From: Thermoplasmatota archaeon
GTDB taxonomy: Archaea; Thermoplasmatota; Thermoplasmata; UBA10834
DNA: 64,000 nt
Direction of reading: 5' to 3'
NCBI GenBank assembly: GCA_040751795.1
Contig: JBFMHR010000001.1
Location: 224,001 to 288,000, forward strand
Shown: positions 1 to 64,000 of the stretch, piece after piece
Layout of the letters: the number at the start of each line of letters is the position of its first letter
Numbering within the stretch: position 1 is the first letter of the stretch
Notes under the pieces: model-generated
Seen by the model: the letters and a program-made list of their open reading frames with translations, nothing else
Databases searched by the model: none
Told to the model about the DNA's origin: nothing
Translations under genes and position numbers: made by a program

Positions 1-178
1 TGTGCATCCCGTCGATGTCGAGGAGCACGACGGCCGCGTAGTCCGCCCCCGACATCTCGCGCAGGCCGTCCGCCACGAGAGAGAATGACTCGTCCGAGAT
101 GCCGGCCTCGTGGAGGCGGTCGTTCAGCCTCTGGATGACATCGAGCAGAAGGAGTCTCTTGTCTCTTGCGTCGGGCAA
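1..178 (-). CDS. N-terminal part of a probable GAF-domain sensory protein (runs off the window edge)
   Basis: Not in the ORF track. TTG at 178 follows GGAGG, and the frame stays open to position 1: LPDARDKRLLLLDVIQRLNDRLHEAGISDESFSLVADGLREMSGADYAAVVLLD. This helix-helix-GAD-beta pattern resembles the start of a GAF domain. Confidence 0.55.
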   Translation of the reverse strand, partial: MPDARDKRLLLLDVIQRLNDRLHEAGISDESFSLVADGLREMSGADYAAVVLLDIDGMH

Positions 179-305
179 ACCTGTTGTCCTCCGGGGGTGG
201 AGAGGCTGTGCGGCCTCCTCCAACGGCGTTCACGATAGATAAGACGTTCGCAGCGGGCCCGGGGGAGGGCGTAGCATGAAGTGCCCTGAGCCTCATCCGG
301 GGGCG

Positions 306-827
306 ATGACGACGCGGAAGGCCGGCGACAGGAGGCCGAGCGTGGCCCAGGGCGCCTACGTGGACGAGAGCGCCCTCCTCATCGGCGGCGTCACCATAAG
401 GAGGCGCGCGAGCGTGTGGCCGTGCGCCCTGTTGCGCGGGGACGACGACGATGTGGAGGTCGGGGAGGGCTCTGCCATCATGGACATGGCCTTCGCGGAG
501 GCGCCGAGGGGCCGCCCGGTCAGGGTGGGCAAGGGCTGCCTGGTCTCGCACGGGGCGCGGCTGCACGGGTGCACCGTGGAGGAGGGGTCCCTCATAGGGA
601 TCGGGGCGATAGTCCTCGACGGGGCCGTGATAGGCAGGGGCAGCATCGTGGCCGCCGGGAGCCTCGTGCCCCCCGGGAAGGCCGTCCCCCCGGGGTCGGT
701 GGCCGTCGGCTCGCCTGCCGCGGTGGCGAGGCAGGCGACGGACGAGGACCGGGCCCTCGTGAGGTCGGAGCTGGAGGCCGTCCAGGCCAAGGCGGAGAGG
801 TACTCCCGCAGCAGGGGCATCCGCTGA
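306..827 (+). CDS. Gamma-class carbonic anhydrase family (YrdA/CaiE-like) left-handed beta-helix protein
   Basis: Hexapeptide repeats (LIGGVTI, LLRGDDDDVEVGEGS, HGARLHGCTV, IGIGAIVLDGAVIG). Start taken at ATG 306. Confidence 0.9.
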   Translation: MTTRKAGDRRPSVAQGAYVDESALLIGGVTIRRRASVWPCALLRGDDDDVEVGEGSAIMDMAFAEAPRGRPVRVGKGCLVSHGARLHGCTVEEGSLIGIGAIVLDGAVIGRGSIVAAGSLVPPGKAVPPGSVAVGSPAAVARQATDEDRALVRSELEAVQAKAERYSRSRGIR

Positions 828-885
828 CGGGGCCGGGGGGCCCCGCGCGCGAGTCAGTATCAATAGCGAGAACGTCCTGCAACGA

Positions 886-894
886 CTTTATATA
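886..894 (+). promoter_or_regulatory. Archaeal TATA box candidate
   Basis: TTTATATAC AT island in a GC-rich intergenic region, upstream of a small unannotated ORF. Confidence 0.45.
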
Positions 895-971
895 CGCCGA
901 AGACGATTGATTTGCCAGCCCAAGCCCCCCATAGCGACGACTGGAATCAGGGAACGAACAGGTGGACAGCC

Positions 972-1070
972 TTGGAGATACACTTCAGCAAGCCGGTTGT
1001 GGCGAGGGTGCGGAAGTGCCGCACCGTGGTCGTGAGGGCCAAGCGCTCGGCCGACGAAGACAGGAGATAG
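972..1070 (+). CDS. Putative 32-aa basic small protein
   Basis: GGTGG precedes TTG 972; (M)EIHFSKPVVARVRKCRTVVVRAKRSADEDRR; third positions are G/C-rich as in neighbouring genes; the frame is also open from TTG 912. Confidence 0.35.
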   Translation: MEIHFSKPVVARVRKCRTVVVRAKRSADEDRR

Positions 1071-1223
1071 GCCCTCGGCCCGCGCGTGGCGTTGTAGTCA
1101 TCCCGTACATCCCCAGCCCGGGCCCTGGGGCGCGCCCGCACGGGCGCGCGCGCACCATATTTATAAGTCCGGCCCGAAAAATATATACCCGCCGGACGCC
1201 CATACACTGGCCGAGGGATGCAA

Positions 1224-1595
1224 ATGGCATCTGGACAACCGATGGGCCCTGCGCCTCAGGGTCAGTATCCGGGATACGCGCCAGTCTACCAGCCCGCGCA
1301 CAAGCAGCCGATCGAATACCTGAGACCGGTGGTCTCCGACGTCCTCCTAGCGCTGGGGCTCGTCGTCGGTCTGTTCCTGCTAATGCTGGGATGGATCATA
1401 TTCGGCGTGGCGGACACGGGCGCCGGAAGGGACGCAGGCCAGGTCGTCAAGTCGCTGGGCCTCTTCGTCCTGACCGCGGTGATGCTCCTCGGCGGGCTCA
1501 TCAGGGTGGACATGGAGAAGTGGGTCAGGTCGTCGCTGATTATCGGCGCGGTCCTGCTCATCTCGTGGGTCGGCTTCTGGACGATATACTACTGA
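1224..1595 (+). CDS. Membrane protein with Pro/Gln/Tyr-rich N-terminus and 3 TM helices
   Basis: MASGQPMGPAPQGQYPGYAPVYQP followed by three hydrophobic segments; TATA-like TTTATAAG upstream near 1160. Confidence 0.8.
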   Translation: MASGQPMGPAPQGQYPGYAPVYQPAHKQPIEYLRPVVSDVLLALGLVVGLFLLMLGWIIFGVADTGAGRDAGQVVKSLGLFVLTAVMLLGGLIRVDMEKWVRSSLIIGAVLLISWVGFWTIYY

Positions 1596-1628
1596 GCCCG
1601 CACATCGTCGGGACCGGCCTCAAACCCC

Positions 1629-1934
1629 TCACTTTCTGACCTCTTTCCCCACCTTCTCCTCGACCGAAGCCACCTTCCTGTCGATCATGCCCGAGGCGCC
1701 CCTCCGGTCGTCGACCTTGACGGTCGTTATGACCCTCGATGCCATGCCCATCACCCTCATGTGGCACTCCCTCACGACCGCCATGACGGAGTCGTAGTCG
1801 CCCTCCACGACGGTCCCCATCGGGTTGAGCCTGTAGGGGAGGCCCGAGGCCTCGACCACCCTGATGCACTCCGCCACGTACTGGCTCACGCTCTCCCCCT
1901 TGCCTATCGGGACGACGCTGAACTCCGCGAGCAA
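1629..1934 (-). CDS. MTH1187/YkoF-like thiamine-binding protein (DUF77)
   Basis: LLAEFSVVPIGKGESVSQYVAECIRVVEASGLPYRLNPMGTVVEG is the family pattern; TTG start after GGAGG. Confidence 0.9.
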   Translation of the reverse strand: MLAEFSVVPIGKGESVSQYVAECIRVVEASGLPYRLNPMGTVVEGDYDSVMAVVRECHMRVMGMASRVITTVKVDDRRGASGMIDRKVASVEEKVGKEVRK

Positions 1935-2121
1935 CTCGATGCCTCCGTACAACTCTGTCCATCGGCCGCAGGGGGGCCGGGCCCACTGACCCGTCCTTCC
2001 CAGGCGGCCGGCGGTTGAACGCCAATCTATTTATACGGGCGAAATCTAAATGAATCTTCCTGTAAGTCGCGCGATTCTCGGTTTTCGGGGCTGGTATGTC
2101 ATGAAGAGGCGAGGGGAGTCT

Positions 2122-2544
2122 TTGAATGTTATTACCAAGCTGAAGAAGTCGGACGCGGAGCCCGCGGGGAGCACGCTCACCGTCGAGCACCTCACCAAGG
2201 CGATCAAGAACAGCATCGACAAGCAGGGGATGCCCGAGGAGGAGGCCAGGGCGATGGCCCAGCACGTCATGAACTTCTTCGGCTACAGCGAGAGGATCAT
2301 TGACAACGTGCTCGAGCCCGAGGACCGCGACGCCTTCTACATGCTCGAGGACGCGGGGATACTGGTCACCGAGCGCGAGGAGACCACCCTGTACGACGGC
2401 CGCGAGTGGCGCATCCACTACTGGATGTTCCGCAAGGACCGAATCCACGAGCTCATCTCGGGCCGCGGGAGGGGCGCCTCCGCGGACGGGGAGCTCAACA
2501 GCGTCTACGACGAGATACCCGACGACATCTGGACCCGCGAGTAG
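2122..2544 (+). CDS. Conserved Thermoplasmata hypothetical protein (DUF6015-like)
   Basis: NFFGYSERIIDNVLEPEDRDAFYMLEDAGIL...TTLYDGREWRIHYW recalled as the family pattern; TTG 2122 follows GAGGGGAG (alternative start ATG 2101). Confidence 0.75.
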   Translation: MNVITKLKKSDAEPAGSTLTVEHLTKAIKNSIDKQGMPEEEARAMAQHVMNFFGYSERIIDNVLEPEDRDAFYMLEDAGILVTEREETTLYDGREWRIHYWMFRKDRIHELISGRGRGASADGELNSVYDEIPDDIWTRE

Positions 2545-2610
2545 GCGACCTCTACTTTCGCGGAGCCCGTGCAAAGCCATTTGACCAGAGCACGCCCTGG
2601 CACCCGGCGG

Positions 2611-4557
2611 ATGGCATCGGCGGTGTTCCCATACGCCCCCAGGCCGGGCCAGGAGGCGCTCATGCAGGCCGTGGCCTCGGCCTGCGAGACGCGCTCCCAC
2701 ACCGTCATAGAGAGCGGCACCGGGACGGGCAAGACGGTCTGCGCCCTGACGGCCTGCGTCGAGCAGTGCCGGTCCAGGGGGAAGAAGCTCCTCTACCTCA
2801 CCAGGACCAACTCCCAGCAGAGGCAGGTCATGCTCGAGCTGCGCATGATCTCCGCGAGGCACAGGGTGTTCGGGGTCGCCCTCCAGGGGAGGAGGAACAT
2901 GTGCCCCCTCGCCGCCACGGACGAGGAGCTGAGCAAGGGGAACCCCGAGGAGCTCTCCAAGGTCTGCAGCGAGCGGAAGGCGCGGGTGCTCAAGGGGGAC
3001 GAGGATGCGTGCAGGTTCTACGCCGCCACCATCACGGACGACCTCTCCCCCGTGCTGAGGTGGGCCAGGGACGAGCTGCCCACGGCCGAGGAGTTCGTTG
3101 ACCACTGCATCGACAGGGACCTCTGCCCCTACGAGGTCTGCAAGCTGCACGTCCCCGCGGCGGACGTCGTCACGGCCCCGTACATCATGTTCTTCGACAG
3201 GTTCATCAGGCACGCCCTCCTGGACTGGATGGCCTGCGCCCCCTCGGACGTCGTGGTCCTCGTGGACGAGGCGCACAACCTGCCCTCCTACGCCAGGGAG
3301 CTCGAGTCCGCGGACCTCAGCGACGTCACCCTGAGGCTGGCCCACAGGGAGATAGACGAGTTCGGGGACCCGGAGGTGGCCGAGGGGACGAGCCTCCGCG
3401 ACTTCGTGGGGATGCTGGAGGAGGTGCTGGACAAGGCCGTCGCCGAGTACCTCGTGGACGAGGACGGGATCATACCCCAGTCCTTCGTCGAGGAGGAGCT
3501 CATGTTCGGCACGCACCTCACGAGCAGGGGGGTCCGCGGGCTCATATCCCAGGCCGCCAACTTCGGCGAGATGGTCCGGGACAGCAAGAAGCTCGCGGGG
3601 AGGCTCCCGAGGTCCTACGTCTTCGGGGCGTCCAACTTCCTCGCGTTCTGGCACCAGCTCGACGAGGAGGAGTACATCAAGCTCGTGGCGGCGGGGGAGG
3701 CGAAGGCGCTCGAGGCGTACTGCCTCGACGCGTCCATAGCGTGCAGGCCCCTCATGGAGTGCCACACCAGCATACACATGTCCGGGACCCTGAGGCCCCT
3801 CGACGACTACCGCGACTCGATCGGCCTCCCCAGGGACTCCCGGCTCGTGGACGTCCCCTCCCCCTTCCCGCCCGGGAACAGGCTCGTGCTCTACTCCGAC
3901 GACGTCACCACCAAGCACGACGACATAGCGAGGGACGACACCCTCCTGGACAGGATGTCCGACCGCATATCCGGGGTGCTGTCCCAGGTGCCGAGGAGCA
4001 CCATAGTGTTCTACCCGTCCTACGCGCTCATGGAGCGCATCGCCGGCAGGACCGCCGGGGCCTCCCGGGGCAGGGAGGTGTTCCTCGAGACGCGCGGGAT
4101 GGACCAGGCGGAGCTGATGGACGCGGTCCGCGGCTTCAAGTCGTCCTCGGGCAGGGCGGTGATGCACGCCATCGCCGGGGGCCGCGTGAGCGAGGGCCTG
4201 GACTTCCCCGGGTCGGAGATGGAGGTCGCCCTGGTCGCCGGCATACCCTATCCCAAGCCCACCGCGAAGCAGAGGGCCCTCCAGCACTTCTGCGAGCTGA
4301 GGTTCGGCGACGGGTGGGCCCACGCGGTCCAGGCGCCGACGAGCAGGAAGCTGCAGCAGGCCATAGGGAGGCTGATCAGGAGCGAGACGGACAGGGGCGT
4401 CGCGCTCGTCCTGGACAAGAGGATCGTCCACTTCAGGGACACCATCGGGGCCAGGCGCACGGACGACCCCGTCGCGGAGATGAGGGAGTTCTTCTCGTCC
4501 CCGCAGGAGCGGGCCCCCGAGCCGCCCCGGAAGGTGCGCAGGGGCCTCCAGCTCTGA
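2611..4557 (+). CDS. xpd: XPD/Rad3-family Fe-S ATP-dependent DNA helicase
   Basis: Q motif RPGQ, Walker A ESGTGTGKT, Fe-S cysteines (MCP, C, CRF, CPYE), DEAH box, SEGLDFPG, QAIGRLIRSETDRG. Confidence 0.95.
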   Translation: MASAVFPYAPRPGQEALMQAVASACETRSHTVIESGTGTGKTVCALTACVEQCRSRGKKLLYLTRTNSQQRQVMLELRMISARHRVFGVALQGRRNMCPLAATDEELSKGNPEELSKVCSERKARVLKGDEDACRFYAATITDDLSPVLRWARDELPTAEEFVDHCIDRDLCPYEVCKLHVPAADVVTAPYIMFFDRFIRHALLDWMACAPSDVVVLVDEAHNLPSYARELESADLSDVTLRLAHREIDEFGDPEVAEGTSLRDFVGMLEEVLDKAVAEYLVDEDGIIPQSFVEEELMFGTHLTSRGVRGLISQAANFGEMVRDSKKLAGRLPRSYVFGASNFLAFWHQLDEEEYIKLVAAGEAKALEAYCLDASIACRPLMECHTSIHMSGTLRPLDDYRDSIGLPRDSRLVDVPSPFPPGNRLVLYSDDVTTKHDDIARDDTLLDRMSDRISGVLSQVPRSTIVFYPSYALMERIAGRTAGASRGREVFLETRGMDQAELMDAVRGFKSSSGRAVMHAIAGGRVSEGLDFPGSEMEVALVAGIPYPKPTAKQRALQHFCELRFGDGWAHAVQAPTSRKLQQAIGRLIRSETDRGVALVLDKRIVHFRDTIGARRTDDPVAEMREFFSSPQERAPEPPRKVRRGLQL

Positions 4558-4612
4558 CCGCCGATAGCCGCGGAGGCGCCATTATAATACACCTCTGCGA
4601 TATGCCCCCCGG

Positions 4613-5176
4613 ATGTCGCTCTTGGAGGCCGTGCTGGCAGGCATCTGGCTGATGCTCCCGGCGCTCGTGCCCAACTCCGCCGCCGTGCTCTTCGGCGGGG
4701 GGACGCCCATGGACTTCGGCAGGAGCTGGCGGGGCAAGAGGGTCCTCGGCGACGGCAAGACCTGGAGGGGCTACTTCGGCGGCGCGCTCACAGGCCTGGG
4801 CGTCGGGGCCCTGCAGATCATGCTGACCGAGCTCCTGAGCGACCCGGACAGGTTCGGCTACGGCGAACTCCCGTGGGCGGTGGCGATGGTCGCCGCGCTG
4901 AGCTTCGGGGCCATGACCGGCGACTGCGTCGGCTCCTTCCTCAAGAGGAGGTTCGGGGTGGGGCGCGGGGAGAAGGCCCCCGTCCTGGACCAGTACAACT
5001 TCGCGGTCGGGGCCATCGCGTTCGCCGTGCTCGCGGGGCCCGGCTGGTTCGAGGGGCACTACATCGAGGACGACGGGGTGTACGCCCTCCTCGCGTTCCT
5101 GGTGGTCGTCCCCCTGCTCCACAGGTCCGTGAACATCATAGGTTATAAGTTGGGCAAGAAGAATGTGCCATGGTAG
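4613..5176 (+). CDS. carS: CDP-archaeol synthase
   Basis: PNSAAVLFGGGTPMDFG, GDGKTWRG, GDCVGSFLKRR, PVLDQ, NIIGYKLGKKNVPW (DUF46/CarS motifs). Confidence 0.93.
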   Translation: MSLLEAVLAGIWLMLPALVPNSAAVLFGGGTPMDFGRSWRGKRVLGDGKTWRGYFGGALTGLGVGALQIMLTELLSDPDRFGYGELPWAVAMVAALSFGAMTGDCVGSFLKRRFGVGRGEKAPVLDQYNFAVGAIAFAVLAGPGWFEGHYIEDDGVYALLAFLVVVPLLHRSVNIIGYKLGKKNVPW

Positions 5177-5187
5177 GGGGCGCGCGC

Positions 5188-5688
5188 ATGCTCAGGCAGA
5201 TGCTGAAGGACATGAAGGTCGTGCAGACTGGCGAGTTCGTGCTGGCATCGGGCAAGAAGAGCAACTTCTTCGTCAACATCAAGAGGGCCAGCACTGACCC
5301 TAGGGTCCTGAGGGAGATTGGAAGGGAGATGGCGCCGCACGTCGGCGACTGCAAGATCGCGGGGATGGCCCTCGGGGCGGTGCCCATAGCGGTGGCGGTC
5401 GCGCTCGAGACGGACCGGCCCTTCGTCATGGTGAGGAAGGAGCCGAAGGACCACGGGACCAAGGAGCTGATCGAGGGTGACGTCACGCCCGGCGAGAAGT
5501 TCGTCGTCGTCGAGGACGTGGCGACCACGGGCGGGTCCACCATGAAGGTCGTCAACGCGCTCAGGTCCAAGGGGGCCCATGTGACCAAGGCGATAGTGGT
5601 CGTGGACCGCGAGGAGGGGGCTGCGCAGCTCCTCTCCGAGAACGGGATCGAGTTCGTCTCGGTCTTCAAGGCCAAGGACCTGGCATGA
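5188..5688 (+). CDS. pyrE: Orotate phosphoribosyltransferase
   Basis: GEFVLASGKKS, RKEPKDHGT, PRPP-binding motif VVEDVATTGGS. Confidence 0.95.
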   Translation: MLRQMLKDMKVVQTGEFVLASGKKSNFFVNIKRASTDPRVLREIGREMAPHVGDCKIAGMALGAVPIAVAVALETDRPFVMVRKEPKDHGTKELIEGDVTPGEKFVVVEDVATTGGSTMKVVNALRSKGAHVTKAIVVVDREEGAAQLLSENGIEFVSVFKAKDLA

Positions 5689-6236
5689 GCGTGGCACCTG
5701 TCGACCCGCGCTGCAGGCTCTGCCGGCTCTCGGGGACGAGGACGCATGTGGTCGCCGGGAAAGGGGACAGGGAGGCCCCGTTGCTGTTCATAGGCGAGGC
5801 CCCGGGGAAGGACGAGGACCTCAGGGGCGCCCCATTCGTCGGGCGGGCCGGGAGGGTCCTCGACGGCGCCCTCGCGGCTGCGGGCGTGTCCAGGGACGAC
5901 GTATACATCACCAACCTGGTCAAGTGCCGCCCCCCGGGCAACCGGAGGCCGAAGGGGGACGAGGTGCGGGCGTGCCGCGCCCACCTCGAGGCCGAGGTCC
6001 TGGAGGTGGGGCCGGAGGTCGTCTGCCTCCTGGGGCAGACGGTCGCGGAGCAGCTCGCGGGGACGCGCGGGAGGATGAGGGACCTCGTCGGGAAGGAGGT
6101 AAGGTTCACGCTCGGCGGCAGGGAGATGCGCGCGTTCGTCGCCTACCATCCGGCAGCGTGTCTATATAGAAGGGAGAACGTCGAAAGCCTCACGGAGACC
6201 GTGAGGCTCTGCGCGGAGGCGGCGGGCCTCCGCTGA
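5685..6236 (+). CDS. udg: Family 4 (Fe-S) uracil-DNA glycosylase
   Basis: CxxC, GEAPG, PFVGRAG, TNLVKCRPPGNR, YHPAA. Confidence 0.93.
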   Translation: MSVAPVDPRCRLCRLSGTRTHVVAGKGDREAPLLFIGEAPGKDEDLRGAPFVGRAGRVLDGALAAAGVSRDDVYITNLVKCRPPGNRRPKGDEVRACRAHLEAEVLEVGPEVVCLLGQTVAEQLAGTRGRMRDLVGKEVRFTLGGREMRAFVAYHPAACLYRRENVESLTETVRLCAEAAGLR

Positions 6237-6246
6237 GGTCGGGCAC

Positions 6247-8109
6247 ATGGCATCACCCAGGGCACGCCTGCGCGGAGCCGTTCTGACGATCATCCTGCTC
6301 TGCCTTGCATCGGTCCCCTCTCAGTTGTCGGTCCACGCGTCCGGCCAGGACGAGACCACCTGGACCTTCATGGTGTACATGGCCGCTGACTCCGAGCCGG
6401 CCCTCCCGTGGGAGGAGGACCTGAACGAGATGGAGGCGGCCTCCCTTGCCGAGTGGATGAACGTGGTCGTCCTCGCGGACCCGCTGGGCGACGGCGACTC
6501 GGTGCTCCTCGAGATCGCGGGCGACGACGGCCCCGACATCGTGTCCCCGGAGATCGACGACTCCGGCGAGGTCGTCCCCCTCGCTGGCGAGGTGGACATG
6601 TCCTCGCCCTACACCCTCATCGACTTCGTGGCCTTCACGGCCGGGGCGTACCCGGCGGACAGGTACGCCCTGGTCCTGTGGGGGCATGGCGGAGGCTGGT
6701 ACGGCATGTGCGCCGACGGCCTGTCGGTCCTCACGCCGGGGGAGCTGGGCCTCGCCCTGGAGTCCGTGTCCGATTCCATGGGCAGGGGTCTGGACATCGT
6801 CATCGCGGACTCCTGTGCGGAGGGGGTCCTGGAGACCATCCACGAAGCGGCCAAGGGGGCGGAATGGTACGTCGGGAGCGAGATCAACGTCCCGGCGCAG
6901 GGACTGAGGTACGATCTCGTGCTCGACACACTCTCGGAGGACGCCGAGGTCTCCCCCGGGGACTTCGGCGCCAGGGTATGCGAGATACACAGGACTTCGC
7001 TCTACTACGACTCATGGTCGGCGGCTATGGCCGTCTACGACCTCGGCGCCCTCGGGGCGTTCGAGTCCGACCTTCACGAGCTCTCCGTCGCCGTCCAGGG
7101 CTACGACGCGCTCTACGGCGAGGCTCTCATGGCCACGCTGAACGAGACCGCGAAATCGGACTTCACGGACTGGTACCTGGACATGGGCGACCTGTTGGAG
7201 AGGCTCGCGTCCTCCGACCTGCCCCTGAGGCTGAGGTACCAGGCGCTCCAGGCGCTCCTGTCCTACCACGGGCTCGTCCACGGGCTGGCGCTGTACGCCA
7301 GCCCTCACGATGCGATGGCTGCCAACTTCACCGGGGCCATGGCCTACGCGCCTGGGGAGGGGCCCGCAGACGGGCAGTACTGGTCCCTCTCGTTCTCCTC
7401 CGTGGGCTGGGGCGACGCCACGGCGCTTGTGAGGAGCTACGCCCCGGCGGCGGAGAACCTGCCCGGCCCGCAGATCGCGTATGAGGACACGGACGAGGAC
7501 GGGAGGCAGGACGAGGCCGTCATCGGCTGGGACGCGGGCCACGACCTGTACACCGCCCTGGTGTTCGTCCGGACCCCTTCAGGGGAGCAGATGGTCGCGA
7601 GCCTGGAGTCGTCGACGCCGGAGATCGTCGTGGCCGGCGTCTGGGGCGACCTGACCGTCTCTATGGAGGCCTGGGACGGCGGCTCCGTCGTGTCGCACCA
7701 CGACGTGGACATGGCGTTGTGCGGGGACGTCGAGGTACGCGTCCGGGTCCTGGAGGACGGGGTTCCGGTCGGCGACGGCGTCGACGTCCGGGTGGTCACC
7801 GGCAACAGCACCGTCAACCTCAGCCTCTCCGATGGCGTGTTCGGCGGGACCCTGCGTGTGCCCGAGGAGGCGGCCTATGGGGAGCTCGTCTCCGTCGAGG
7901 TGGTCGCTGCGGGCGGCCTGGTCCTCGGGCAGAACTGGACCTATGTCCAGGTCCCGGTCATGCATGTGGAGGTCGACAAGGTCCCTGAGTATCTGCCGGG
8001 GCCGGACATACCGGCCGTGGCATTGGCCGCATCCGCGGCCCTCATCGCCCTGGTCCTGGCGGCCGCCTATGCAGCGGGCCGCGCGAGAAGGCGCAGGCGC
8101 GGCGCCTAG
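6247..8109 (+). CDS. Membrane-anchored clostripain-family (C11) cysteine peptidase
   Basis: Signal peptide, WTFMVYMAAD, DLNEME, YPADRYALVLWGHGGGW (catalytic His), ADSC (catalytic Cys); C-terminal TM helix and basic tail RARRRRRGA. Confidence 0.88.
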   Translation: MASPRARLRGAVLTIILLCLASVPSQLSVHASGQDETTWTFMVYMAADSEPALPWEEDLNEMEAASLAEWMNVVVLADPLGDGDSVLLEIAGDDGPDIVSPEIDDSGEVVPLAGEVDMSSPYTLIDFVAFTAGAYPADRYALVLWGHGGGWYGMCADGLSVLTPGELGLALESVSDSMGRGLDIVIADSCAEGVLETIHEAAKGAEWYVGSEINVPAQGLRYDLVLDTLSEDAEVSPGDFGARVCEIHRTSLYYDSWSAAMAVYDLGALGAFESDLHELSVAVQGYDALYGEALMATLNETAKSDFTDWYLDMGDLLERLASSDLPLRLRYQALQALLSYHGLVHGLALYASPHDAMAANFTGAMAYAPGEGPADGQYWSLSFSSVGWGDATALVRSYAPAAENLPGPQIAYEDTDEDGRQDEAVIGWDAGHDLYTALVFVRTPSGEQMVASLESSTPEIVVAGVWGDLTVSMEAWDGGSVVSHHDVDMALCGDVEVRVRVLEDGVPVGDGVDVRVVTGNSTVNLSLSDGVFGGTLRVPEEAAYGELVSVEVVAAGGLVLGQNWTYVQVPVMHVEVDKVPEYLPGPDIPAVALAASAALIALVLAAAYAAGRARRRRRGA

Positions 8110-8777
8110 AACCGCTTCCTGAAGAGGAACCTGAGGTTCCCGAGCCCGTCCTTCCAGCTCTGCAGTTTGACCTCGCCCACCCTGACCCTGTAGGTTATGG
8201 GCACCTCGGCGGCCCTGGCCTTCTTGAAAGCCTCGATCTTGATCTCCTCGGACATGGACATGCCGTCGCTCTCCAGCACGAGCCCGTCCAGGATGGCCCT
8301 CCTGAACACCCACATGCCGCTCTGCGAGTCCCTGACCTTCACCCTGAACAGGAGCCTCGCGGCGACTGAGAGCACCTTGTTCCCGAGCCTGTGCTTGGCG
8401 CTCATCGCGCCCGGCGCCATGTCGGCGAACCGGTCCGTGGTGATGAAGTCCAGCGGCCCCGCCTCGAGCCTGTCCGCGAGCTTCGGGATGTCGGATGCGG
8501 GGTAGGTCATGTCCGCGTCCAGCGTGGCTATGATCTCCCCCGACGCCCTCTCGAAGCCCGTCTTGTACGCGCGGCCGTAGCCCCGTCTCGGCTCCGGGAC
8601 CACGAGCGCGCCCTTGGCCGCCGCGATCTCCCTGGTCCTGTCCCTGGAGTCCGTGTCGACGACGATGACCTCGAACGGCCTGGCGCCGTCGAGCGCGGCC
8701 TTTACCTCGTCGATGACGAGGCCTATGCTCCTCTCCTCGTTCATCGTCGGGATGACCACGGACACCTTGGCGGGCAA
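8106..8777 (-). CDS. GT2 glycosyltransferase (dolichol-phosphate glycosyltransferase-like)
   Basis: VSVVIPTMNEE, RGYGRAYKTG, DAD motif, DSQSGM, RVGEVKL. Confidence 0.92.
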   Translation of the reverse strand: MPAKVSVVIPTMNEERSIGLVIDEVKAALDGARPFEVIVVDTDSRDRTREIAAAKGALVVPEPRRGYGRAYKTGFERASGEIIATLDADMTYPASDIPKLADRLEAGPLDFITTDRFADMAPGAMSAKHRLGNKVLSVAARLLFRVKVRDSQSGMWVFRRAILDGLVLESDGMSMSEEIKIEAFKKARAAEVPITYRVRVGEVKLQSWKDGLGNLRFLFRKRF

Positions 8778-8781
8778 GCGA

Positions 8782-9615
8782 TCACCCCGTGCGCGCCCGC
8801 GCCTCCGACTCTTCCCTGTCCCTGTTGCTGATGATGCGCGCGGGCGGCTTCTCGAAGGCCTTGCACAAGAGGTAGCCGAATATGGCGACGGCGAGCCTCG
8901 CCAGGGCCCAGAAGGACGTGGACGTCTCGAACAGGCGCTGGGGCTTGTAGCTCGGCCACAGGTTCCCGTGCTTCATGGTCAGCTGCTTCCTCCCCCAGCC
9001 GTTCCAGAAGGCCTGCTTGAAGAAGCCCCTGAAGCTCCCCTTCGTCCTGTGGTAGACGATCGCGTCGGGGTCGTAGCCCAGGGTGAACCCCTCGGAGACG
9101 GCCCTGAAGTTCAGGTCGATGTCCTCAGCGGTGATGAACCACTCGTCGAAGCCCTTCACAGCGTCGAGCACTCCCCTCCTCCAGGCCATGCTCGCGCTCG
9201 GGTGGGAGACGTCGAAGCCCCTGTGGTGCAGCTCCACCCTCTCGAGGTCCTCGAACGCGTGGTAGCCTATGTTGATGGTCTTCCCCGCCACGATGTCGTA
9301 CTTCGCGAGCGACTTCCTGAGCTCCCTCACCCAGAACGGGTTGGCGATGCAGTCCCCGCCGATCGTGGCTATGGCGTCGCCCTTGGCCTGGGAGATGCCG
9401 AAGTTGGTGCTCTCGCCCCTGGTACCGGGGTGGTGGAAGAACCTGATGTCCGGGAACCTCTCAATGTACGACCTGATGATCTCGACCGTCCCGTCCGTGC
9501 TGCCCGCGTCGACGACGACTATCTCGAAGGGCTCCTCCTGTATCACCAGGCTGTCGAGCAGGTCCCTGATGTGCCTCTTCTCATTGAGCAGGTTCAGGAC
9601 GATGCTGACCATCAT
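8782..9615 (-). CDS. GT2 glycosyltransferase
   Basis: EIVVVDAGSTDGT, GFDEWFITAEDIDLNFR, FFKQAFWNGWG. Confidence 0.9.
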   Translation of the reverse strand: MMVSIVLNLLNEKRHIRDLLDSLVIQEEPFEIVVVDAGSTDGTVEIIRSYIERFPDIRFFHHPGTRGESTNFGISQAKGDAIATIGGDCIANPFWVRELRKSLAKYDIVAGKTINIGYHAFEDLERVELHHRGFDVSHPSASMAWRRGVLDAVKGFDEWFITAEDIDLNFRAVSEGFTLGYDPDAIVYHRTKGSFRGFFKQAFWNGWGRKQLTMKHGNLWPSYKPQRLFETSTSFWALARLAVAIFGYLLCKAFEKPPARIISNRDREESEARARTG

Positions 9616-9677
9616 CGCAATTCAACGCCATCTGAAAAGACTGGGGCCTTATTATGCTTTCCAGATGGTGATCGCGC

Positions 9678-11000
9678 TCACTCGCCCGGGGGGCGCCCGT
9701 AGCCGATCCCGAGGTACTTGGCGCCCGCCCGGCGGACCTTCTCGGGGTCGAGGCACCTGCGGCCGTCGACCACCACCGGCGCCCTCATCGCCGACAACTC
9801 CTTCCTGCCGAGGGACCGGAACTCCTTCCAGTCCGCCTGGACGATGCACCCGTCCGCGCCCTTGAGGCACTCCGCGGCCGTCGCGGCGTACTCTATCGTG
9901 GGCATGACCTTGACGAACCCGGGCATGGCCATGGGGTCGAACGCCACGACCCTGGCGCCCTTCGCGAGGAGCTCCGTCACGAGCGGGACCGCCCTGGTCT
10001 CGCGGATGTCGTCCACCCCGCCCTTGAAGGCGAGGCCCAGCACCGCCACGCGCTTGCCCCGGAGCGGGCCGATCTCCCGCTCGAGGAGCCATATGGCCTC
10101 CGACGGCTGCCGGTCGTTGATGGCCATCAGTGCCTTGAGGAGCCTGGAGTCGAATCCATCGGCCCTGGCCCTGTCCCTGAGGGCCCTCACGTCCTTCGGA
10201 AGGCAGCTGCCCCCGAAGCCGAGGCCCGGCTTGAGGAACAGCGGGCCGATCCTCGGGTCCATCCCCGCGGCCCTCAGGACCACATCGCAGTCTATGCCGA
10301 ACCGGACGCACATGTCCGCGACCTCGTTCGCGTAGGAGATCTTGGTCGCCAGGAAGACGTTGGACGCGTACTTGATCATCTCCGCGGTCCTCAGGTCCGT
10401 CCTGACCTTCTCGGCGCGGATCGGCGAGTAGAGCTTCATGAGCGCGTCGCCGGCCCGCCTGTCGAACGATCCGACGATTATCCTGGACGGCTCCATGCTG
10501 TCCCTGAGCGCGCTACCCTCCTGGAGGAACTCGGGGTTCATGCAGAGGCCGAAGCCCGCCCCCGCCTGCCTGCCCGAGCCTCTCTCGAGGAGCGGCAGGA
10601 CGACCGAGTCGGTCGTGCCGGGCACGACCGTGCTCTTCATGACGACGACCTTGTAGCCGCCGGCCCGCTTCAGGGCCGTGGCGACGTCCCTCGCAGCCGA
10701 CCTCACAGGCCTCGTGTCTATCCTGCCGGACGGGAGCGACGGCGTCTGCACGCAGATGAAGACCATGTCCGAGCCGACGGCCGGCCCGAGCCTGTCGGTC
10801 GAGGCCTTCAGCGCCCCGGACCTCACCAGCCTGGCGAGCTCCTTCTCCAGGGGAGGCTCGTAGAACGGCGCCTTCCCCGAGTTGACCGTCTTGACCCTCG
10901 CGGGGTCGATGTCGGTGACCGTGACATCATGCCCCAGCTTCCCGAACATCACGGCGGTCGCAAGGCCCACGTACCCGGCGCCGACGACGCAGATCCTCAT
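9678..11000 (-). CDS. UDP-glucose/GDP-mannose dehydrogenase family protein
   Basis: GAGYVG Rossmann motif, KSTVVPGTT, NPEFLQEG, GFGGSCLPKD (catalytic Cys), LGLAFK. Confidence 0.95.
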   Translation of the reverse strand: MRICVVGAGYVGLATAVMFGKLGHDVTVTDIDPARVKTVNSGKAPFYEPPLEKELARLVRSGALKASTDRLGPAVGSDMVFICVQTPSLPSGRIDTRPVRSAARDVATALKRAGGYKVVVMKSTVVPGTTDSVVLPLLERGSGRQAGAGFGLCMNPEFLQEGSALRDSMEPSRIIVGSFDRRAGDALMKLYSPIRAEKVRTDLRTAEMIKYASNVFLATKISYANEVADMCVRFGIDCDVVLRAAGMDPRIGPLFLKPGLGFGGSCLPKDVRALRDRARADGFDSRLLKALMAINDRQPSEAIWLLEREIGPLRGKRVAVLGLAFKGGVDDIRETRAVPLVTELLAKGARVVAFDPMAMPGFVKVMPTIEYAATAAECLKGADGCIVQADWKEFRSLGRKELSAMRAPVVVDGRRCLDPEKVRRAGAKYLGIGYGRPPGE

Positions 11001-11054
11001 CGCGCCTTGAACCCGCTGTGCGGCTATTAACCCTTTCGGGGGCCGGCCGTGCGG

Positions 11055-13220
11055 TCAAGCCCCGTCATCGGGGGGAGGAGGTTCTTTCTCGGAGGGCCCT
11101 GCCCTGCCAGCCGCCTTCCCCTTCCGCGACCGGAGGAACATGAGCGACAGCGCAGCACAGAGGGCCCCGAGAGCGAGCACCACCGCGGTCAACAGCAGGT
11201 TCTGTGACCTGGCCGTGTCGAGGTCCTCGTCCGCTGCGGCCAGCTCGTCCTCGAGGGTGTCGACCTCCTCCTGCAGGATCGCGATGTCCTCCTCCGCGGC
11301 GGTCACGTTGGCAAGGGCCTCGTCCAACTGGCCCAGGATCGCGGAGTACGACTCCTCCGAGTCGTTCAGGTCCGACCGTACGCCGGCCAGCTCGGCGAGC
11401 GTCGCGTCGAGGAGCGCCTGCAGCGACTCGGCGTCCTCGAGAGCCGCGTCGAGGAGAGCCTCGAGGTCCTCCGCATAGGCCAGGGCCGAGTCGTACTCGT
11501 CCTGGAGCGCCGCCAGTCCGTCCATCGCCGTGGAGAGGTCCGCCTCGAGCGTGGCGATGGTCGCCATCGCAGCCTCCAGCTGGGCGACGAGCTCGTCGGT
11601 CGGGTCGTCGTAGGTCACCGTCACCGAGGCGGTCGCCGCGTTGCCCGACGCATCCGTCGCGGTCGCAGTTATGATGTTGACACCGTCGATGAGCGCGAGC
11701 GAGCAGGAGAACGAACCGTCCGGACCGACGGTGACCATGAGGCCGTTCACGTCCAGCGTGGCGCCGGGTTCGGTCGCCCCGGTCACCATGACCGTCGGCT
11801 CCTCGGTGGTATAACCGTCCGACGGGCTGTCGATCGACAGCTCCGGCGCCGTGGTGTCCGGCGCCACATACCGGCTCGCCCAGATGTTGTGGCGCGTCCC
11901 GTCGTACATCTGCCACACCGCGACCGCGTTCCCCGTGCTGTCGACGGCGACCTGGGGGGAGATGGCGGTGCACCAGTCATCCGGGTGTGTCATCTCCGGC
12001 ACCCCCCAGCCCTCGCCCACGGCATATCGGTTGGACCATATGTCCATCTCGGCGCCGTCCCACTCCTCCCAGACGGATATGGCGTTGCCCGATCCGTCGG
12101 ACCCGACCTGGGCGTACCTCACCTCGAGAGTCCTGTTGACGCCTACCATCTCGGCGGATCCCCAGCCCGTTCCGGGCACGTATCCACAGGACCAGATGTT
12201 GTAGTAGCCGTCGTCGTACTGGCTCCAGACGACCATGGCATCGCCCGCGCCGCCCACGGTCACCTTCGGACCGGCGGCGTTGCCGGAGCTCCCCGTGCCG
12301 ATGTACCCAGAGGTGCCCCAGCCTGCCCCGACCACGTACCGGTTCGCCGCGATCTCCATGGAGTCGCCGTCCCAACGCTCCCACACGGCCACAGCGTTGC
12401 CGGACCTGTCCATGGCGACCTGCGGGTTGAAATCGCCCGACGGGGCCTCGGTGTCGACGACCTCGGTCGCCCCCCACCCGTCGCCCACGACGTACCTGTT
12501 CGACCAGACCGTCATGGCGGAGCCTCCCCAGTGCTCCCACACCGCCGTGGCGTTGCCCGAGGGGTCGACAGATACCGTGGGGTTGAACGTAGCCGTTGAA
12601 TCGTCGGCCTCGATGAGTTCGGGGGCACCCCACCCGGTCCCCACCGAGTACCGGTTGGACCAGGTGCTCTGCTGGTAGAGGTCCACCTGCACCCAGACGA
12701 CGAACGCGTTGCCGGACCCGTCCACAGCCAGCTCAGGGTCGGTCGCAGATCCCAGGCTGCTGGACTCGACGAGCTCGGCCGTCCCCCAGCCCTCGCCGGC
12801 CACGTACCTGTTCGACCAGATGTCGAAGCCCACAGCGCCCACCTGCTCCCAGACGGCGAACGCGTTGCCGTCCGGGTCCGCAGCCACCCGCGGGTTCACC
12901 GTGCTCGCGAGGGGTTCGTCCTCGATCATCTCGGCGTCCCCCCAGCCGTCCCCGACCACGTACCGGTTCGACCAGATGTGGTTCCGGGTGCCGTCCTGCT
13001 GCTGCCATACGGCGATCATGTTCCCGGACCCGTCCGCGGCCACCTGAGGGTAGAATGCCGGTCCCCGGTCGTCATACTCGAGGAGTACGACGGTCCCCCA
13101 GCCCGGGTCCGACTCCCCGCCAGACACCATTGATGGCGCGATTCTAGTCAACAATATGCATACTGCGATCACCGCTAGATGGACGCCCCTCCGTTCCGTC
13201 CTCACCGACAACCCCTCCAA
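11055..13220 (-). CDS. Cell-surface protein: signal peptide, 8 x 52-aa beta-propeller-like repeats, Ig-like domain, acidic coiled-coil stalk, C-terminal TM anchor
   Basis: Repeats GWG...PxVAxDxxGNAxAVW...IWSNRY; Ig-like segment DTTAPELSIDSP...TGATEPGATLDVNG...GVNIITATATDASGN; heptad Ala/Glu/Leu region; hydrophobic C-terminal helix followed by a basic stretch. Confidence 0.85.
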   Translation of the reverse strand: MEGLSVRTERRGVHLAVIAVCILLTRIAPSMVSGGESDPGWGTVVLLEYDDRGPAFYPQVAADGSGNMIAVWQQQDGTRNHIWSNRYVVGDGWGDAEMIEDEPLASTVNPRVAADPDGNAFAVWEQVGAVGFDIWSNRYVAGEGWGTAELVESSSLGSATDPELAVDGSGNAFVVWVQVDLYQQSTWSNRYSVGTGWGAPELIEADDSTATFNPTVSVDPSGNATAVWEHWGGSAMTVWSNRYVVGDGWGATEVVDTEAPSGDFNPQVAMDRSGNAVAVWERWDGDSMEIAANRYVVGAGWGTSGYIGTGSSGNAAGPKVTVGGAGDAMVVWSQYDDGYYNIWSCGYVPGTGWGSAEMVGVNRTLEVRYAQVGSDGSGNAISVWEEWDGAEMDIWSNRYAVGEGWGVPEMTHPDDWCTAISPQVAVDSTGNAVAVWQMYDGTRHNIWASRYVAPDTTAPELSIDSPSDGYTTEEPTVMVTGATEPGATLDVNGLMVTVGPDGSFSCSLALIDGVNIITATATDASGNAATASVTVTYDDPTDELVAQLEAAMATIATLEADLSTAMDGLAALQDEYDSALAYAEDLEALLDAALEDAESLQALLDATLAELAGVRSDLNDSEESYSAILGQLDEALANVTAAEEDIAILQEEVDTLEDELAAADEDLDTARSQNLLLTAVVLALGALCAALSLMFLRSRKGKAAGRAGPSEKEPPPPDDGA
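11856..13103 (-). repeat. Eight tandem degenerate 156-bp (52-aa) intragenic repeats
   Basis: The GWG motif recurs every 52 residues from residue 40 to 455 of the 721-aa ORF. Confidence 0.9.
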
Positions 13221-13364
13221 TCATTGCCGCACGACAGTCGGATCCACGACGTGCCCGTGCGGGCCCTGGTCACATCGCCTGGAGGTTAGATATGCCTTTG
13301 CCGGGGACGGCGCCCTGCGGGCACCGGGAAACCATTAAGTCGTCCCCGGCCTTTCTTTCGGGAG

Positions 13365-14216
13365 ATGAAGGTCGTCATCCCCGCCGCGGGCCTGGGGATA
13401 AGGTTCCTCCCCGCGACCAAGGCGCAGCCGAAGGAGATGCTCCCGGTCGTCGACAAGCCCGCGATACAGTACGTCGTCGAGGAGGCCGTCGCGTCGGGCA
13501 TGACCGACATAATAATGATCACAGGCAGGGGCAAGAGGGCCATCGAGGACCACTTCGACAAGTCCTACGAGCTCGAGCACAAGCTCAGGGACGGCGGCAA
13601 CAGGGAGGCCCTTGAGGAGGTCCAGAGGATAGCCTCCATGGCCGACATATTCTACATCCGCCAGAAGGAGCAGCTCGGGCTCGGCCACGCGGTCCTGTGC
13701 GCGAAGAAGCACATAGGGGACGCGCCCTTCGCCGTCATGCTCGGCGACGACATAGTGGTGAACGACCACCCCTGCATAGGCCAGCTCGTCGAGGCGTTCG
13801 AGGAGACCAAGACCTCGGTGGTCGGCGTGGAGCGCGTGCCGAAGGCGAGGGTGTCGAGGTACGGCGTCATCAAGGGGAAGCGCGTCAGGGACGAGTTGTA
13901 CAGGGTCGAGGACCTCGTCGAGAAGCCCTCGCCGAGCGAGGCGCCCTCCGACCTGGCGATCATAGGCAGGTACGTCTTCGGCCCGGAGATATTCACCTAC
14001 CTCGAGAGGATCGGGCCAGGCAAGGGCGGGGAGTACCAGTTGACGGACGCGATGAGGCTCCTCTGCAGGAAGAAGGGGCTCTACGGGCTCAGGTTCAAGG
14101 GGCGCAGGTTCGACATCGGCAGCAAGGCTGACTGGATACGGGCCACGGTGGAGCTCAGCAGGGACAGGCCCGACCTCTCCGGGGAGCTCGGCTTCACGCC
14201 CCGGAAGAGGGCGTGA
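13365..14216 (+). CDS. galU: UTP--glucose-1-phosphate uridylyltransferase
   Basis: VIPAAGLGIRFLPATKAQPKEMLPVVDKP, LGLGHAV, VEKP, EYQLTDA. Confidence 0.95.
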   Translation: MKVVIPAAGLGIRFLPATKAQPKEMLPVVDKPAIQYVVEEAVASGMTDIIMITGRGKRAIEDHFDKSYELEHKLRDGGNREALEEVQRIASMADIFYIRQKEQLGLGHAVLCAKKHIGDAPFAVMLGDDIVVNDHPCIGQLVEAFEETKTSVVGVERVPKARVSRYGVIKGKRVRDELYRVEDLVEKPSPSEAPSDLAIIGRYVFGPEIFTYLERIGPGKGGEYQLTDAMRLLCRKKGLYGLRFKGRRFDIGSKADWIRATVELSRDRPDLSGELGFTPRKRA

Positions 14217-14292
14217 GGACGCCCCCCGCCCCTGTGGTTCCATAATCTATTATAGCATCCTCGGGATTCTGACGCACCAGAGGGTCTTCCCT

Positions 14293-14778
14293 ATGAAGCT
14301 GCTCGCGAAGTACTACAAGATAGACGACGCGAAGGTGGGCGAGGACACCATCGTCCGCGACTTCGTGAACCTGTACGGCTGCAGGATAGGCAAGGGCTGC
14401 AGGATCGCGGCGTACACCGAGATACAGAGGGGCGTCACGATAGGCGACAGGTGCAAGGTCGAGGCCTTCGCGTTCATACCCACCGGGGTCACCATCGAGG
14501 ACGAGGTCTTCATAGGTCCCCACGTGTGCTTCACCAACGACCGGCGCCCGAAGGCCGTGGGCGACTGGGAGGTCACGCCGACCCTTGTCAAGAAGGGCGC
14601 GTCCATCGGGGCCAACGCGACGATCGTCTGCGGCGTCACCATCGGCGAGGGCGCCCTCGTCGGCGCCGGCGCGGTCGTCACCAGGGACGTCCCCGACGGA
14701 GCGGTCGTGGTGGGATGCCCCGCGAAGGAGGTCAAGCTCAAGAAGAAGCCCTCAGCGAAGGGGAAGGGAGGCAGATGA
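14293..14778 (+). CDS. Hexapeptide-repeat sugar N-acetyltransferase (WbpD/WlbB-like)
   Basis: FVNLYGCRIG, GVTIEDEVFIGPHVCFTND, GASIGANATIVCGVTIG. Confidence 0.88.
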   Translation: MKLLAKYYKIDDAKVGEDTIVRDFVNLYGCRIGKGCRIAAYTEIQRGVTIGDRCKVEAFAFIPTGVTIEDEVFIGPHVCFTNDRRPKAVGDWEVTPTLVKKGASIGANATIVCGVTIGEGALVGAGAVVTRDVPDGAVVVGCPAKEVKLKKKPSAKGKGGR

Positions 14779-14779
14779 G

Positions 14780-15868
14780 ATGAAGGTGCCACAGGCCCAG
14801 CCCGTGATGACGGAGGACATGATCCAGGCGGCAGCCGCCGCACTTAGGAACGAGAGGCTGACGCTCGGGGAGAGCGTGAACAAGTTCGAGGAGGGGTTCG
14901 CCAGGATGTGCGGGACCAAGCACGCCGTCGCCCTGAGCTCGGGCACGGCCGCGCTCCAGCTCGCCCTGCAGGCCGCGGGGGTCAAGTGCGGCGACAAGGT
15001 GCTGACGTCGGCGATGTCGTTCGTCGCCACCTCCAACTCGTTCGTCGTGTTCGGCGGGGAGCCGGTCTTCACCGACGTCGACCACGGGGACTTCAACCTC
15101 GACCCCGCGAAGCTCAGGTTCGAGAAGGGCACCAAGGCCGTCATCCCCGTCCACCTATACGGCCACCCGGCGAGGATGGCCGAGATCAACGAGGCCGCCG
15201 CCGAGCACGGCGCGGTCGTGATCGAGGACGCGTGCCAGGCGCACGGCGCGGTGTACAGGGGCAGGAGGGCGGGCGCCCTCGGCCTGATGGGCTGCTTCTC
15301 CTTCTACCCGACCAAGAACATGCACGTCGGCGGGGACGGGGGGATGGTAACCACGGACGACCCGGTGCTCGCCGACCTCGTGAGGAGGCTCAGGCACTGC
15401 GGGAGGAAGGGCCAGTACGAGCACGACCTCATCGGCACCACCGCCAGGCTGAACTCGGCCAACGCCGCGGTGGGCATCGAGCAGCTCAAGATGCTCCCGA
15501 AGTGGAACGAGAAACGGAGGGCCGTCGCCGCCAAGTACGACTCGATGCTGAAGGGCATCGGCGACCTCAGGCTCCCGCCGGGGCCGTCCAAGGACGTCGA
15601 GCCGGTCTACCACCAGTACGCCATACTGACCAAGAGGAGGAACGAGCTCAAGGCGCACCTCGAGTCGAAGGGCGTCGGCGTGGGCGTCCACTACGACATC
15701 CCCATCCACCTGCAGCCGGTCTACAGGGAGATCTACGGCTTCAAGGAGGGCATGCTGCCCGTCACAGAGAGGCTCTGCAAGGAGGTCCTGACGCTCCCGA
15801 TGTTCGTGGACATCACGGACGAGCAGGTCAAGTACGTCGTCGAGAGCATAGGCGCGTTCTACGGGTGA
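14780..15868 (+). CDS. DegT/DnrJ/EryC1/StrS PLP-dependent sugar aminotransferase (WbpE-like)
   Basis: SSGTAAL, PVHLYGHP, IEDACQAHGA, FSFYPTKN (PLP lysine), GDGGM. Real start is ATG 14780. Confidence 0.93.
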   Translation: MKVPQAQPVMTEDMIQAAAAALRNERLTLGESVNKFEEGFARMCGTKHAVALSSGTAALQLALQAAGVKCGDKVLTSAMSFVATSNSFVVFGGEPVFTDVDHGDFNLDPAKLRFEKGTKAVIPVHLYGHPARMAEINEAAAEHGAVVIEDACQAHGAVYRGRRAGALGLMGCFSFYPTKNMHVGGDGGMVTTDDPVLADLVRRLRHCGRKGQYEHDLIGTTARLNSANAAVGIEQLKMLPKWNEKRRAVAAKYDSMLKGIGDLRLPPGPSKDVEPVYHQYAILTKRRNELKAHLESKGVGVGVHYDIPIHLQPVYREIYGFKEGMLPVTERLCKEVLTLPMFVDITDEQVKYVVESIGAFYG

Positions 15869-15875
15869 TGCTCGC

Positions 15876-16826
15876 ATGGCCAAGTTCAACGTCGGCGTCA
15901 TAGGCATAGGGTACTGGGGCAAGAAGATCCTGGACGAGTTCTCCAAGGTGGAGAACGTCTCGGTGGTCGGCGTCTCGGACATGGACGAGAAGAACCTCGC
16001 CTTCGCGGCCGAGAGGTACGGGGTCAAGAGCGGCTACAAGGACTACAGGCAGCTCCTCGCGGTCAAGGACCTGCACGCCGTCGCCATATGCACCCCCAAC
16101 CAGACCCACTTCGCGGCGTGCAAGGACGCCCTCGAGGCGGGGAAGCACGTGATAGTCGAGAAGCCCATCACCCTCACGTCGAAGGAGGGGAAGGAGCTCG
16201 TGGCGCTGGCCAAGTCGAAGAACCTCACCCTGTCCGTCGGGCACATATTCAGGTTCAACAACGCACTTGCTGAGGTCAGGCGCCTGATCAAGGAGGAGAA
16301 GTTCTTCGGCAAGCTCTTCCTCATGGAGATGAACTGGGTCAACAGCGAGAAGGCCTTCCCCGACAGGGACGTGCTCTTCGACCTCGCGCCCCACATGTTC
16401 GACATCCAGAACTACCTGCTCGGCCACTGGCCCGAGGAGGTCATGTGCGCCGGCGGCCCGTTCAGGAGGAGGGAGGGTGAGGAGACGGCCTACATCGTCT
16501 CGAAGTTCAAGGACGGCGTCCTCGCGATGGCCAACATAAGCTGGCTCGTGCCCAGGAAGACCAGGCAGATCATGCTCGTCGGCGAGAACAGGTCCGCCCT
16601 CATAGACGCTGTTGCGCAGGAGGTCACGGTCTACGAGAGCGGCTACACCTACAGGCTCGGGCTCGAGAGGAACAACACCATCAGGGACGAGCTCGTCCAC
16701 TTCGTCAAGTCCATAGCCGACCCCATGACCGAGACCAGGAACAGCGGTGAGGTCGGAGTCAGGACGGTCGAGCTCATCGAGGCCGCGAAGAGGTCCATGG
16801 CCGAGGGCAGGTCCGTGAAGGTCTGA
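15876..16826 (+). CDS. Gfo/Idh/MocA NAD-dependent oxidoreductase (WbpB-like)
   Basis: GVIGIGYWG, AGKHVIVEKP, VGHIFRFN, DLAPH. Confidence 0.92.
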   Translation: MAKFNVGVIGIGYWGKKILDEFSKVENVSVVGVSDMDEKNLAFAAERYGVKSGYKDYRQLLAVKDLHAVAICTPNQTHFAACKDALEAGKHVIVEKPITLTSKEGKELVALAKSKNLTLSVGHIFRFNNALAEVRRLIKEEKFFGKLFLMEMNWVNSEKAFPDRDVLFDLAPHMFDIQNYLLGHWPEEVMCAGGPFRRREGEETAYIVSKFKDGVLAMANISWLVPRKTRQIMLVGENRSALIDAVAQEVTVYESGYTYRLGLERNNTIRDELVHFVKSIADPMTETRNSGEVGVRTVELIEAAKRSMAEGRSVKV

Positions 16827-16867
16827 GCCCAGATGCTTTATTACCCCTGAGTGGGAATCACAGGGGG

Positions 16868-17998
16868 ATGGCTTCGACGCTCATGCTCTTGGCCAACCCC
16901 TACAGGCCCGACCCGAGGGTGCAGCTGGAGGCCAAGGCCCTCGCCGAGGCGGGGCACCGGGTGACGGTGCTCGCGTGGTCCAGGGACACGGGCCGGAGGG
17001 AGTCCTCGCGCGACGGGGCGATCGAGGTGCTGCGCGTGGGCCCGAGGTGCCCCTTCAGGTCCGCCGCCAGGATGCTCACGAGGCTGCCGAGGTACTGGCT
17101 CGCCGCCATCAGGCTCTCGAGGGGGATGGACTTCGACATCGTCCACTGCCACGACCTCGACACTCTGCCCGCGGGGCTGCTAATAGGCCTCGTGAGGAGG
17201 AGGCCGGTGCTGTACGACGCCCACGAGCTCTACGCGGCGATGGTCAAGGACGACGTCGGGCTCCTGTACAGGCCCCTCCGGGCCCTGGAGTCATGGCTCG
17301 TCCGCAGGGCGGACGCGGTCGTGACCGTGAGCGATGCGCTGGCGGAGGAGCTCTCGAAGGGCAGGAGGGAGCGGCCCAGAGTGGTCATGAACAGCCCCGA
17401 CATAGCCCCGCTCACGGGCGCCGAGACGAGGGTCGTCAGGGAGATGTACGGCCTGAGCGGGTTCGTCGTCTCCTACCTGGGCTCGCTCGAGCCAGGGAGG
17501 TTCGTCGAGCAGATGCTCGGCGCGTTCACGCCGGACGACGGCGTCACCCTCCTGGTGGCGGGCAAGGGCTCCCTGGAGGGGACGGTCGCGGCGGCCGCCA
17601 GCAGGGGCGGCGTGAAGTACGTCGGCTCCGTCTCGACGGGACAGGCGCTGCGCCTCACCGCCGCATCCGACCTCGTGACGGCCATGATGGACCCCTCCAA
17701 CCCGAACAACGTCGTGGGGACGCCGGGCAAGATCCTCAACGCCATGGCACTGGCCAGGCCCTACATCACGAACCGAGGGCTCAGGATCGCGGAGATGACC
17801 GAGAGGGCCGGTTCGGGGCTGGTCGCAGGGTATGACCGGGACTCGTTCCGGGAGGCCGTCCTCAGGGTGAGGAGGGACCCGAAGGCCCTCGTCGATATGG
17901 GGCGCAGGGGGAGGGCGCACTTCGAGGCGGAGTTCTCTTGGCCCAAGAGCAGGAGGGAGCTCCTAGAGGCGTACGGTAGCCTCTTAGGAGCTCGCTAG
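16868..17998 (+). CDS. GT4 glycosyltransferase
   Basis: DPRVQLEAKAL, HCHDLDTL, YDAHELY; GT-B C-terminal domain. Confidence 0.88.
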   Translation: MASTLMLLANPYRPDPRVQLEAKALAEAGHRVTVLAWSRDTGRRESSRDGAIEVLRVGPRCPFRSAARMLTRLPRYWLAAIRLSRGMDFDIVHCHDLDTLPAGLLIGLVRRRPVLYDAHELYAAMVKDDVGLLYRPLRALESWLVRRADAVVTVSDALAEELSKGRRERPRVVMNSPDIAPLTGAETRVVREMYGLSGFVVSYLGSLEPGRFVEQMLGAFTPDDGVTLLVAGKGSLEGTVAAAASRGGVKYVGSVSTGQALRLTAASDLVTAMMDPSNPNNVVGTPGKILNAMALARPYITNRGLRIAEMTERAGSGLVAGYDRDSFREAVLRVRRDPKALVDMGRRGRAHFEAEFSWPKSRRELLEAYGSLLGAR

Positions 17999-18016
17999 AC
18001 CGACTGGCACAAACCA

Positions 18017-18064
18017 TTATATACCTTCGAACCCATTTTATTCCCCGTCCGACATCTGTCGGAC
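18017..18064 (+). promoter_or_regulatory. smc promoter: TATA box plus palindrome near the predicted transcription start
   Basis: TTATATA at 18017-18023; GTCCGACA-TC-TGTCGGAC at 18047-18064. Confidence 0.5.
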
Positions 18065-18148
18065 TCAATGGGATGGGATGCAGATAACAGAGCGTGCTAT
18101 AGCGCTAGGTCAGAGGCTGTTTTCGCATCCCGATCGGAGTCGGTCTCG

Positions 18149-21100
18149 ATGCACCTAAGGGAGATTGAGCTGGAGAACTTCAAGTCGTTCGCCCGGAAGA
18201 CGCGCATACCGCTCCTCGAGGGCTACACGTCGATCACGGGCCCCAACGGGGCCGGCAAATCGAACGTCGCCGACGCCATACTCTTCGTCCTCGGGCCAAA
18301 GAGCTCGAGGGTGATCAGGGCCGGCAAGCTCACCGACCTCATATTCAACGGGGGCAAGGAGAAGAGGCCGGCGTCCGAGTGCAAGGTCAGCCTGATATTC
18401 TCGAACGAGGACCGACTCATACCCATCGACTCCGACACCGTGAAGCTCACGAGGGTGGTCCGCCTCTCCGACTCCGCGGAGGGCTACTACTCCTACTTCT
18501 ACGTCAACGACCGCAAGTCCTCCCTGGGCGAGTTCGACAGCCTCCTGGCCAACGCCAGGATAAGCGCCGACGGCTACAACTTCGTCCAGCAGGGCGACAT
18601 CACGCGCATAGTCGAGATGAGCAACCTCGAGAGGAGGCGCATACTCGACGACATCGCCGGGATCACCAAGTTCGACGAGGACATCGCCAACGCGGAGAAG
18701 GAGAAGCTGGCCGCGGAGGAGAACATCAACAGGCTCTCCATCATCCTGGACGAGGTCAAGAAGCAGATGAAGCAGCTGGAGAAGGACCGCGAGGGCGCGA
18801 TGAGGTACAAGGAGGTCTACGACCAGCTCAGCTTCGCCAAGGCGGCCCTCGCCCACAAGCACCGCGACTCCGTCCAGAGGGACATAACCTCGATCGGCGA
18901 GCAGGCCCAGAAGCTCACCGCCGACAAGGAGAAGGCCGAGGCAGACAAGCTCGCGCTGGACGAGGCCCTCAAGGCCATATCCGAGGAGCTGACGGCGGTC
19001 GAGAACGAGATAACGGAGAGGGGCGGCGAGGAGGCCAGGCAGATCAAGGAGAAGATCGACAACCTCAGGATCGAGATGGCCAGGGCGAAGGACGCGGCGG
19101 ACAACGCCGAGGAGATGGCCCAGTCCCTCGCGGAGGTCAAGAAGGCCCAGGGCGAGGACCTCAAGGCCGTGCAGAAGGACCTCGCGGCCCTCGAGGCGAA
19201 GCTCGCACCGATCAAGAAGTCCCACGACGAGAAGTCACAGGCGCTCAAGGAGAGGAGGGCGGAGCTGTCCTCCCACCAGGATGCCGTGTCCAAGTCCGAC
19301 TCGGAGCTCAGCACCATGCAGAAGGGGGCCCTCGAGCTGGCGGTGGACATCACCACGAAGGAGGAGAAGCTCCACGCCCTCAGGCTCGAGATGGACAGGC
19401 TCTCGGAGCGCGAGTCGAGGCTGAAGGTCGACATCGCCAACCTGGAGGAGACCAGGAAGACCTACGAGTTCGAGCTCAAGGACGCAGACTGGTCCCTCAA
19501 GGAGCTCAAGAACGAGACCTCCGCGTCCACCAAGGACCTCAAGAAGCTCCAGGACGAGTACTACGCCCTCAGGGCCAAGGAGAAGAAGCTCCAGGGGCAG
19601 TTCCAGGACCTCGACAACGCCATCAAGAGCCTCACCAGGGAGTACAACCAGATGAAGGCCGAGGCGGAGGCCGAGAGCCTCGTGAAGAAGGGCTACAACA
19701 CCGCCACGACCAACCTCCTGGAGCTCAGGGACAGGGGCACCATCAAGGGAATCCACGGCACCATAACCGAGCTGGCCGACGTCGACGGGGACTACGAGGT
19801 CGCCCTCAACGTCGCCGCGGGGCCGAGGATGCAGTCGATAGTCGTGGACAGCGACGAGGTCGCGGCCCAGTGCATCGACCACCTCAAGAAGAACAAGCTC
19901 GGCCGCGCGACGTTCCTCCCGCTCAACAAGATGCTGGACGGGAGGCCCCGGGGAAAGGCGATCATGGCCGCCAACGCGTCCCTCGGGTTCGCCATAGACC
20001 TGGTCAAGTTCAAGGAGCAGTACAGGTCCGCGTTCTGGTTCGTATTCGGCGACACGGTCGTCACCAAGAACCTGGCCGAGGCCAGGAAGCACATGGGCGG
20101 CGTCCGGCTGGTCACCCTCGACGGGGAGCTGGCCGAGGCGAGCGGCGCCATGGTCGGCGGCACCCTCGACAAGAACTTGCTCAAGTTCGGCGCGGTCTCG
20201 GAGAAGGGGATCGAGAGGAAGGCCACCGAGCTGAGGACCGCCGTGGAGCAGTCGGAGAAGGTCCAGGCGGAGCTGAAGGCCGCCGGGACGAGGCTCCTCG
20301 AGCTGGAGGGGCAGATACGCGACTCGAACACCAAGGACTCCGGCGAGAGCGCCAGGATCGGCTCCCTCGAGGCGAAGAAGAAGGAGTTCGACCAGAAGGT
20401 GGCGTCCATAGTGTCGGAGATAGAGGCCAGGGACAAGGAGCTGTCCGAGACGCTCGACCTCCTGAAGAACGTCGACTCCGACGTGAAGAGGTTCGACGAG
20501 GACATCAAGAAGGTCAAGAAGAGGAAGGAGGCCGTCGACAAGAAGCTGCTCGACGCCACACCCCACGAGCTCTCCCAGAGGCTGAAGAAGCTCGAGGGGG
20601 AGATCTTCGACCTGTCCAACGAGGTGGCGGCCCTCGGCTCCGACGTCCAGACCATCACCAAGCAGTCCGAGCTCGTGACCGCGAGGAGGGACGAGCTGTC
20701 CGCCGCCCTCGAGGCCACGGTCGCCAGGATCGCCGAGCAGAAGGCCAAGGCCAAGGAGAGCCTGGAGAAGCACGAGGAGAACGGCACGGAGCTCAAGGCG
20801 CTGTCCAACATGGAGCGGTCCATGGGCGACAAGCTCAACTCGCTCAGGACCAAGCGCGACAACCTCTACAAGAAGAAGACGGACACCGAGGCGGGGGTCG
20901 AGAAGCTCACGAGCAAGATCCAGACCAACTGCGACATAGTCCTGAGCCTCACGACCAAGATGGGCGAGGCCGAGAAGAGGCTGCAGGAGGCGGAGGCCGA
21001 CCTGGCGCAGTACAAATCCGTCGAGCTCCCCAAGGACCTGCCCTCGGCCGAGGACCTCAGGGCGACCGCCGTCGAGTGCGAGCGCAAGGTCTCGTCCCTC

Positions 21101-21748
21101 GGGGCCGTGAACCTGAAGTCCATCGACGAGTTCGACGAGAGGAAGGCCCGGCACGACGAGATGAAGGAGGAGATCGGCCAGCTCGAGAAGCAGAAGGCGA
21201 ACCTGGCCAAGCTCGTCGCGGAGCTCAACGACAAGAAGAAGGTCGGGTTCACAAGGATCTTCGGCGGCATCAACGAGAGCTTCAAGAAGACCTTCGCGGA
21301 GCTCTCCAACGGCGGCGACGCCGAGCTCCTCCTCGAGAACGAGGAGGACCCGCTCTCAGGAGGGCTCATCATCAAGGCGAGGCCGAAGGACAAGAAGGTC
21401 GTCCGGATGGAGGCGCTGTCCGGCGGCGAGAAGAGCCTCACCGCCCTCTCTTTCATATTCGCCATACAGGCGCACGAGCCGTCGCCCTTCTACCTCCTGG
21501 ACGAGGTGGACATGTTCCTCGACGGCGTCAACGCCGAGAACGTGGCCAGGGCGGTCAAGAGGGGCTCGAAGAACGCGCAGTTCCTCCAGATATCCCTGAG
21601 GAAGGTCACGCTCAAGGAGAGCGACCACATCATAGGAGTCACGATGCAGCGCGAGGGCGTCTCCGACGTGGTCTTCAGGCCCAACATCGGCGAGGGCACG
21701 GAATCCCAGGCGGAGGAGGAGCCCCCGCCCGCACAGGAGGCTGCGTGA
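18149..21748 (+). CDS. smc: Chromosome segregation protein SMC
   Basis: ENFKSF, Walker A GPNGAGKSN, coiled coils, hinge (GIHGTI...GRATFLPL), signature LSGGEKS, Walker B LLDEVD. Confidence 0.97.
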   Translation: MHLREIELENFKSFARKTRIPLLEGYTSITGPNGAGKSNVADAILFVLGPKSSRVIRAGKLTDLIFNGGKEKRPASECKVSLIFSNEDRLIPIDSDTVKLTRVVRLSDSAEGYYSYFYVNDRKSSLGEFDSLLANARISADGYNFVQQGDITRIVEMSNLERRRILDDIAGITKFDEDIANAEKEKLAAEENINRLSIILDEVKKQMKQLEKDREGAMRYKEVYDQLSFAKAALAHKHRDSVQRDITSIGEQAQKLTADKEKAEADKLALDEALKAISEELTAVENEITERGGEEARQIKEKIDNLRIEMARAKDAADNAEEMAQSLAEVKKAQGEDLKAVQKDLAALEAKLAPIKKSHDEKSQALKERRAELSSHQDAVSKSDSELSTMQKGALELAVDITTKEEKLHALRLEMDRLSERESRLKVDIANLEETRKTYEFELKDADWSLKELKNETSASTKDLKKLQDEYYALRAKEKKLQGQFQDLDNAIKSLTREYNQMKAEAEAESLVKKGYNTATTNLLELRDRGTIKGIHGTITELADVDGDYEVALNVAAGPRMQSIVVDSDEVAAQCIDHLKKNKLGRATFLPLNKMLDGRPRGKAIMAANASLGFAIDLVKFKEQYRSAFWFVFGDTVVTKNLAEARKHMGGVRLVTLDGELAEASGAMVGGTLDKNLLKFGAVSEKGIERKATELRTAVEQSEKVQAELKAAGTRLLELEGQIRDSNTKDSGESARIGSLEAKKKEFDQKVASIVSEIEARDKELSETLDLLKNVDSDVKRFDEDIKKVKKRKEAVDKKLLDATPHELSQRLKKLEGEIFDLSNEVAALGSDVQTITKQSELVTARRDELSAALEATVARIAEQKAKAKESLEKHEENGTELKALSNMERSMGDKLNSLRTKRDNLYKKKTDTEAGVEKLTSKIQTNCDIVLSLTTKMGEAEKRLQEAEADLAQYKSVELPKDLPSAEDLRATAVECERKVSSLGAVNLKSIDEFDERKARHDEMKEEIGQLEKQKANLAKLVAELNDKKKVGFTRIFGGINESFKKTFAELSNGGDAELLLENEEDPLSGGLIIKARPKDKKVVRMEALSGGEKSLTALSFIFAIQAHEPSPFYLLDEVDMFLDGVNAENVARAVKRGSKNAQFLQISLRKVTLKESDHIIGVTMQREGVSDVVFRPNIGEGTESQAEEEPPPAQEAA

Positions 21749-21749
21749 T

Positions 21750-22682
21750 ATGATGGCGACGGAGATGGACTGCGCGCAGGTCATGGACCACCTGATGTTC
21801 CAGAAGGCGCTGATAGACGACGGCCCGAGGGAGGAGCGCGAGGCGAGGATCGAGTCGTACGTCAGGACCGTGGAGGAGATCCGCCACGGCACGCTCGTGC
21901 CGTCGGAGGACCCGTTCGAGAGGAGCGTGTCCCTCGTCTTCGAGCTAGTGGTCCAGCAGCGGTTCGACCCGTGGGACATCAACCTGATCGAGTTCTCGAA
22001 GCTGTACCTGGCCAGGGTGAGGAAGGCCGAGGAGGTCAACCTGATCATCGCCGGGAAGCTGGTCTACATGGCATGGGAGATACTCAGGCTCCAGAGCGAG
22101 CAGGCCCTGAAGAGGGCGGAGAGGCCGGAGACGGTCGAGGTGATGTTCGACGGCTGGGACCCCGAGGGATTCGACCAGTTCGTCGACCCGTTCGAGCTCG
22201 GCGCCGGTGAGTCCCTGTTGTACACTGAGGAGCTCCCGATCGACGAGAAGGTCAGGAGGAAGTCGGATAGGCCAGTCACCCTCATAGACCTCCTAGACGC
22301 ATTCGACGAGGCGAAGAAGGAGAGCGACATCCGGAAGGAGCTCGCCAGGTTCATGCAGAAGTACAAGAGGCCGGACTTCGACGACAAGGCCCACAAGGAG
22401 AGCCTCGAGGACGACATAGCCGAGGTCTGGGAGAGGCTCCAGAGGTGCGGCAGCGGCCCCATCCCGATCATGGACCTCTACGCCTCCGGCAAGGAGGACA
22501 GGGTCACGGTGTTCGTGGCGGCCCTCTTCCTGGCGAAGATGGGCAAGATATCGGTGTGGCAGGAGAAGGTGCCATTCGGGACCATATTCGTCGAGGCGAA
22601 GGTCCCGTGGGACATAGCCCAGCTCGAGGACGCGTCCGCGCTGGCGACAGTGCAGGTTCAGAACGTGCCGGTGGTCAAGTGA
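21750..22682 (+). CDS. scpA: Kleisin ScpA
   Basis: Directly follows smc; FDPWDINL, RPVTLIDLLDAF, FVAALFLAKMGKISVWQE. Confidence 0.9.
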   Translation: MMATEMDCAQVMDHLMFQKALIDDGPREEREARIESYVRTVEEIRHGTLVPSEDPFERSVSLVFELVVQQRFDPWDINLIEFSKLYLARVRKAEEVNLIIAGKLVYMAWEILRLQSEQALKRAERPETVEVMFDGWDPEGFDQFVDPFELGAGESLLYTEELPIDEKVRRKSDRPVTLIDLLDAFDEAKKESDIRKELARFMQKYKRPDFDDKAHKESLEDDIAEVWERLQRCGSGPIPIMDLYASGKEDRVTVFVAALFLAKMGKISVWQEKVPFGTIFVEAKVPWDIAQLEDASALATVQVQNVPVVK

Positions 22683-23197
22683 AGAGCGAACGGATCATAG
22701 AGGCGGAGCTCTTCTCCGCCACGAAGCCAGTGTCTGTCACGGAACTGTCGCTCATATCGGGTCTGGACGCGAGGACCGTCAGGTCCGCCCTCGAGAGGCT
22801 CTCGGAGGAGTACAACGGCTCCGACAGGGCCATCGAGGTCGCCAAGATGGGGCCCAGGTACGCCATGCAGGTCAAGAAGGAGTACAGGGACTACGCCTGG
22901 AAGCTCGCGCAGATGGAGATCCCCAAGGACGTCCTGAAGACGGCGTCCCTCATCGCCTACTACCAGCCCGTGCTGCAGAGCAAGCTCTTCGACCTCGTGG
23001 GCAGCAAGGTCTACGAGCACGTCAAGTCCCTGGAGGACATGGGGCTCGTCAGGACGAGGCCGAAGAAGAACAGCTTCGAGCTCACGACCACCAAGAAGTT
23101 CATCGAGACCTTCGGCATAGACGCGCGCTCGCGCGCGGAGGTCAAGGCCTGGCTCGAGGGGGAGCTCGCCAAGAAGGGCCCCGCGAAGAAGGCCTGA
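22679..23197 (+). CDS. scpB: Segregation and condensation protein ScpB
   Basis: GTGA overlap with the scpA stop; IIEAELF, LKTASLIAYYQPV, TTKKFIETFG. Confidence 0.92.
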   Translation: MKSERIIEAELFSATKPVSVTELSLISGLDARTVRSALERLSEEYNGSDRAIEVAKMGPRYAMQVKKEYRDYAWKLAQMEIPKDVLKTASLIAYYQPVLQSKLFDLVGSKVYEHVKSLEDMGLVRTRPKKNSFELTTTKKFIETFGIDARSRAEVKAWLEGELAKKGPAKKA

Positions 23198-23283
23198 CCA
23201 GGCGCACCAGTCGTCGGGCCCGCGCGCCCCCGAACGCAAAGGTTTATCTGACCTAGGCGCATTGACGAGCCCAGTGATTTGGA

Positions 23284-23499
23284 ATGGTCATGCCTCTCAG
23301 TTTGCTTGAGAAGTCCATGAACAAGAAGGTCTCGCTCCTGCTGAAGGACAGCAGGGTGCTCGAAGGCACCCTCACCGGCTTCGACGACTACCTGAACATG
23401 GTCCTCGACGACACCGAGGAGACCAACAACGACCAGGTCAAGAGGCTCGGCACCGTCATACTCCGCGGCAACAACGTGGTCAGCATCACGCCGAAGTAG
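23284..23499 (+). CDS. Sm-like archaeal protein (SmAP/Lsm)
   Basis: Sm1 motif GTLTGFDDYLNMVL and Sm2 motif ILRGNNVV. Confidence 0.95.
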   Translation: MVMPLSLLEKSMNKKVSLLLKDSRVLEGTLTGFDDYLNMVLDDTEETNNDQVKRLGTVILRGNNVVSITPK

Positions 23500-23589
23500 G
23501 CGCGGCTGCGGGTTCTGCCATCTCCGACGCTCCAGCGTACGCCATGCGACGCGAGATGATTTAATACGGCTAAGGCATACCACGGCCCG

Positions 23590-24561
23590 ATGAAGGCCGT
23601 CCTCCTGGTAGGTGGCATGGGCACACGGCTGAGGCCCCTGACCTACCGGATACCCAAGCCCCTCCTCCCCGTCATGGGGAAGCCCCTGATCATGCACGTC
23701 ATAGACTCGATACCCGGCGAGGTCGACGAGGTCATCGTGCCCATCGGGTACAAGAGGGACGTCATGGAGGAGTACCTCCGCTCCCACCCGCCCGGGAGGA
23801 GGATCACCCTCGTGGACGAGCCCGAGCCCCTGGGCACGGGCGGCGCGGTGAAGAACGTGGCGGACCGGATCGACGGCCAGTTCCTCGTCATCAATGGGGA
23901 CGTGATCACCTCGCTCGACGTCGCCTCTTTCGTGAGGTTCCACAGGGCCAAGGGAGGCGTGGCATCCATATCGCTCTGGCCGGTCGAGGACCCCTCGCCT
24001 TTCGGGGTCGCCCAGCTCGACGGCGACTCGAGGATCACCAGGTTCCAGGAGAAGCCGAAGAGGGAGGAAGCGTTCTCCAACCTCATCAACGCCGGCGCGT
24101 ACGCGCTGGAGAGGGAGGTGCTGGACCTCATCGGCGACGGCTTCGTGTCGATGGAGCGGGAGGTCTTCCCGAAGCTCCTCGACAAGGGGATGTACGGGTT
24201 CAGGTTCGACGGGCACTGGATAGACTGCGGGACGAGGGAGAACGTCATCGGGGCCCACAGGATACTGATGGGCAGGAGCGCGGCGGTCTCCCGCAACAGC
24301 GTCTCGGAGGGGGCGACCGTGGAGGCCCCCTCATTCGTCGGGGACGAGGCCGTCGTGGCCGGGGCCAGGATCGGGCCCAGCGCCTACGTGTCCCCCAGGT
24401 GCGTCGTCGGGCCGATGTCCCATGTCGAGGGGTCGGTGCTCTACGAGGACGCGAGGGTCGGCACCAGGTGCAGGATCGTGGACTCGATCATCGACCAGGG
24501 AGTGTCCGTCCCCGACGGGGCGGAGGTCGTTTCTCAGATCGTCAGCAGGGCCACCCAGTAG
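23590..24561 (+). CDS. NDP-sugar pyrophosphorylase (mannose-1-phosphate guanylyltransferase-like)
   Basis: LVGGMGTRLRPLT...PKPLLPV, EPLGTGGA, FQEKP, WIDCG; C-terminal left-handed beta-helix. Confidence 0.9.
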   Translation: MKAVLLVGGMGTRLRPLTYRIPKPLLPVMGKPLIMHVIDSIPGEVDEVIVPIGYKRDVMEEYLRSHPPGRRITLVDEPEPLGTGGAVKNVADRIDGQFLVINGDVITSLDVASFVRFHRAKGGVASISLWPVEDPSPFGVAQLDGDSRITRFQEKPKREEAFSNLINAGAYALEREVLDLIGDGFVSMEREVFPKLLDKGMYGFRFDGHWIDCGTRENVIGAHRILMGRSAAVSRNSVSEGATVEAPSFVGDEAVVAGARIGPSAYVSPRCVVGPMSHVEGSVLYEDARVGTRCRIVDSIIDQGVSVPDGAEVVSQIVSRATQ

Positions 24562-24567
24562 GGGGCG

Positions 24568-25593
24568 TCACCCGGTCCATCCGAGGTGCACGAACGCCAG
24601 GAAGAGCAGCCCGGATATCGTGGCGGACGCGAGTATCGTCACCGCCCACGCGATGACTATCTTGCGGCCCAGGCCCCACCTCACGGCGGACAGCCTCTTC
24701 GTCGCGCCCACGCCCATTATCGAGCCGGATATCGTGTGCGTGGTGCTCACCGGTATCCCGAGGACCGCGGTGAAGAGCAGGACTCCGGCGCCGCCGGTCT
24801 CCGCGCAGAACCCCTGGTACGGGTCTAGCTTGGTGATCCTCGAGGCCATGGTCTTCACGATCCTCCAGCCGCCGAAGAATGTCCCCAGGGCTATCGACAG
24901 GCCGCATGCCAGGACGACCCAGGTGTAGACGGTGAACTCGGACTCCGGCGAGGCCCCCTCCGAGAGGAAGAGGACCATCATGATGATGCCCATGCCCTTC
25001 TGGGCGTCGTTGGTCCCGTGCGTGAGCGAGAAGAAGCCCGACGACACGAGCTGGAGCTTCCTGAACCACTTGTTGACCGTGCCCCTCGCGAGGTGCCTGA
25101 CCAGGTGCATCACGAGGACCATCAGTATGAACCCGGCGACGAGGCCGGCCATCGGCGAGATGATGATGAAGGCGATGGTCTTGAGGGTCCCGGACCACAC
25201 GATGGCGTCCAGGCCCCAGACGGCGCATCCCGCGCCTATGAGCCCTCCGATGAGGGCGTGGCTGCTGGACGTGGGGATGCCCCACCACCAGGTTATCAGG
25301 TCCCAGAGGATCGCCCCCACCACCGCGCAGAAGATGAGCGATACGCCGTAGTCCCACAGCATGTCCTGGTCGATGATCCCCTTGCCGATGGTCTTCGCCA
25401 CGTTGTCCGATATGAAGATGCCCAGGAAGTTGAAGGTCGCCGCCCACGCGACGGCCTTGACGGGCGTGAGCACCCTCGTCGCCACGATCGTCGCTATGGA
25501 GTTCGCCGAGTCGTGGAAGCCGTTGACGAACTCGAACCCGAGGGTCATGAGTATCGTCGCAGCCGCGAGCAGTGGCAACCCGAGTACGTCCAT
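24568..25593 (-). CDS. pit: Inorganic phosphate transporter, PiT family
   Basis: NGFHDSANSIAT, GIPTSSSHALIG, HGTNDAQK, PVSTTH. Confidence 0.95.
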   Translation of the reverse strand: MDVLGLPLLAAATILMTLGFEFVNGFHDSANSIATIVATRVLTPVKAVAWAATFNFLGIFISDNVAKTIGKGIIDQDMLWDYGVSLIFCAVVGAILWDLITWWWGIPTSSSHALIGGLIGAGCAVWGLDAIVWSGTLKTIAFIIISPMAGLVAGFILMVLVMHLVRHLARGTVNKWFRKLQLVSSGFFSLTHGTNDAQKGMGIIMMVLFLSEGASPESEFTVYTWVVLACGLSIALGTFFGGWRIVKTMASRITKLDPYQGFCAETGGAGVLLFTAVLGIPVSTTHTISGSIMGVGATKRLSAVRWGLGRKIVIAWAVTILASATISGLLFLAFVHLGWTG

Positions 25594-25602
25594 CAGCCGC
25601 AC

Positions 25603-26232
25603 CTAGGAGTTCTTTATGAATATGTCCTTGATGACATCCGCCACGTCCTCGCACTTGTCGGTCGCCATCTCGAGGTGCTCGTAGATCTCCTTCAGCTTGA
25701 TCAGCTCGATCACGTCCTTCCCCTTGAAGAGGTTCGCGACCGCCTCGTGGGTGATGTCGTCCCCGACGTTCTCCCACCTGTTTATCTCGATGCAGTGCTG
25801 GAGGATCTCGTTCTTGTGCTTGAAGTTCTTGAGGTCCTTGACCGCGTGGTTGACCTCCTTGGTGGAGCCAAGGACGCACTCGGCGAGCCGGACCATCTCG
25901 GGGGGGACCGACTTGACCTGGTACGCCCACATCCTGTGGGCGGCCGCCTCGATGTAGTCGAGGACGTCGTCCAGCCTCGAGGTGAGCTTGGACATGTCGT
26001 CGTGGTCGATCGGCGTGACGAAGGTCTTGTTCAGCTCCTCGGCGATGGTGTGGACGAGGTCGTCCCCCCTGTGCTCGATCTCCTTGATCCTGTCCCTCTT
26101 CCGGGCCACGTCCGTGAAGTCCTTGGTCAGGTCGAGGAGGGCCTCCGCGCCCTCGAGGACGACGTCGGCCTGCTGGTCCAGCATCGCGAAGAAGTGCTTC
26201 TCCTGAGGAATGATCCATTCCTTGAAACCCAT
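25603..26232 (-). CDS. DUF47 / PhoU-like phosphate transport regulator
   Basis: IKEIEHRGD, LNKTFVTPIDHDD, LEMATDKCEDVAD; directly upstream of pit. Confidence 0.92.
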   Translation of the reverse strand: MGFKEWIIPQEKHFFAMLDQQADVVLEGAEALLDLTKDFTDVARKRDRIKEIEHRGDDLVHTIAEELNKTFVTPIDHDDMSKLTSRLDDVLDYIEAAAHRMWAYQVKSVPPEMVRLAECVLGSTKEVNHAVKDLKNFKHKNEILQHCIEINRWENVGDDITHEAVANLFKGKDVIELIKLKEIYEHLEMATDKCEDVADVIKDIFIKNS

Positions 26233-26369
26233 TGAGTGCGTCCCCCGCGTCAAGTCATACCCTGTGTGGGTATAAATCCTTAGGTACCATAGAATCCATA
26301 GCTTCCGGTGGAAATATGCACCCCATCGGGGGAGAGTTACTTTTACCCGGGACCTGTTACCACCGGGCG

Positions 26370-27743
26370 ATGAGGCCGGGAGAGGGTCCCGCCCCGAGGC
26401 TGTTCGGGACGAACGGCGTCCGGGGCGTGGTCAACACCGAGGGCATGGACTGCGAGTTCGCGATGAGGCTCGGCCTCGCGATAGGCTCGTACATGAAGGG
26501 GCCGGTGATGATGGGCACCGACGCCCGCACGTCCAACGACATGCTGAGGTCGGCGTGCTCCGCCGGCCTGATGGCCGCGGGGTGCGAGGTGGTCGACTGC
26601 GGCATCGTCCCCACCCCGACCCTCCAGTACGCCGTGAAGAGGAACGGGGTGGCCGGAGGGGTGATGATCACGGCGTCCCACAACCCCCCGGAGTTCAACG
26701 GAATCAAGTGCATCGACCCCGACGGGACCGAGATGGCCAGGGCCAACGAGGAGCGGATCGAGGCACTCTACCATAGGATGGATTTCCGGAGGGCCGAGTG
26801 GTCCTCCGTCGGGAGGACCAGGGCATACGCGACGGCCATTCATGAGTACGTCGACGGCATCGTTTCGCTGGTCGACGCCAAGGCGGTCAGGAAGGCCAAG
26901 CTCAGGGTCGCCGTCGACTGCAGCAACGGGGCCGCATCGCTCGTGACGCCGAAGCTCCTCGAGAGGCTCGGGGTGAGCTACGTCACCCTCAACGCGGACC
27001 CGAACGGCGCGTTCCCCGGCCACAACAGCGAGCCCACGCCGGAGAACACCAAGGACATAGTCGACCTGGTCAGGGCTGGCGGGTTCGACCTCGGCTTCGT
27101 GCACGACGGCGACGCCGACAGGACCATCTTCGTCGACGACAGGGGCAGGTACATGTACGGCGACAGGAGCCTGGCCCTTGTGGCGCACCACGTCTGCCTG
27201 GAGAGGGAGGGCGGCCTGGTGGTCACCTCCGTGGGGTCGTCGATGTGCGTCGAGGACGCGGTCAGGCTCGCCGGAGGGAGCGTGGAGTACACCATGGTCG
27301 GCTCCCCCATAGTGGCGCGCGCCATGATGGACATGGGCGCCGTCTTCGGGGGGGAGGAGAATGGCGGCCTGATCTTCCCGGAGCTGCAGTACTGCAGGGA
27401 CGGCGCGATGTCCGCGGCCAAGGTCCTCGAGATCGTCGCCAGGCACGGGAGGCTCTCGGACCTGCTGGACAGGATACCCTCCTACTCGCAGTACAAGACG
27501 AAGACCAGGTGCCCGGACAGCAGGAAGCAGGCCGTGATGGACAGGCTCGCCTCGGCCGCACAGGGCGACAGGGTGGACAGGACGGACGGCGTGAAGATAT
27601 TCTCAGGGAAGGGCTGGGTGCTCGTGAGGCCGTCCGGGACGGAGCCCATCTTCAGGGTATTCTCCGAGGCGCGGACCCCGGAGGAGGCCAAGGAGCTGGC
27701 CGAGTCCTACAGGAAGAGGGTCGAGGGACTGGTCAAGGGCTGA
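26370..27743 (+). CDS. Phosphoglucosamine/phosphomannomutase
   Basis: LFGTNGVRG, catalytic TASHNP, metal-binding DGDADR, GGEENGG, RPSGTEP. Confidence 0.94.
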   Translation: MRPGEGPAPRLFGTNGVRGVVNTEGMDCEFAMRLGLAIGSYMKGPVMMGTDARTSNDMLRSACSAGLMAAGCEVVDCGIVPTPTLQYAVKRNGVAGGVMITASHNPPEFNGIKCIDPDGTEMARANEERIEALYHRMDFRRAEWSSVGRTRAYATAIHEYVDGIVSLVDAKAVRKAKLRVAVDCSNGAASLVTPKLLERLGVSYVTLNADPNGAFPGHNSEPTPENTKDIVDLVRAGGFDLGFVHDGDADRTIFVDDRGRYMYGDRSLALVAHHVCLEREGGLVVTSVGSSMCVEDAVRLAGGSVEYTMVGSPIVARAMMDMGAVFGGEENGGLIFPELQYCRDGAMSAAKVLEIVARHGRLSDLLDRIPSYSQYKTKTRCPDSRKQAVMDRLASAAQGDRVDRTDGVKIFSGKGWVLVRPSGTEPIFRVFSEARTPEEAKELAESYRKRVEGLVKG

Positions 27744-27744
27744 C

Positions 27745-28617
27745 TCAGGCCTTCCTGGCGCGCGCGGCCTTCCACTTCACCGCGATGACCTCGCGTATCA
27801 GCCTCGCTGCCAGTATCGAGGTGTTGCCGTTGTCGTAGGGCGGGCACACCTCCACCACGTCGAACCCGACCAGGCGGTCCCCAAGGCGGTTGATGACGTG
27901 CCTCACGTCCATGGGCGTGAGCCCGAAGGGCTCTGGCGTCCCCGTCCCCGGGGCGTACGCGGGGTCGATCCCGTCTATGTCCAGGGAGAGGTAGACCGGC
28001 TCCCTCCTGAGCTTTCCGAGCATCTCGTCGAAGACCTTCGCGCAGCCCTCCTCGTGCACCCTGAAGGCGTCCGCGTAGAGCGCCGACCCGCGGTCCTCCT
28101 CACCTGAGATGGACCTCACTCCGAAGGCGAAGACGTTGCCCTTCCCGACGACGTCCTCTATCCGCTTGTGCGCGCACGCGTGGCTGTTCTTGAGGCCCTG
28201 GTACTCCTCCCTGTAGTCCAGGTGGGCGTCTATGGTTATGACGGAGATGTCCTTGCCGTAGGCCTTCACCAGCGGCGGCGAGACCGAGTGCTCCCCGCCC
28301 ATCGTGATGAGGAACTTGCCATCGCCGACGATCCTCCTGGCCTCCTCCTCGATCGCGGCCACCATGTCGTCCACGGTGCCCTCCTCGTAGAGGTCCCCCG
28401 CGTCGTGGAGCCTGATGTCGTCGAAGGTGACGCCGTGCTCGAAGAGCTCCTTCTCGAAGTTGGACGAGGCGCCCCTGATGGTGGTCGGGGCGATCCTGGC
28501 GCCGCTCCTGAAGGTGGTGGTCCTGTCGAAGGGCGCGCCCATTATGACGAACTCAGAATCCTCGTAGGTCGAATCAGCGTCCGCGAAGGTCAGCATCCCG
28601 CGGCTTGGCATCCTCAC
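27745..28617 (-). CDS. speB: Agmatinase (ureohydrolase)
   Basis: GGEHS, DAHLD, SLDIDGIDPAYAPGTGTPEPFG, DVVEVCPPYD. Confidence 0.92.
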   Translation of the reverse strand: MRMPSRGMLTFADADSTYEDSEFVIMGAPFDRTTTFRSGARIAPTTIRGASSNFEKELFEHGVTFDDIRLHDAGDLYEEGTVDDMVAAIEEEARRIVGDGKFLITMGGEHSVSPPLVKAYGKDISVITIDAHLDYREEYQGLKNSHACAHKRIEDVVGKGNVFAFGVRSISGEEDRGSALYADAFRVHEEGCAKVFDEMLGKLRREPVYLSLDIDGIDPAYAPGTGTPEPFGLTPMDVRHVINRLGDRLVGFDVVEVCPPYDNGNTSILAARLIREVIAVKWKAARARKA

Positions 28618-29000
28618 ACCCGCATGATCTTCTTCCGGCCCATGGCGACGATGTACATGATGTCCTCGCCCGCCTTGAGCGAGTCCTTGTACTCCTCGGG
28701 TATGGGCAGCTGGAACATCTCGTAGGTCTCGAGGTCCATGAGCTGCACCTCGGCCCCCATGAGGGAGACGACCTGCGCCTGCCTCTTGTCTATCATCGGG
28801 ACCTGGACCTTGTGCTTGACCGGGTAGACGACGGACCTCTTGTTGCCGTCGAATAGCCCCACGGCCTCGATGCGGGCCTTGGCCTCACCGTGCTTCCCTG
28901 GCTTGGAGGTCGAGATGCTCAGGATCTTGCAGGGCTCCTCCTCGATGTTCATGTACCGGCCCTCTTTCAGGGTCCTGACCTCTGCCTGCTCCCATGCCAT
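28614..29000 (-). CDS. eif5a: Archaeal translation factor aIF-5A
   Basis: Hypusination loop SKPGKHGEAK; QLMDLETYE. Confidence 0.97.
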   Translation of the reverse strand: MAWEQAEVRTLKEGRYMNIEEEPCKILSISTSKPGKHGEAKARIEAVGLFDGNKRSVVYPVKHKVQVPMIDKRQAQVVSLMGAEVQLMDLETYEMFQLPIPEEYKDSLKAGEDIMYIVAMGRKKIMRV

Positions 29001-29052
29001 GGAAAACCACTTCTGGACTCCGTAATCTCTGGGTATTTAAAATACTTATCCG

Positions 29053-30099
29053 TCAGCGGCGGCGCTTCTTGAGCCTGCCAGGCGCCCTCTTCGGGGGGGA
29101 CGCGTGCTGCTTCCTGATCTCCGCCAGCCTCCTGTCGAGCTGCTCCCTCAGGACGGCGGAGATGTCGTTCTTCGAGTACATGTCGGCCCTGGCGGCGAGG
29201 GATATCTTCGATGCCAGGACGCGAGCTATGGCCCCCCGCTGCCACGCGGGGGCGGTGTGGACGAGCATGTGCTGGAACAGGATGCCGTGCTTCGGCGGCT
29301 TCGCCCCCTTCTTGAGGTGCCTGAACATGGCCTTCTCCGCCCCGAGGAGCTGGACCGTGCTCGAAGGCATCGAGGCGAGCCTCTTCAGGCTCCCGGCCTG
29401 CATGATCAGCCTGGCGCCGACGACCGGGCCTGCGATCGCTGATATGTTGGGCGCCACCTGCGCCATCCTCGAGTCGATGTAGCGCTCGAGCTTCGCCCTC
29501 GCGGAGTACGACTCCCTGAGGGCCGCGGAGAGCACCCTGACGGAGTCGAGGTCGGCCGCCTCCACGTCCGAGCCGATCGAGTCCATCCTCAGGCCGAGGG
29601 CCGACATCACGTCCGCCCTCGAGCCGTGGTCGGCCACCGCCTTCGCGTACGCCTCCCCGGACAGGACGACCTCCAGCTCCGGGAAGTGAAGGCCGTACCA
29701 CTCCCTCAGCCTCTCGGACAGGATGTTGTCCGTGAACACTATGTCGTCGTAGGCCCTCACGGCCTGGCCGAGGTGGACGTCCGGGCCGATGCTGCGCCTG
29801 ACGGACTCCTTCGCCAATATTATCGTGGCTTCCCTATACATGTCCAGCGAGAAGCCGTACTCCTCCGGCCTGATGAACGACGAGTCGAACCTGACCCTCT
29901 TGCCGAACTCGGAGAGCCTCCGGTCGGTGACCTGCTTAGCGGACGGTGCGAGGGACGCCTCCTCCTCGAGGACCTCGCCCCTGGCCACCCTCCCGAGCCT
30001 GTCGGCGACGGCGGCGGCGTCCTTCGGGAAGAGGGCCGCCCTCCTGACCTTGCCCTCTTCGCAGAGGAAGCTGCCGAACCACTTGGTGACCAGTATCAT
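29053..30099 (-). CDS. nop5: Nop5/Nop56/58 box C/D RNP protein
   Basis: LREWYGLHFPEL, APNISAIAGPVVGARL, STVQLLGAEKA, PPKHGILFQH, AARAD. Confidence 0.93.
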   Translation of the reverse strand: MILVTKWFGSFLCEEGKVRRAALFPKDAAAVADRLGRVARGEVLEEEASLAPSAKQVTDRRLSEFGKRVRFDSSFIRPEEYGFSLDMYREATIILAKESVRRSIGPDVHLGQAVRAYDDIVFTDNILSERLREWYGLHFPELEVVLSGEAYAKAVADHGSRADVMSALGLRMDSIGSDVEAADLDSVRVLSAALRESYSARAKLERYIDSRMAQVAPNISAIAGPVVGARLIMQAGSLKRLASMPSSTVQLLGAEKAMFRHLKKGAKPPKHGILFQHMLVHTAPAWQRGAIARVLASKISLAARADMYSKNDISAVLREQLDRRLAEIRKQHASPPKRAPGRLKKRRR

Positions 30100-30145
30100 C
30101 GGTGCCTGTATCCGGCGGATGGGTAAAAAGCCTACCGAGTGACGG

Positions 30146-31147
30146 TCAGCGCGGACCGAGCGCACCCATGACATCGCCCGGCTTGAGGACCCCCTTCTCC
30201 GTGACGAAGCCCGTGACGTACTTGGAGGGGGTGACGTCGAAGGCGGGGTTCAGGGCCCTGCTCCCCTTCGGGGCGACCCTCCTGTCCCCGACGAGCAGCA
30301 CCTCGTCCTGGGAGCGCTCCTCTATCGCTATGCCGGAGCCGGACCCGAGGGAGAAGTCGAACGTGCTCACCGGGGCCGCGACATAGAAGGGGATCCCGTT
30401 CTCCTTGGCGAGGACCGCCTTCTCGTACGTGCCTATCTTGTTGGCGAAGTCCCCGTTGAAGGAGATCCTGTCCGCGCCCACCATGACCAGGTCCACCAGC
30501 CCCCTGGCCATGTAGTGCCCCGCGGCGTTGTCCGCGATTATCGCGTGGTCGATGCCCTCGTTCAGCAACTCCCATGCGGTGAGCTTCGCCCCCTGCAGCC
30601 TGGGCCTGGTCTCGTCCACGTAGACGAAGAACCTCCTTCCCGCCCTGTGGGCGACCCTCATCGGCGCCAGGGCGGTGCCGAAGTCGACCGTGGCGAGGGC
30701 CCCCGCGTTGCAGTGCGTGAGGAGCCTGGAGCCGTCCTTGATCAGCGGCGCCCCGTGCTCGCCGATGGACTTGCACTTCGACACTATCTCCTCGGCGTAC
30801 GCGTCGGCGGCCTTGACGAGGTCCCCGCCCCTCCTCGAGAGCATGAGGTCCACCGCGTAGAACAGGTCGTGGGCGGTCGGCCGGGTGGCCTTGATGGCCG
30901 CGGCGGCCTTGTCGAGGTCCTCTCCGGCGGCCCATGCCAGCGCCATGCCGTACGCGGCCGCCGCGCCGATGGTGGGGGCGCCCCGGACGGTCATGTCCGA
31001 GATGGCGGCGGCCATCTCGATGTAGGTCCTGATGGCCACGGTCTTGAAACTGCCGGGCAGCAGCCTCTGGTCTATCGCCCTGACGACCGAGCCGTCCATC
31101 CAGACGGCCCTGAGGTCCTCCCGCCCTTGCCTCGTCCTGACCCGCAT
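30146..31147 (-). CDS. mtnA: S-methyl-5-thioribose-1-phosphate isomerase (eIF-2B alpha/beta/delta superfamily)
   Basis: IDQRLLP, VRGAPTIG, RPTA, THCNAGALAT, DETRPRLQG, NKIGTY, NPAFDVTP. Confidence 0.9.
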   Translation of the reverse strand: MRVRTRQGREDLRAVWMDGSVVRAIDQRLLPGSFKTVAIRTYIEMAAAISDMTVRGAPTIGAAAAYGMALAWAAGEDLDKAAAAIKATRPTAHDLFYAVDLMLSRRGGDLVKAADAYAEEIVSKCKSIGEHGAPLIKDGSRLLTHCNAGALATVDFGTALAPMRVAHRAGRRFFVYVDETRPRLQGAKLTAWELLNEGIDHAIIADNAAGHYMARGLVDLVMVGADRISFNGDFANKIGTYEKAVLAKENGIPFYVAAPVSTFDFSLGSGSGIAIEERSQDEVLLVGDRRVAPKGSRALNPAFDVTPSKYVTGFVTEKGVLKPGDVMGALGPR

Positions 31148-31247
31148 CTTCCTCGCCCCGTGTATCCGCATCCATGCATAAAACGATGGACTCCGGCCCC
31201 GCCAAAAGAATATTAAACCAACGCGGCATACATCGGCCGTCGCCAAA

Positions 31248-31320
31248 GGGCCTATGGTCTAGCGGTTATGACGGCGCTCTCACACAGCGCAGATCACCGG
31301 TTCAAATCCGGTTAGGCCCA
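31248..31320 (+). tRNA. tRNA-Val (CAC)
   Basis: Acceptor stem GGGCCTA/TAGGCCC, anticodon arm GCGCT-CTCACAC-AGCGC, T arm ACCGG-TTCAAAT-CCGGT. No intron; CCA not encoded; TATA-like TATTAAA upstream. Confidence 0.97.
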
Positions 31321-31391
31321 CACCCATCTCACACCTCCGTGTGAATGAAAAGAAGGGAAGTGGTTTCAGGGTTTCTGGGGCTGTTGCGACA

Positions 31392-32357
31392 TCACTTGAC
31401 GTAGCTGTGGGCCTGGTTGAGCTTGCCGCCGTGGCCGTTGCCACCGCCGCCGCTCTCGCCACCGTTGCCGTTGCCGCCGTCACCGTCGCCGCCGTTCCCG
31501 TTCCCGCCGCCGTCGCCGCCGTCGCCGCTGCCGCCGCCCGCTCCCTGCGGGATCAGCGGGCCGAGGATGATGTATGCGGCGTCGCCGATGAGGCCGCCCT
31601 CGCCGATCTTGTAGAGCTCGAAGGCCTCATCGCCGTCCATGGCGAGGTCGTCGTACGGGTGGTCCGGGACGAGGTACTCGCCCTCGACCTCGGGGTTGTA
31701 GAGGTGACCTATCGCGTAGTTCACATCGTACCACTCGCCGACGTCGCCGTACCATGCGCCCGCCGCGTCCTGCTTCGCGACCCCGAGCCTTATCTCGGTC
31801 GTGTACTCTCCCTCAGACAGCCCGGTCGTGTCCCAGAGCGTCCCGTATATCAGGTGCCCGGCCTTGTTGACCTCGCGCCCGAACCCCTCGTCGATGACCT
31901 TGGTCGAGGTCAATGGGTCCCAGCCCGCCTCGAGGACTATCGGCGTGACGAGCTCGGCCGACGTGATGGTGACCGAGATGTACGACACGGAGACCATCTT
32001 CGTCAGCGGCAGGACCTCCGCCGAGTTGGCGATTATCGCTGCCTGCTGCGCGAGACCGTCGACATACGTGCCGGGGTACAGGTCCGTCGCGGACACCGTC
32101 AGCTCGCTCGGGTCCGCGTATCCGGTCATGTCGAGGACCATTACCTCGATCCGGACGTAGTTGTCTAGCCTCCACTGCGGCGTGTAGACCATGTTGTCCG
32201 CGAAGAACACTGCGCAGGGGATGGTCTCTGCTCCGTCGGCGGGCGTCGAAATCATAATCGGCGCGCCCTCGTCCTCCTCGGCCGAGATCACCCATGCACA
32301 AGAGGTCAGTACGAACAGCGCGGTCACGGCCATCGCTGATACTCTCTTGTATTCCAT
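31392..32357 (-). CDS. Secreted acidic hypothetical protein with Gly/Asn/Asp-rich C-terminal tail
   Basis: N-terminal signal peptide, GGAG SD, coding-like codon bias; tail GGGSGDGGDGGGNGNGGDGDGGNGNGG. Confidence 0.8.
   Translation of the reverse strand: MEYKRVSAMAVTALFVLTSCAWVISAEEDEGAPIMISTPADGAETIPCAVFFADNMVYTPQWRLDNYVRIEVMVLDMTGYADPSELTVSATDLYPGTYVDGLAQQAAIIANSAEVLPLTKMVSVSYISVTITSAELVTPIVLEAGWDPLTSTKVIDEGFGREVNKAGHLIYGTLWDTTGLSEGEYTTEIRLGVAKQDAAGAWYGDVGEWYDVNYAIGHLYNPEVEGEYLVPDHPYDDLAMDGDEAFELYKIGEGGLIGDAAYIILGPLIPQGAGGGSGDGGDGGGNGNGGDGDGGNGNGGESGGGGNGHGGKLNQAHSYVK
31424..31545 (-). repeat. Low-complexity GGC/AAC/GAC codon repeat (Gly-rich tail)
   Basis: Degenerate (gcc)n/gccgtt run inside the 31392-32357 CDS. 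Confidence 0.7.
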
Positions 32358-32577
32358 CTGTTGTCTCCCCCAATCCTAGTCGAGACTTCCATAGTGCTGA
32401 CTAGTACCCTGGCCGAGCGCTGAACAGGCTTTTTATGGGTCGCATGAAACTGGTTGCACTCGGCGGTTACCGTCGCCGGCCATGCGGGGGCCATCGCCCT
32501 GCGCCTGACTTTTCACTGTGAACCGTCGGGGAGGGGCCGGGGGCCGAGCGGCACGGAAGACGGCACTGACCGGGGCG

Positions 32578-33597
32578 TCACTGCCCCTTCACGAGGTGGC
32601 AGGCGACGGAATGCCCCGGCCCGACGAAGACCATCTTCGGCTCCTTGCCCCTGCAATCGGGGACCGCGAGGGGGCACCTCGGGTGGAACCTGCACCCCTT
32701 CGGCGGGTCGGTCGGGCTCGGGACCTCCCCCTCTATCCCCTTCCGGTCCTTCCTCATCCTGGGGTCGGGGATGGGGATCGATGCTATGAGGGCCTGCGTG
32801 TAGGGGTGCCTCGCGTCCTTTAGGAAGACCTCCGCGGGGGCTAGCTCGACTATCCTGCCGAGGTACATGACGGCGATGCGGTCGCTCATGTGCCCCACGA
32901 CCGACAGGTCGTGGGATATGAAGAGGTAGCTCAGGCCGAGCTTCGCCTGCAGCCTCTTGAGGAGGTTGAGGGCCTGCGCCTGAACGCTCACGTCGAGGGC
33001 GGAGGTCGGCTCGTCGAGGACTATGAAGTCCGGGTCGAGGGCGAGGGCCCTCGCGAGGGCGATCCTCTGCCTCTGCCCTCCGCTGAACTCGTGGGGGAGC
33101 CTCGACAGGTGGTCGTGCGACAGGCCGACCTGCTCGATGAGCTCGTGTATCCTCTCCCTCCTCGCGACGTTCGGGTCCCTCGAGCCCTTCGGGGGCCCGT
33201 GGACGGCGAACCCCTCGCCCACTATGCGCTCGACCGTCATCCTCGGGTCGAGGCTCGAGTAGGGGTCCTGGAATACGATCTGCATCTTCTTCCGGATCGA
33301 CCTGAGCTCCGCGGGTGGGAGGGCCCTCACGTCCCTGCCGTTGAACACGATGCGCCCCGCCGTGGGCTCGACGAGCCTGAGCACGGCCCGGCCCACGGTC
33401 GTCTTGCCGCAGCCGCTCTCGCCGACCAGGCCCAGCGTCTCGCCCCTGGTCATGGAGAAGCTGACGCCGTCGACCGCGTGGACGTGGCCCACGACCTTGC
33501 CGAACACCCCCTTCTTCACAGGGAAGTGCTTCACGAGGCCCTGGACGCTGATGAGGGGGGCCTGCGCCCTCGGGGACGGCTCCGCCGCATCGGCCAT
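32578..33597 (-). CDS. Oligopeptide/dipeptide ABC transporter ATP-binding subunit (OppF/DppF)
   Basis: [32 protein letters not shown]-terminal GCRFHPRCP. Confidence 0.95.
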
Positions 33598-33598
33598 C

Positions 33599-34585
33599 TC
33601 AGGCACCTCCCCCTGACCATAGGTGGCAGGACACGAAGTGCCCCGGGGAGACCTCGATCCTCGGAGGCCGCTTCTTGGAGCAGACGTCCATCGCCTTCTC
33701 GCACCTGTCCACGAACGGGCACCCGGGGAACGGGTTCATCAGGTTGGGCACCGTGCCCCTGATGACGGGCAGCTCCGGCTTCTTCTCCCCCAGCTTGGGG
33801 AAGGCGAGGAGCAGGCCGGCCGTGTAGGGGTGCTTCGGGTTCTCGAAGAGCTCGAACGTCTCCGCGTCCTCGACGATCCTCCCGGCGTACATGACGCATA
33901 TCCTGTCGCACGTCTCGGCGACGATGCCGAGGTTGTGGGTGATGAGCATCATCGAGCTCCCAGTCGTGGCGACGAGGGCTTTCAGCAGCTTGAGTATCTG
34001 CCCCTGGATGGTGACGTCAAGGGCGGTCGTCGGCTCGTCCGCGATGAGCAGGGAGGGGTGGCACGAGAGCGCGAGGGCGATCATCACCCTCTGCTTCATG
34101 CCCCCGCTGAGCTCGTGGGGGTACATCCTGATGACGTCCTTCGGGGCGGCTATGCGCACGAGCATCAGCGCCTCGATGACCTTCTTCTCGAGGGCGCGCC
34201 TGTCGTATATCCCCTGGTGGAGCGATATGACCTCCCCGAGCTGGTCGCCTATGGTGAACACGGGGTCGAGGGCCGTGGAGGCGTCCTGGAATATCATTGA
34301 TATCTTGGTGCCCCTCACGGAGCGCATCCTGTCCATGTCCAGGGTCGTCAGCTCGTTCCCCTTGTACCTGATGGAGCCGGAGGTGATCCTGCCGGGGTGA
34401 GGGACCAGCCTGAGGATCGAGTACGCGGTCATGCTCTTGCCGCAGCCCGTCTCGCCGACGATGCCCACGGACTCGTTCTCGTATATGGTGAGGTCGATGC
34501 CGTCGAGGGCCGTGACCGTCCCCTCGCGGAGGAAGAACTGGGTCCTCAGGCCCCTGATCTCCAGCACGGGCTTCTTGCCGTTCAT
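33599..34585 (-). CDS. Oligopeptide/dipeptide ABC transporter ATP-binding subunit (OppD/DppD)
   Basis: [32 protein letters not shown]; real start MNGKKP at 34585. Confidence 0.95.
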
Positions 34586-35490
34586 CTCCTCAGCCCCTTC
34601 ATGCGCGGGTCCATGACGTCCCTGAGGCCGTCCCCGAGCAGGTTGAAGCCCAGTATGGTGAAGACCATGGCTATCCCCGGGAATGTGGAGATCCACCAGG
34701 CGCTGCTGAGGTGGAGGAGGCCGCTCTGCAGCATCCACCCCCAGCTGGGGGTCGGGGGCTTCGTCCCGACCCCGAGGAAGGCCAGGCTGCTCTCTATGGT
34801 TATCGCGTCCGCGACCCCTATCGACGCCCACACGATGAGCGGGGCCAGGCAGTTCGGGAGCACGTGCGTGAACATGATCCTCCAGTTCTTCGCGCCCAGG
34901 GCCCTGCTCGCCTCGACGAACTGCCTCTCCCTCATCGAGAGGGCCTGGCCGCGCATCAGCCTCGCGAACCCGGCCCAGTACGATATGGATATGGCCAGGA
35001 TGACGTTGAAGAGGCCCGCGCCCAGCGCCGCGGCGAAGGCGAGGGCGAGCAGGAACGGCGGGAAGGTCCAGAACAGGTCGACCATGCCCGTTATGATATA
35101 GTCGACCTTGCCCCCGAAGTAGCCAGCGGTCAGGCCGAGCGTGATGCCTATGACCATCGAGACCAGCACCGCGAGGGTGGCGACCATGAGCGAGACCCTG
35201 GCGCCCCATATCACCCTGCTCAGGACGTCCCTCCCGTTCTCGTCGGTGCCGAACAGGTGCTCCGAGGACGGCGGCTGGAACAGGTCGGAGGACATCTCGG
35301 TGGGGTCCGCCAGCGGCAGCACGGGCGCGAGGAGGGCTATGGACACCATGAACCCTATGAAGATGAAGCCGAGGACGACCATCACGTTCCTGCTGCCCCT
35401 GACCACGATGTCGAGCGCGGTCTGCTTGGCCCCCCCTGACACCTTCCATGCGAGGAGGCGGTCGTTCAGCCCCTTCCTCGGCCGGATCAT
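34582..35490 (-). CDS. Peptide ABC transporter permease (OppC/DppC)
   Basis: HLFGTDENGRDVLSR, EAA-like motif FVEASRALGA, NLLGDGLRD. Confidence 0.95.
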   Translation of the reverse strand: MIRPRKGLNDRLLAWKVSGGAKQTALDIVVRGSRNVMVVLGFIFIGFMVSIALLAPVLPLADPTEMSSDLFQPPSSEHLFGTDENGRDVLSRVIWGARVSLMVATLAVLVSMVIGITLGLTAGYFGGKVDYIITGMVDLFWTFPPFLLALAFAAALGAGLFNVILAISISYWAGFARLMRGQALSMRERQFVEASRALGAKNWRIMFTHVLPNCLAPLIVWASIGVADAITIESSLAFLGVGTKPPTPSWGWMLQSGLLHLSSAWWISTFPGIAMVFTILGFNLLGDGLRDVMDPRMKGLRR

Positions 35491-36434
35491 CCGAGCCTCA
35501 CCCTCGGGTCGACGTATGCGTAAAGGATGTCAGCCATCAGGTTGCCGGCTATCACGAACATGGCGAGGACGAGGATGCAGCCCCGCACGACGGGGAAATC
35601 GATGTTCTGGATCGACTGGGTTATCAGCATCCCGATGCCGGGCCACGAGAATACCGTCTCGACGACGACTGAGCCGGCCACGAACCAGCCTATGTCCAGC
35701 CCTATGACCGTGATCACAGGCAGTATCGCGTTCTTGACCGCGTGCTTGTAGATGATCTCCTTCTCCGGGAGGCCGCGGGAGCGCAGCTGGGTGATGTAGT
35801 CCTGGCGGATCACCTCGAGCATGCTGGACCGCATCATCCTTGTGGTGAGAGCGGCGTTGCCTATCCCCAGCGTCATGGCGGGGAGGATGATGCTCGCGTA
35901 GCCGCCCGTCGTCCCCCCTAACGGGAGCCATCCGAGGTAGACCGCGAAGAGCCACATGAACAGGATGCCGAGCCAGAACGAGGGCATGGCGTACGCGAGG
36001 AGGGTGAAGACCATCACCCCCCTGTCGCCCAGGGAGTTGTGCCTGAGGGCGGAGAAGATCCCCAGAGGGATCCCCATCGAGTAGGATATGCCCAGCCCTA
36101 TGGCCATGAGCTCCAGCGTCCTCGGGAGCCTCTGGGCGATGAGGTCGCCGACCTCGAGGCCCCTGGTGACGAAGCCGACGGAGGTGCCCATGTCGCCGTG
36201 AACGAGCTGCCACAGGAACAGCCAGTACTGGACGTAGACGGGCTCGTTCAGGCCGTACTTGTCCCTGAGCTCGTCAAGCTCCTCCACCGAGGCGTGCGGG
36301 GGGGCGAGGGCGTTGATGGGGTCTCCCGTCATGTAGAGCATCAGGAAGACGATGAGCGTGGCGAGGATTATGACTGGGATTGCGAGCAGGACCTTCCTTA
36401 TGATGTACGAGATGAGGTCAGCCGTTCCGCCCAC
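35487..36434 (-). CDS. Peptide ABC transporter permease (OppB/DppB)
   Basis: YGLNEPVYVQY, RLPRTLEL, RSSMLEVIRQDY, ETVFSWPGIG, DPRVR. Confidence 0.95.
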   Translation of the reverse strand: MGGTADLISYIIRKVLLAIPVIILATLIVFLMLYMTGDPINALAPPHASVEELDELRDKYGLNEPVYVQYWLFLWQLVHGDMGTSVGFVTRGLEVGDLIAQRLPRTLELMAIGLGISYSMGIPLGIFSALRHNSLGDRGVMVFTLLAYAMPSFWLGILFMWLFAVYLGWLPLGGTTGGYASIILPAMTLGIGNAALTTRMMRSSMLEVIRQDYITQLRSRGLPEKEIIYKHAVKNAILPVITVIGLDIGWFVAGSVVVETVFSWPGIGMLITQSIQNIDFPVVRGCILVLAMFVIAGNLMADILYAYVDPRVRLG

Positions 36435-36549
36435 CCCTCTCCATTCCGTGCAGAGCCATGCGCACCGATTCCCTTGCCCTTCCCCACCTGAGCCCCGATG
36501 CGGGTCTATATGAAATACGCTAAAGGGTTTTTGAGGGTTTTGCGTTACA

Positions 36550-38277
36550 TCACTTGTCGATGTCGACGTCCACTATGTTGATGACCTGCTCCTGCCCGAG
36601 CGGGTTCACCGCCCAGCCAGGCTCTCCCTGGAAGGTCACGTAGTCGTGGACCGCGAAGATCTGGTGCCAGTAGATCAGCGTGCACCATGCGCCCTGGTCC
36701 TGCAGCCTTATCAGCGCAGCGGTCGCGTTGTCCGAGAACTCCTCCTCGGTCTCCGCGTAGGTCCAGTTGGTCACATAGTCGTCGAACACCGTGTCCATGT
36801 ACCAGCCGGTGTTGGACCCTCCGGCGGCCCATGTCCCGAAGTGCCAATCGAGGATCTCCGCCCTCGGCCACGAGTACCAGAACAGGATGGCCTCCTGGTT
36901 GCCCTCCGACGCCTCGTCCCTCAGCTGGGTCTCTGCGTAGGGGGTCAGCGTGACGTGCACGCCTATGTCCTCGAACTGGTCCTGGACGATCTCGCCCATC
37001 TGGATGTCCTCGCCCTTGTTCGTGGTCCAGAGCTCCAGTGACAGCTCGCCGGTGCTGTTCTCCAGCCACCCGTCGTCGTCGGTGTCGGTGAATCCTGCGA
37101 GCTCGAACAGCTCAAGGGCCCTGTCGACGTCGTAGGTGTAGTTGTACTCGGCCGGGACGTTCTGCGACTCGGGGGTCCACGGGGCGAGGCAGTTGACGCC
37201 CTCCTCGCCGATGCCGTGCCATACGGTGTCGAGGATGTACTCCCTGTCGACCGCGTAGCAGAACGCCTTCCTCAGGTTCGGGTCGTCCCATGGGTCCTTC
37301 TGGCAGTTGAACTCCACGTGGTACGTGCCCTGTCCCCGCTCCGTTATGACGGACACCCCGTCCTCGTCCTGGTACTCCGCGACCTTGCTCGGCGGCACCT
37401 GCTGGAGGACATCGATGTCGCCGCTCTCGAAGCCGGCGAACCTCGTGTTCTGGTCCGCGATGATCCTGTAGATGATCTTATCGATCTTCGCGGGCCCCTT
37501 GTTCTCGTACCACGAGAATCCCCAGGTGTAGTTCGGGTTCTTGACCAGCGTTATGTGGTCTCCGGGAACCCACTCGTCGAGCATGTACGGGCCAGTGCCG
37601 ATCACGGTGCCCGTGGCGGTCCCGTAGGTGTCGTAGCCCTCGTCGAGCGCGTCAGGCCATATCATGGACCCGTACAGGTGCGACAGGTTGAACTCCAGGG
37701 CGACGTCCGCCCAGGTCAGGTTCAGGACCATGTTGTAGTCGTCCTTGCACCAGATCCCCGCGTCCGGCCAGCCGGTCTTGTTCTGGCAGCCGTAGACCGC
37801 CCAGAACTCGTACTGCACCCAGCTGTCGTCCTGCGCGTAGTAGTTGATGATGTTCCTGACGGCCTCGGTGTTGAAGGGCGTCCCGTCGTGGAACGTCACG
37901 CCCTGCCTCAGCTCCAGCTCGAAGTACGGGTGGTCGGGGTCGTCCCTGTTCAGCTCCCAGTCCACCGCGAGCCCGTCCGCGTAGTCGCCGTTGAGGTCCC
38001 TCGTGATGAGGGTCTCGTAGATCAGGCCCGGTGGGCCGTACATGGCGCTCGTCTTGGCCGGGTCCATCGCCTGGACGTCCGAGCTCATCGCGATCACGAG
38101 CACCTTCTCGCCTTCCTCTCCGCCGCCTATCAGCCCGAAGGCCCAGGCCCCGGCGACCGCGGCCACGATCAACACGACCACGATCACCACGGCCAACATC
38201 ATCCTGCTCTTAGGACGCGCCGGCGCGGAGGCGGGCTTCGAGATCTCTTCTTGGCTCTCGCTTTCAGAACTTCCCAA
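36550..38277 (-). CDS. Peptide ABC transporter substrate-binding protein (family 5), N-terminally membrane anchored
   Basis: TM segment, LRQGVTFHDGTPF, GTGPYML, LVKNPNY; GGAGG SD before TTG. Confidence 0.93.
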   Translation of the reverse strand: MGSSESESQEEISKPASAPARPKSRMMLAVVIVVVLIVAAVAGAWAFGLIGGGEEGEKVLVIAMSSDVQAMDPAKTSAMYGPPGLIYETLITRDLNGDYADGLAVDWELNRDDPDHPYFELELRQGVTFHDGTPFNTEAVRNIINYYAQDDSWVQYEFWAVYGCQNKTGWPDAGIWCKDDYNMVLNLTWADVALEFNLSHLYGSMIWPDALDEGYDTYGTATGTVIGTGPYMLDEWVPGDHITLVKNPNYTWGFSWYENKGPAKIDKIIYRIIADQNTRFAGFESGDIDVLQQVPPSKVAEYQDEDGVSVITERGQGTYHVEFNCQKDPWDDPNLRKAFCYAVDREYILDTVWHGIGEEGVNCLAPWTPESQNVPAEYNYTYDVDRALELFELAGFTDTDDDGWLENSTGELSLELWTTNKGEDIQMGEIVQDQFEDIGVHVTLTPYAETQLRDEASEGNQEAILFWYSWPRAEILDWHFGTWAAGGSNTGWYMDTVFDDYVTNWTYAETEEEFSDNATAALIRLQDQGAWCTLIYWHQIFAVHDYVTFQGEPGWAVNPLGQEQVINIVDVDIDK

Positions 38278-38517
38278 CTAACATTCCTCCTAGTCTCACA
38301 CTATGTGCGACCTCCGCACAGCCCGGGGCCCGATGAAAAACACACGGAAAACCGGGATGCTTCGGTCCCTCTTACCCCGTACCAAAAATACCTTGTCTGT
38401 ATATATAACAATGTCATCCGCCGAGAGCGCGACAACCGCCGCGCCCCTCAGCGAGCCAGTAGGCCCCTGCTCCACAGAGTAGTACGTTCATGCACATATG
38501 CTTCGCGCGGCCAGCCC

Positions 38518-39090
38518 TCACCTGCGCCGGGGCCGTCTCCCGCTCGCGGGGAGTTCCAGCCTGAGCAGGACCTCGTCGATGTACTCGGCGCCCTCCTTGG
38601 CAGAGCGGGGTATCCTCGCGTACTCCCTGAAGCCGACCTTCCTGTACAGCGACAGGGCCCGGTCGTTGTAGTCGAACGCCGAGAGGTCCACCGACTCGAT
38701 GCCGCGCATGCGCCTGGCGGCCAGTTCGAGGGTCCTGCGCATCAGGGCCTCGCCTATGCCCTTCCCCCTCGCCTCCCTGACGAGCCCGATCCCGAGCATC
38801 GCCCTGTGGGCGTGCTTCCAGGGCATCCTTCCCACGTCGCAGTTGCCCAGGACCTTCCCGTCGCGCTCGACCGTCAGCATCACCACCTTCCTGGCGCGCA
38901 CATCCGCGATCCGACCCTTCAGCCAGGCCTCCTCCTCCTTGAGCGTGACGCGCTTGTTGATCAGCAGCCCGGACATCGGCTCCCCGACGAACGAGTTGAT
39001 GAACTGCATGTACCTCCTCGCGTCGCCGGGGACCGGCTCCCTGAAGACGTACTCCTCCCCGTCCGGGGCCACGTGCAGGTACCTGACCAT
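38518..39090 (-). CDS. GNAT N-acetyltransferase
   Basis: Acetyl-CoA motif ARGKGIGEAL and NDRALSLYRKVGF; real start MVRYLH at 39090. Confidence 0.9.
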   Translation of the reverse strand: MVRYLHVAPDGEEYVFREPVPGDARRYMQFINSFVGEPMSGLLINKRVTLKEEEAWLKGRIADVRARKVVMLTVERDGKVLGNCDVGRMPWKHAHRAMLGIGLVREARGKGIGEALMRRTLELAARRMRGIESVDLSAFDYNDRALSLYRKVGFREYARIPRSAKEGAEYIDEVLLRLELPASGRRPRRR

Positions 39091-39187
39091 CGTCCGTCCG
39101 AACGGGATACGTGGAGAAATAGTTGGCGAGCGGGGGGTGGTCGGGCAACAATTAATAGCCGCCACCCGGCTCAGGCTGAGGAGCACG

Positions 39188-39832
39188 ATGCGCCTAGAGG
39201 TCGACCTGCACATCCATTCCCTGCACTCCCCGGACTCCATGTCGAGGCCCGGGAGGATCGTGGGCAGGGCGCGCGAGCTCGGCCTGGCGGCGATAGCGGT
39301 GACGGACCACGGCAGCTGGGACGGGTGGAGGGAGGCCAACGCGGCGTCCGGTGGGGACCCGATCGTGGTCCCCGGTGCCGAGCTGAAGACCTCCAAGGGG
39401 GACCTCCTGGCGCTGTTCGTCGAGGAGCCCGTGCCCGCGACCGACTGGGCGGAGGCGATAGACATGGTCCGCGCCCGCGGCGGGGTCGCGGTCGTCCCCC
39501 ACCCCGCGGAGTCCAGGAGGCTCACCAAGGAGGACATCGCCATGGCCGACGCCCTCGAGGCGTTCAACGCGAAGTGCGGGAGGCGCAGCAACGGGAGGGC
39601 GGCGGCGCTGGCGCGGGAGCTCGGCCTCCCCGGGCTCGCCTCCTCCGACGCCCACATGGTCGCCGCGGTCGGCAACGGCAGGACATCGGTGCCGGAGTTC
39701 CATTCCACGGAGGAGCTGAGGAGGGTGCTCCTGAAGGACCCGGTCATATCGAGGGCGGAGACGACCAACCCGATACTCCACTACGGGAACGCGTCCCTCT
39801 GCTTCGGGCTCAAGGGCGTCTGGAAGAGGTGA
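39188..39832 (+). CDS. PHP-domain phosphoesterase
   Basis: DLHIHS, AVTDH, PHP, SSDAH. Confidence 0.9.
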   Translation: MRLEVDLHIHSLHSPDSMSRPGRIVGRARELGLAAIAVTDHGSWDGWREANAASGGDPIVVPGAELKTSKGDLLALFVEEPVPATDWAEAIDMVRARGGVAVVPHPAESRRLTKEDIAMADALEAFNAKCGRRSNGRAAALARELGLPGLASSDAHMVAAVGNGRTSVPEFHSTEELRRVLLKDPVISRAETTNPILHYGNASLCFGLKGVWKR

Positions 39833-39835
39833 CGG

Positions 39836-40885
39836 CTACCTCGAAGGCCCCTTGGGCCTGCTCAGCTCGGAGAGGTACTGCTCTATCCTCGTGACGCGCT
39901 GGCCGAGGCGCCCCATGTTCTCCCGGACGTCCGCGACAGCCAGGACGACCTCCTTGGAGACGTCGGGCCTGTCCCTGACCCTGGAGACCGACTCCTCGAT
40001 GCCCCTGAGGCGCGCCTCCAGGTCCACTGGCACCTCGCCGGACTGGACCTTGGCGATCCTCTCCTGCAGCTCCGTGAAGCTCTTGTCCATCTTCCTGTCG
40101 GACGAGGAGAGCACCACGGCGAGGCCCTTGCCGACCTTGTCGTCCAGGCTCTTCCCGAACTCGGCCAGGGCCTTGTTTATCGACTGCTCCAGGGCCTCCA
40201 GCCTCTGGTCCTGGGACTCGACCCGCTTTATGACGTCGGAGAGGTCCCCGAGCTCGAGGCACATCTTCTCCAGGAGCGCCTTCTCCTTCTGGTCGATGTT
40301 GACCTCGACCGGGGCGGTGGGGTAGTTCCTCAGCGCGTCGACCATGCCCAGCATGTCGATCTCGGGGCCGGAGTCGGCTATCGCGTCCTTTATCGGCTTG
40401 AGCTTCTCGAGCTGGAGCTCCGCCATCTTCACGACGCTCCTGTTGCCCTTCCCCATGCCCGTGAGCTCCTCGAGTATCTTCTCGAGCTGCACGACCGCCT
40501 TGGCCATGCTTGAGTCCTCGAGCGAGCGTATGTCCCTGACCGCGTCCTTCTTCCCCTTCGCTATCGCGTCGGCGACCGTCGGGCCCTCGTGGGCGTAGAC
40601 CGTCACGAGGTGCGACACCCCCGACATGACCGCGCCCTCTACGAAGGCCCAGTCCTTCTCCTGAACGGTTATGGTCTGCCTGTCCGCGCGCTCGAAGAGC
40701 ATCACGAAGGACTGGTTGGGCATGAGGCAGACCTGTATGCTGTAGGGGGCGTTGCGCGCGAGCGGGGGCACGTGCTCGGGCTTCTCTCGCTCGACCGCGT
40801 TCGCGTACGCGCCCATGTAGGCGCCGGCGTAGTTCTCCAAGGCCTTCTTCGAGGGGAGGTGGGCCTTCGCTGAGGTGTCTTCCAT
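39836..40885 (-). CDS. Hypothetical protein with long C-terminal coiled coil
   Basis: 349-aa ORF with strong coding bias; heptad-rich second half; no recognised family motif. Confidence 0.8.
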   Translation of the reverse strand: MEDTSAKAHLPSKKALENYAGAYMGAYANAVEREKPEHVPPLARNAPYSIQVCLMPNQSFVMLFERADRQTITVQEKDWAFVEGAVMSGVSHLVTVYAHEGPTVADAIAKGKKDAVRDIRSLEDSSMAKAVVQLEKILEELTGMGKGNRSVVKMAELQLEKLKPIKDAIADSGPEIDMLGMVDALRNYPTAPVEVNIDQKEKALLEKMCLELGDLSDVIKRVESQDQRLEALEQSINKALAEFGKSLDDKVGKGLAVVLSSSDRKMDKSFTELQERIAKVQSGEVPVDLEARLRGIEESVSRVRDRPDVSKEVVLAVADVRENMGRLGQRVTRIEQYLSELSRPKGPSR

Positions 40886-41064
40886 CCGGCTCGCCCAGGT
40901 GATGTTGGTCGCCGATATTAGCCTTTTTCATCCCGCTAGCGGGAGGCGGCGCCGTCTTTTATCTCGGAATCGGAAAATATTATGTACGCAGGGGTTAATC
41001 GGCCCTATCACGGCTGGGCGGGGCAGGCCGCCCGCTCTGGCCGGGTCAGTCAGCTGGTGGTCGT

Positions 41065-41880
41065 CTGAGCATAATCCAGTCAAAGAGGTACATCAAGAAG
41101 ATATCCCTCGTCGGGGACTCCGGCGTGGGCAAGACATCCCTCATCAGGAGGTTCGTGATAGACGTCTTCGACGACAAGTACGTCCAGACCGTCGGGACCA
41201 AGGTCAGCAAGAGGGACGTCGAGTACGAGCTGCCGGACAAGACGGTCTACCTCACCCTCATGGTCTGGGACATCCTGGGCCAGAAGGACTACAGGAAGAT
41301 GAGGGCCCAGGGGATGAGCGGCTCCCACGGCGTCGTGCTCGTCGGGGACCTCACCAGGCCCGAAACAGTCAAGGCGATAGAGGACTTCTGGCTCTCCGAC
41401 GTCGTAGACATACTGGGGACCGTGCCCATAGTGTTCGTGGGCAACAAGGTCGACCTCGTCGACAGGGACTGCGCGGCGGCCCGGCACATCGCGGAGATAG
41501 GCAGGAAGGCCGAGATGCCCGTGATGATGTGCAGCGCCAAGACACGCGAGAACGTGGAGGAGCTGTTCCGGCGGATAGGGGAGATGATGATCTCCGGCGA
41601 CTTCGTCGAGAAGAAGCCCGTCTTCGAGGGCGGCTCCCTCGCGCAGGCGGTGGACGAGATCGTGAGCGACTTCTGCGAGCAGTACGGCGACACGGCCAGG
41701 GCCATGGAGCTCGTCGAGCGCGAGTTCGGGAGGGCCAAGGTCAACATAGGCAAGCCGACGAAGGACAGCCTCCTGATGGCCATCGAGTACCTCTCCGACG
41801 TCGAGAGGGACGTCCACGGGAGGGACGTCTCCGAGGTCAACAAACTCAGGCGCTGGAAGATGATCGACGAGGCGAGGTAG
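41065..41880 (+). CDS. Ras-superfamily (Rab-like) small GTPase with about 90-aa helical C-terminal extension
   Basis: G1 GDSGVGKTS, G2 YVQTVG, G3 WDILGQ, G4 GNKVDL, G5 CSAK. The track start (GTG 41125) lies inside the P-loop, so the start is placed at CTG 41065 after GGTGG. Confidence 0.9.
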   Translation: MSIIQSKRYIKKISLVGDSGVGKTSLIRRFVIDVFDDKYVQTVGTKVSKRDVEYELPDKTVYLTLMVWDILGQKDYRKMRAQGMSGSHGVVLVGDLTRPETVKAIEDFWLSDVVDILGTVPIVFVGNKVDLVDRDCAAARHIAEIGRKAEMPVMMCSAKTRENVEELFRRIGEMMISGDFVEKKPVFEGGSLAQAVDEIVSDFCEQYGDTARAMELVEREFGRAKVNIGKPTKDSLLMAIEYLSDVERDVHGRDVSEVNKLRRWKMIDEAR

Positions 41881-41917
41881 GCCCGGGCGGTGCGTGACCC
41901 CATTGGCCCAGGCGCAG

Positions 41918-42514
41918 ATGAGGAGGAAGAGGCTGGAGATCGCCCTCCAGAAGCTCAGGCCCCTCGAGGAGAGGTCGGCGAGGCTGGAGCAGTACCACAC
42001 CCCGGCGCACATCGCCGCCGACGTCCTGTGGGAGGCCTTCGGGCGCGGGGACGTCCACGGGAGGGCCGTGGCCGACCTCGGCTGCGGGAACGGCGTGTTC
42101 TGCATAGGCGCGAAGCTCATGGGGGCCGACAGGGCCGTGGGCATAGACGTGGACCCGAAGGCGGTGAGGGTCGCCGCGGCGAACGCAGCCGACCTCGGGG
42201 TCGAGGTGGAGCTCTTGGAGGGGGACGTGTCCTCCCTCGCGGGGCCGTTCGACACCGTACTGCAGAACCCCCCCTTCGGGGCGCAGACCCGCCACGCGGA
42301 CCGGGCGTTCATAGAGAAGGCCCTGTCCCTCGCCCCGGTGGCCTATTCCCTTCACAACGACGGCACCCAGGGGTTCGTGGAGGGCATGGTCAGGGCCCTC
42401 GGCGGGCGGTCGGAGGCCGTGAAAAGGTATAAATTCGAGATTCCATATGCGTTCGAGTTCCACAGAAAGGCTAACGAGACCATTTCAGTCGTTCTGTTAA
42501 GGCTTGAGAGATAG
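41918..42514 (+). CDS. METTL5-family N6-adenine RNA methyltransferase
   Basis: LEQYHTPAHIAA, DLGCGNG, NPPFG, FEFH. Confidence 0.9.
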   Translation: MRRKRLEIALQKLRPLEERSARLEQYHTPAHIAADVLWEAFGRGDVHGRAVADLGCGNGVFCIGAKLMGADRAVGIDVDPKAVRVAAANAADLGVEVELLEGDVSSLAGPFDTVLQNPPFGAQTRHADRAFIEKALSLAPVAYSLHNDGTQGFVEGMVRALGGRSEAVKRYKFEIPYAFEFHRKANETISVVLLRLER

Positions 42515-43102
42515 GTGATTGGTCTGGCGAGAACCGGCCGCAGGGTGCTGCCTGGAGACGAGGTGGCCATTGCTGAGGAGTACATGTCGGGAGAGGGCAC
42601 ATACGAGTCCGAGGGCAAGATCTACGCGAGCGCCGTCGGCGAGCTCGACCTCGACGCTAGGGAGAAGACCGCAAAGGTGATACTGGACAACCCGCCAGTG
42701 GTCCTGATGGAGGGTGACACCGTGCTCGCGGAGGTCACCGACACCAGGCCCGCGATGGCCATATGCAGCGTCGTGGCCCAGGAGGGGAGGGAGAGACCGG
42801 TGTCGAGCGAGACGCTCGCGTCGGTCCACGTCTCGAAGATCGCTTCCTCTTACGTCGAGGACGCGGGGGATCTCCTCAGGGCGGGGGACCTCATACGGGC
42901 GCAGGTCATACAGGCCGACCCGTCCGTGCAGCTGTCGACGACCGGCCCGCACTTCGGCGTCATAAGGGCGCTCTGCGTGGTCTGCAGGTCCCCCCTCGAG
43001 AGGAGGGGAAGGGACCTGTGGTGCAAGCGCTGCGAGCACAAGGAGACCCGCAAGCTGGCCGACGACTACAGGGACTACGACATGTCCAAGGGAAAGCCCT
43101 AA
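42515..43102 (+). CDS. csl4: Exosome complex RNA-binding protein Csl4
   Basis: VLPGDEV..EEYMSGEGTYE, S1 domain (GDLIRAQV), zinc ribbon CxxC...CxxC, ETRKLA. True start may be CTG 42524. Confidence 0.93.
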   Translation: MIGLARTGRRVLPGDEVAIAEEYMSGEGTYESEGKIYASAVGELDLDAREKTAKVILDNPPVVLMEGDTVLAEVTDTRPAMAICSVVAQEGRERPVSSETLASVHVSKIASSYVEDAGDLLRAGDLIRAQVIQADPSVQLSTTGPHFGVIRALCVVCRSPLERRGRDLWCKRCEHKETRKLADDYRDYDMSKGKP

Positions 43103-43146
43103 ATCCGCGCACGCTGATTGAGTCGGACAGGGAGGGGAGGCAGCGA

Positions 43147-43326
43147 TTGACCCAAGGTGAGAAGGAGCTCATTGCCGAGGTGGCGAAGCTCAGGGAGGAC
43201 CTGAGGGAGCTGCGGGAGATCGTGAACGTGCTCGTCAACGTCATAATGGAGGACGAGCTCGAGGAGGAGGAGCAGGAGTTCACGCCCTTCTCCGGGACCG
43301 ACAACAAGTTCAACCTCTACAACTGA
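43147..43326 (+). CDS. Small coiled-coil acidic protein (59 aa)
   Basis: GGAGG SD then TTG; LTQGEKELIAEVAKLREDLRELREIVNVLVNVIMEDELEEEEQEF...FNLYN. Confidence 0.75.
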   Translation: MTQGEKELIAEVAKLREDLRELREIVNVLVNVIMEDELEEEEQEFTPFSGTDNKFNLYN

Positions 43327-43366
43327 CGGCCCTTGCGCCGGCCTTCCGGATAGGAGCAGGAACCGC

Positions 43367-44581
43367 ATGAGGAGCAGCCACTTTCTCGACATGATGAGGC
43401 GGCAGGAGCGCTGGAGGCTCGAGGAGTCCGTCAACCTCCTCCCTTCCGAGAACATGGCCAGCCCGCAGCTGAGGGCCCTCCTGTCGTCCGACTTCGGGCA
43501 CAGGTACACCCTGCCGATCGAGGCGGAGTCGGGCGGCGTGTACATCGAGAACGGCTACAGGGGCTCCAGGCTCACGACCCTGGTGGAGAGGGACTGCGAG
43601 AGGGCCGCCTGCGAGGTCTACGGTTCCAGGTACGCCTGCGTGCAGCCCATGGGGGGCCATATCGCGGCGATGATCGCCATCGCGTCGACCACCCAGAAGG
43701 GGGGCTCGGTCTACGCGATACCGGTGGAGAACGGGGGGTACGACGGCTACGCGCAGCCCTACCTCCCGGACATCCTGGGCCTGAAGGCCGGGACGCTGCC
43801 GTTCGACTCCTCCAGGCAGAACATCGACACCGAGGCGACGGCCTCGATGATAAGGAGGAAGAGGCCCGGCCTCGTCATCCTCGGGGCGTCGTTCATACTG
43901 TTCCCCTACGACATGGGCCCGGTCAGGGACGCGTGCGAGGACGCGGGCTCCAAGCTCGCCTACGACGGCTCCCACGTCATGGGCCTCATCGCGGGCGGGG
44001 AGTTCCAGAGGCCCCTCAAGGAGGGCGCGGACCTCCTGTACGGCTCGACGCACAAGAGCCTCTTCGGCCCCCAGGGCGGCATGATACTCACCGACTCCAA
44101 GGCCATCGACGGGGAGGTCAGGAAGAACCTCACCTGGAGGTTCGTGGACAACGTCCACTGGAACAGGGTCGCCGCCCTCGGCCAGGCGATGCTCGAGATG
44201 AGGCGGTTCGGGCCCGCCTACGCCAAGCAGGTCGTCAGGAGCTCCCGGCGCCTCGGGAAGGAGCTCGACGAGAGGGGCTTCCCGATCATGTACCGCGACC
44301 TCGGCTACTCGTCGTCGCACCAGCTCCACATCGACCAGGCGGCGATGGAGGAGAGGTACGGCCTGGACATGAACGGGATGTCCATAAGGCTGGAGAGGAG
44401 CAACCTCATCACCGACTCCGTCGGCAGGCTCGGCACGTCCGAGATCACCAGGCTCGGGGTCAAGGAGAAGCACCTGCCGGAGCTGGCCGACATGTTCGTC
44501 GACGCGGCAAAGGGGAGGCAGGTCAGGAAGAGGGTCAAGGCCTTCAGGGACCGCTTCACCATGGACTACAGGTTCAGGTGA
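43367..44581 (+). CDS. glyA: Serine hydroxymethyltransferase (archaeal type)
   Basis: VNLLPSEN, YDGSHVMGLIAGG, PLP lysine motif GSTHKSLFGPQGG. Confidence 0.88.
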   Translation: MRSSHFLDMMRRQERWRLEESVNLLPSENMASPQLRALLSSDFGHRYTLPIEAESGGVYIENGYRGSRLTTLVERDCERAACEVYGSRYACVQPMGGHIAAMIAIASTTQKGGSVYAIPVENGGYDGYAQPYLPDILGLKAGTLPFDSSRQNIDTEATASMIRRKRPGLVILGASFILFPYDMGPVRDACEDAGSKLAYDGSHVMGLIAGGEFQRPLKEGADLLYGSTHKSLFGPQGGMILTDSKAIDGEVRKNLTWRFVDNVHWNRVAALGQAMLEMRRFGPAYAKQVVRSSRRLGKELDERGFPIMYRDLGYSSSHQLHIDQAAMEERYGLDMNGMSIRLERSNLITDSVGRLGTSEITRLGVKEKHLPELADMFVDAAKGRQVRKRVKAFRDRFTMDYRFR

Positions 44582-44609
44582 GCCCGCCGGGTAGGCATTT
44601 AATACCGCC

Positions 44610-45383
44610 ATGGCAATGCCAACGGCGTTGACGGAGGACAGGTACTCGCGGCAGGTCCTCCTGCCCGAGATAGGCCCCCAGGGGCAGGCGATGCTCGCCA
44701 AGGCCAGAGCGGTGGTCATCGGCTGCGGGGCGCTCGGGACCCACTCGCTGTCCCTCATGGTCCGGGCGGGCGTCGGCTCCGTCACGGTCGTGGACAGGGA
44801 CGTCGTCGAGCTCACCAACCTCCAGAGGCAGACCCTGTTCTCGGAGAAGGACGTCGGGAGGCCCAAGGCCGAGGCCGCGCAGGAGCGGCTCAGGAGGGTG
44901 AACTCGGACGTGGAGGTCAGGGGCGTCGTCGCCGACGTCACCGCCGCCAACGTGGCGGGCTTCATCGAGGGCGCGACGGTGGTGGTCGACGCCACCGACA
45001 ACATGGAGACGCGGTATATCGTCAACGACGCGTGCGTCAGGGCCGGCGTCCCCTGGGTCTACGGCGGCGCCGTGGGCGTCAGCGGCATGGTCCTGGTGGT
45101 CGCCGGCGACGGCCCGTGCCTGAGGTGCGTCTTCCCCAGGCCCCCGAGGCCCGGGATGCTGCCGACCTGCAACACCGTCGGGATCATCAACACCCTCCCC
45201 GGGACGGTGTCCTCGATCCAGGTCACGGAGGCCATCAAGGTGATGACGGGGAAGGAGCACACGCCGGAGCTGATGGCCGTCGACGTCTGGAACCACGACA
45301 TCCACAAGATCAAGGTCACCAGGGACCCCAAGTGCCCGGCCTGCTGCCATGGCGCGCTCCCTCTGCGCAGGGTGCGGGGGTGA
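44610..45383 (+). CDS. ThiF/MoeB/UbaA E1-like adenylyltransferase
   Basis: RYSRQ, GCGALG, DRDVVELTNLQRQ, DATDN, PCLRC, TCNTVG, CPAC. Confidence 0.93.
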   Translation: MAMPTALTEDRYSRQVLLPEIGPQGQAMLAKARAVVIGCGALGTHSLSLMVRAGVGSVTVVDRDVVELTNLQRQTLFSEKDVGRPKAEAAQERLRRVNSDVEVRGVVADVTAANVAGFIEGATVVVDATDNMETRYIVNDACVRAGVPWVYGGAVGVSGMVLVVAGDGPCLRCVFPRPPRPGMLPTCNTVGIINTLPGTVSSIQVTEAIKVMTGKEHTPELMAVDVWNHDIHKIKVTRDPKCPACCHGALPLRRVRG

Positions 45384-45387
45384 CCGG

Positions 45388-46014
45388 CTGAAGGGCATCG
45401 TCCTCCTCTCGGGGGGCATAGACTCCCCGGTCGCCGCGCACATGATGGCCAGGCAGGGCATGGACCTGGTCCTCGTCCACTTCGACAACAGGCCCTTCAC
45501 CAGCGACGCGGAGGTGGACAAGGCGAGGAGGCTCATGGGCCAGCTCGACCGCGCCGCCGGCCGGAGGCACGCGAAGGTCCTCGTGCCGCACGGGGCGACG
45601 CAGGCGGAGGTCGCTAGGAGCTGCAGGACCAACATGCAGTGCGTCCTCTGCAGGAGGACGATGTTCAGGGTCGCGGAGAGGCTCGCGCGCCGGTACGGCG
45701 CGGGGGCGATCGTGACGGGGGAATCCATGGGCCAGGTGGCCTCGCAGACCCTCGCGAACATACTTGTCGAGGAGAGGGCGACCGTCTTGCCCGTCCTCAG
45801 GCCCCTGATAGGCCTGGACAAGGTGGAGATCGAGAGGGTTGCCAAGGAGATCGGCACCTACGAGATATCCACGCTCCCCGGGCTGTGCTGCACCATCGCC
45901 CCGAAGAAACCCTCGACCTACAGCGAACTCTCCACCGCCCTCGATGAGGAGTCCAAGGTGGACATCGAGGCGCTGGCCGACAGGGAGGCCGGGGGCGCCG
46001 TGGAGATCGAGTGA
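45388..46014 (+). CDS. ThiI-like sulfurtransferase, catalytic PP-loop domain only (no THUMP/NFLD)
   Basis: LLSGGIDSPVAA, CVLCRR, TGESMGQVASQTLAN, RPLIGLDK, CC. Begins directly at the PP-loop strand; start placed at CTG after GGTGA. Confidence 0.85.
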   Translation: MKGIVLLSGGIDSPVAAHMMARQGMDLVLVHFDNRPFTSDAEVDKARRLMGQLDRAAGRRHAKVLVPHGATQAEVARSCRTNMQCVLCRRTMFRVAERLARRYGAGAIVTGESMGQVASQTLANILVEERATVLPVLRPLIGLDKVEIERVAKEIGTYEISTLPGLCCTIAPKKPSTYSELSTALDEESKVDIEALADREAGGAVEIE

Positions 46015-46023
46015 GGCGATGAC

Positions 46024-46509
46024 ATGAAGGGGTTCGTGCTCGACACATCCGTCCTCTACTACGGCAAGGACCTCCCCGCGGGGTACGAGCTCGTGATATC
46101 GCCCGGCGTCGTCAGGGAGCTCGAGAGGGAGGGCATGGCCCAGAGGCTGGAGCTGCTCCTCGCGACGAGGGTGAGGGTGTCGTCCCCGTCGAAGAGGTCC
46201 CTCGCGAAGGTCGAGGCCGAGGCGAGGACCACTGGCGACTCCGCGAGGCTGTCGGAGACGGACAAGGAGATACTGGCGCTCGCGCTCGACCTGGGGTACC
46301 AGCTTCTGACCGACGACTACTCGATCCAGAACCTCGCGACCGTGCTGGGAGTCCCCTACAGGGGCTTCGACCAGAAGGGCATCACGAAGGTCCTCGAGTG
46401 GGAGGCCAGGTGCACGGGCTGCGGCAAGGCCCTGGGCCCGGGAGCGAAGGAGTGCGACGTGTGCGGCTCCCCCGTGAGGATGCGCAGGAAGAAGGTCCTG
46501 AGGCGCTAG
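46024..46509 (+). CDS. nob1: Nob1 PIN-domain endoribonuclease
   Basis: VLDTS, LSETD, TDDYSIQN, C-terminal zinc ribbon CTGC...CDVCG. Confidence 0.93.
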   Translation: MKGFVLDTSVLYYGKDLPAGYELVISPGVVRELEREGMAQRLELLLATRVRVSSPSKRSLAKVEAEARTTGDSARLSETDKEILALALDLGYQLLTDDYSIQNLATVLGVPYRGFDQKGITKVLEWEARCTGCGKALGPGAKECDVCGSPVRMRRKKVLRR

Positions 46510-46519
46510 GCCTCCCGGC

Positions 46520-46972
46520 CTACCTCCTGGGCGGGAGTCCGGTCTTCTCGAAGTGCGTCTGCGCAGCGTCGTCGTGGGACGGGGTCGTGTCCGCCGAATC
46601 CGGCCGGGAGTAGATGTCCCTGACCGTCCTCCACAGCATCACGGAGGCGAACGCGAAGAACGCCAGGGAGGCCAGCCCGAGGATGAGCGAGTCGTCGTCG
46701 CCGCTGGTACGCCATTTGTACAGGAAACTGGAGCTGAAGACGGCCCCCACGGCCCAGTATGCGACCATCCCGATCAAACGGTTGGCGCACCCGCCAATCG
46801 CATCGTCCCTGAGCCGCTCATCCTCCTTCTCGCTCGGGTAGCTCTCTGTCCAGTCGACCAACGACGGCTTCGGCTTCGAGTAGTCGACGCCGTCCCTGCT
46901 GAGAGCTCCCTAGCATCCCGAGCAGCGCTCGGCCCCCTCGAGGTTCTCCGACCCACACGCGGGGCACTTCAT
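46520..46972 (-). pseudogene. Zinc-ribbon + 2-TM membrane protein interrupted by an in-frame TAG (46910-46912)
   Basis: ATG 46972 gives MKCPACGSENLEGAERCSGC*GALSRDGVDYSKPKPSLVDW..., in frame with the 46520-46861 track ORF. Confidence 0.7.
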
Positions 46973-47032
46973 GGACCCACTATGACCGGTGGACCGCCCC
47001 GGGGGCTATTAAGCGTTCCCGGGGGTTGCCCC

Positions 47033-48109
47033 TCACAGGAGGAGCCGCCTGCACCTTATTGCCCTGTCGAGCCCGCGCCTGCCCAGCATGAACATCGCCG
47101 CGCCCAGGAGCCTGTCGCTCCCGAAGACCATGTCGGCCATCCTCCTCGTGCGCACAGATGTCCGCAGAGGGGTCTCCATCACCTTCCTCCAGTGCGTCTC
47201 GTACTCCTCCAGCCTGCACGAACCTGACAGGTGCTCCCTGATGGTCCTCCCCGCCGCCCTCCCGGCGATCATGGCCGTGGGGATGCCGCCGCCGTTCGTG
47301 GCCATCACGTGGCCCGCGGCGTCCCCCACGAGGAGGACTTTCCCCTTCACGGTGGACGGGACCGGGCCGGACATGGGGACGATGCCCATGGTCACTCCCT
47401 CGCAGGTGCAGTCCAGGCCCGAGACGAACCGGTCGAACGCCTCCCTCGGCCGGCCCTTGAAGACCTTCGGGTCGAACCCCAGGCCCACGTTGGCGCTCTC
47501 CCCCTTGGGTATGACCCATGCATAGCCGCCGGGGGCGACCCTCCCGAAGAACATCTTGACCTGCGGGTCGAACGACCCCCTGGCCTGGCACGTGACGGCG
47601 GGATACCTGAGGGCGGGGTTCGCGAGGCCGGCGGACCGCGCGGTCCTCGAGTTGGGACCGTCCGCGCCGACGACGACCTTGGCGCTGACCGGGCCGAGGG
47701 TCGTCTCCGCCACCCCCTCCTTCATCCCGAGGAACGAAACGCCCGTCTCAAGCCTCGCCCCGGCCGCGACGGCCAGCTTCGCGAGGTGCTTGTCGAAGGC
47801 CCTCCGGTCGAGTATGTGGGACCTGAAGTCGCAGCGGTAGGTCCTCCCTCCGGGGGAGACGAGGTCCACGTGCTCGCTCTCGCCGTGGACGAGGTGGTCC
47901 GGGACGGTGAAGAGCTCCTCGAGATGCTCGCCCTCCGGGAAGATCGTGTACATCTCCTCGACGTGGGGGAGCAGCTCGCCGCACTGCACGGGGAAGCCGA
48001 CCTCCCTCCGCCTGTCTATGACGAGCACGTCGGTGCCGTCGCCCGCGCAGAACCTCGCCGTGGTGCTACCAGCAGGGCCGGCCCCGACTACGAGGACGTC
48101 GACTTCCAA
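47033..48109 (-). CDS. Geranylgeranyl reductase family flavoprotein
   Basis: DVLVVGAGPAGS, PVQCGE, GADGPNS, APGGYAWVIPK, LVGDAAG, GGGI. Confidence 0.92.
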   Translation of the reverse strand: MEVDVLVVGAGPAGSTTARFCAGDGTDVLVIDRRREVGFPVQCGELLPHVEEMYTIFPEGEHLEELFTVPDHLVHGESEHVDLVSPGGRTYRCDFRSHILDRRAFDKHLAKLAVAAGARLETGVSFLGMKEGVAETTLGPVSAKVVVGADGPNSRTARSAGLANPALRYPAVTCQARGSFDPQVKMFFGRVAPGGYAWVIPKGESANVGLGFDPKVFKGRPREAFDRFVSGLDCTCEGVTMGIVPMSGPVPSTVKGKVLLVGDAAGHVMATNGGGIPTAMIAGRAAGRTIREHLSGSCRLEEYETHWRKVMETPLRTSVRTRRMADMVFGSDRLLGAAMFMLGRRGLDRAIRCRRLLL

Positions 48110-48819
48110 GGCCTGCTCCCCCTGGTCATCGTCGCGCCCTTCATCCTGAGGAACTCGGTCCCGACCTCCTCGAAGCCCTTCCTCCTGAGCAGCTCCTCGT
48201 ACACCGTCGTGAAGCCGAAGGCCTCGTAGGTGTCGGCGAAGGTCCTGTACGGGTCCCGCTCCAGGCGGTGGTACGCAGCGGGCGATGCGGCGACGCGCGC
48301 GAGCCTGGGCACGACGTGCCTGACGTGCATGTCCAGGAGCTTCGCCCACGGTCCGGGGGGCGGCTTCGCTATGTCCACGATGAACGCCTGTCCCCCGTCC
48401 TTCAGCACCCTCAGCATCTCGGACACGCCCGCTGGCTTGTCCAGGAAGTCCCTGAAGGAGAAGACGCAGAACACCTTGTCGACGGAGCGGTCGGCCAGGG
48501 GTATCCTCTCGCCCAGCCCCTGGAGGAGGGTGACCCTGTCCCCGTCGATGACGTCCTTGGAGAACTCGGCCAGCTGCCTCGAGGGCTCGAGGCAGTAGAT
48601 GTGCTTCGACGCGAGCCTCCTGGCGAAGGAGCCAGGGCCCGAGCCGATCTCGAGCACGACGTCGTCAGGGCCTGCCTTCGCCGCGGCCTCCGCGCGCCAC
48701 CTGTCCACCATGCCGAACGTGATGAGCGAGTTGACCCTGTCGTAGTCGGGGGCGAGCTCCTCGATCGCCCCGACGACCTCCGACCATCTCCTGCCAGACA
48801 TGCCGTTGGGATCCATCAT
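48088..48819 (-). CDS. UbiE/MenG-like SAM-dependent methyltransferase
   Basis: APDYDRVNSLITFGMVDRWR (UbiE N-terminal pattern), LEIGSGPG, EMLRVLKDGG. Confidence 0.82.
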   Translation of the reverse strand: MMDPNGMSGRRWSEVVGAIEELAPDYDRVNSLITFGMVDRWRAEAAAKAGPDDVVLEIGSGPGSFARRLASKHIYCLEPSRQLAEFSKDVIDGDRVTLLQGLGERIPLADRSVDKVFCVFSFRDFLDKPAGVSEMLRVLKDGGQAFIVDIAKPPPGPWAKLLDMHVRHVVPRLARVAASPAAYHRLERDPYRTFADTYEAFGFTTVYEELLRRKGFEEVGTEFLRMKGATMTRGSRPWKSTSS

Positions 48820-48828
48820 GCACACCGC

Positions 48829-49800
48829 CTAGGAGTCCCTGTTGAGGACCTTCCCGACCAGCTCCCTCAGCGACCTGCTGTAGACCGTGTCGGGCAGCGA
48901 GCCTATGTGCTGGAGGGCCTCGAGGGCGTAGTACTCGCCCATGCCCTTCGCCTTCTCGACGGCGCCGGAGCCGATCACCATGGAGACGCACCTCCGGAGC
49001 TCGTCGGCCGATGGGCTCTCCTCCCTGACGACCCTGAGGACCTCCTTCCTGACATCCTCCGAGCCCTTCATCGCCAGGAGGGACGGCAGGGTGAGGTAGC
49101 CCTCCTTGATGTCCATGCCCGTCGGCTTGCCGGTCCTCCTCTCGTCCCCGACGAAGTCCAGCACGTCGTCTATGATCTGGAATGCGATGCCGAGGTTCAT
49201 CCCGTAGGCCCCCAGCTCCGACACGAGCTCCGGGGCGCCGTGGGCGAGGTAGGCGCCTATCATCGCGCCCGCGCGTATCGGCTCGGCCGTCTTCCTCTCC
49301 ATGACCTTGATGTAGGTGTCGACCGTCATCTCGTTCGTGTGCCTGTACCTGTTCTGGAGGACCTCGCCCTCGGCGAGCCTCGCGCAGGCGTCGGCCGTGG
49401 TCTGCACGACCATCTTGTCGAACTTGCCGCCCAGCGAGAACGCCTTCACGAACAGGAAGTCCCCGGTCACGATCGCGCTGTGGAGGCCGTACTTCTTGTA
49501 GACGGTCTCCCTGCCCCTCCGCGCGAGCCCCCCGTCGTTGATGTCGTCGTGGATCAGGGTGGCGGAGTGGATGAGCTCGAAGGCGGCGGCGACATCGACT
49601 ATCTTCTCGGTGTCCTCACCCCCGAGGGCCTTGTAGGAGAGGAGGGTCACCGTCGGCCTCATCCTCTTGCCCCCGGCCTCGATGACGTGGAGGGAGGCGT
49701 CGGTGAGCGTCCGCTCCTCCGAGGCGACCATCTCCCGGAGCTTCTCGTCGACCATCTTGAGCTCCCTGTTGACGCCAAAATCCCATGGGGCGGTGGTCAT
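48829..49800 (-). CDS. Polyprenyl diphosphate synthase (probably long-chain)
   Basis: GGKRMRP, FARM IHSATLIHDDIND (small Ala five residues before it), KTA, SARM FQIIDDVLD. Confidence 0.93.
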   Translation of the reverse strand: MTTAPWDFGVNRELKMVDEKLREMVASEERTLTDASLHVIEAGGKRMRPTVTLLSYKALGGEDTEKIVDVAAAFELIHSATLIHDDINDGGLARRGRETVYKKYGLHSAIVTGDFLFVKAFSLGGKFDKMVVQTTADACARLAEGEVLQNRYRHTNEMTVDTYIKVMERKTAEPIRAGAMIGAYLAHGAPELVSELGAYGMNLGIAFQIIDDVLDFVGDERRTGKPTGMDIKEGYLTLPSLLAMKGSEDVRKEVLRVVREESPSADELRRCVSMVIGSGAVEKAKGMGEYYALEALQHIGSLPDTVYSRSLRELVGKVLNRDS

Positions 49801-49949
49801 CGAATCTCGCATATAACCCAATCGCTACTTAACTCTGATGGTTGCTGGCTCGAAACGCGGCGACGGCCAGCATCGCCGGCGGGAGTCCCTCCGGGGGCCC
49901 CCGCGGGTGCGCATGGTTTATATGCACCCTCCCGCAGTGGAGGGGCGGT

Positions 49950-50879
49950 ATGATGACCGAGGAGAGGCCTCCGAAACTCAAGATATGGTTGGCCGAGCTC
50001 AGGGCGCCGTTCTTCACGGCGTCGCTCGTGCCCGTGCTGCTCGGCGCTGCGTTCGCGTACGAGGCCGAAGGCGTTTTCGATCCGCTGCTGTTCGTGCTCA
50101 CCCTCGCCGGGGTGGTGTTCGCGCACGCGGGCACCAACGTCGTGAACGACTATTTCGATTTCAAGAGCGGGACGGACATGGCGAACAAGAACAGGACGCC
50201 CTTCAACGGCGGGAGCCCGTTCCTGATAACGGGGCTGCTCACCCCGAAGGAGGTCTACTGGGGCGCCATGACGTTCTTCGCCCTCTGCGCCGCCATCGGC
50301 TTCTACCTGTCGTACGCCGTCACTTACTGGATAGTCCCGCTGGGCCTCATCGGCATCGGGCTCGGGTACTTCTACACCTCGCCGAGGCTGAACCTCGCGG
50401 CCCTGGGGGTCGGGGAGTTCGCGGTGGGGCTCGGGTTCGGACCGCTCGTGGTAGCCGGCGCATACATGGTCCAGACCGGGGACCTGAGCGCCGCGGCGCT
50501 CCTGGCCGGCCTGCCCGTCGCGTTCCTCATCGGCCTCGTCCTCTTCATCAACCAGTTCCCTGACATGGAGGCCGACGGGAGCGTCGGCAAGAACCACTGG
50601 GTGGTGAGGATGGGGCTCAGGAAGGCCTCGTACTGGTACGCGGGGCTGGTGGCCGCCACCTTCGTCACCGTGGCCGCCCTCTGGGCGGCCGGGGTGTACC
50701 CGGCGTGGTCCCTCGTCGCCCTCGCCCCGGCCGTCATTGGGGTCAAGGCGATCCGTACCGTGCTCGGGAAGTACGCGAGCTTCAGGGAGCTCGTCCCGGC
50801 CCAGGCGATGACGGTCCAGATGCACCTCACGGTGGGGCTCCTGATATCGGCGGGGCTCGTGGCCGCGGGGCTCCTCTGA
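49950..50879 (+). CDS. menA: 1,4-dihydroxy-2-naphthoate prenyltransferase (UbiA family)
   Basis: WLAELRAPFFTASLVPVLLG, NVVNDYFDFKSGTD, FYTSP..L...GVGE, NQFPDMEADGSVGK; multiple TM helices. Confidence 0.85.
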   Translation: MMTEERPPKLKIWLAELRAPFFTASLVPVLLGAAFAYEAEGVFDPLLFVLTLAGVVFAHAGTNVVNDYFDFKSGTDMANKNRTPFNGGSPFLITGLLTPKEVYWGAMTFFALCAAIGFYLSYAVTYWIVPLGLIGIGLGYFYTSPRLNLAALGVGEFAVGLGFGPLVVAGAYMVQTGDLSAAALLAGLPVAFLIGLVLFINQFPDMEADGSVGKNHWVVRMGLRKASYWYAGLVAATFVTVAALWAAGVYPAWSLVALAPAVIGVKAIRTVLGKYASFRELVPAQAMTVQMHLTVGLLISAGLVAAGLL

Positions 50880-50882
50880 TCC

Positions 50883-52370
50883 TCAGATGCCCGAGGGCAG
50901 GCCCGCGAACGCCTCGGCCGCCCTCACGCAGAGGTCGACCGTCGCGTCGAAGAACAGGCCGAGGAATATCGTCATGAAGAGCGCGACGGCTATCGCGGCC
51001 GTCGTCCACCGCGGCGCCCTGACCCTCTCCCCGCTCCCCTGGTCCATGTACATGCACTTGATGACGCGAGCGTAATAGTAGAGCGAGAGGGCGCTGTTCA
51101 GGACTCCAGCCACCGCGAGCCATATGAGCCAGCTCGGCCCGGGGTCCATTGACCCGTACACCGCGGATGAGAACAGGACGAACTTGCTGGCGAAGCCCGC
51201 GAGGGGCGGGATCCCAGCGAGGGACAGCAGGAACAGCGTCATGGATATGGCGAGGAACGGGGAGCGCCTCGCGAGGCCCTTGAAGTCTTCGAGCCTCTCG
51301 CCCACCGCCGCGGCGCCCATGCCCGCGACGACCATGAACGCGCCGGACTTCATGAAGGCGTGGGTCATCACGTGGAACAGGGCACCCGCGACCGCGTACT
51401 GCGTGCCCACGGGGAGCGCTATGAGGATGTACCCCGCCTGGGCGACGGACGAGTAGGCGAGCATCCTCTTGATGTTGGTCTGGGAGACCGCTATGAGGTT
51501 GCCCACGGTCATGGTCACTATCGCGAGGAGCGCTATGGCCGCCTCCCAGTCCGTCTTGGTGACCATGAGGCCGACCAGGAAGACCTTGATGAACGCGGCG
51601 AAGCCCATCTTCTTCGACGCCGCGGCCAGGAGGCCGGACACCGGCGTCGGGGCGCCCTCGTACACGTCCGGCGCCCACATGTGGAACGGGACGGCGGCCA
51701 CCTTGAATCCGAGGCCCGCGATGATCAGCACCGTCGCCAGCGCCGCGACGGAGTCGGAGCCCTCGAACGAGGAGAACATGCCCTCCATCGCCGGGCCCAT
51801 GGCCGATATGCTCGTCGTGCCCGACACCCCGTAGAACAGGGATATGGCGAAGAGCGTGAGGGCGGACGAGAACCCGCCGACTATGAAGTACTTGGTCGCC
51901 GCCTCGGAGGACCGCTTCTCCCTCTTCCTGAACCCGGAGAGGGCGAAGGACGAGATCCCCGCGATCTCCAGCCCGACGAACATCACGAAGAGGTCCGCGG
52001 CCTCGGCCACCAGGGTCATGCCCGTGACGGCCAGGAGTATGAGGGCGTAGTACTCGCCCTGGTTCCTGTCACCGCGGACGAAGTCCGCCGATGTGAGCAC
52101 CACTATGACGCCCACCGAGAGGAACACGAGGGTGAACAGCCCCGAGAAGAGGTCGATCTCCACGAGCGGGACGCTGCTCGCGGGCGGGGTCCACGCGTCG
52201 AAGAACATCCACGCCACGACGGCCGCTGCCACGCCCACCAGGGGCATCAGCGCCGCCGCCGCGACGAGCCGCTTGTCCCTGAACAGGTAGTCCAGGGCCG
52301 GCACGATCAGCGCGAACAGCACCAGCACGAGCTGCAGCATGAAGGGCTCGAGCATGCTCAGGACGGTCAA
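50883..52370 (-). CDS. nuoN: Complex I-like subunit N
   Basis: EAATKYF, GFKVAAVPFHMWAPDVYEGAPTP, KRMLAYSS, GIPPLAGF. Confidence 0.95.
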   Translation of the reverse strand: MTVLSMLEPFMLQLVLVLFALIVPALDYLFRDKRLVAAAALMPLVGVAAAVVAWMFFDAWTPPASSVPLVEIDLFSGLFTLVFLSVGVIVVLTSADFVRGDRNQGEYYALILLAVTGMTLVAEAADLFVMFVGLEIAGISSFALSGFRKREKRSSEAATKYFIVGGFSSALTLFAISLFYGVSGTTSISAMGPAMEGMFSSFEGSDSVAALATVLIIAGLGFKVAAVPFHMWAPDVYEGAPTPVSGLLAAASKKMGFAAFIKVFLVGLMVTKTDWEAAIALLAIVTMTVGNLIAVSQTNIKRMLAYSSVAQAGYILIALPVGTQYAVAGALFHVMTHAFMKSGAFMVVAGMGAAAVGERLEDFKGLARRSPFLAISMTLFLLSLAGIPPLAGFASKFVLFSSAVYGSMDPGPSWLIWLAVAGVLNSALSLYYYARVIKCMYMDQGSGERVRAPRWTTAAIAVALFMTIFLGLFFDATVDLCVRAAEAFAGLPSGI

Positions 52371-52371
52371 C

Positions 52372-53877
52372 TCATCCACCTCCGAAGAGCCTGAGGACAA
52401 TCTCCACGGCCGAGTCTATCCTGGAGAACACGAGGCCGGGGAACACCCCGAAGACGGCTATCAGCGCCACGAGCACCCCGACGGGCACGTACTCGTACCA
52501 GTCCATGTCCTTCAGGTGGGACGTGTCTATCTTCTCCGTCATCGGGCCGAACACGGACCTCTGCAAGGCCCACAGGTAATAGGCGGCGGTTATCGCGACC
52601 GCGGATATCGGCACCAGCACCCACAGGGCCCACTTGTCGAAGGTGGCGTAGAGGACCATGAACTCGGCGGCGAAGCTCACCAGGCCCGGCAGGCCCAGCG
52701 AAGCGAGGAACCCCACCGTCATGAGCGTGGCTGCGATCGGGATGCGCTTCGCGAGCCCTCCCAGGAGCGGGATCATCCTCGTGCCGCACTTGTGCTGCAC
52801 GACGCCGCACATCATGAAGAGGACCGCGGTGACGAGGCCGTGGGCGAACATCTGGAAGACGCCGGCGACCACGCCGACCTCGCTCAGGGTCGCGTAGCCC
52901 AGGAGCACGAAGCCCATGTGGCTTATCGAGGAGTAGGCGACCATCTTCTTGAGGTCCTTCTGGGCGAGGCAGACCATGGCGCCGTAGACTATGCTTATGA
53001 CGCCCATCACGGCCATGAGTACCGAGAGGTCGCTCGCCCCCTCGGGCAGCGACGGGATCGCGACGCGGATTATGCCGTACCCGCCCATCTTCAGCAGGAG
53101 GCCCGCCAGGAGGACCGAGCCCGCGGTCGGGGCCTCCACGTGCGCGTCGGGCAGCCACGTGTGGAAGGGCACCATGGGCAGCTTGACCCCGAAGCCGAAG
53201 AACATCGCGGCGAATATGCCCACCTGCATCGCCCTCGCGAACCCGACGCTCTCGGCGGCGATGGCCTCCATGCTGAAGGTCTGCAGCCCCGCCTCGAAGT
53301 ACATCGCCATTATGGCGATCAGCAGCGCCAGGCTCGCGACGTGGGTGTATATGAAGAACTTGATGGCGGCGTAGTCCTTCCTCGGGCCGCCCCATATGCC
53401 GATGAGGAAGTACATCGGTATGAGGACGACCTCCCAGAACACGTAGAACATGAAGTAGTCCAGGGAGACGAACACGCCCAGGACGCCCACCTCGAGGATG
53501 AGCATCAGGCCGAAGTACTCCTTCGGGCGCTTCTCGGTGTCCCAAGAGAACAGCACGGAGAGCATGCAGAGGAGCGTCGTGAGGACGAAGAGGGGGAGGC
53601 TGATGCCGTCGATGCCCACGATGTAGCTCACGCCGAGGGTCTCGATCCACTCGTACTCCTCGTAGAACTGGTAGCCGTTGTGGTAGCCCGTCGCCTCCGA
53701 CGTCGGGTCCGTTGCGAACTCGTAGGTCACCAGGAGGGAGAGCGCCAGGGCCGCCGCGGAGAACGCGAGGGCCACGACGCGCGCGTGCTTCCCGTGCCTG
53801 CCGAGCCCGAGCGTGACGAAAGCGCCGATGAGCGGCAGGACTATCACGAGGGACAGGACGGGAATTCCTTCGAGCAT
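52372..53877 (-). CDS. nuoM: Complex I-like subunit M
   Basis: GIDGIS, FYVFWE, KLPMVPFHTWLPDAHVEAPT, AYSSISHMG. Confidence 0.96.
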   Translation of the reverse strand: MLEGIPVLSLVIVLPLIGAFVTLGLGRHGKHARVVALAFSAAALALSLLVTYEFATDPTSEATGYHNGYQFYEEYEWIETLGVSYIVGIDGISLPLFVLTTLLCMLSVLFSWDTEKRPKEYFGLMLILEVGVLGVFVSLDYFMFYVFWEVVLIPMYFLIGIWGGPRKDYAAIKFFIYTHVASLALLIAIMAMYFEAGLQTFSMEAIAAESVGFARAMQVGIFAAMFFGFGVKLPMVPFHTWLPDAHVEAPTAGSVLLAGLLLKMGGYGIIRVAIPSLPEGASDLSVLMAVMGVISIVYGAMVCLAQKDLKKMVAYSSISHMGFVLLGYATLSEVGVVAGVFQMFAHGLVTAVLFMMCGVVQHKCGTRMIPLLGGLAKRIPIAATLMTVGFLASLGLPGLVSFAAEFMVLYATFDKWALWVLVPISAVAITAAYYLWALQRSVFGPMTEKIDTSHLKDMDWYEYVPVGVLVALIAVFGVFPGLVFSRIDSAVEIVLRLFGGG

Positions 53878-53881
53878 GTGC

Positions 53882-55843
53882 TCACCACCCTCCCCACGGT
53901 ATCACGTACAGAACGAGTATGAGCAGGAGGCATATCCCGACGACTATCAGGCCGGTGTAGCGCTGGACGTTGCCGTTCTGGAGCCTCCTGATGAGGTTCC
54001 CGGTGTTCCCGCCCAGGTAGGCGAAGCCGTTCACGATGCCGTCTATGACGTGCCTGTCGAACGCGTCCGCCACGAGCGACAGGGCGTACACGACCTTCAC
54101 CGCGAGGTCGTCGTAGAACTTGCTGATGTACCACCGGTTCTCGAGGGCCCTCTGCAGCCTCCCGTTGACGCCCTTCGCGAACACCGAGCGGTCGAATCCG
54201 GGCACGTAGTAGACCTTCCAAGCCAGGAGTATGCCGCCGACGGCCAGGGCGAGGGTCAGGTAGGTGAGCGGGTCCGTGAATATGCCGACCGCGAGGTCCG
54301 CGAGGCTCCCGTGCTCGGCCCCGTGCAGCAGGCCGTGTATCGAGCCGGCCATGAAGGACTCGAACCCCTCCCCTATGAAGAGTGCGAAGCCCGAGCCGAT
54401 CGCCAGGCCCGCGAGTATCATCAGCGGGACGGTCATGATCCGCGGGCTCTCGTGCGCGTGGTAGGCCGACCTCGGCTGGCCCGCGAAGGTCATGAACCAC
54501 ATCCTGAACATGTAGAACGCCGTGAGGAAGGCGGTGGCCATCCCCATGAGCCATAGCACGAAGAACACCGGGTCGAAGTCCCCGGCGTGCCAGACGGCCG
54601 CCAGCACCTCGTCCTTGCTCCAGAAGCCCGACAGAGGCGGCACCCCCGCTATCGCCAGGGAGCCGATCAGCATCGTGAGCGAGGTGACCTTCATCACCTT
54701 GCCCAGGCCGCCCATGAGCCGCATGTCGTTCGTGCCCACGGCGTGTATGACGCTGCCGCCGCAGAGGAACAGGAGGGCCTTGAAGAACGCGTGGTTCATC
54801 AGGTGGAACGTGGCCGCGGAATAGCCCGCGGCGGTGTCGGCGTGTATCACGAGGTAGCCGCCGGCGCCGAGGCCCAGGGTCATGTACCCGAGCTGGCTTA
54901 TGGTGCTGTACGCCAGGACGCGCTTGATGTCGTTCTGGGCCAGCGCTGCGGTCGCCGCCACCAGGGCGGTGATGCCGCCGATGCACGCGACGAAGACGAG
55001 GCTCTCGGGCGCCTGCACCAGGAGCGGGTAGGACCTGGCAGTGAGGTACACCCCCGCTTTGACCATCGTCGCGGCGTGGATGAGGGCCGACACCGTCGTC
55101 GGGCCCTCCATGGCGTCGGGGAGCCACTCGTGCAGCGGGAACTGGGCGCTCTTGCCTATCGCGCCGCCGAATATCAGCGCGGTCGAGAGGACCATCATGT
55201 CCGTTGGCACCGCCGACGTCCCGGTCCCGTGGAACAGCTCGGCGAAGTCGAGGCTGCCGACGTACTTGAACAGGATTATGATGCCCGCCATGAACATGAT
55301 GTCGCCCACGCGGGTCACTATGAAGGCCCTCTTGGCGGCGCTTGCGGCCGACGGCCTCTCGTACCAGAAGCCTATCAGCAGGTAGGAGCACAGGCCGACC
55401 AGCTCCCAGAATATGAACATCAGGAGGTAGTTGTCCGCTATGACGAGCCCGTACATCACCGATATGAAGAGGCAAATCTCGGCGTAGTACCGTCTCCTGG
55501 TCTCGCCCTCGCCGTGCATGTACCCGCCCGAGTAGAAGACCACCAGGGTGCCGACGATCGACACGACCACGAGCATGAGGGCCGACAGCTCGTCGATCCA
55601 TATCCCGAAGGTGAGGCTGAAGTCACCGACGACGAGCCACTCGAACCTCTGCGAGCCGTCCGTGAGGGTGTTGCCCATCAGCACGTCCCACACGACGAGG
55701 AACGACAGGCCCATTGCGCCGAGCGCGCCTCCGATGGCGTAGACCGCGCCGTCCTCCCACCACAGAGTGCGCTTGGGCATCAGCGCTATGAGCATGAACG
55801 CGACGAAGGGGAAGACCGGGATGAGCCATGCGTACTCGAGCAG
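53882..55843 (-). CDS. nuoL: Complex I-like subunit L
   Basis: WELVGLCSYLLIGFW, KSAQFPLHEWLPDAMEGPTTVSALIHAATMV, HAFFKALLFL. Frame extends upstream to CTG 55843 (LLEYAWLIPVFP). Confidence 0.96.
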   Translation of the reverse strand: MLEYAWLIPVFPFVAFMLIALMPKRTLWWEDGAVYAIGGALGAMGLSFLVVWDVLMGNTLTDGSQRFEWLVVGDFSLTFGIWIDELSALMLVVVSIVGTLVVFYSGGYMHGEGETRRRYYAEICLFISVMYGLVIADNYLLMFIFWELVGLCSYLLIGFWYERPSAASAAKRAFIVTRVGDIMFMAGIIILFKYVGSLDFAELFHGTGTSAVPTDMMVLSTALIFGGAIGKSAQFPLHEWLPDAMEGPTTVSALIHAATMVKAGVYLTARSYPLLVQAPESLVFVACIGGITALVAATAALAQNDIKRVLAYSTISQLGYMTLGLGAGGYLVIHADTAAGYSAATFHLMNHAFFKALLFLCGGSVIHAVGTNDMRLMGGLGKVMKVTSLTMLIGSLAIAGVPPLSGFWSKDEVLAAVWHAGDFDPVFFVLWLMGMATAFLTAFYMFRMWFMTFAGQPRSAYHAHESPRIMTVPLMILAGLAIGSGFALFIGEGFESFMAGSIHGLLHGAEHGSLADLAVGIFTDPLTYLTLALAVGGILLAWKVYYVPGFDRSVFAKGVNGRLQRALENRWYISKFYDDLAVKVVYALSLVADAFDRHVIDGIVNGFAYLGGNTGNLIRRLQNGNVQRYTGLIVVGICLLLILVLYVIPWGGW

Positions 55844-55844
55844 C

Positions 55845-56165
55845 CTACCACCTCAGTATGTTGATCTTGTCGACGTCCACCGTCTGGTACCGCCTGTACA
55901 CGGACAGTATGATCGCCAGCCCGACCGCGACCTCCGCCGCCGCGATCGCTATCGAGAACAGCGCGAACGCCTGCCCCGACGGGTCCACCGAGATGTGCAG
56001 CGTGGAGTGGTACGAGCTGAACATCACCAGGTTGACGTTCGCCGCGTTGAGCATGATCTCGATGCACATCAGCACGACGATGGCGTTCCTGCGGGTGAGG
56101 ACGCCGTACGCCCCGACCACGAAGAGGAGGGAGCTGAACACCAGCCAGTACTCGATCGGTATCAT
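55845..56165 (-). CDS. nuoK: Complex I-like subunit K
   Basis: RRNAIVVLMCIEIMLNA, IAAAEVAVGLAI. Confidence 0.95.
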   Translation of the reverse strand: MIPIEYWLVFSSLLFVVGAYGVLTRRNAIVVLMCIEIMLNAANVNLVMFSSYHSTLHISVDPSGQAFALFSIAIAAAEVAVGLAIILSVYRRYQTVDVDKINILRW

Positions 56166-56407
56166 TCCCTCTCCTCCTTTGCGAGGAACACCCCGCCGAG
56201 TATGGCGACGAGCAGGAGCAGGCCTATCATGAACACGACGAGCGAGTACCCGGAGGTCCACTCGTCGCCCAGCATTGCCCTGGAGACGTCGTCGTTGGAT
56301 ATCGCGTCCATGTCCCCGTCAGGCCAGTCGACGCCCGTGACCACCAGGACGAGCAGCAGCGCCAGGAGAACCAGGGAGGCCCCCTTGAGCAACCCCCCGC
56401 GCCTCAT
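56162..56407 (-). CDS. nuoJ: Complex I-like subunit J, C-terminal half (FpoJ2-like)
   Basis: LLLLVAILGGVFLAKEE; positioned between J1 and K. Confidence 0.8.
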   Translation of the reverse strand: MRRGGLLKGASLVLLALLLVLVVTGVDWPDGDMDAISNDDVSRAMLGDEWTSGYSLVVFMIGLLLLVAILGGVFLAKEERE

Positions 56408-56667
56408 CTGCCCTCACTCTCCATGATCTCGCGCTTGGTGAGCATGATGCCGAAGAGGATGACCACGACCACGGCCCCGACGTACACCAGTATCTGCACT
56501 ATGGCCACGAACTCCGCGTTGAGCATTATGTACAGGCACGCGACGGAGACGAAGCATGTCGCGAGGGCTATCACGCTGTGCATTATCTCCCGCGCGCGCA
56601 CCACCATCAGCGCGGACACGAGCGCGCCCGCGGCGAGCATCAGGAACACTACGAGCTCCCAGGTCAC
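56404..56667 (-). CDS. nuoJ: Complex I-like subunit J, N-terminal half (FpoJ1-like)
   Basis: LNAEFVAIVQILVYVGAVVVVILFGIML. Confidence 0.9.
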   Translation of the reverse strand: MTWELVVFLMLAAGALVSALMVVRAREIMHSVIALATCFVSVACLYIMLNAEFVAIVQILVYVGAVVVVILFGIMLTKREIMESEGR

Positions 56668-57578
56668 TTCCGCACCCCCGGCATCTCTATGGCCTCGAAC
56701 TTGCAGGCCTTGAAGCACCTTCCGCAGCCGACGCACTTCTCGAGGACGAACACGGCCCTCTTCTTGGGCTTGCCCTTCTTGCCGTCCTTGAGCACCTTCT
56801 CGGTCCCCGGCATCTCGAGCATGTATATGGCGTCCGCGGGGCACGCGCGCGCGCAAGCGCCGCAGCCCGTGCAGCTGTCGAGGACGAGCTTCGGCTCGGG
56901 CATCTCGAAGTAGGACTCGTACACCTCGACCATGGTGAGCGCCTTCTCGGGGCAGGCCGCGGCGCACTTGCCGTGCGAGTTGCACTTGGAGAGGTTGATC
57001 TCGGGCTTCTTCTTGCCCACCTTCTCGATGGGCATCATGGCGATGCACATCTCGGGGCACTCCCCGGCGCACTTCTCGCAGCCCGTGCACTTGGACATGT
57101 CCAGCATCGGCAGGAGCCGCTTCCTCCTCTCCTCCTTGAACGTGGCGGCGAAGGCGTCGTCCCTGATGGCCTGCGGGCCGAGCCTGAACGCCTCGCGGTC
57201 CCTCCCCGCGAGCTCGAACTCGGTCGTCATGTGCAGGGCGCACGTCGGGCACACCTCGGCGCAGAAGCCGCAGAAGAGGCACCGCCCGAGGTCGACGCCC
57301 GGCCGCTCTATCTTGCCGAGCTCAGGGTCCTCGACCTTCTCGAGCCACATGCAGTCGTTGGGGCATATGGCGACGCAGTTCCCGCAGCCGATGCACTTCT
57401 TGAAGTCGAGCGTGTGCTTGCCGCGGTAGACCTGCGGGAGCACCAGCTTCTGGTGTGGGTAGAGGACCGTGTTGGGCTTGCCCAGGATGAGGGAGCGCAC
57501 GAGCTGCTTCCCCGTCCTCATCATCGGCCTGACGACGTACCCTATGAAGCTGACCTTGCCCCTCTCGGCCTCCGCCAT
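56664..57578 (-). CDS. nuoI: Complex I-like subunit I with polyferredoxin extension (six ferredoxin-type motifs)
   Basis: NuoI core (TVLYP...YRGKH, CIGCGNCVAICP, CLFCGFCAEVCP) plus CTGCEKCAGECP, CNSHGKCAAACP, CTGCGACARACP, CVGCGRCFKACK. Confidence 0.92.
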   Translation of the reverse strand: MAEAERGKVSFIGYVVRPMMRTGKQLVRSLILGKPNTVLYPHQKLVLPQVYRGKHTLDFKKCIGCGNCVAICPNDCMWLEKVEDPELGKIERPGVDLGRCLFCGFCAEVCPTCALHMTTEFELAGRDREAFRLGPQAIRDDAFAATFKEERRKRLLPMLDMSKCTGCEKCAGECPEMCIAMMPIEKVGKKKPEINLSKCNSHGKCAAACPEKALTMVEVYESYFEMPEPKLVLDSCTGCGACARACPADAIYMLEMPGTEKVLKDGKKGKPKKRAVFVLEKCVGCGRCFKACKFEAIEMPGVRK

Positions 57579-58706
57579 TCAGAACCACCCCATGGTCTTC
57601 ATCGCGGCGGCGATGAGCAGGTTCACCATCGCGAGCGGGAGGAGCCTCTTCCACCCCAGGTTCAGGATCTGGTCCACCCTGACCCTCGGCAGGGACCACC
57701 TCATCCACTCTATTACAACGAAGACGCAGTATGCCTTGATCAGGAACCATATCTCCCCCGGGACCGGGTCGGGGCCGTTCCACCCGCCCAGGAACAGGGC
57801 GGTCGCCAGGGCGCCTCCCGCGTACCCCCTCAGGTAGGAGGTCATCATGAAGAAGCCGAAGCGCATGCCGCAGTACTCGGTCGTCCACCCCTCGACCAGC
57901 TCTGCCTCGGCCTCGGGCAGGTCGAAGGGCGTGACCTCGACCTCGGCGGCCATGCACACGAGGAAGACGATGAAACCGATGAACAGGGGGATGGCGTACC
58001 AGACGTCCTCCTGCCCCTCGACGACGCCGACGAACCCGAAGTCGCCCGACAGGAGGAAGACGCTCGCGACGGCCAGGAGGAGCGGTATCTCGTAGCTCAT
58101 CATCTGGGCCGCGGACCGCATCCCGCCGATGAGGGTGTACTTGTTGTTCGAGGACCAGCCCGCCAGGAGTATGGAGAAGGGCGCTATGGCGAAGGCCGCG
58201 AAGGCGAAGAGCGCGCCCGCGGGGACGAGGTCCCCGTCGATGTTGGTCGCTATGCCGAAGTCCGGGCTCAGGGGTATGGTCGCGAGTATGAGGAAGGACG
58301 AGCTGACGAATATGACCGGGGCCAGGATGAAGCCCAGCCGGTCCGCGTCCTTCGGGGTGATGATCTCCTTGACGAACAGCTTCATCCCGTCCGCGATGTT
58401 CTGGAGCCACCCGCCGATCCTGTAGCCGACGTAGTACGGCCCGTAGAAGTCGAATATGCGCCCGCTCAGCTTCCTGTCGAGCCAGATGAAGTTGAGGACG
58501 TTCACTATGGCGACAATCAGGACGACCAGTACCTCGAGGAGGATGGTCATCACCGCTATGTGGCTGTCCGAGGCGGCGAAGTCGCCCACGTCCGTGAAGA
58601 ACCCGCCGAGGCCGCCAGGCAGCAGGTCGCCGAGCCAGTACCACAGGTTGTTGACGAGGTCCACGAGCCAGACGATTATCCCGTTGCAGAACTCGTACAG
58701 GTTCAT
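57579..58706 (-). CDS. nuoH: Complex I-like subunit H
   Basis: ADGMKLFVKE, GWSSNNKY, RSAAQMMSYE, PFDLPEAEAELVEG, PRVRVDQ. Confidence 0.96.
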   Translation of the reverse strand: MNLYEFCNGIIVWLVDLVNNLWYWLGDLLPGGLGGFFTDVGDFAASDSHIAVMTILLEVLVVLIVAIVNVLNFIWLDRKLSGRIFDFYGPYYVGYRIGGWLQNIADGMKLFVKEIITPKDADRLGFILAPVIFVSSSFLILATIPLSPDFGIATNIDGDLVPAGALFAFAAFAIAPFSILLAGWSSNNKYTLIGGMRSAAQMMSYEIPLLLAVASVFLLSGDFGFVGVVEGQEDVWYAIPLFIGFIVFLVCMAAEVEVTPFDLPEAEAELVEGWTTEYCGMRFGFFMMTSYLRGYAGGALATALFLGGWNGPDPVPGEIWFLIKAYCVFVVIEWMRWSLPRVRVDQILNLGWKRLLPLAMVNLLIAAAMKTMGWF

Positions 58707-58710
58707 GGCC

Positions 58711-59802
58711 TCACCTATCGTTCTCCCCGATGCACATGTCGAGGCCGCCCATTATGGCCACGACATCGGCGACCTTGTACCCGACCAGGAACTTGGGCGC
58801 CGCTGAGACGGTCACGAATATCGGGCTGCGGATCTTGAGCCTGTAGGGCCTGTCGGTCCCGTCGCCGACGACGTACATCATGCCCTCGCCCCTGGGGTCC
58901 TCGACCCTGCCCATGCCGGTCCCGGCGGGGGCGTTCCTCGGCGCGACGACCCTGAAGTCCCCCTTGGGCATCCCCTTGACCGCCTGCCGGATGATCCTGC
59001 AGCTCTCCCACATCTCGTCCATCCTGACGCGGTACCGGGCGAAGCAGTCCCCCTCGGGCCTAGTGCACACCTCGAAGCGCATGTCCGGATAGGCCTCGTA
59101 GGGGTTGTCCCTCCTGAGGTCGCACCTGGCGCCGCTCCCCCTGAGGGGCGGGCCGGTGACGCCGAGGTTCATGGCGAGCTCCTTCTTCAGTACGCCCACC
59201 CCCTCGTTCCTCATCATGAATATCTTGGAGCCCTCGTAGATGTCCTCGTACTCCTTCAGCCTCTTCTCCATGTAGTCGCACGCGCGGAGGGCCTCCCTGT
59301 CCCAGTTCGGCGGGAGGTCGTGCGCGACCCCGCCTATGCGCGGGTAGTTGTAGGTCAGCCTCGAGCCGGTGAGGCTCTGGAGCAGGTCGACGAAGACCTC
59401 CCTGTCCCTCATCCCGTAGATGAAGCCCACCATCATCCCCAGGTCGGCCGCGTACGCCGCGAGCCACATCAGGTGGGAGGCGATCCTCTGCATCTCGAGG
59501 ACGGCGACGCGGATGTACTGCGCCCTCGGGGGGACCTCGACGCCCATCAGGTCCTCGACCGTCCTGCAGTACAGGTGGCTCCAGCTCATGGACGAGCCGT
59601 AGCAGAGCCTGTCGGTGATGGGGATGACCTGGGTGTATGTCCTGTTCTCGCAGAGCTTCTCGATGCCCCTGTGGAGGTAGCCCACCTCCGGCTCGGCGTC
59701 GACGATGGTCTCGCCGTCGACCTTTATGCGGAGGTTCCACAGCCCGTGCGTCATCGGGTGCTGCGGGCCCATGTTGATCCACATCTCAGCCGTGCCATTC
59801 AC
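58711..59802 (-). CDS. nuoD: Complex I-like subunit D
   Basis: NMGPQHPMTHG, GYLHRGIEK, PRGE, DMCIGENDR; no NiFe CxxC motifs. Confidence 0.96.
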   Translation of the reverse strand: MNGTAEMWINMGPQHPMTHGLWNLRIKVDGETIVDAEPEVGYLHRGIEKLCENRTYTQVIPITDRLCYGSSMSWSHLYCRTVEDLMGVEVPPRAQYIRVAVLEMQRIASHLMWLAAYAADLGMMVGFIYGMRDREVFVDLLQSLTGSRLTYNYPRIGGVAHDLPPNWDREALRACDYMEKRLKEYEDIYEGSKIFMMRNEGVGVLKKELAMNLGVTGPPLRGSGARCDLRRDNPYEAYPDMRFEVCTRPEGDCFARYRVRMDEMWESCRIIRQAVKGMPKGDFRVVAPRNAPAGTGMGRVEDPRGEGMMYVVGDGTDRPYRLKIRSPIFVTVSAAPKFLVGYKVADVVAIMGGLDMCIGENDR

Positions 59803-60290
59803 CCCCTGAAGTCCTTCCGGAGCGGGTGGTAGAGCGTGTCCTTCAGCATCAGTATGCGCTCCAGCTTCGGATGCCCCTTGAACGTGATGCCCATCAGGTC
59901 ATACGCCTCCCTCTCCTGCCAGTTGGCCCCGCCCCAGATGTCGGAGACGGAGTCGACCGTCGGGTCGTCCTTCGGCGTCGCGGTGATGAGCTCGACCGTG
60001 AGGTTGCCCTGGTAGCTGGAGACGTGGTACACGACCTCGAACCTGTCAGGGTAGTCGACCGCGGAGATCATCGACATGTGCTCGAAGCCGAGGTCGTCCC
60101 TGAGGAGCCTGCAGGCGCGGTAGAGGTCCTCCCTCCTGACGCGCGCGCGCAGGAGGCCTGGCCTGACGCGCTCCGCGTCCGACACCGACGAGGGGAAGCC
60201 CTCCCTGAGCCCCCTGAGGACCCTCTCCTCCGGGTCCCCCCCTATGCGCGTCGGAGCCTTCTCGAGCTCCCCCTGTCCCCCTCCGACCAT
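59799..60290 (-). CDS. nuoC: Complex I-like subunit C
   Basis: SAVDYPDRFEVVYH, ANWQEREAYDLMGITFKGHP, HPLRKDF. Confidence 0.95.
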   Translation of the reverse strand: MVGGGQGELEKAPTRIGGDPEERVLRGLREGFPSSVSDAERVRPGLLRARVRREDLYRACRLLRDDLGFEHMSMISAVDYPDRFEVVYHVSSYQGNLTVELITATPKDDPTVDSVSDIWGGANWQEREAYDLMGITFKGHPKLERILMLKDTLYHPLRKDFRG

Positions 60291-60310
60291 GTCATCTCCC
60301 CCCGGTGCCC

Positions 60311-60880
60311 TCACCTGCCCGTCAGCAGCCCCCGCTTCTCCTCCTTGATCTTCCTCTGCAGCTTCAGGAAGCCGTCGATGAGCGCCTCCGGCCTCGCCGG
60401 GCACCCTGGAATGTATATGTCGACGGGGATGAACTGGTCGACCCCTTTGACGACGTTGTAGCTGTCGTAGAACGGCCCGCCTGACACCGCGCACTCGCCC
60501 ATGGCGATGACCCACTTGGGCGAGGGCATCTGGTCGTAGAGCCTCCTGAGGGCGGGCTGCAGCTTCTTGCTGACCGGCCCGTTCACCAGGAGTATGTCGC
60601 ACTGCCTCGGGGTCGACCTGTATATCACTCCCATCCTCTGCGCGTCGAAGCGCGGGGCCGAGGAGACGGCCATCTCCAGGGCGCAGCACATGATGCCGAA
60701 GTGGAGGGGGTACATCGAGTTCCTGGTCGCCCAGTTGAAGAAGTCCTTGAGGACGTAGTCGAGCGCCCCGCCGACGGGCGAGCGCTTGAGGACGACGCCG
60801 AGGGCCTCGTCCGACCACTCGATGAAGTCCTTCGAGCGGAGCATCATGACCTGGCCCAGGGACTGCCCGTCCCCCTTCAT
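60311..60880 (-). CDS. nuoB: Complex I-like subunit B
   Basis: GIMCCALEM, PKWVIAMGECA, PVDIYIPGCP (N2 cluster ligands). Confidence 0.96.
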   Translation of the reverse strand: MKGDGQSLGQVMMLRSKDFIEWSDEALGVVLKRSPVGGALDYVLKDFFNWATRNSMYPLHFGIMCCALEMAVSSAPRFDAQRMGVIYRSTPRQCDILLVNGPVSKKLQPALRRLYDQMPSPKWVIAMGECAVSGGPFYDSYNVVKGVDQFIPVDIYIPGCPARPEALIDGFLKLQRKIKEEKRGLLTGR

Positions 60881-61236
60881 ATCCAGATTATCTCCTCCTT
60901 CTTCAGGGCGTACACGACGCCGACGAGGAGCACGCCGAGGAACATGAACATGAAGACCTTCGCGAGGTCGCCCAGGCTGTCGAAGGTCAGGGCCCACATG
61001 AGGACGAAGACCGTCACCAGGTCGAAGGCCACGAAGAGGATCGCGTACATGTAGTACTGGAAGTGGAACTGGATCTGCGCCTTGCCTATCGGGACCTCGC
61101 CGCACTCGTAGGTCGTCTCGCCCCTGGGGTCGTGCTTGTCGGGGCGGAAGTACCTCGAGAGCAGGAAAACTAGCGGCGGTATGAGGAGCGCTAGGAGGGC
61201 GAAAATCGCTACCCCCATGTAGTCCTCTGCTAGCAT
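60877..61236 (-). CDS. nuoA: Complex I-like subunit A
   Basis: TYECGE, YYMYAILFVAFD; three TM helices. Confidence 0.95.
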   Translation of the reverse strand: MLAEDYMGVAIFALLALLIPPLVFLLSRYFRPDKHDPRGETTYECGEVPIGKAQIQFHFQYYMYAILFVAFDLVTVFVLMWALTFDSLGDLAKVFMFMFLGVLLVGVVYALKKEEIIWI

Positions 61237-61306
61237 CGCCCTCGGATTCACAACGGAGTATTAAGTCCTTTCAGTGGAAAGAGAGGGCCGCCCGAGCAGG
61301 TCAGTA

Positions 61307-61321
61307 TCGAAGAATCTTCGA
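61307..61321. promoter_or_regulatory. Palindrome upstream of the nuo promoter
   Basis: TCGAAGA-A-TCTTCGA, about 40 bp upstream of the TATA-like CTTAATAC (minus strand, ~61258-61265). Confidence 0.4.
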
Positions 61322-61401
61322 AAAGCGGGGGCAGGGGTCGCAAGGCGTCGGGCCTGGAGAAGACGGATGGGGTTTGGAGGGGTTTGGGCCGCGGGACGGG
61401 C

Positions 61402-61995
61402 CTACTTGTACCGCGTGCCGCACCGGGAGCAGAACGCGGCGTTCGGGTCGAGCATCGTCCCGCAGACTGGGCAGTGCCCGGTCGCCATCGCCTGGGCCGC
61501 CATCGGCGCCTGCATGCCCGGAGCGGGCGGGGCCGGGGCCTTCCGGCCGCCCATGACCACGACCACCACGACTATGACGACCACTGCGACTATGACTATG
61601 GCCGCGATGATGAGCGCCCAGGTCATGAACGATATGGCCTCCTCGGCCTCCGTGAAGGCGCCGGAGACGTCGAACTCGAGGTGCGCGACGGTCAGCCCGG
61701 GGTTCTCCCAGGTCAGGGTGTAGGTGCCGGACATGTACGAGGGCAACCACCCCGTCCCGGAGTAGGCGCCCGTCTGGCTGATGTACTCGGTGCCGTCGGG
61801 GTCAATCAAGGCGAAGTCCAGCGGCACGTCGCTGCTCCACGAGTATTCGGATATATCGAATATCTCGAGCTCCACCTGGATGGAGTACGAGTCGCCGGCC
61901 AATATCGCCCGCTCCTCCGCGGAGACGTTCGCGGAGAGGGCGAGCGCAGACACGATGCACAGCGCGAAGAGCGCCGGGAAGATCCTGGTCCTCAT
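61402..61995 (-). CDS. Single-pass membrane protein: extracellular beta domain, TM helix, Pro/Ala linker, C-terminal zinc ribbon
   Basis: Signal peptide; DFALIDPDG...SGTYTLTWEN; poly-Val TM helix; CPVCG...FCSRCG. Confidence 0.85.
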   Translation of the reverse strand: MRTRIFPALFALCIVSALALSANVSAEERAILAGDSYSIQVELEIFDISEYSWSSDVPLDFALIDPDGTEYISQTGAYSGTGWLPSYMSGTYTLTWENPGLTVAHLEFDVSGAFTEAEEAISFMTWALIIAAIVIVAVVVIVVVVVVMGGRKAPAPPAPGMQAPMAAQAMATGHCPVCGTMLDPNAAFCSRCGTRYK

Positions 61996-62112
61996 GAAGG
62001 TCATCCTCCCGGGCACAATCGCGCTGCACTGGATATTATACTTGCGCGTTGCCGGCGCCCCGTGGCCGTAACTGAAAAGCATTTATGAGGGGCGCGGGGG
62101 TTCCGAGTCAGG

Positions 62113-63819
62113 ATGGCCCGACCGGATCTCGTCCTCCTGCACCCCCCGAGCGTCATGGACTTCAGGGAGAGGGCGATCCTCGCAGGGCCCGTCAGCGACC
62201 TCATCCCGTCGACCCCGGTCTTCGAGATGTACCCCATAGGCTTCACCACGATAGCGTCGCACCTCGAGTCGGAGGGGTACGAGGTCCGCATCGTGAACAT
62301 CGCCAACAAGATGCTCATGTCGGGGAGGTTCGACCCCTCGAGGTTCGTGAAGGGGCTCGACGCGGCCATGTTCGGGATCGACCTCCACTGGATGCCCCAC
62401 GTCCAAGGCGCCCTGGAGCTCGCCAAGGTCGTCAAGGCTCACCACCCCGGCGTGCCCGTAGTGATGGGCGGGTTCAGCGCGTCCTACTACCACAGGGAGC
62501 TGCTCTCCAGGTACCCCCAGGTCGACTTCGTCCTCAGGGGCGACTCGACGGAGCTGCCCACCGAGATGCTCCTCGGGGCGGCCGAGGCCGGCAAGGGCCT
62601 GGGGGAGGTCCCCAACCTCTCCTGGAGGAACGGGGGGAAGGTCAGGGAGAACCCGCTCACCCACGTCCCGGAGACGCTCGACGACATAGTCATCGACTAC
62701 GGGCTGATGGTCCGCAAGGTGCTCAGGTACCGCGACCTCTCGGGCAACATGCCCTACAGGAACTGGAAGGCCAACCCGATGTCGATCGCGGTGGGCGTCA
62801 GGGGGTGCACCCACAACTGCTCCAACTGCGCCGGCTCGTGCGACTCGTTCGCGAGGAACTTCGGGCGGAGCAAGCCGGCGTACAGGTCCCCCGAGCTCCT
62901 GGCCGAGGACATATCCAGGGCGGAGGAGTACATCAAGGGGGCGACCTTCGTCGTGGGCGACTTGCGGCAGGCGGGCAAGGCGTACGCGGACAGGTTCCTC
63001 TCCGAGCTGAAGGCCAGGGGCGTCGGGAACGAGGTCGTGATAGAGCTGTTCACCCCCGCCGGGAAGGAGTTCGCCCAGCAGGTCGCCAGGAGCGTCGACC
63101 GGTTCAGCGTCCAGATGTCCCCGGAGACGCACGACGACGATGTCAGGAAGGCGCAGGACAAGCCCTACACGACCTCCGGCCTCGAGAAGTCCGCGCAGGC
63201 GTTCCTCGACGCGGGCTGCAACAGGTTCGACATGTTCTACATGATAGGGCTGCCCACGCAGACCAGGGAGTCCGTCGAGGGGACGGTCAAGTACACTCGC
63301 ACGCTCTACGAGCGCTTCAAGGGCGGCCGCCTCTTCCCGTTCATAAGCCCGCTGGCGCCGTTCCTGGACCCCGGGGGCAACTCCTTCGAGAGGGCGGACG
63401 AGCTCGGCTACAGGCTCTTCGCGTCCACCGTCGAGGACCACGTCAGGCTCGCCACGATGCCGAGCTGGAAGTACGTGCTCAACTACGAGACCGCGTGGAT
63501 GACCAGGGACGCGATAGTCGAGTCCACGTACTCCGCGGGGCTGGGGCTGAACGCCATCAAGAGGGACATGGGCCTGATAGGCGAGGACGCGGCGGAGAGG
63601 GTCGAGCGCAGGATCCTCGGGGCGTCGGAGATGATGAAGAGGATAGACGGGATGGTCGCGAGGGGGAAGACCACCGACTCGGACCTCGAGCAGCTGAGGG
63701 AAGTGGCATCGAGGCTCAGCGAGTCGACCGTCTGCGAGAAGGAGGAGCTCGACTGGTCCGAGAGCTCCATATACGCGAGCATCCCCCGGATGGTGGGGGC
63801 GCTCCTCCGGGGCAGGTGA
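62113..63819 (+). CDS. B12-binding domain/radical SAM protein (Ta0216/TIGR04190-like)
   Basis: DLVLLHPPSVMDFR, FEMYPIGF, GIDLHW, GGFSAS, RGCTHNCSNC (CxxxCxxC), APFLDPG. Confidence 0.85.
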   Translation: MARPDLVLLHPPSVMDFRERAILAGPVSDLIPSTPVFEMYPIGFTTIASHLESEGYEVRIVNIANKMLMSGRFDPSRFVKGLDAAMFGIDLHWMPHVQGALELAKVVKAHHPGVPVVMGGFSASYYHRELLSRYPQVDFVLRGDSTELPTEMLLGAAEAGKGLGEVPNLSWRNGGKVRENPLTHVPETLDDIVIDYGLMVRKVLRYRDLSGNMPYRNWKANPMSIAVGVRGCTHNCSNCAGSCDSFARNFGRSKPAYRSPELLAEDISRAEEYIKGATFVVGDLRQAGKAYADRFLSELKARGVGNEVVIELFTPAGKEFAQQVARSVDRFSVQMSPETHDDDVRKAQDKPYTTSGLEKSAQAFLDAGCNRFDMFYMIGLPTQTRESVEGTVKYTRTLYERFKGGRLFPFISPLAPFLDPGGNSFERADELGYRLFASTVEDHVRLATMPSWKYVLNYETAWMTRDAIVESTYSAGLGLNAIKRDMGLIGEDAAERVERRILGASEMMKRIDGMVARGKTTDSDLEQLREVASRLSESTVCEKEELDWSESSIYASIPRMVGALLRGR

Positions 63820-63876
63820 GCCGGAGGGCGGCTCAACTTATTTCTCCCCCCTGCCCGATTGCGGTCCGGCGAGGAC

Positions 63877-64000
63877 ATGATACTGGGCGTGTACGGCTAC
63901 CAGGACTCGGGCAAGACGACGATGGTCGAGGCGCTCGTCGCGGCCCTCGTGGAGGACGGCCTCAGGGTCGCGTCGGTGAAGCACTCAGGCCACGCCGACG
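63877..64000 (+). CDS. mobB: Molybdopterin-guanine dinucleotide biosynthesis protein B (partial, runs off the window)
   Basis: MILGVYGYQDSGKTTMVEALV...RVASVKH; GAGG SD. Confidence 0.8.
   Translation, partial: MILGVYGYQDSGKTTMVEALVAALVEDGLRVASVKHSGHAD

What the first reader, a model, noticed from the sequence alone, without database searches (positions are those of the whole stretch)
39836..41880. Rab-like small GTPase paired divergently with an orphan coiled-coil protein
Seen: complete G1-G5 with Rab-like context (KKISLVGDSGVGKTSL..RFV.DVF...YVQTVG, LTLMVWDILGQ, GNKVDL, CSAK...NVEELF), no CAAX or LRR/COR domain, and an extra ~90-aa helical C-terminal domain. It shares about 180 bp of divergent intergenic DNA with a 349-aa gene that has an alpha/beta N-terminus and a long coiled coil. 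Known: Rab/Ras-like GTPases are best described in eukaryotes and Asgard archaea, prokaryotic ones usually sit next to roadblock/MglB genes (none adjacent here), and Rab effectors are often coiled coils. Inference: an undescribed GTPase switch plus effector/scaffold module in a non-Asgard archaeon.
Basis: partly seen in the sequence, partly recalled or inferred. Interest (0 to 1): 0.75.

Follow-up and report, generated by a model that had tools for sequence, protein, structure and literature searches.

The report
Ras-like GTPase with coiled-coil neighbour
An uncultured Thermoplasmata archaeon carries an intact Ras/Rab-like GTP switch with an unusual extra tail domain next to a coiled-coil protein whose sister genes sit beside the swimming-motor (archaellum) genes, so the two may form a control module, but nothing yet shows that they work together.

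Summary
The GTPase is 41065-41880 (+), 271 aa. Pfam Ras scores 1.1e-33, and the best solved relatives are Thorarchaeota Rab, Ypt1 and Rab1. It has no ATG, GTG or TTG start. Homologs and a conserved Shine-Dalgarno-like motif point to CTG at 41065. Its 86-aa C-terminal four-helix domain has no Pfam or PDB match and occurs almost only behind Ras-like G domains of Thermoplasmatota.

The 349-aa neighbour (39836-40885, -) is not an orphan. It is one of three paralogs per genome (CC1-CC3) in an unnamed family.

The divergent adjacency is kept in 21 of 24 same-family genomes, but as the edge of a larger syntenic block. The new lead is this. In the sister family the single pre-duplication CC gene and the GTPase ortholog bracket an archaellum operon (G026) or its remnant (G025, G027). 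In the window's family, paralog CC2 lies about 2.2-2.4 kb from archaellum genes in 12 of 12 genomes. The window's genome shows no archaellum genes yet keeps the pair.

A switch-plus-scaffold module descended from a motility locus is my preferred reading (about 0.4). Unrelated neighbours is nearly as likely. Binding is untested. MglA and Roco membership fail.

The parts
41065..41880 (+). Long-form Ras/Rab-like small GTPase ('GTPase1'), 271 aa, with a TAG stop at 41878-41880
   Evidence: Pfam Ras 1.1e-33. TIGR00231 small_GTP 2e-18. Best PDB sequence hits are Thorarchaeota Rab 7ezb at 1.5e-22, then Ypt1 and Rab1. 538 homologs at E<=1e-3. Stop codon read.
41065..41067 (+). Probable CTG initiation codon
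   Evidence: In 18 distinct loci the aligned start position is ATG (3), GTG (3), TTG (3) or CTG (9). None of the 9 CTG loci has an in-frame ATG, GTG or TTG upstream before the stop. Homolog proteins begin M-SIIQSKRYIKK at this position.
41056..41061 (+). Shine-Dalgarno-like GGTGGT ending 3 nt before the CTG
   Evidence: GGTGGT or GGTGAT lies in the 12 nt upstream of the aligned start in 16 of 18 loci. Position. That it pairs with the 3' end of 16S rRNA is recalled, not tested.
41077..41604 (+). G domain (res 5-180): G1 at 41113-41136, G3 WDILGQ at 41266-41283, G4 NKVD at 41443-41454, G5 SAK at 41533-41541
   Evidence: Invariant columns in 81 sequences. The AF2 model shows a Ras fold. VIA-align 2 gives Rab3C Z 20.0 (rmsd 2.9, 163 aligned), RhoA 19.9, Rab23 19.8, and MglA only Z 14.1 at rank 50.
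41620..41877 (+). Family-specific C-terminal four-helix domain (res 186-271; DFCEQYGD ... AIEYLSDVERDVHGRDVSEVNKLRRWKMIDEA)
   Evidence: More conserved than the G domain. Helices at 192-207, 210-223, 233-251 and 253-269, block pLDDT 80-93. No Pfam hit. No PDB sequence hit better than E 0.2. Only 60 cluster representatives at E<=1e-3 among 1.84 billion. Shared with paralogs and with class-level long forms.
40886..41064 (.). 179-bp divergent intergenic region with two conserved AT-rich promoter-like motifs: GATATTAGCCTTTTTCAT at 40914-40931 (CC side) and GGAAAATATTATGTA at 40972-40986 (GTPase side)
   Evidence: By eye, variants of both motifs recur in most of the 12 same-family intergenic regions printed; I made no motif count. 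Positions. The CC-side motif is in frame with CC in some genomes and out of frame in others, so it is not coding. The promoter role is inferred.
39836..40885 (-). CC1: 349-aa protein with an N-terminal alpha/beta head (res 13-123, nt 40517-40849) and a long helical or coiled-coil region (83-residue helix at res 199-281, nt 40043-40291)
   Evidence: 167 homologs at E<=1e-3; of the 120 listed, 115 have no precomputed Pfam family. AF2 mean pLDDT 75.3. Invariant H99, E100, K112, D114, R117 and R120 in the head. Forms the CC1 clade in the family tree.
41894..43102 (+). Context: a class-I methyltransferase (41894-42514) starts 13 nt after the GTPase stop and runs straight into exosome Csl4 (42515-43102). 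Probably one transcription unit with the GTPase.
   Evidence: Pfam MTS 5.8e-14 and ECR1_N 2e-12. NCBIfam Csl4 NF034126 1.7e-53. This order is kept in 11 of 11 same-family loci and in G017. Co-transcription is inferred from spacing.

Best explanation
The locus encodes a nucleotide switch and a scaffold that descend from the two ends of an ancestral archaellum (motility) locus and most likely still act in one pathway.

Shown:
- GTPase1 is an intact Ras/Rab-like (Rup-type, DxxGQ) small GTPase of a Thermoplasmatota-specific 'long form'. It carries a conserved 86-aa four-helix C-terminal domain.
- Translation most probably starts at CTG 41065, behind a conserved SD-like motif.
- CC1 is one of three paralogs of a family with a conserved alpha/beta head and a long helical rod.
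- CC1 and CC2 arose by duplication within the window's family.
- CC2 sits next to the archaellum operon. In the sister family the single pre-duplication gene does the same, or sits by the operon's remnant.
- In the sister family the GTPase1 ortholog lies at the other end of that operon, or directly after an ArlC/D/E-like gene.

Inferred:
- GTPase1 cycles between GTP and GDP states. All G motifs and the catalytic Gln73 are present.
- The GTP state, through the switch regions and/or the C-terminal domain, engages partners that organise a cell-envelope or polar machine. CC1 would serve as the elongated scaffold or adaptor.
- This would work in the manner of MglA with its coiled-coil or TPR effectors, though the proteins are not homologous to those.
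- The window's organism shows no archaellum genes, so the pair must now serve another target, for example the pilus-like ATPase system on contig C23, or a general polarity or assembly role.

Direct binding is not shown.
For: - Intact GTPase.
- CTG start.
- Co-occurrence: strong orthologs of both proteins are in 24 of 24 f1 and 3 of 3 f2 genomes.
- Adjacency: divergently adjacent, with about 160-310 bp between HSP ends, in 21 of 24 f1 relatives (coordinates). The three exceptions are a contig break (G010), a 100-N scaffold gap directly upstream of the GTPase fragment (G017) and a 67%-complete genome (G016).
- Sister family f2: G025 and G027 read CC | HTH_20 | FlaC_arch+Arch_fla_DE protein (PF04659 1.5e-19) | GTPase1 within 2.5 kb.
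- G026 reads CC | 2 HTH | archaellins, Arch_fla_DE, KaiC-like ArlH, 2 ArlI-like, ArlJ-like | X.
- Contig join in G026: residues 1-334 of X (G020 copy) match the very end of G026 contig C22, and residues 348-1032 match the start of contig C1, directly upstream of GTPase1. So CC and GTPase1 bracket the operon there.
- Trees: f2 CC is sister to CC1+CC2 (SH-aLRT 95). The f2 GTPases are orthologs of GTPase1 (94).
- CC2 lies 2.2-2.4 kb from a PF04659 gene in 12 of 12 f1 genomes that appear in both searches.
- CC2 was found in 5 of the 13 f1 genomes without a PF04659 hit, against 12 of 12 with one. This partial co-loss ties the CC family to the archaellum.
- The left flank of CC1 varies: PHP is adjacent in 5 of 11 loci. 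CC1 nevertheless always stays with GTPase1.
Against: - The whole right-hand block is syntenic in 11 of 11 f1 loci. MTase-Csl4 also follows GTPase1 in f2 genome G026, after an inserted giant gene. So the linkage may be plain inherited gene order.
- None of 20 loci of other CC-family members has a GTPase in the stretch fetched.
- None of 12 loci of other GTPase-family members has a CC, arl or Roadblock gene.
- None of the 13 distant CC loci, 4 CC3 loci or the window genome's CC2 locus has arl genes.
- Long-form GTPases exist where no CC homolog was found: G028, G029, G037. The C-terminal domain therefore cannot be a CC-binding domain in general.
- Both genes are kept in archaellum-less lineages. 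Genus g2 has 0 of 19 genomes with PF04659. The window genome has no PF04659 or PF01917 hit and is 92.8% complete.
- The GTPase-archaellum adjacency rests on three genomes of two genera.
- There are no expression or interaction data.
Confidence: 0.4

Rival explanations
1. The two genes are neighbours by descent only. GTPase1 is a free-standing Ras-like switch with its own unknown partners. CC1 is a diverged paralog of an archaellum-associated protein. They are adjacent because they mark the edge of a stable syntenic block, and because the archaellum genes once between them were moved or deleted.
For: - Block synteny in 11 of 11 f1 loci. The GTPase1 ... MTase-Csl4 order is also kept in f2 genome G026.
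- 0 of 20 other CC-family loci hold a GTPase. 0 of 12 other GTPase loci hold a CC gene.
- Each gene has its own promoter-like motif in the intergenic region.
- In G026 the two genes are about 20 kb apart.
- Long-form GTPases occur without CC homologs.
Against: - The linkage survived three different arrangements across six genera of the order.
- After the CC duplication, one copy stayed with GTPase1 in every f1 genome where the locus is assembled, although the flank on its other side changes.
- Genus g5 keeps CC, HTH, an ArlCDE-like gene and GTPase1 together although archaellin was not found there.
Confidence: 0.37
2. GTPase1 works with the genes it is probably co-transcribed with, the methyltransferase and exosome subunit Csl4. 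It would then act in RNA processing or ribosome-related regulation, and CC1 would be irrelevant to it.
For: - 13 nt lie between the GTPase stop and the MTase start, and the MTase runs straight into Csl4.
- The order GTPase-MTase-Csl4 is kept in 11 of 11 f1 loci and in G017.
- One database ORF (P0245) reads from the GTPase tail into an MTase domain.
Against: - In f2 a 1707-1894-aa gene on the opposite strand separates GTPase1 from MTase-Csl4 (G026) or follows GTPase1 (G025).
- No MTase or Csl4 lies near 12 other GTPase-family loci.
- From general knowledge, not tested here: RNA and ribosome GTPases belong to other classes (Era, Obg, HflX), and the MTase-Csl4 pair is widespread in archaea without a GTPase.
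Confidence: 0.1
3. CC1 is the regulator (GAP or GEF) of GTPase1 rather than its effector. Its conserved N-terminal alpha/beta head, with invariant His99, Glu100, Lys112, Asp114, Arg117 and Arg120, would replace the missing Roadblock/MglB partner.
For: - The head is highly conserved, with invariant charged residues including two arginines.
- No Roadblock gene is adjacent.
- Per passages of PMC4316618, Ras-type GTPases normally need an external arginine finger.
Against: - No Pfam hit to Robl_LC7 or any GAP or GEF family.
- The order of secondary-structure elements in the model is a-b-b-b-a-b-a. That is not the Roadblock order as I recall it.
- CC paralogs with the same head are not next to GTPases.
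Confidence: 0.08

Closest known systems
Eukaryotic Rab/Ypt GTPases and the solved 'Thorarchaeota Rab' (PDB 7ezb)
   Same: These are the best sequence matches among solved structures: 7ezb 1.5e-22, Ypt1 2.5e-22, Rab1 about 7e-22. They are also the best fold matches: Rab3C Z 20.0, Rab23 19.8, Sec4 19.2. The protein shares the GDSGVGKT P-loop, DxxGQ, NKxD and SAK motifs.
   Different: There is no C-terminal Cys or prenylation motif. The switch II and RabF-type motifs are only partly alike by eye, against motif definitions that I recall. An 86-aa folded C-terminal domain replaces the flexible hypervariable tail. Its position in a tree with eukaryotic Rabs was not tested.
Prokaryotic Rup family (Wuichet and Sogaard-Andersen 2014, PMC4316618)
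   Same: A Ras-like DxxGQ G domain that is not coupled to an MglB/Roadblock gene. The G domain is 34-43% identical to short GTPases of Chloroflexota (7 of the 80 loci kept), a phylum that the paper lists for Rup group 1 (passage).
   Different: That study dropped sequences longer than 240 aa (passage), so this 271-aa form would have been excluded. The C-terminal domain and the Thermoplasmata clade do not appear in the passages I read.
MglA-MglB polarity switch of Myxococcus and Thermus
   Same: A small Ras-superfamily GTPase genetically linked to a type-IV-filament motility machine. It is the functional analogy for the proposed mechanism.
   Different: G3 is WDILGQ, not TVPGQ or GTPGQ. No Roadblock gene lies within four genes. 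The fold match to MglA is weaker (Z 14.1 against 20). The protein is not a member of this family.
Rab-like proteins reported in Thermoplasmatales archaeon and Aciduliprofundum (Surkont and Pereira-Leal 2016, PMC4915359)
   Same: Rab-like GTPases outside Asgard, in the same phylum and without prenylation sites (passages).
   Different: That paper stresses the absence of any extended C-terminal region. This family has a conserved folded one. Whether the paper's two sequences are short-form paralogs was not checked.
Archaellum accessory proteins ArlC/D/E (FlaC/D/E)
   Same: They are encoded in the same ancestral locus. An ArlCDE-like gene lies between CC and GTPase1 in G025 and G027. Like FlaC, CC1 is helical or coiled-coil.
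   Different: CC1 has no PF04659 or PF05377 match, and its N-terminal head is unlike them. It is not a member.

Membership tests
Ras superfamily small GTPase (Pfam PF00071 / TIGR00231) | G1 GxxxxGK[ST], G2 Thr, G3 DxxGQ, G4 [NT]KxD, G5 SA[KL], scoring above the curated cut-off | tested here: met
   PF00071 116.5 bits against a cut-off of 21.6. TIGR00231 66.7 bits against 42.5. The motifs are invariant in 81 homologs.
Eukaryotic Rab family | C-terminal prenylatable cysteines (CC, CXC or CAAX) | tested here: not met
   The protein ends ...RRWKMIDEAR. No Cys is present in the last 60 residues.
Eukaryotic Rab family | Placement inside the Rab clade, with the five RabF motifs | not tested
   No eukaryotic or Asgard reference sequences could be brought into a tree with these tools. 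The RabF comparison was made by eye against recalled motifs only.
MglA family | G3 TVPGQ (group 1) or GTPGQ (groups 2-5), per PMC4316618 | tested here: not met
   G3 is WDILGQ. The motif definition comes from a passage read.
MglA family | An MglB/Roadblock gene within about four genes | tested here: not met
   The only PF03259 genes of the genome are at C34:10251-10598 and C34:195954-196217. The window is on C1.
Rup family (Ras-like, prokaryotic, not MglB-coupled) | Falls in the non-MglA clade of prokaryotic small GTPases as a single-domain protein | tested here: inconclusive
   The DxxGQ motif, the lack of MglB coupling and the Chloroflexota relatives fit. No tree with named Rup references was built, and the protein has a second domain.
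Roco (Roc-COR) proteins | A COR domain after the Roc G domain, usually with LRR repeats | tested here: not met
   No COR or LRR family at E<=0.01. Roc scores below Ras, 85.6 against 116.5 bits. The protein has 271 aa.
ArlC/D/E (FlaC_arch PF05377, Arch_fla_DE PF04659) for the coiled-coil protein | Match to the family models | tested here: not met
   Only sub-threshold coiled-coil noise appears (FlgN 0.0033, Baculo_PEP_C 0.0046). The same library finds PF04659 at 1.5e-19 in the neighbouring f2 gene.
Roadblock/LC7 (MglB-like) for the N-terminal head of the coiled-coil protein | Robl_LC7 profile match or Roadblock fold | tested here: inconclusive
   No Pfam match. The fold searches were filled by the coiled-coil part, so the head was barely tested. 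The element order a-b-b-b-a-b-a differs from the Roadblock order as I recall it.

The most novel reading that the evidence does not exclude
GTPase1, with its private C-terminal domain, together with the CC family (and, where retained, the ArlC/D/E-like protein and the HTH regulator) forms a Ras-like-GTPase-controlled assembly or polarity module for the archaellum and related envelope machines in Thermoplasmata. This would be an archaeal, non-homologous counterpart of the bacterial MglA system. The CC proteins would be the so-far unidentified cytoplasmic scaffold at the motor. The module would have been re-used after loss of the archaellum in lineages such as the window's.
Probability: 0.15. 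Interest if true: 0.8.

Novelty: new variant of a known kind. Interest (0 to 1): 0.5.

Why it matters
- Ras-like switches in archaea outside Asgard are almost unstudied. This family adds a conserved, unannotated output domain to the Ras fold and is widespread in Thermoplasmata MAGs.
- The trail from this locus to the archaellum gene cluster gives a concrete, testable idea of what such a switch controls. It also names a candidate family for motor-associated scaffolds.
- The conserved CTG start affects annotation. Gene callers truncate this protein at the P-loop: the 251-aa database entries P0004, P0008 and P0009 start there.
- If the two genes are only neighbours, the finding reduces to a new subfamily of a known superfamily.

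Tried and rejected
- **Co-folding.** GTPase1 (alignment A3) plus GTP, Mg and CC1 (alignment A2) gave 'no answer', with scores 0.00 and 0.00 against a mark of 0.32. The controls were not run. This is no evidence either way.
- **Expression.** No RNA holder was listed for window 39700-42600. There were 20 DNA rows, with a best word share of 0.38. I did not lay reads.
- **Fold of the CC1 head.** Foldseek against PDB found nothing at E<=0.001. VIA wide returned only coiled-coil rows, Z<=7.3, spanning residues 193-343.
- **Fold of the GTPase C-terminal domain.** VIA rows span only the G domain, residues 6-183, so this domain is untested by fold.
- **ESM Atlas.** Both domains gave no usable hit.
- **PDB profile and sequence searches.** The CC family profile scored best at E 0.022, in coiled-coil regions only. 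The C-terminal domain scored best at E 0.2.
- **Co-loss in G017.** I considered that CC1 and half of GTPase1 had been lost together. I rejected this because a 100-N scaffold gap sits exactly there.
- **Upstream ATG for CC1.** I considered that the conserved upstream ATG (40929-40931, minus strand) is the true CC1 start. I rejected this because it is out of frame in the window and in L018.
- **Shared operator.** The 12-nt palindrome CCCGCTAGCGGG (40932-40943) is not conserved in relatives, so I rejected it as a shared operator.
- **V4R-Roadblock pair near CC2.** The pair lies 4-5 kb from CC2 in the window genome and in the 4 other same-family CC2 loci examined. I read this as synteny only.
- **Not done.** A mirror-tree co-evolution test (too weak with 12 related genomes). 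A phylogeny with named Rab, Ras, Rup, MglA and Asgard references (no such sequences could be obtained through the tools).
Full report
**1. What is at the coordinates**

The window is G000:C1:224001-288000, from a 2.05-Mb genome in 53 contigs that is 92.8% complete. GC content is about 65%.

On the plus strand, a frame is open from 40999 to the TAG at 41878-41880. It encodes a small GTPase:
- Pfam Ras PF00071 1.1e-33, Roc 3.9e-24, Arf 1.4e-08.
- NCBIfam small_GTP 2e-18.
- G1 GDSGVGKT, G2 T42, G3 WDILGQ, G4 NKVD and G5 SAK are invariant or nearly invariant across 81 homologs.

On the minus strand, 39836-40885 encodes a 349-aa protein with no Pfam or NCBIfam family above threshold.

Downstream of the GTPase lie a class-I methyltransferase (41894-42514) and exosome Csl4 (42515-43102; NF034126 1.7e-53). 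Beyond the coiled-coil gene lie a convergent PHP-domain gene and a GNAT gene.

**2. The start codon**

The ORF listing starts the GTPase at GTG 41125, which lies inside the P-loop. No ATG, GTG or TTG lies between the upstream TAA (40996-40998) and that GTG.

Homologs begin M-SIIQSKRYIKK. I compared the aligned position in 18 distinct loci:

| Codon | Loci |
|---|---|
| ATG | 3 |
| GTG | 3 |
| TTG | 3 |
| CTG | 9 (the window, seven congeners, and G013 of another genus) |

- None of the nine CTG loci has an in-frame canonical start upstream.
- 16 of the 18 loci carry GGTGGT or GGTGAT in the 12 nt before this codon.

I conclude that the protein starts at CTG 41065, has 271 aa, and lies 179 bp from the divergent gene. 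Database entries of 251 aa (P0004, P0008, P0009) are truncated calls from the internal GTG.

**3. The GTPase family**

- There are 538 database proteins at E<=1e-3. The 120 listed are 67-92% identical. Where sources name them, they come from Thermoplasmata or Thermoplasmatota MAGs.
- The best solved relatives by sequence are Thorarchaeota Rab 7ezb (1.5e-22), Ypt1 and Rab1.
- The AF2 model has mean pLDDT 76.8. It matches Rab3C (Z 20.0, rmsd 2.9, 163 aligned), RhoA (19.9) and Rab23 (19.8). MglA scores Z 14.1 at rank 50.
- G3 is DxxGQ, not the TVPGQ or GTPGQ of MglA (passage of PMC4316618).
- The only two Roadblock genes of the genome are on contig C34.
- No COR or LRR domain is present.

The protein is therefore Ras/Rab-like in the sense of the prokaryotic 'Rup' grouping. 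It is not MglA and not Roco.

In a pattern-limited scan of species-representative genomes, I kept 80 loci. They are titled Thermoplasmata, Methanomassiliicoccales, Methanobacteriota/Euryarchaeota, DHVE2 and Sysuiplasmataceae. Seven are Chloroflexota loci that match the G domain only, at 34-43% identity.

**4. The C-terminal domain**

- Residues 186-271 form four helices with block pLDDT 80-93.
- They are the most conserved part of the protein.
- They are shared with the in-genome paralog GTPase2 (C12:70510-71304, 45% identical) and with long forms from five other families of the class.
- They have no Pfam match and no PDB sequence match better than E 0.2.
- A full HMMER pass over 1.84 billion cluster representatives found only 60 proteins at E<=1e-3. 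The full-size ones (about 265-299 aa) carry the domain at the C-terminus.
- I printed seven of the shorter hits. Four still show the end of a G domain and so are N-terminally cut gene calls. One begins with Met and shows no G domain.
- In the Pfam scan of ten hits, one carries the end of a Ras domain, one reads into a methyltransferase, two are unrelated large proteins, and six have no family.
- In an even sample of the phylum, the domain was found in 9 of 301 genomes, often in several copies.

On prior literature:
- Wuichet and Sogaard-Andersen excluded sequences over 240 aa (passage).
- Surkont and Pereira-Leal noted Rab-like proteins in a Thermoplasmatales archaeon and in Aciduliprofundum, but stressed the lack of a C-terminal extension (passages).
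- I found no paper describing this long form. One search returned 4 papers, one search returned 0, and one search returned 14 of which 12 were listed. I judged these by titles and abstracts, plus the passages named above.

**5. The coiled-coil protein**

- The AF2 model has mean pLDDT 75.3. It shows a head (helix 13-34, strands 48-54, 60-66 and 71-76, helix 79-88, strand 92-96, helix 104-123), then helices including one of 83 residues (199-281).
- The head carries most of the invariant residues, including H99, E100, K112, D114, R117 and R120.
- There are 167 homologs at E<=1e-3.
- The genome has three paralogs: CC1 (this gene), CC2 (C34:4818-6065, 44% identical) and CC3 (C1:16674-17633, 25% identical).
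- In an even class sample, the family profile hit 39 of 201 genomes: f1 22/22, f2 3/3, f5 1/1, f9 7/13, f13 2/2, f18 3/5, and none in the other families.

**6. Is the pairing conserved?**

- Strong orthologs of both genes occur in 24 of 24 same-family (f1) and 3 of 3 sister-family (f2) relatives.
- They are divergently adjacent in 21 of the 24 f1 relatives. The others are a contig break (G010), a 100-N scaffold gap (G017) and a 67%-complete genome (G016).
- The block CC1|GTPase1-MTase-Csl4-SHMT-ThiF-ThiI is syntenic in 11 of 11 f1 loci fetched. Only the flank beyond CC1 varies (PHP adjacent in 5 of 11).
- None of 20 loci holding other CC-family members has a GTPase.
- None of 12 loci holding other GTPase-family members has a CC, Roadblock or arl gene.
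- G028, G029 and G037 have long-form GTPases but no CC-family hit.

On its own, therefore, the adjacency is weak evidence of a functional link.

**7. The archaellum connection**

In the sister family f2:
- In G025 and G027, the genes between CC and GTPase1 are an HTH_20 regulator and a 392-395-aa protein with FlaC_arch and Arch_fla_DE domains (PF04659 1.5e-19).
- In G026, CC lies beside two HTH genes and a full archaellum operon: archaellins, Arch_fla_DE, a KaiC-like ArlH, two ArlI-like genes and one ArlJ-like gene. A large gene X follows the operon.
- Residues 1-334 of X (G020 copy) match the very end of G026 contig C22. Residues 348-1032 match the start of contig C1, directly upstream of GTPase1. 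The two contigs therefore abut, and CC and GTPase1 bracket the operon.
- In G026 GTPase1 is followed by a giant gene on the opposite strand, then by MTase-Csl4.

In the window's family f1:
- It is CC2 that lies 2.2-2.4 kb from a PF04659 gene, in 12 of 12 genomes present in both searches. The layout is the same as in G026 (G020).

Trees:
- f2 CC is sister to CC1+CC2 (SH-aLRT 95). CC3 and the distant homologs fall outside (34 rows, quick search, midpoint root).
- The f2 GTPases group with GTPase1 (94). GTPase2 forms a separate f1+f2 clade (99) (29 rows).

The simplest history is an ancestral locus CC - HTH - arl operon - X - GTPase1 - ... - MTase - Csl4. A CC duplication in f1 then left CC1 beside GTPase1 and CC2 beside the operon.

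Archaellum distribution:
- PF04659 was found in 19 of 49 genomes of the order (f1 16/45, f2 3/3, genus g2 0/19).
- CC2 was found in 12 of 12 f1 genomes with PF04659. Among the 13 without, it was found in 5 (G000, G003, G007, G009, G011).
- The window's genome has no PF04659 or PF01917 hit, and no tblastn hit to ArlB, CDE, F, G, H or J. It has only two ArlI-like ATPase genes on C23.
- Genus g5 lacks archaellin hits but keeps the ArlCDE-like gene between CC and GTPase1.

**8. Reading**

The GTPase is almost certainly a working switch, although no assay supports this. The CC family is tied to the archaellum locus by position and by partial co-loss. GTPase1 is tied to it only in three f2 genomes.

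Both genes persist, well conserved, in lineages without an archaellum. Any shared role must therefore be broader than the motor itself.

| Reading | Confidence |
|---|---|
| Switch-plus-scaffold, same pathway, derived from the motility locus | about 0.4 |
| Neighbours by descent | about 0.37 |
| GTPase acts with MTase/Csl4 | about 0.1 |

Direct binding remains untested. The one co-folding job gave no verdict and is listed under things tried.

**9. Verdict**

- This is a new variant of a known kind: the Ras superfamily with a private C-terminal domain, beside an unnamed protein family.
- Interest is moderate. It rises if the motility link and the pairing are shown at the bench.

Noticed in passing
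window 41053-41067: CTG is the conserved, SD-preceded start codon of the GTPase. Nine of 18 distinct loci have CTG at the aligned start, in two genera. Automatic gene calls truncate the protein to 251 aa, starting inside the P-loop.
   Followed up: yes
window 41881-43102: The GTPase stop is 13 nt from a class-I methyltransferase that runs straight into exosome subunit Csl4. A small conserved ORF (about 43123-43326), SHMT, ThiF and ThiI-like genes follow, in the same order in 10 to 11 of 11 same-family loci.
   Followed up: partly
G000:C34:9773-10598 (L035): A V4R-domain protein (PF02830 2.4e-11) is immediately followed by a Roadblock/LC7 protein (PF03259 3.1e-10), with no GTPase beside them. 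The pair lies 4-5 kb from CC2 in the window genome and in the 4 other same-family CC2 loci examined.
   Followed up: partly
G000:C23:188558-193620: Two tandem ArlI/PilB-like ATPase genes, 33-36% identical to G026 ArlI, in a genome where archaellin, ArlCDE, F, G, H and J were not found. This may be a pilus-like system.
   Followed up: no
G029:C35:12221-18540; L027 2790-4143; L030 1157-2482: Other Thermoplasmata carry tandem arrays of these GTPases. G029 has six long-form matches in 6.3 kb and 41 matches genome-wide. G034 and G037 have a long form directly followed by a short form.
   Followed up: no
L112, L113, L119, L121, L134, L138, L148: Short Ras-like GTPases of Chloroflexota (Anaerolineae, Ca. 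Amarolinea, Caldilineales, Promineifilaceae) are 34-43% identical to the G domain. They are the nearest non-archaeal relatives in the pattern scan.
   Followed up: no
window 40932-40943: A perfect 12-nt palindrome, CCCGCTAGCGGG, sits in the divergent intergenic region. It is not conserved in the relatives' intergenic regions.
   Followed up: partly
G026:C22 end and G026:C1 start (L067, L024): The two contigs of this public assembly carry the two halves of one roughly 1040-aa gene (X) and so are neighbours. In G017 a 100-N scaffold gap hides CC1 and the 5' half of the GTPase.
   Followed up: yes
window 39185-39832 and 39836: A PHP-domain gene (PF13263 1.2e-13) ends 3 nt from the stop of the convergent coiled-coil gene. 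The upstream GNAT gene overlaps the region in which the PHP gene starts.
   Followed up: no
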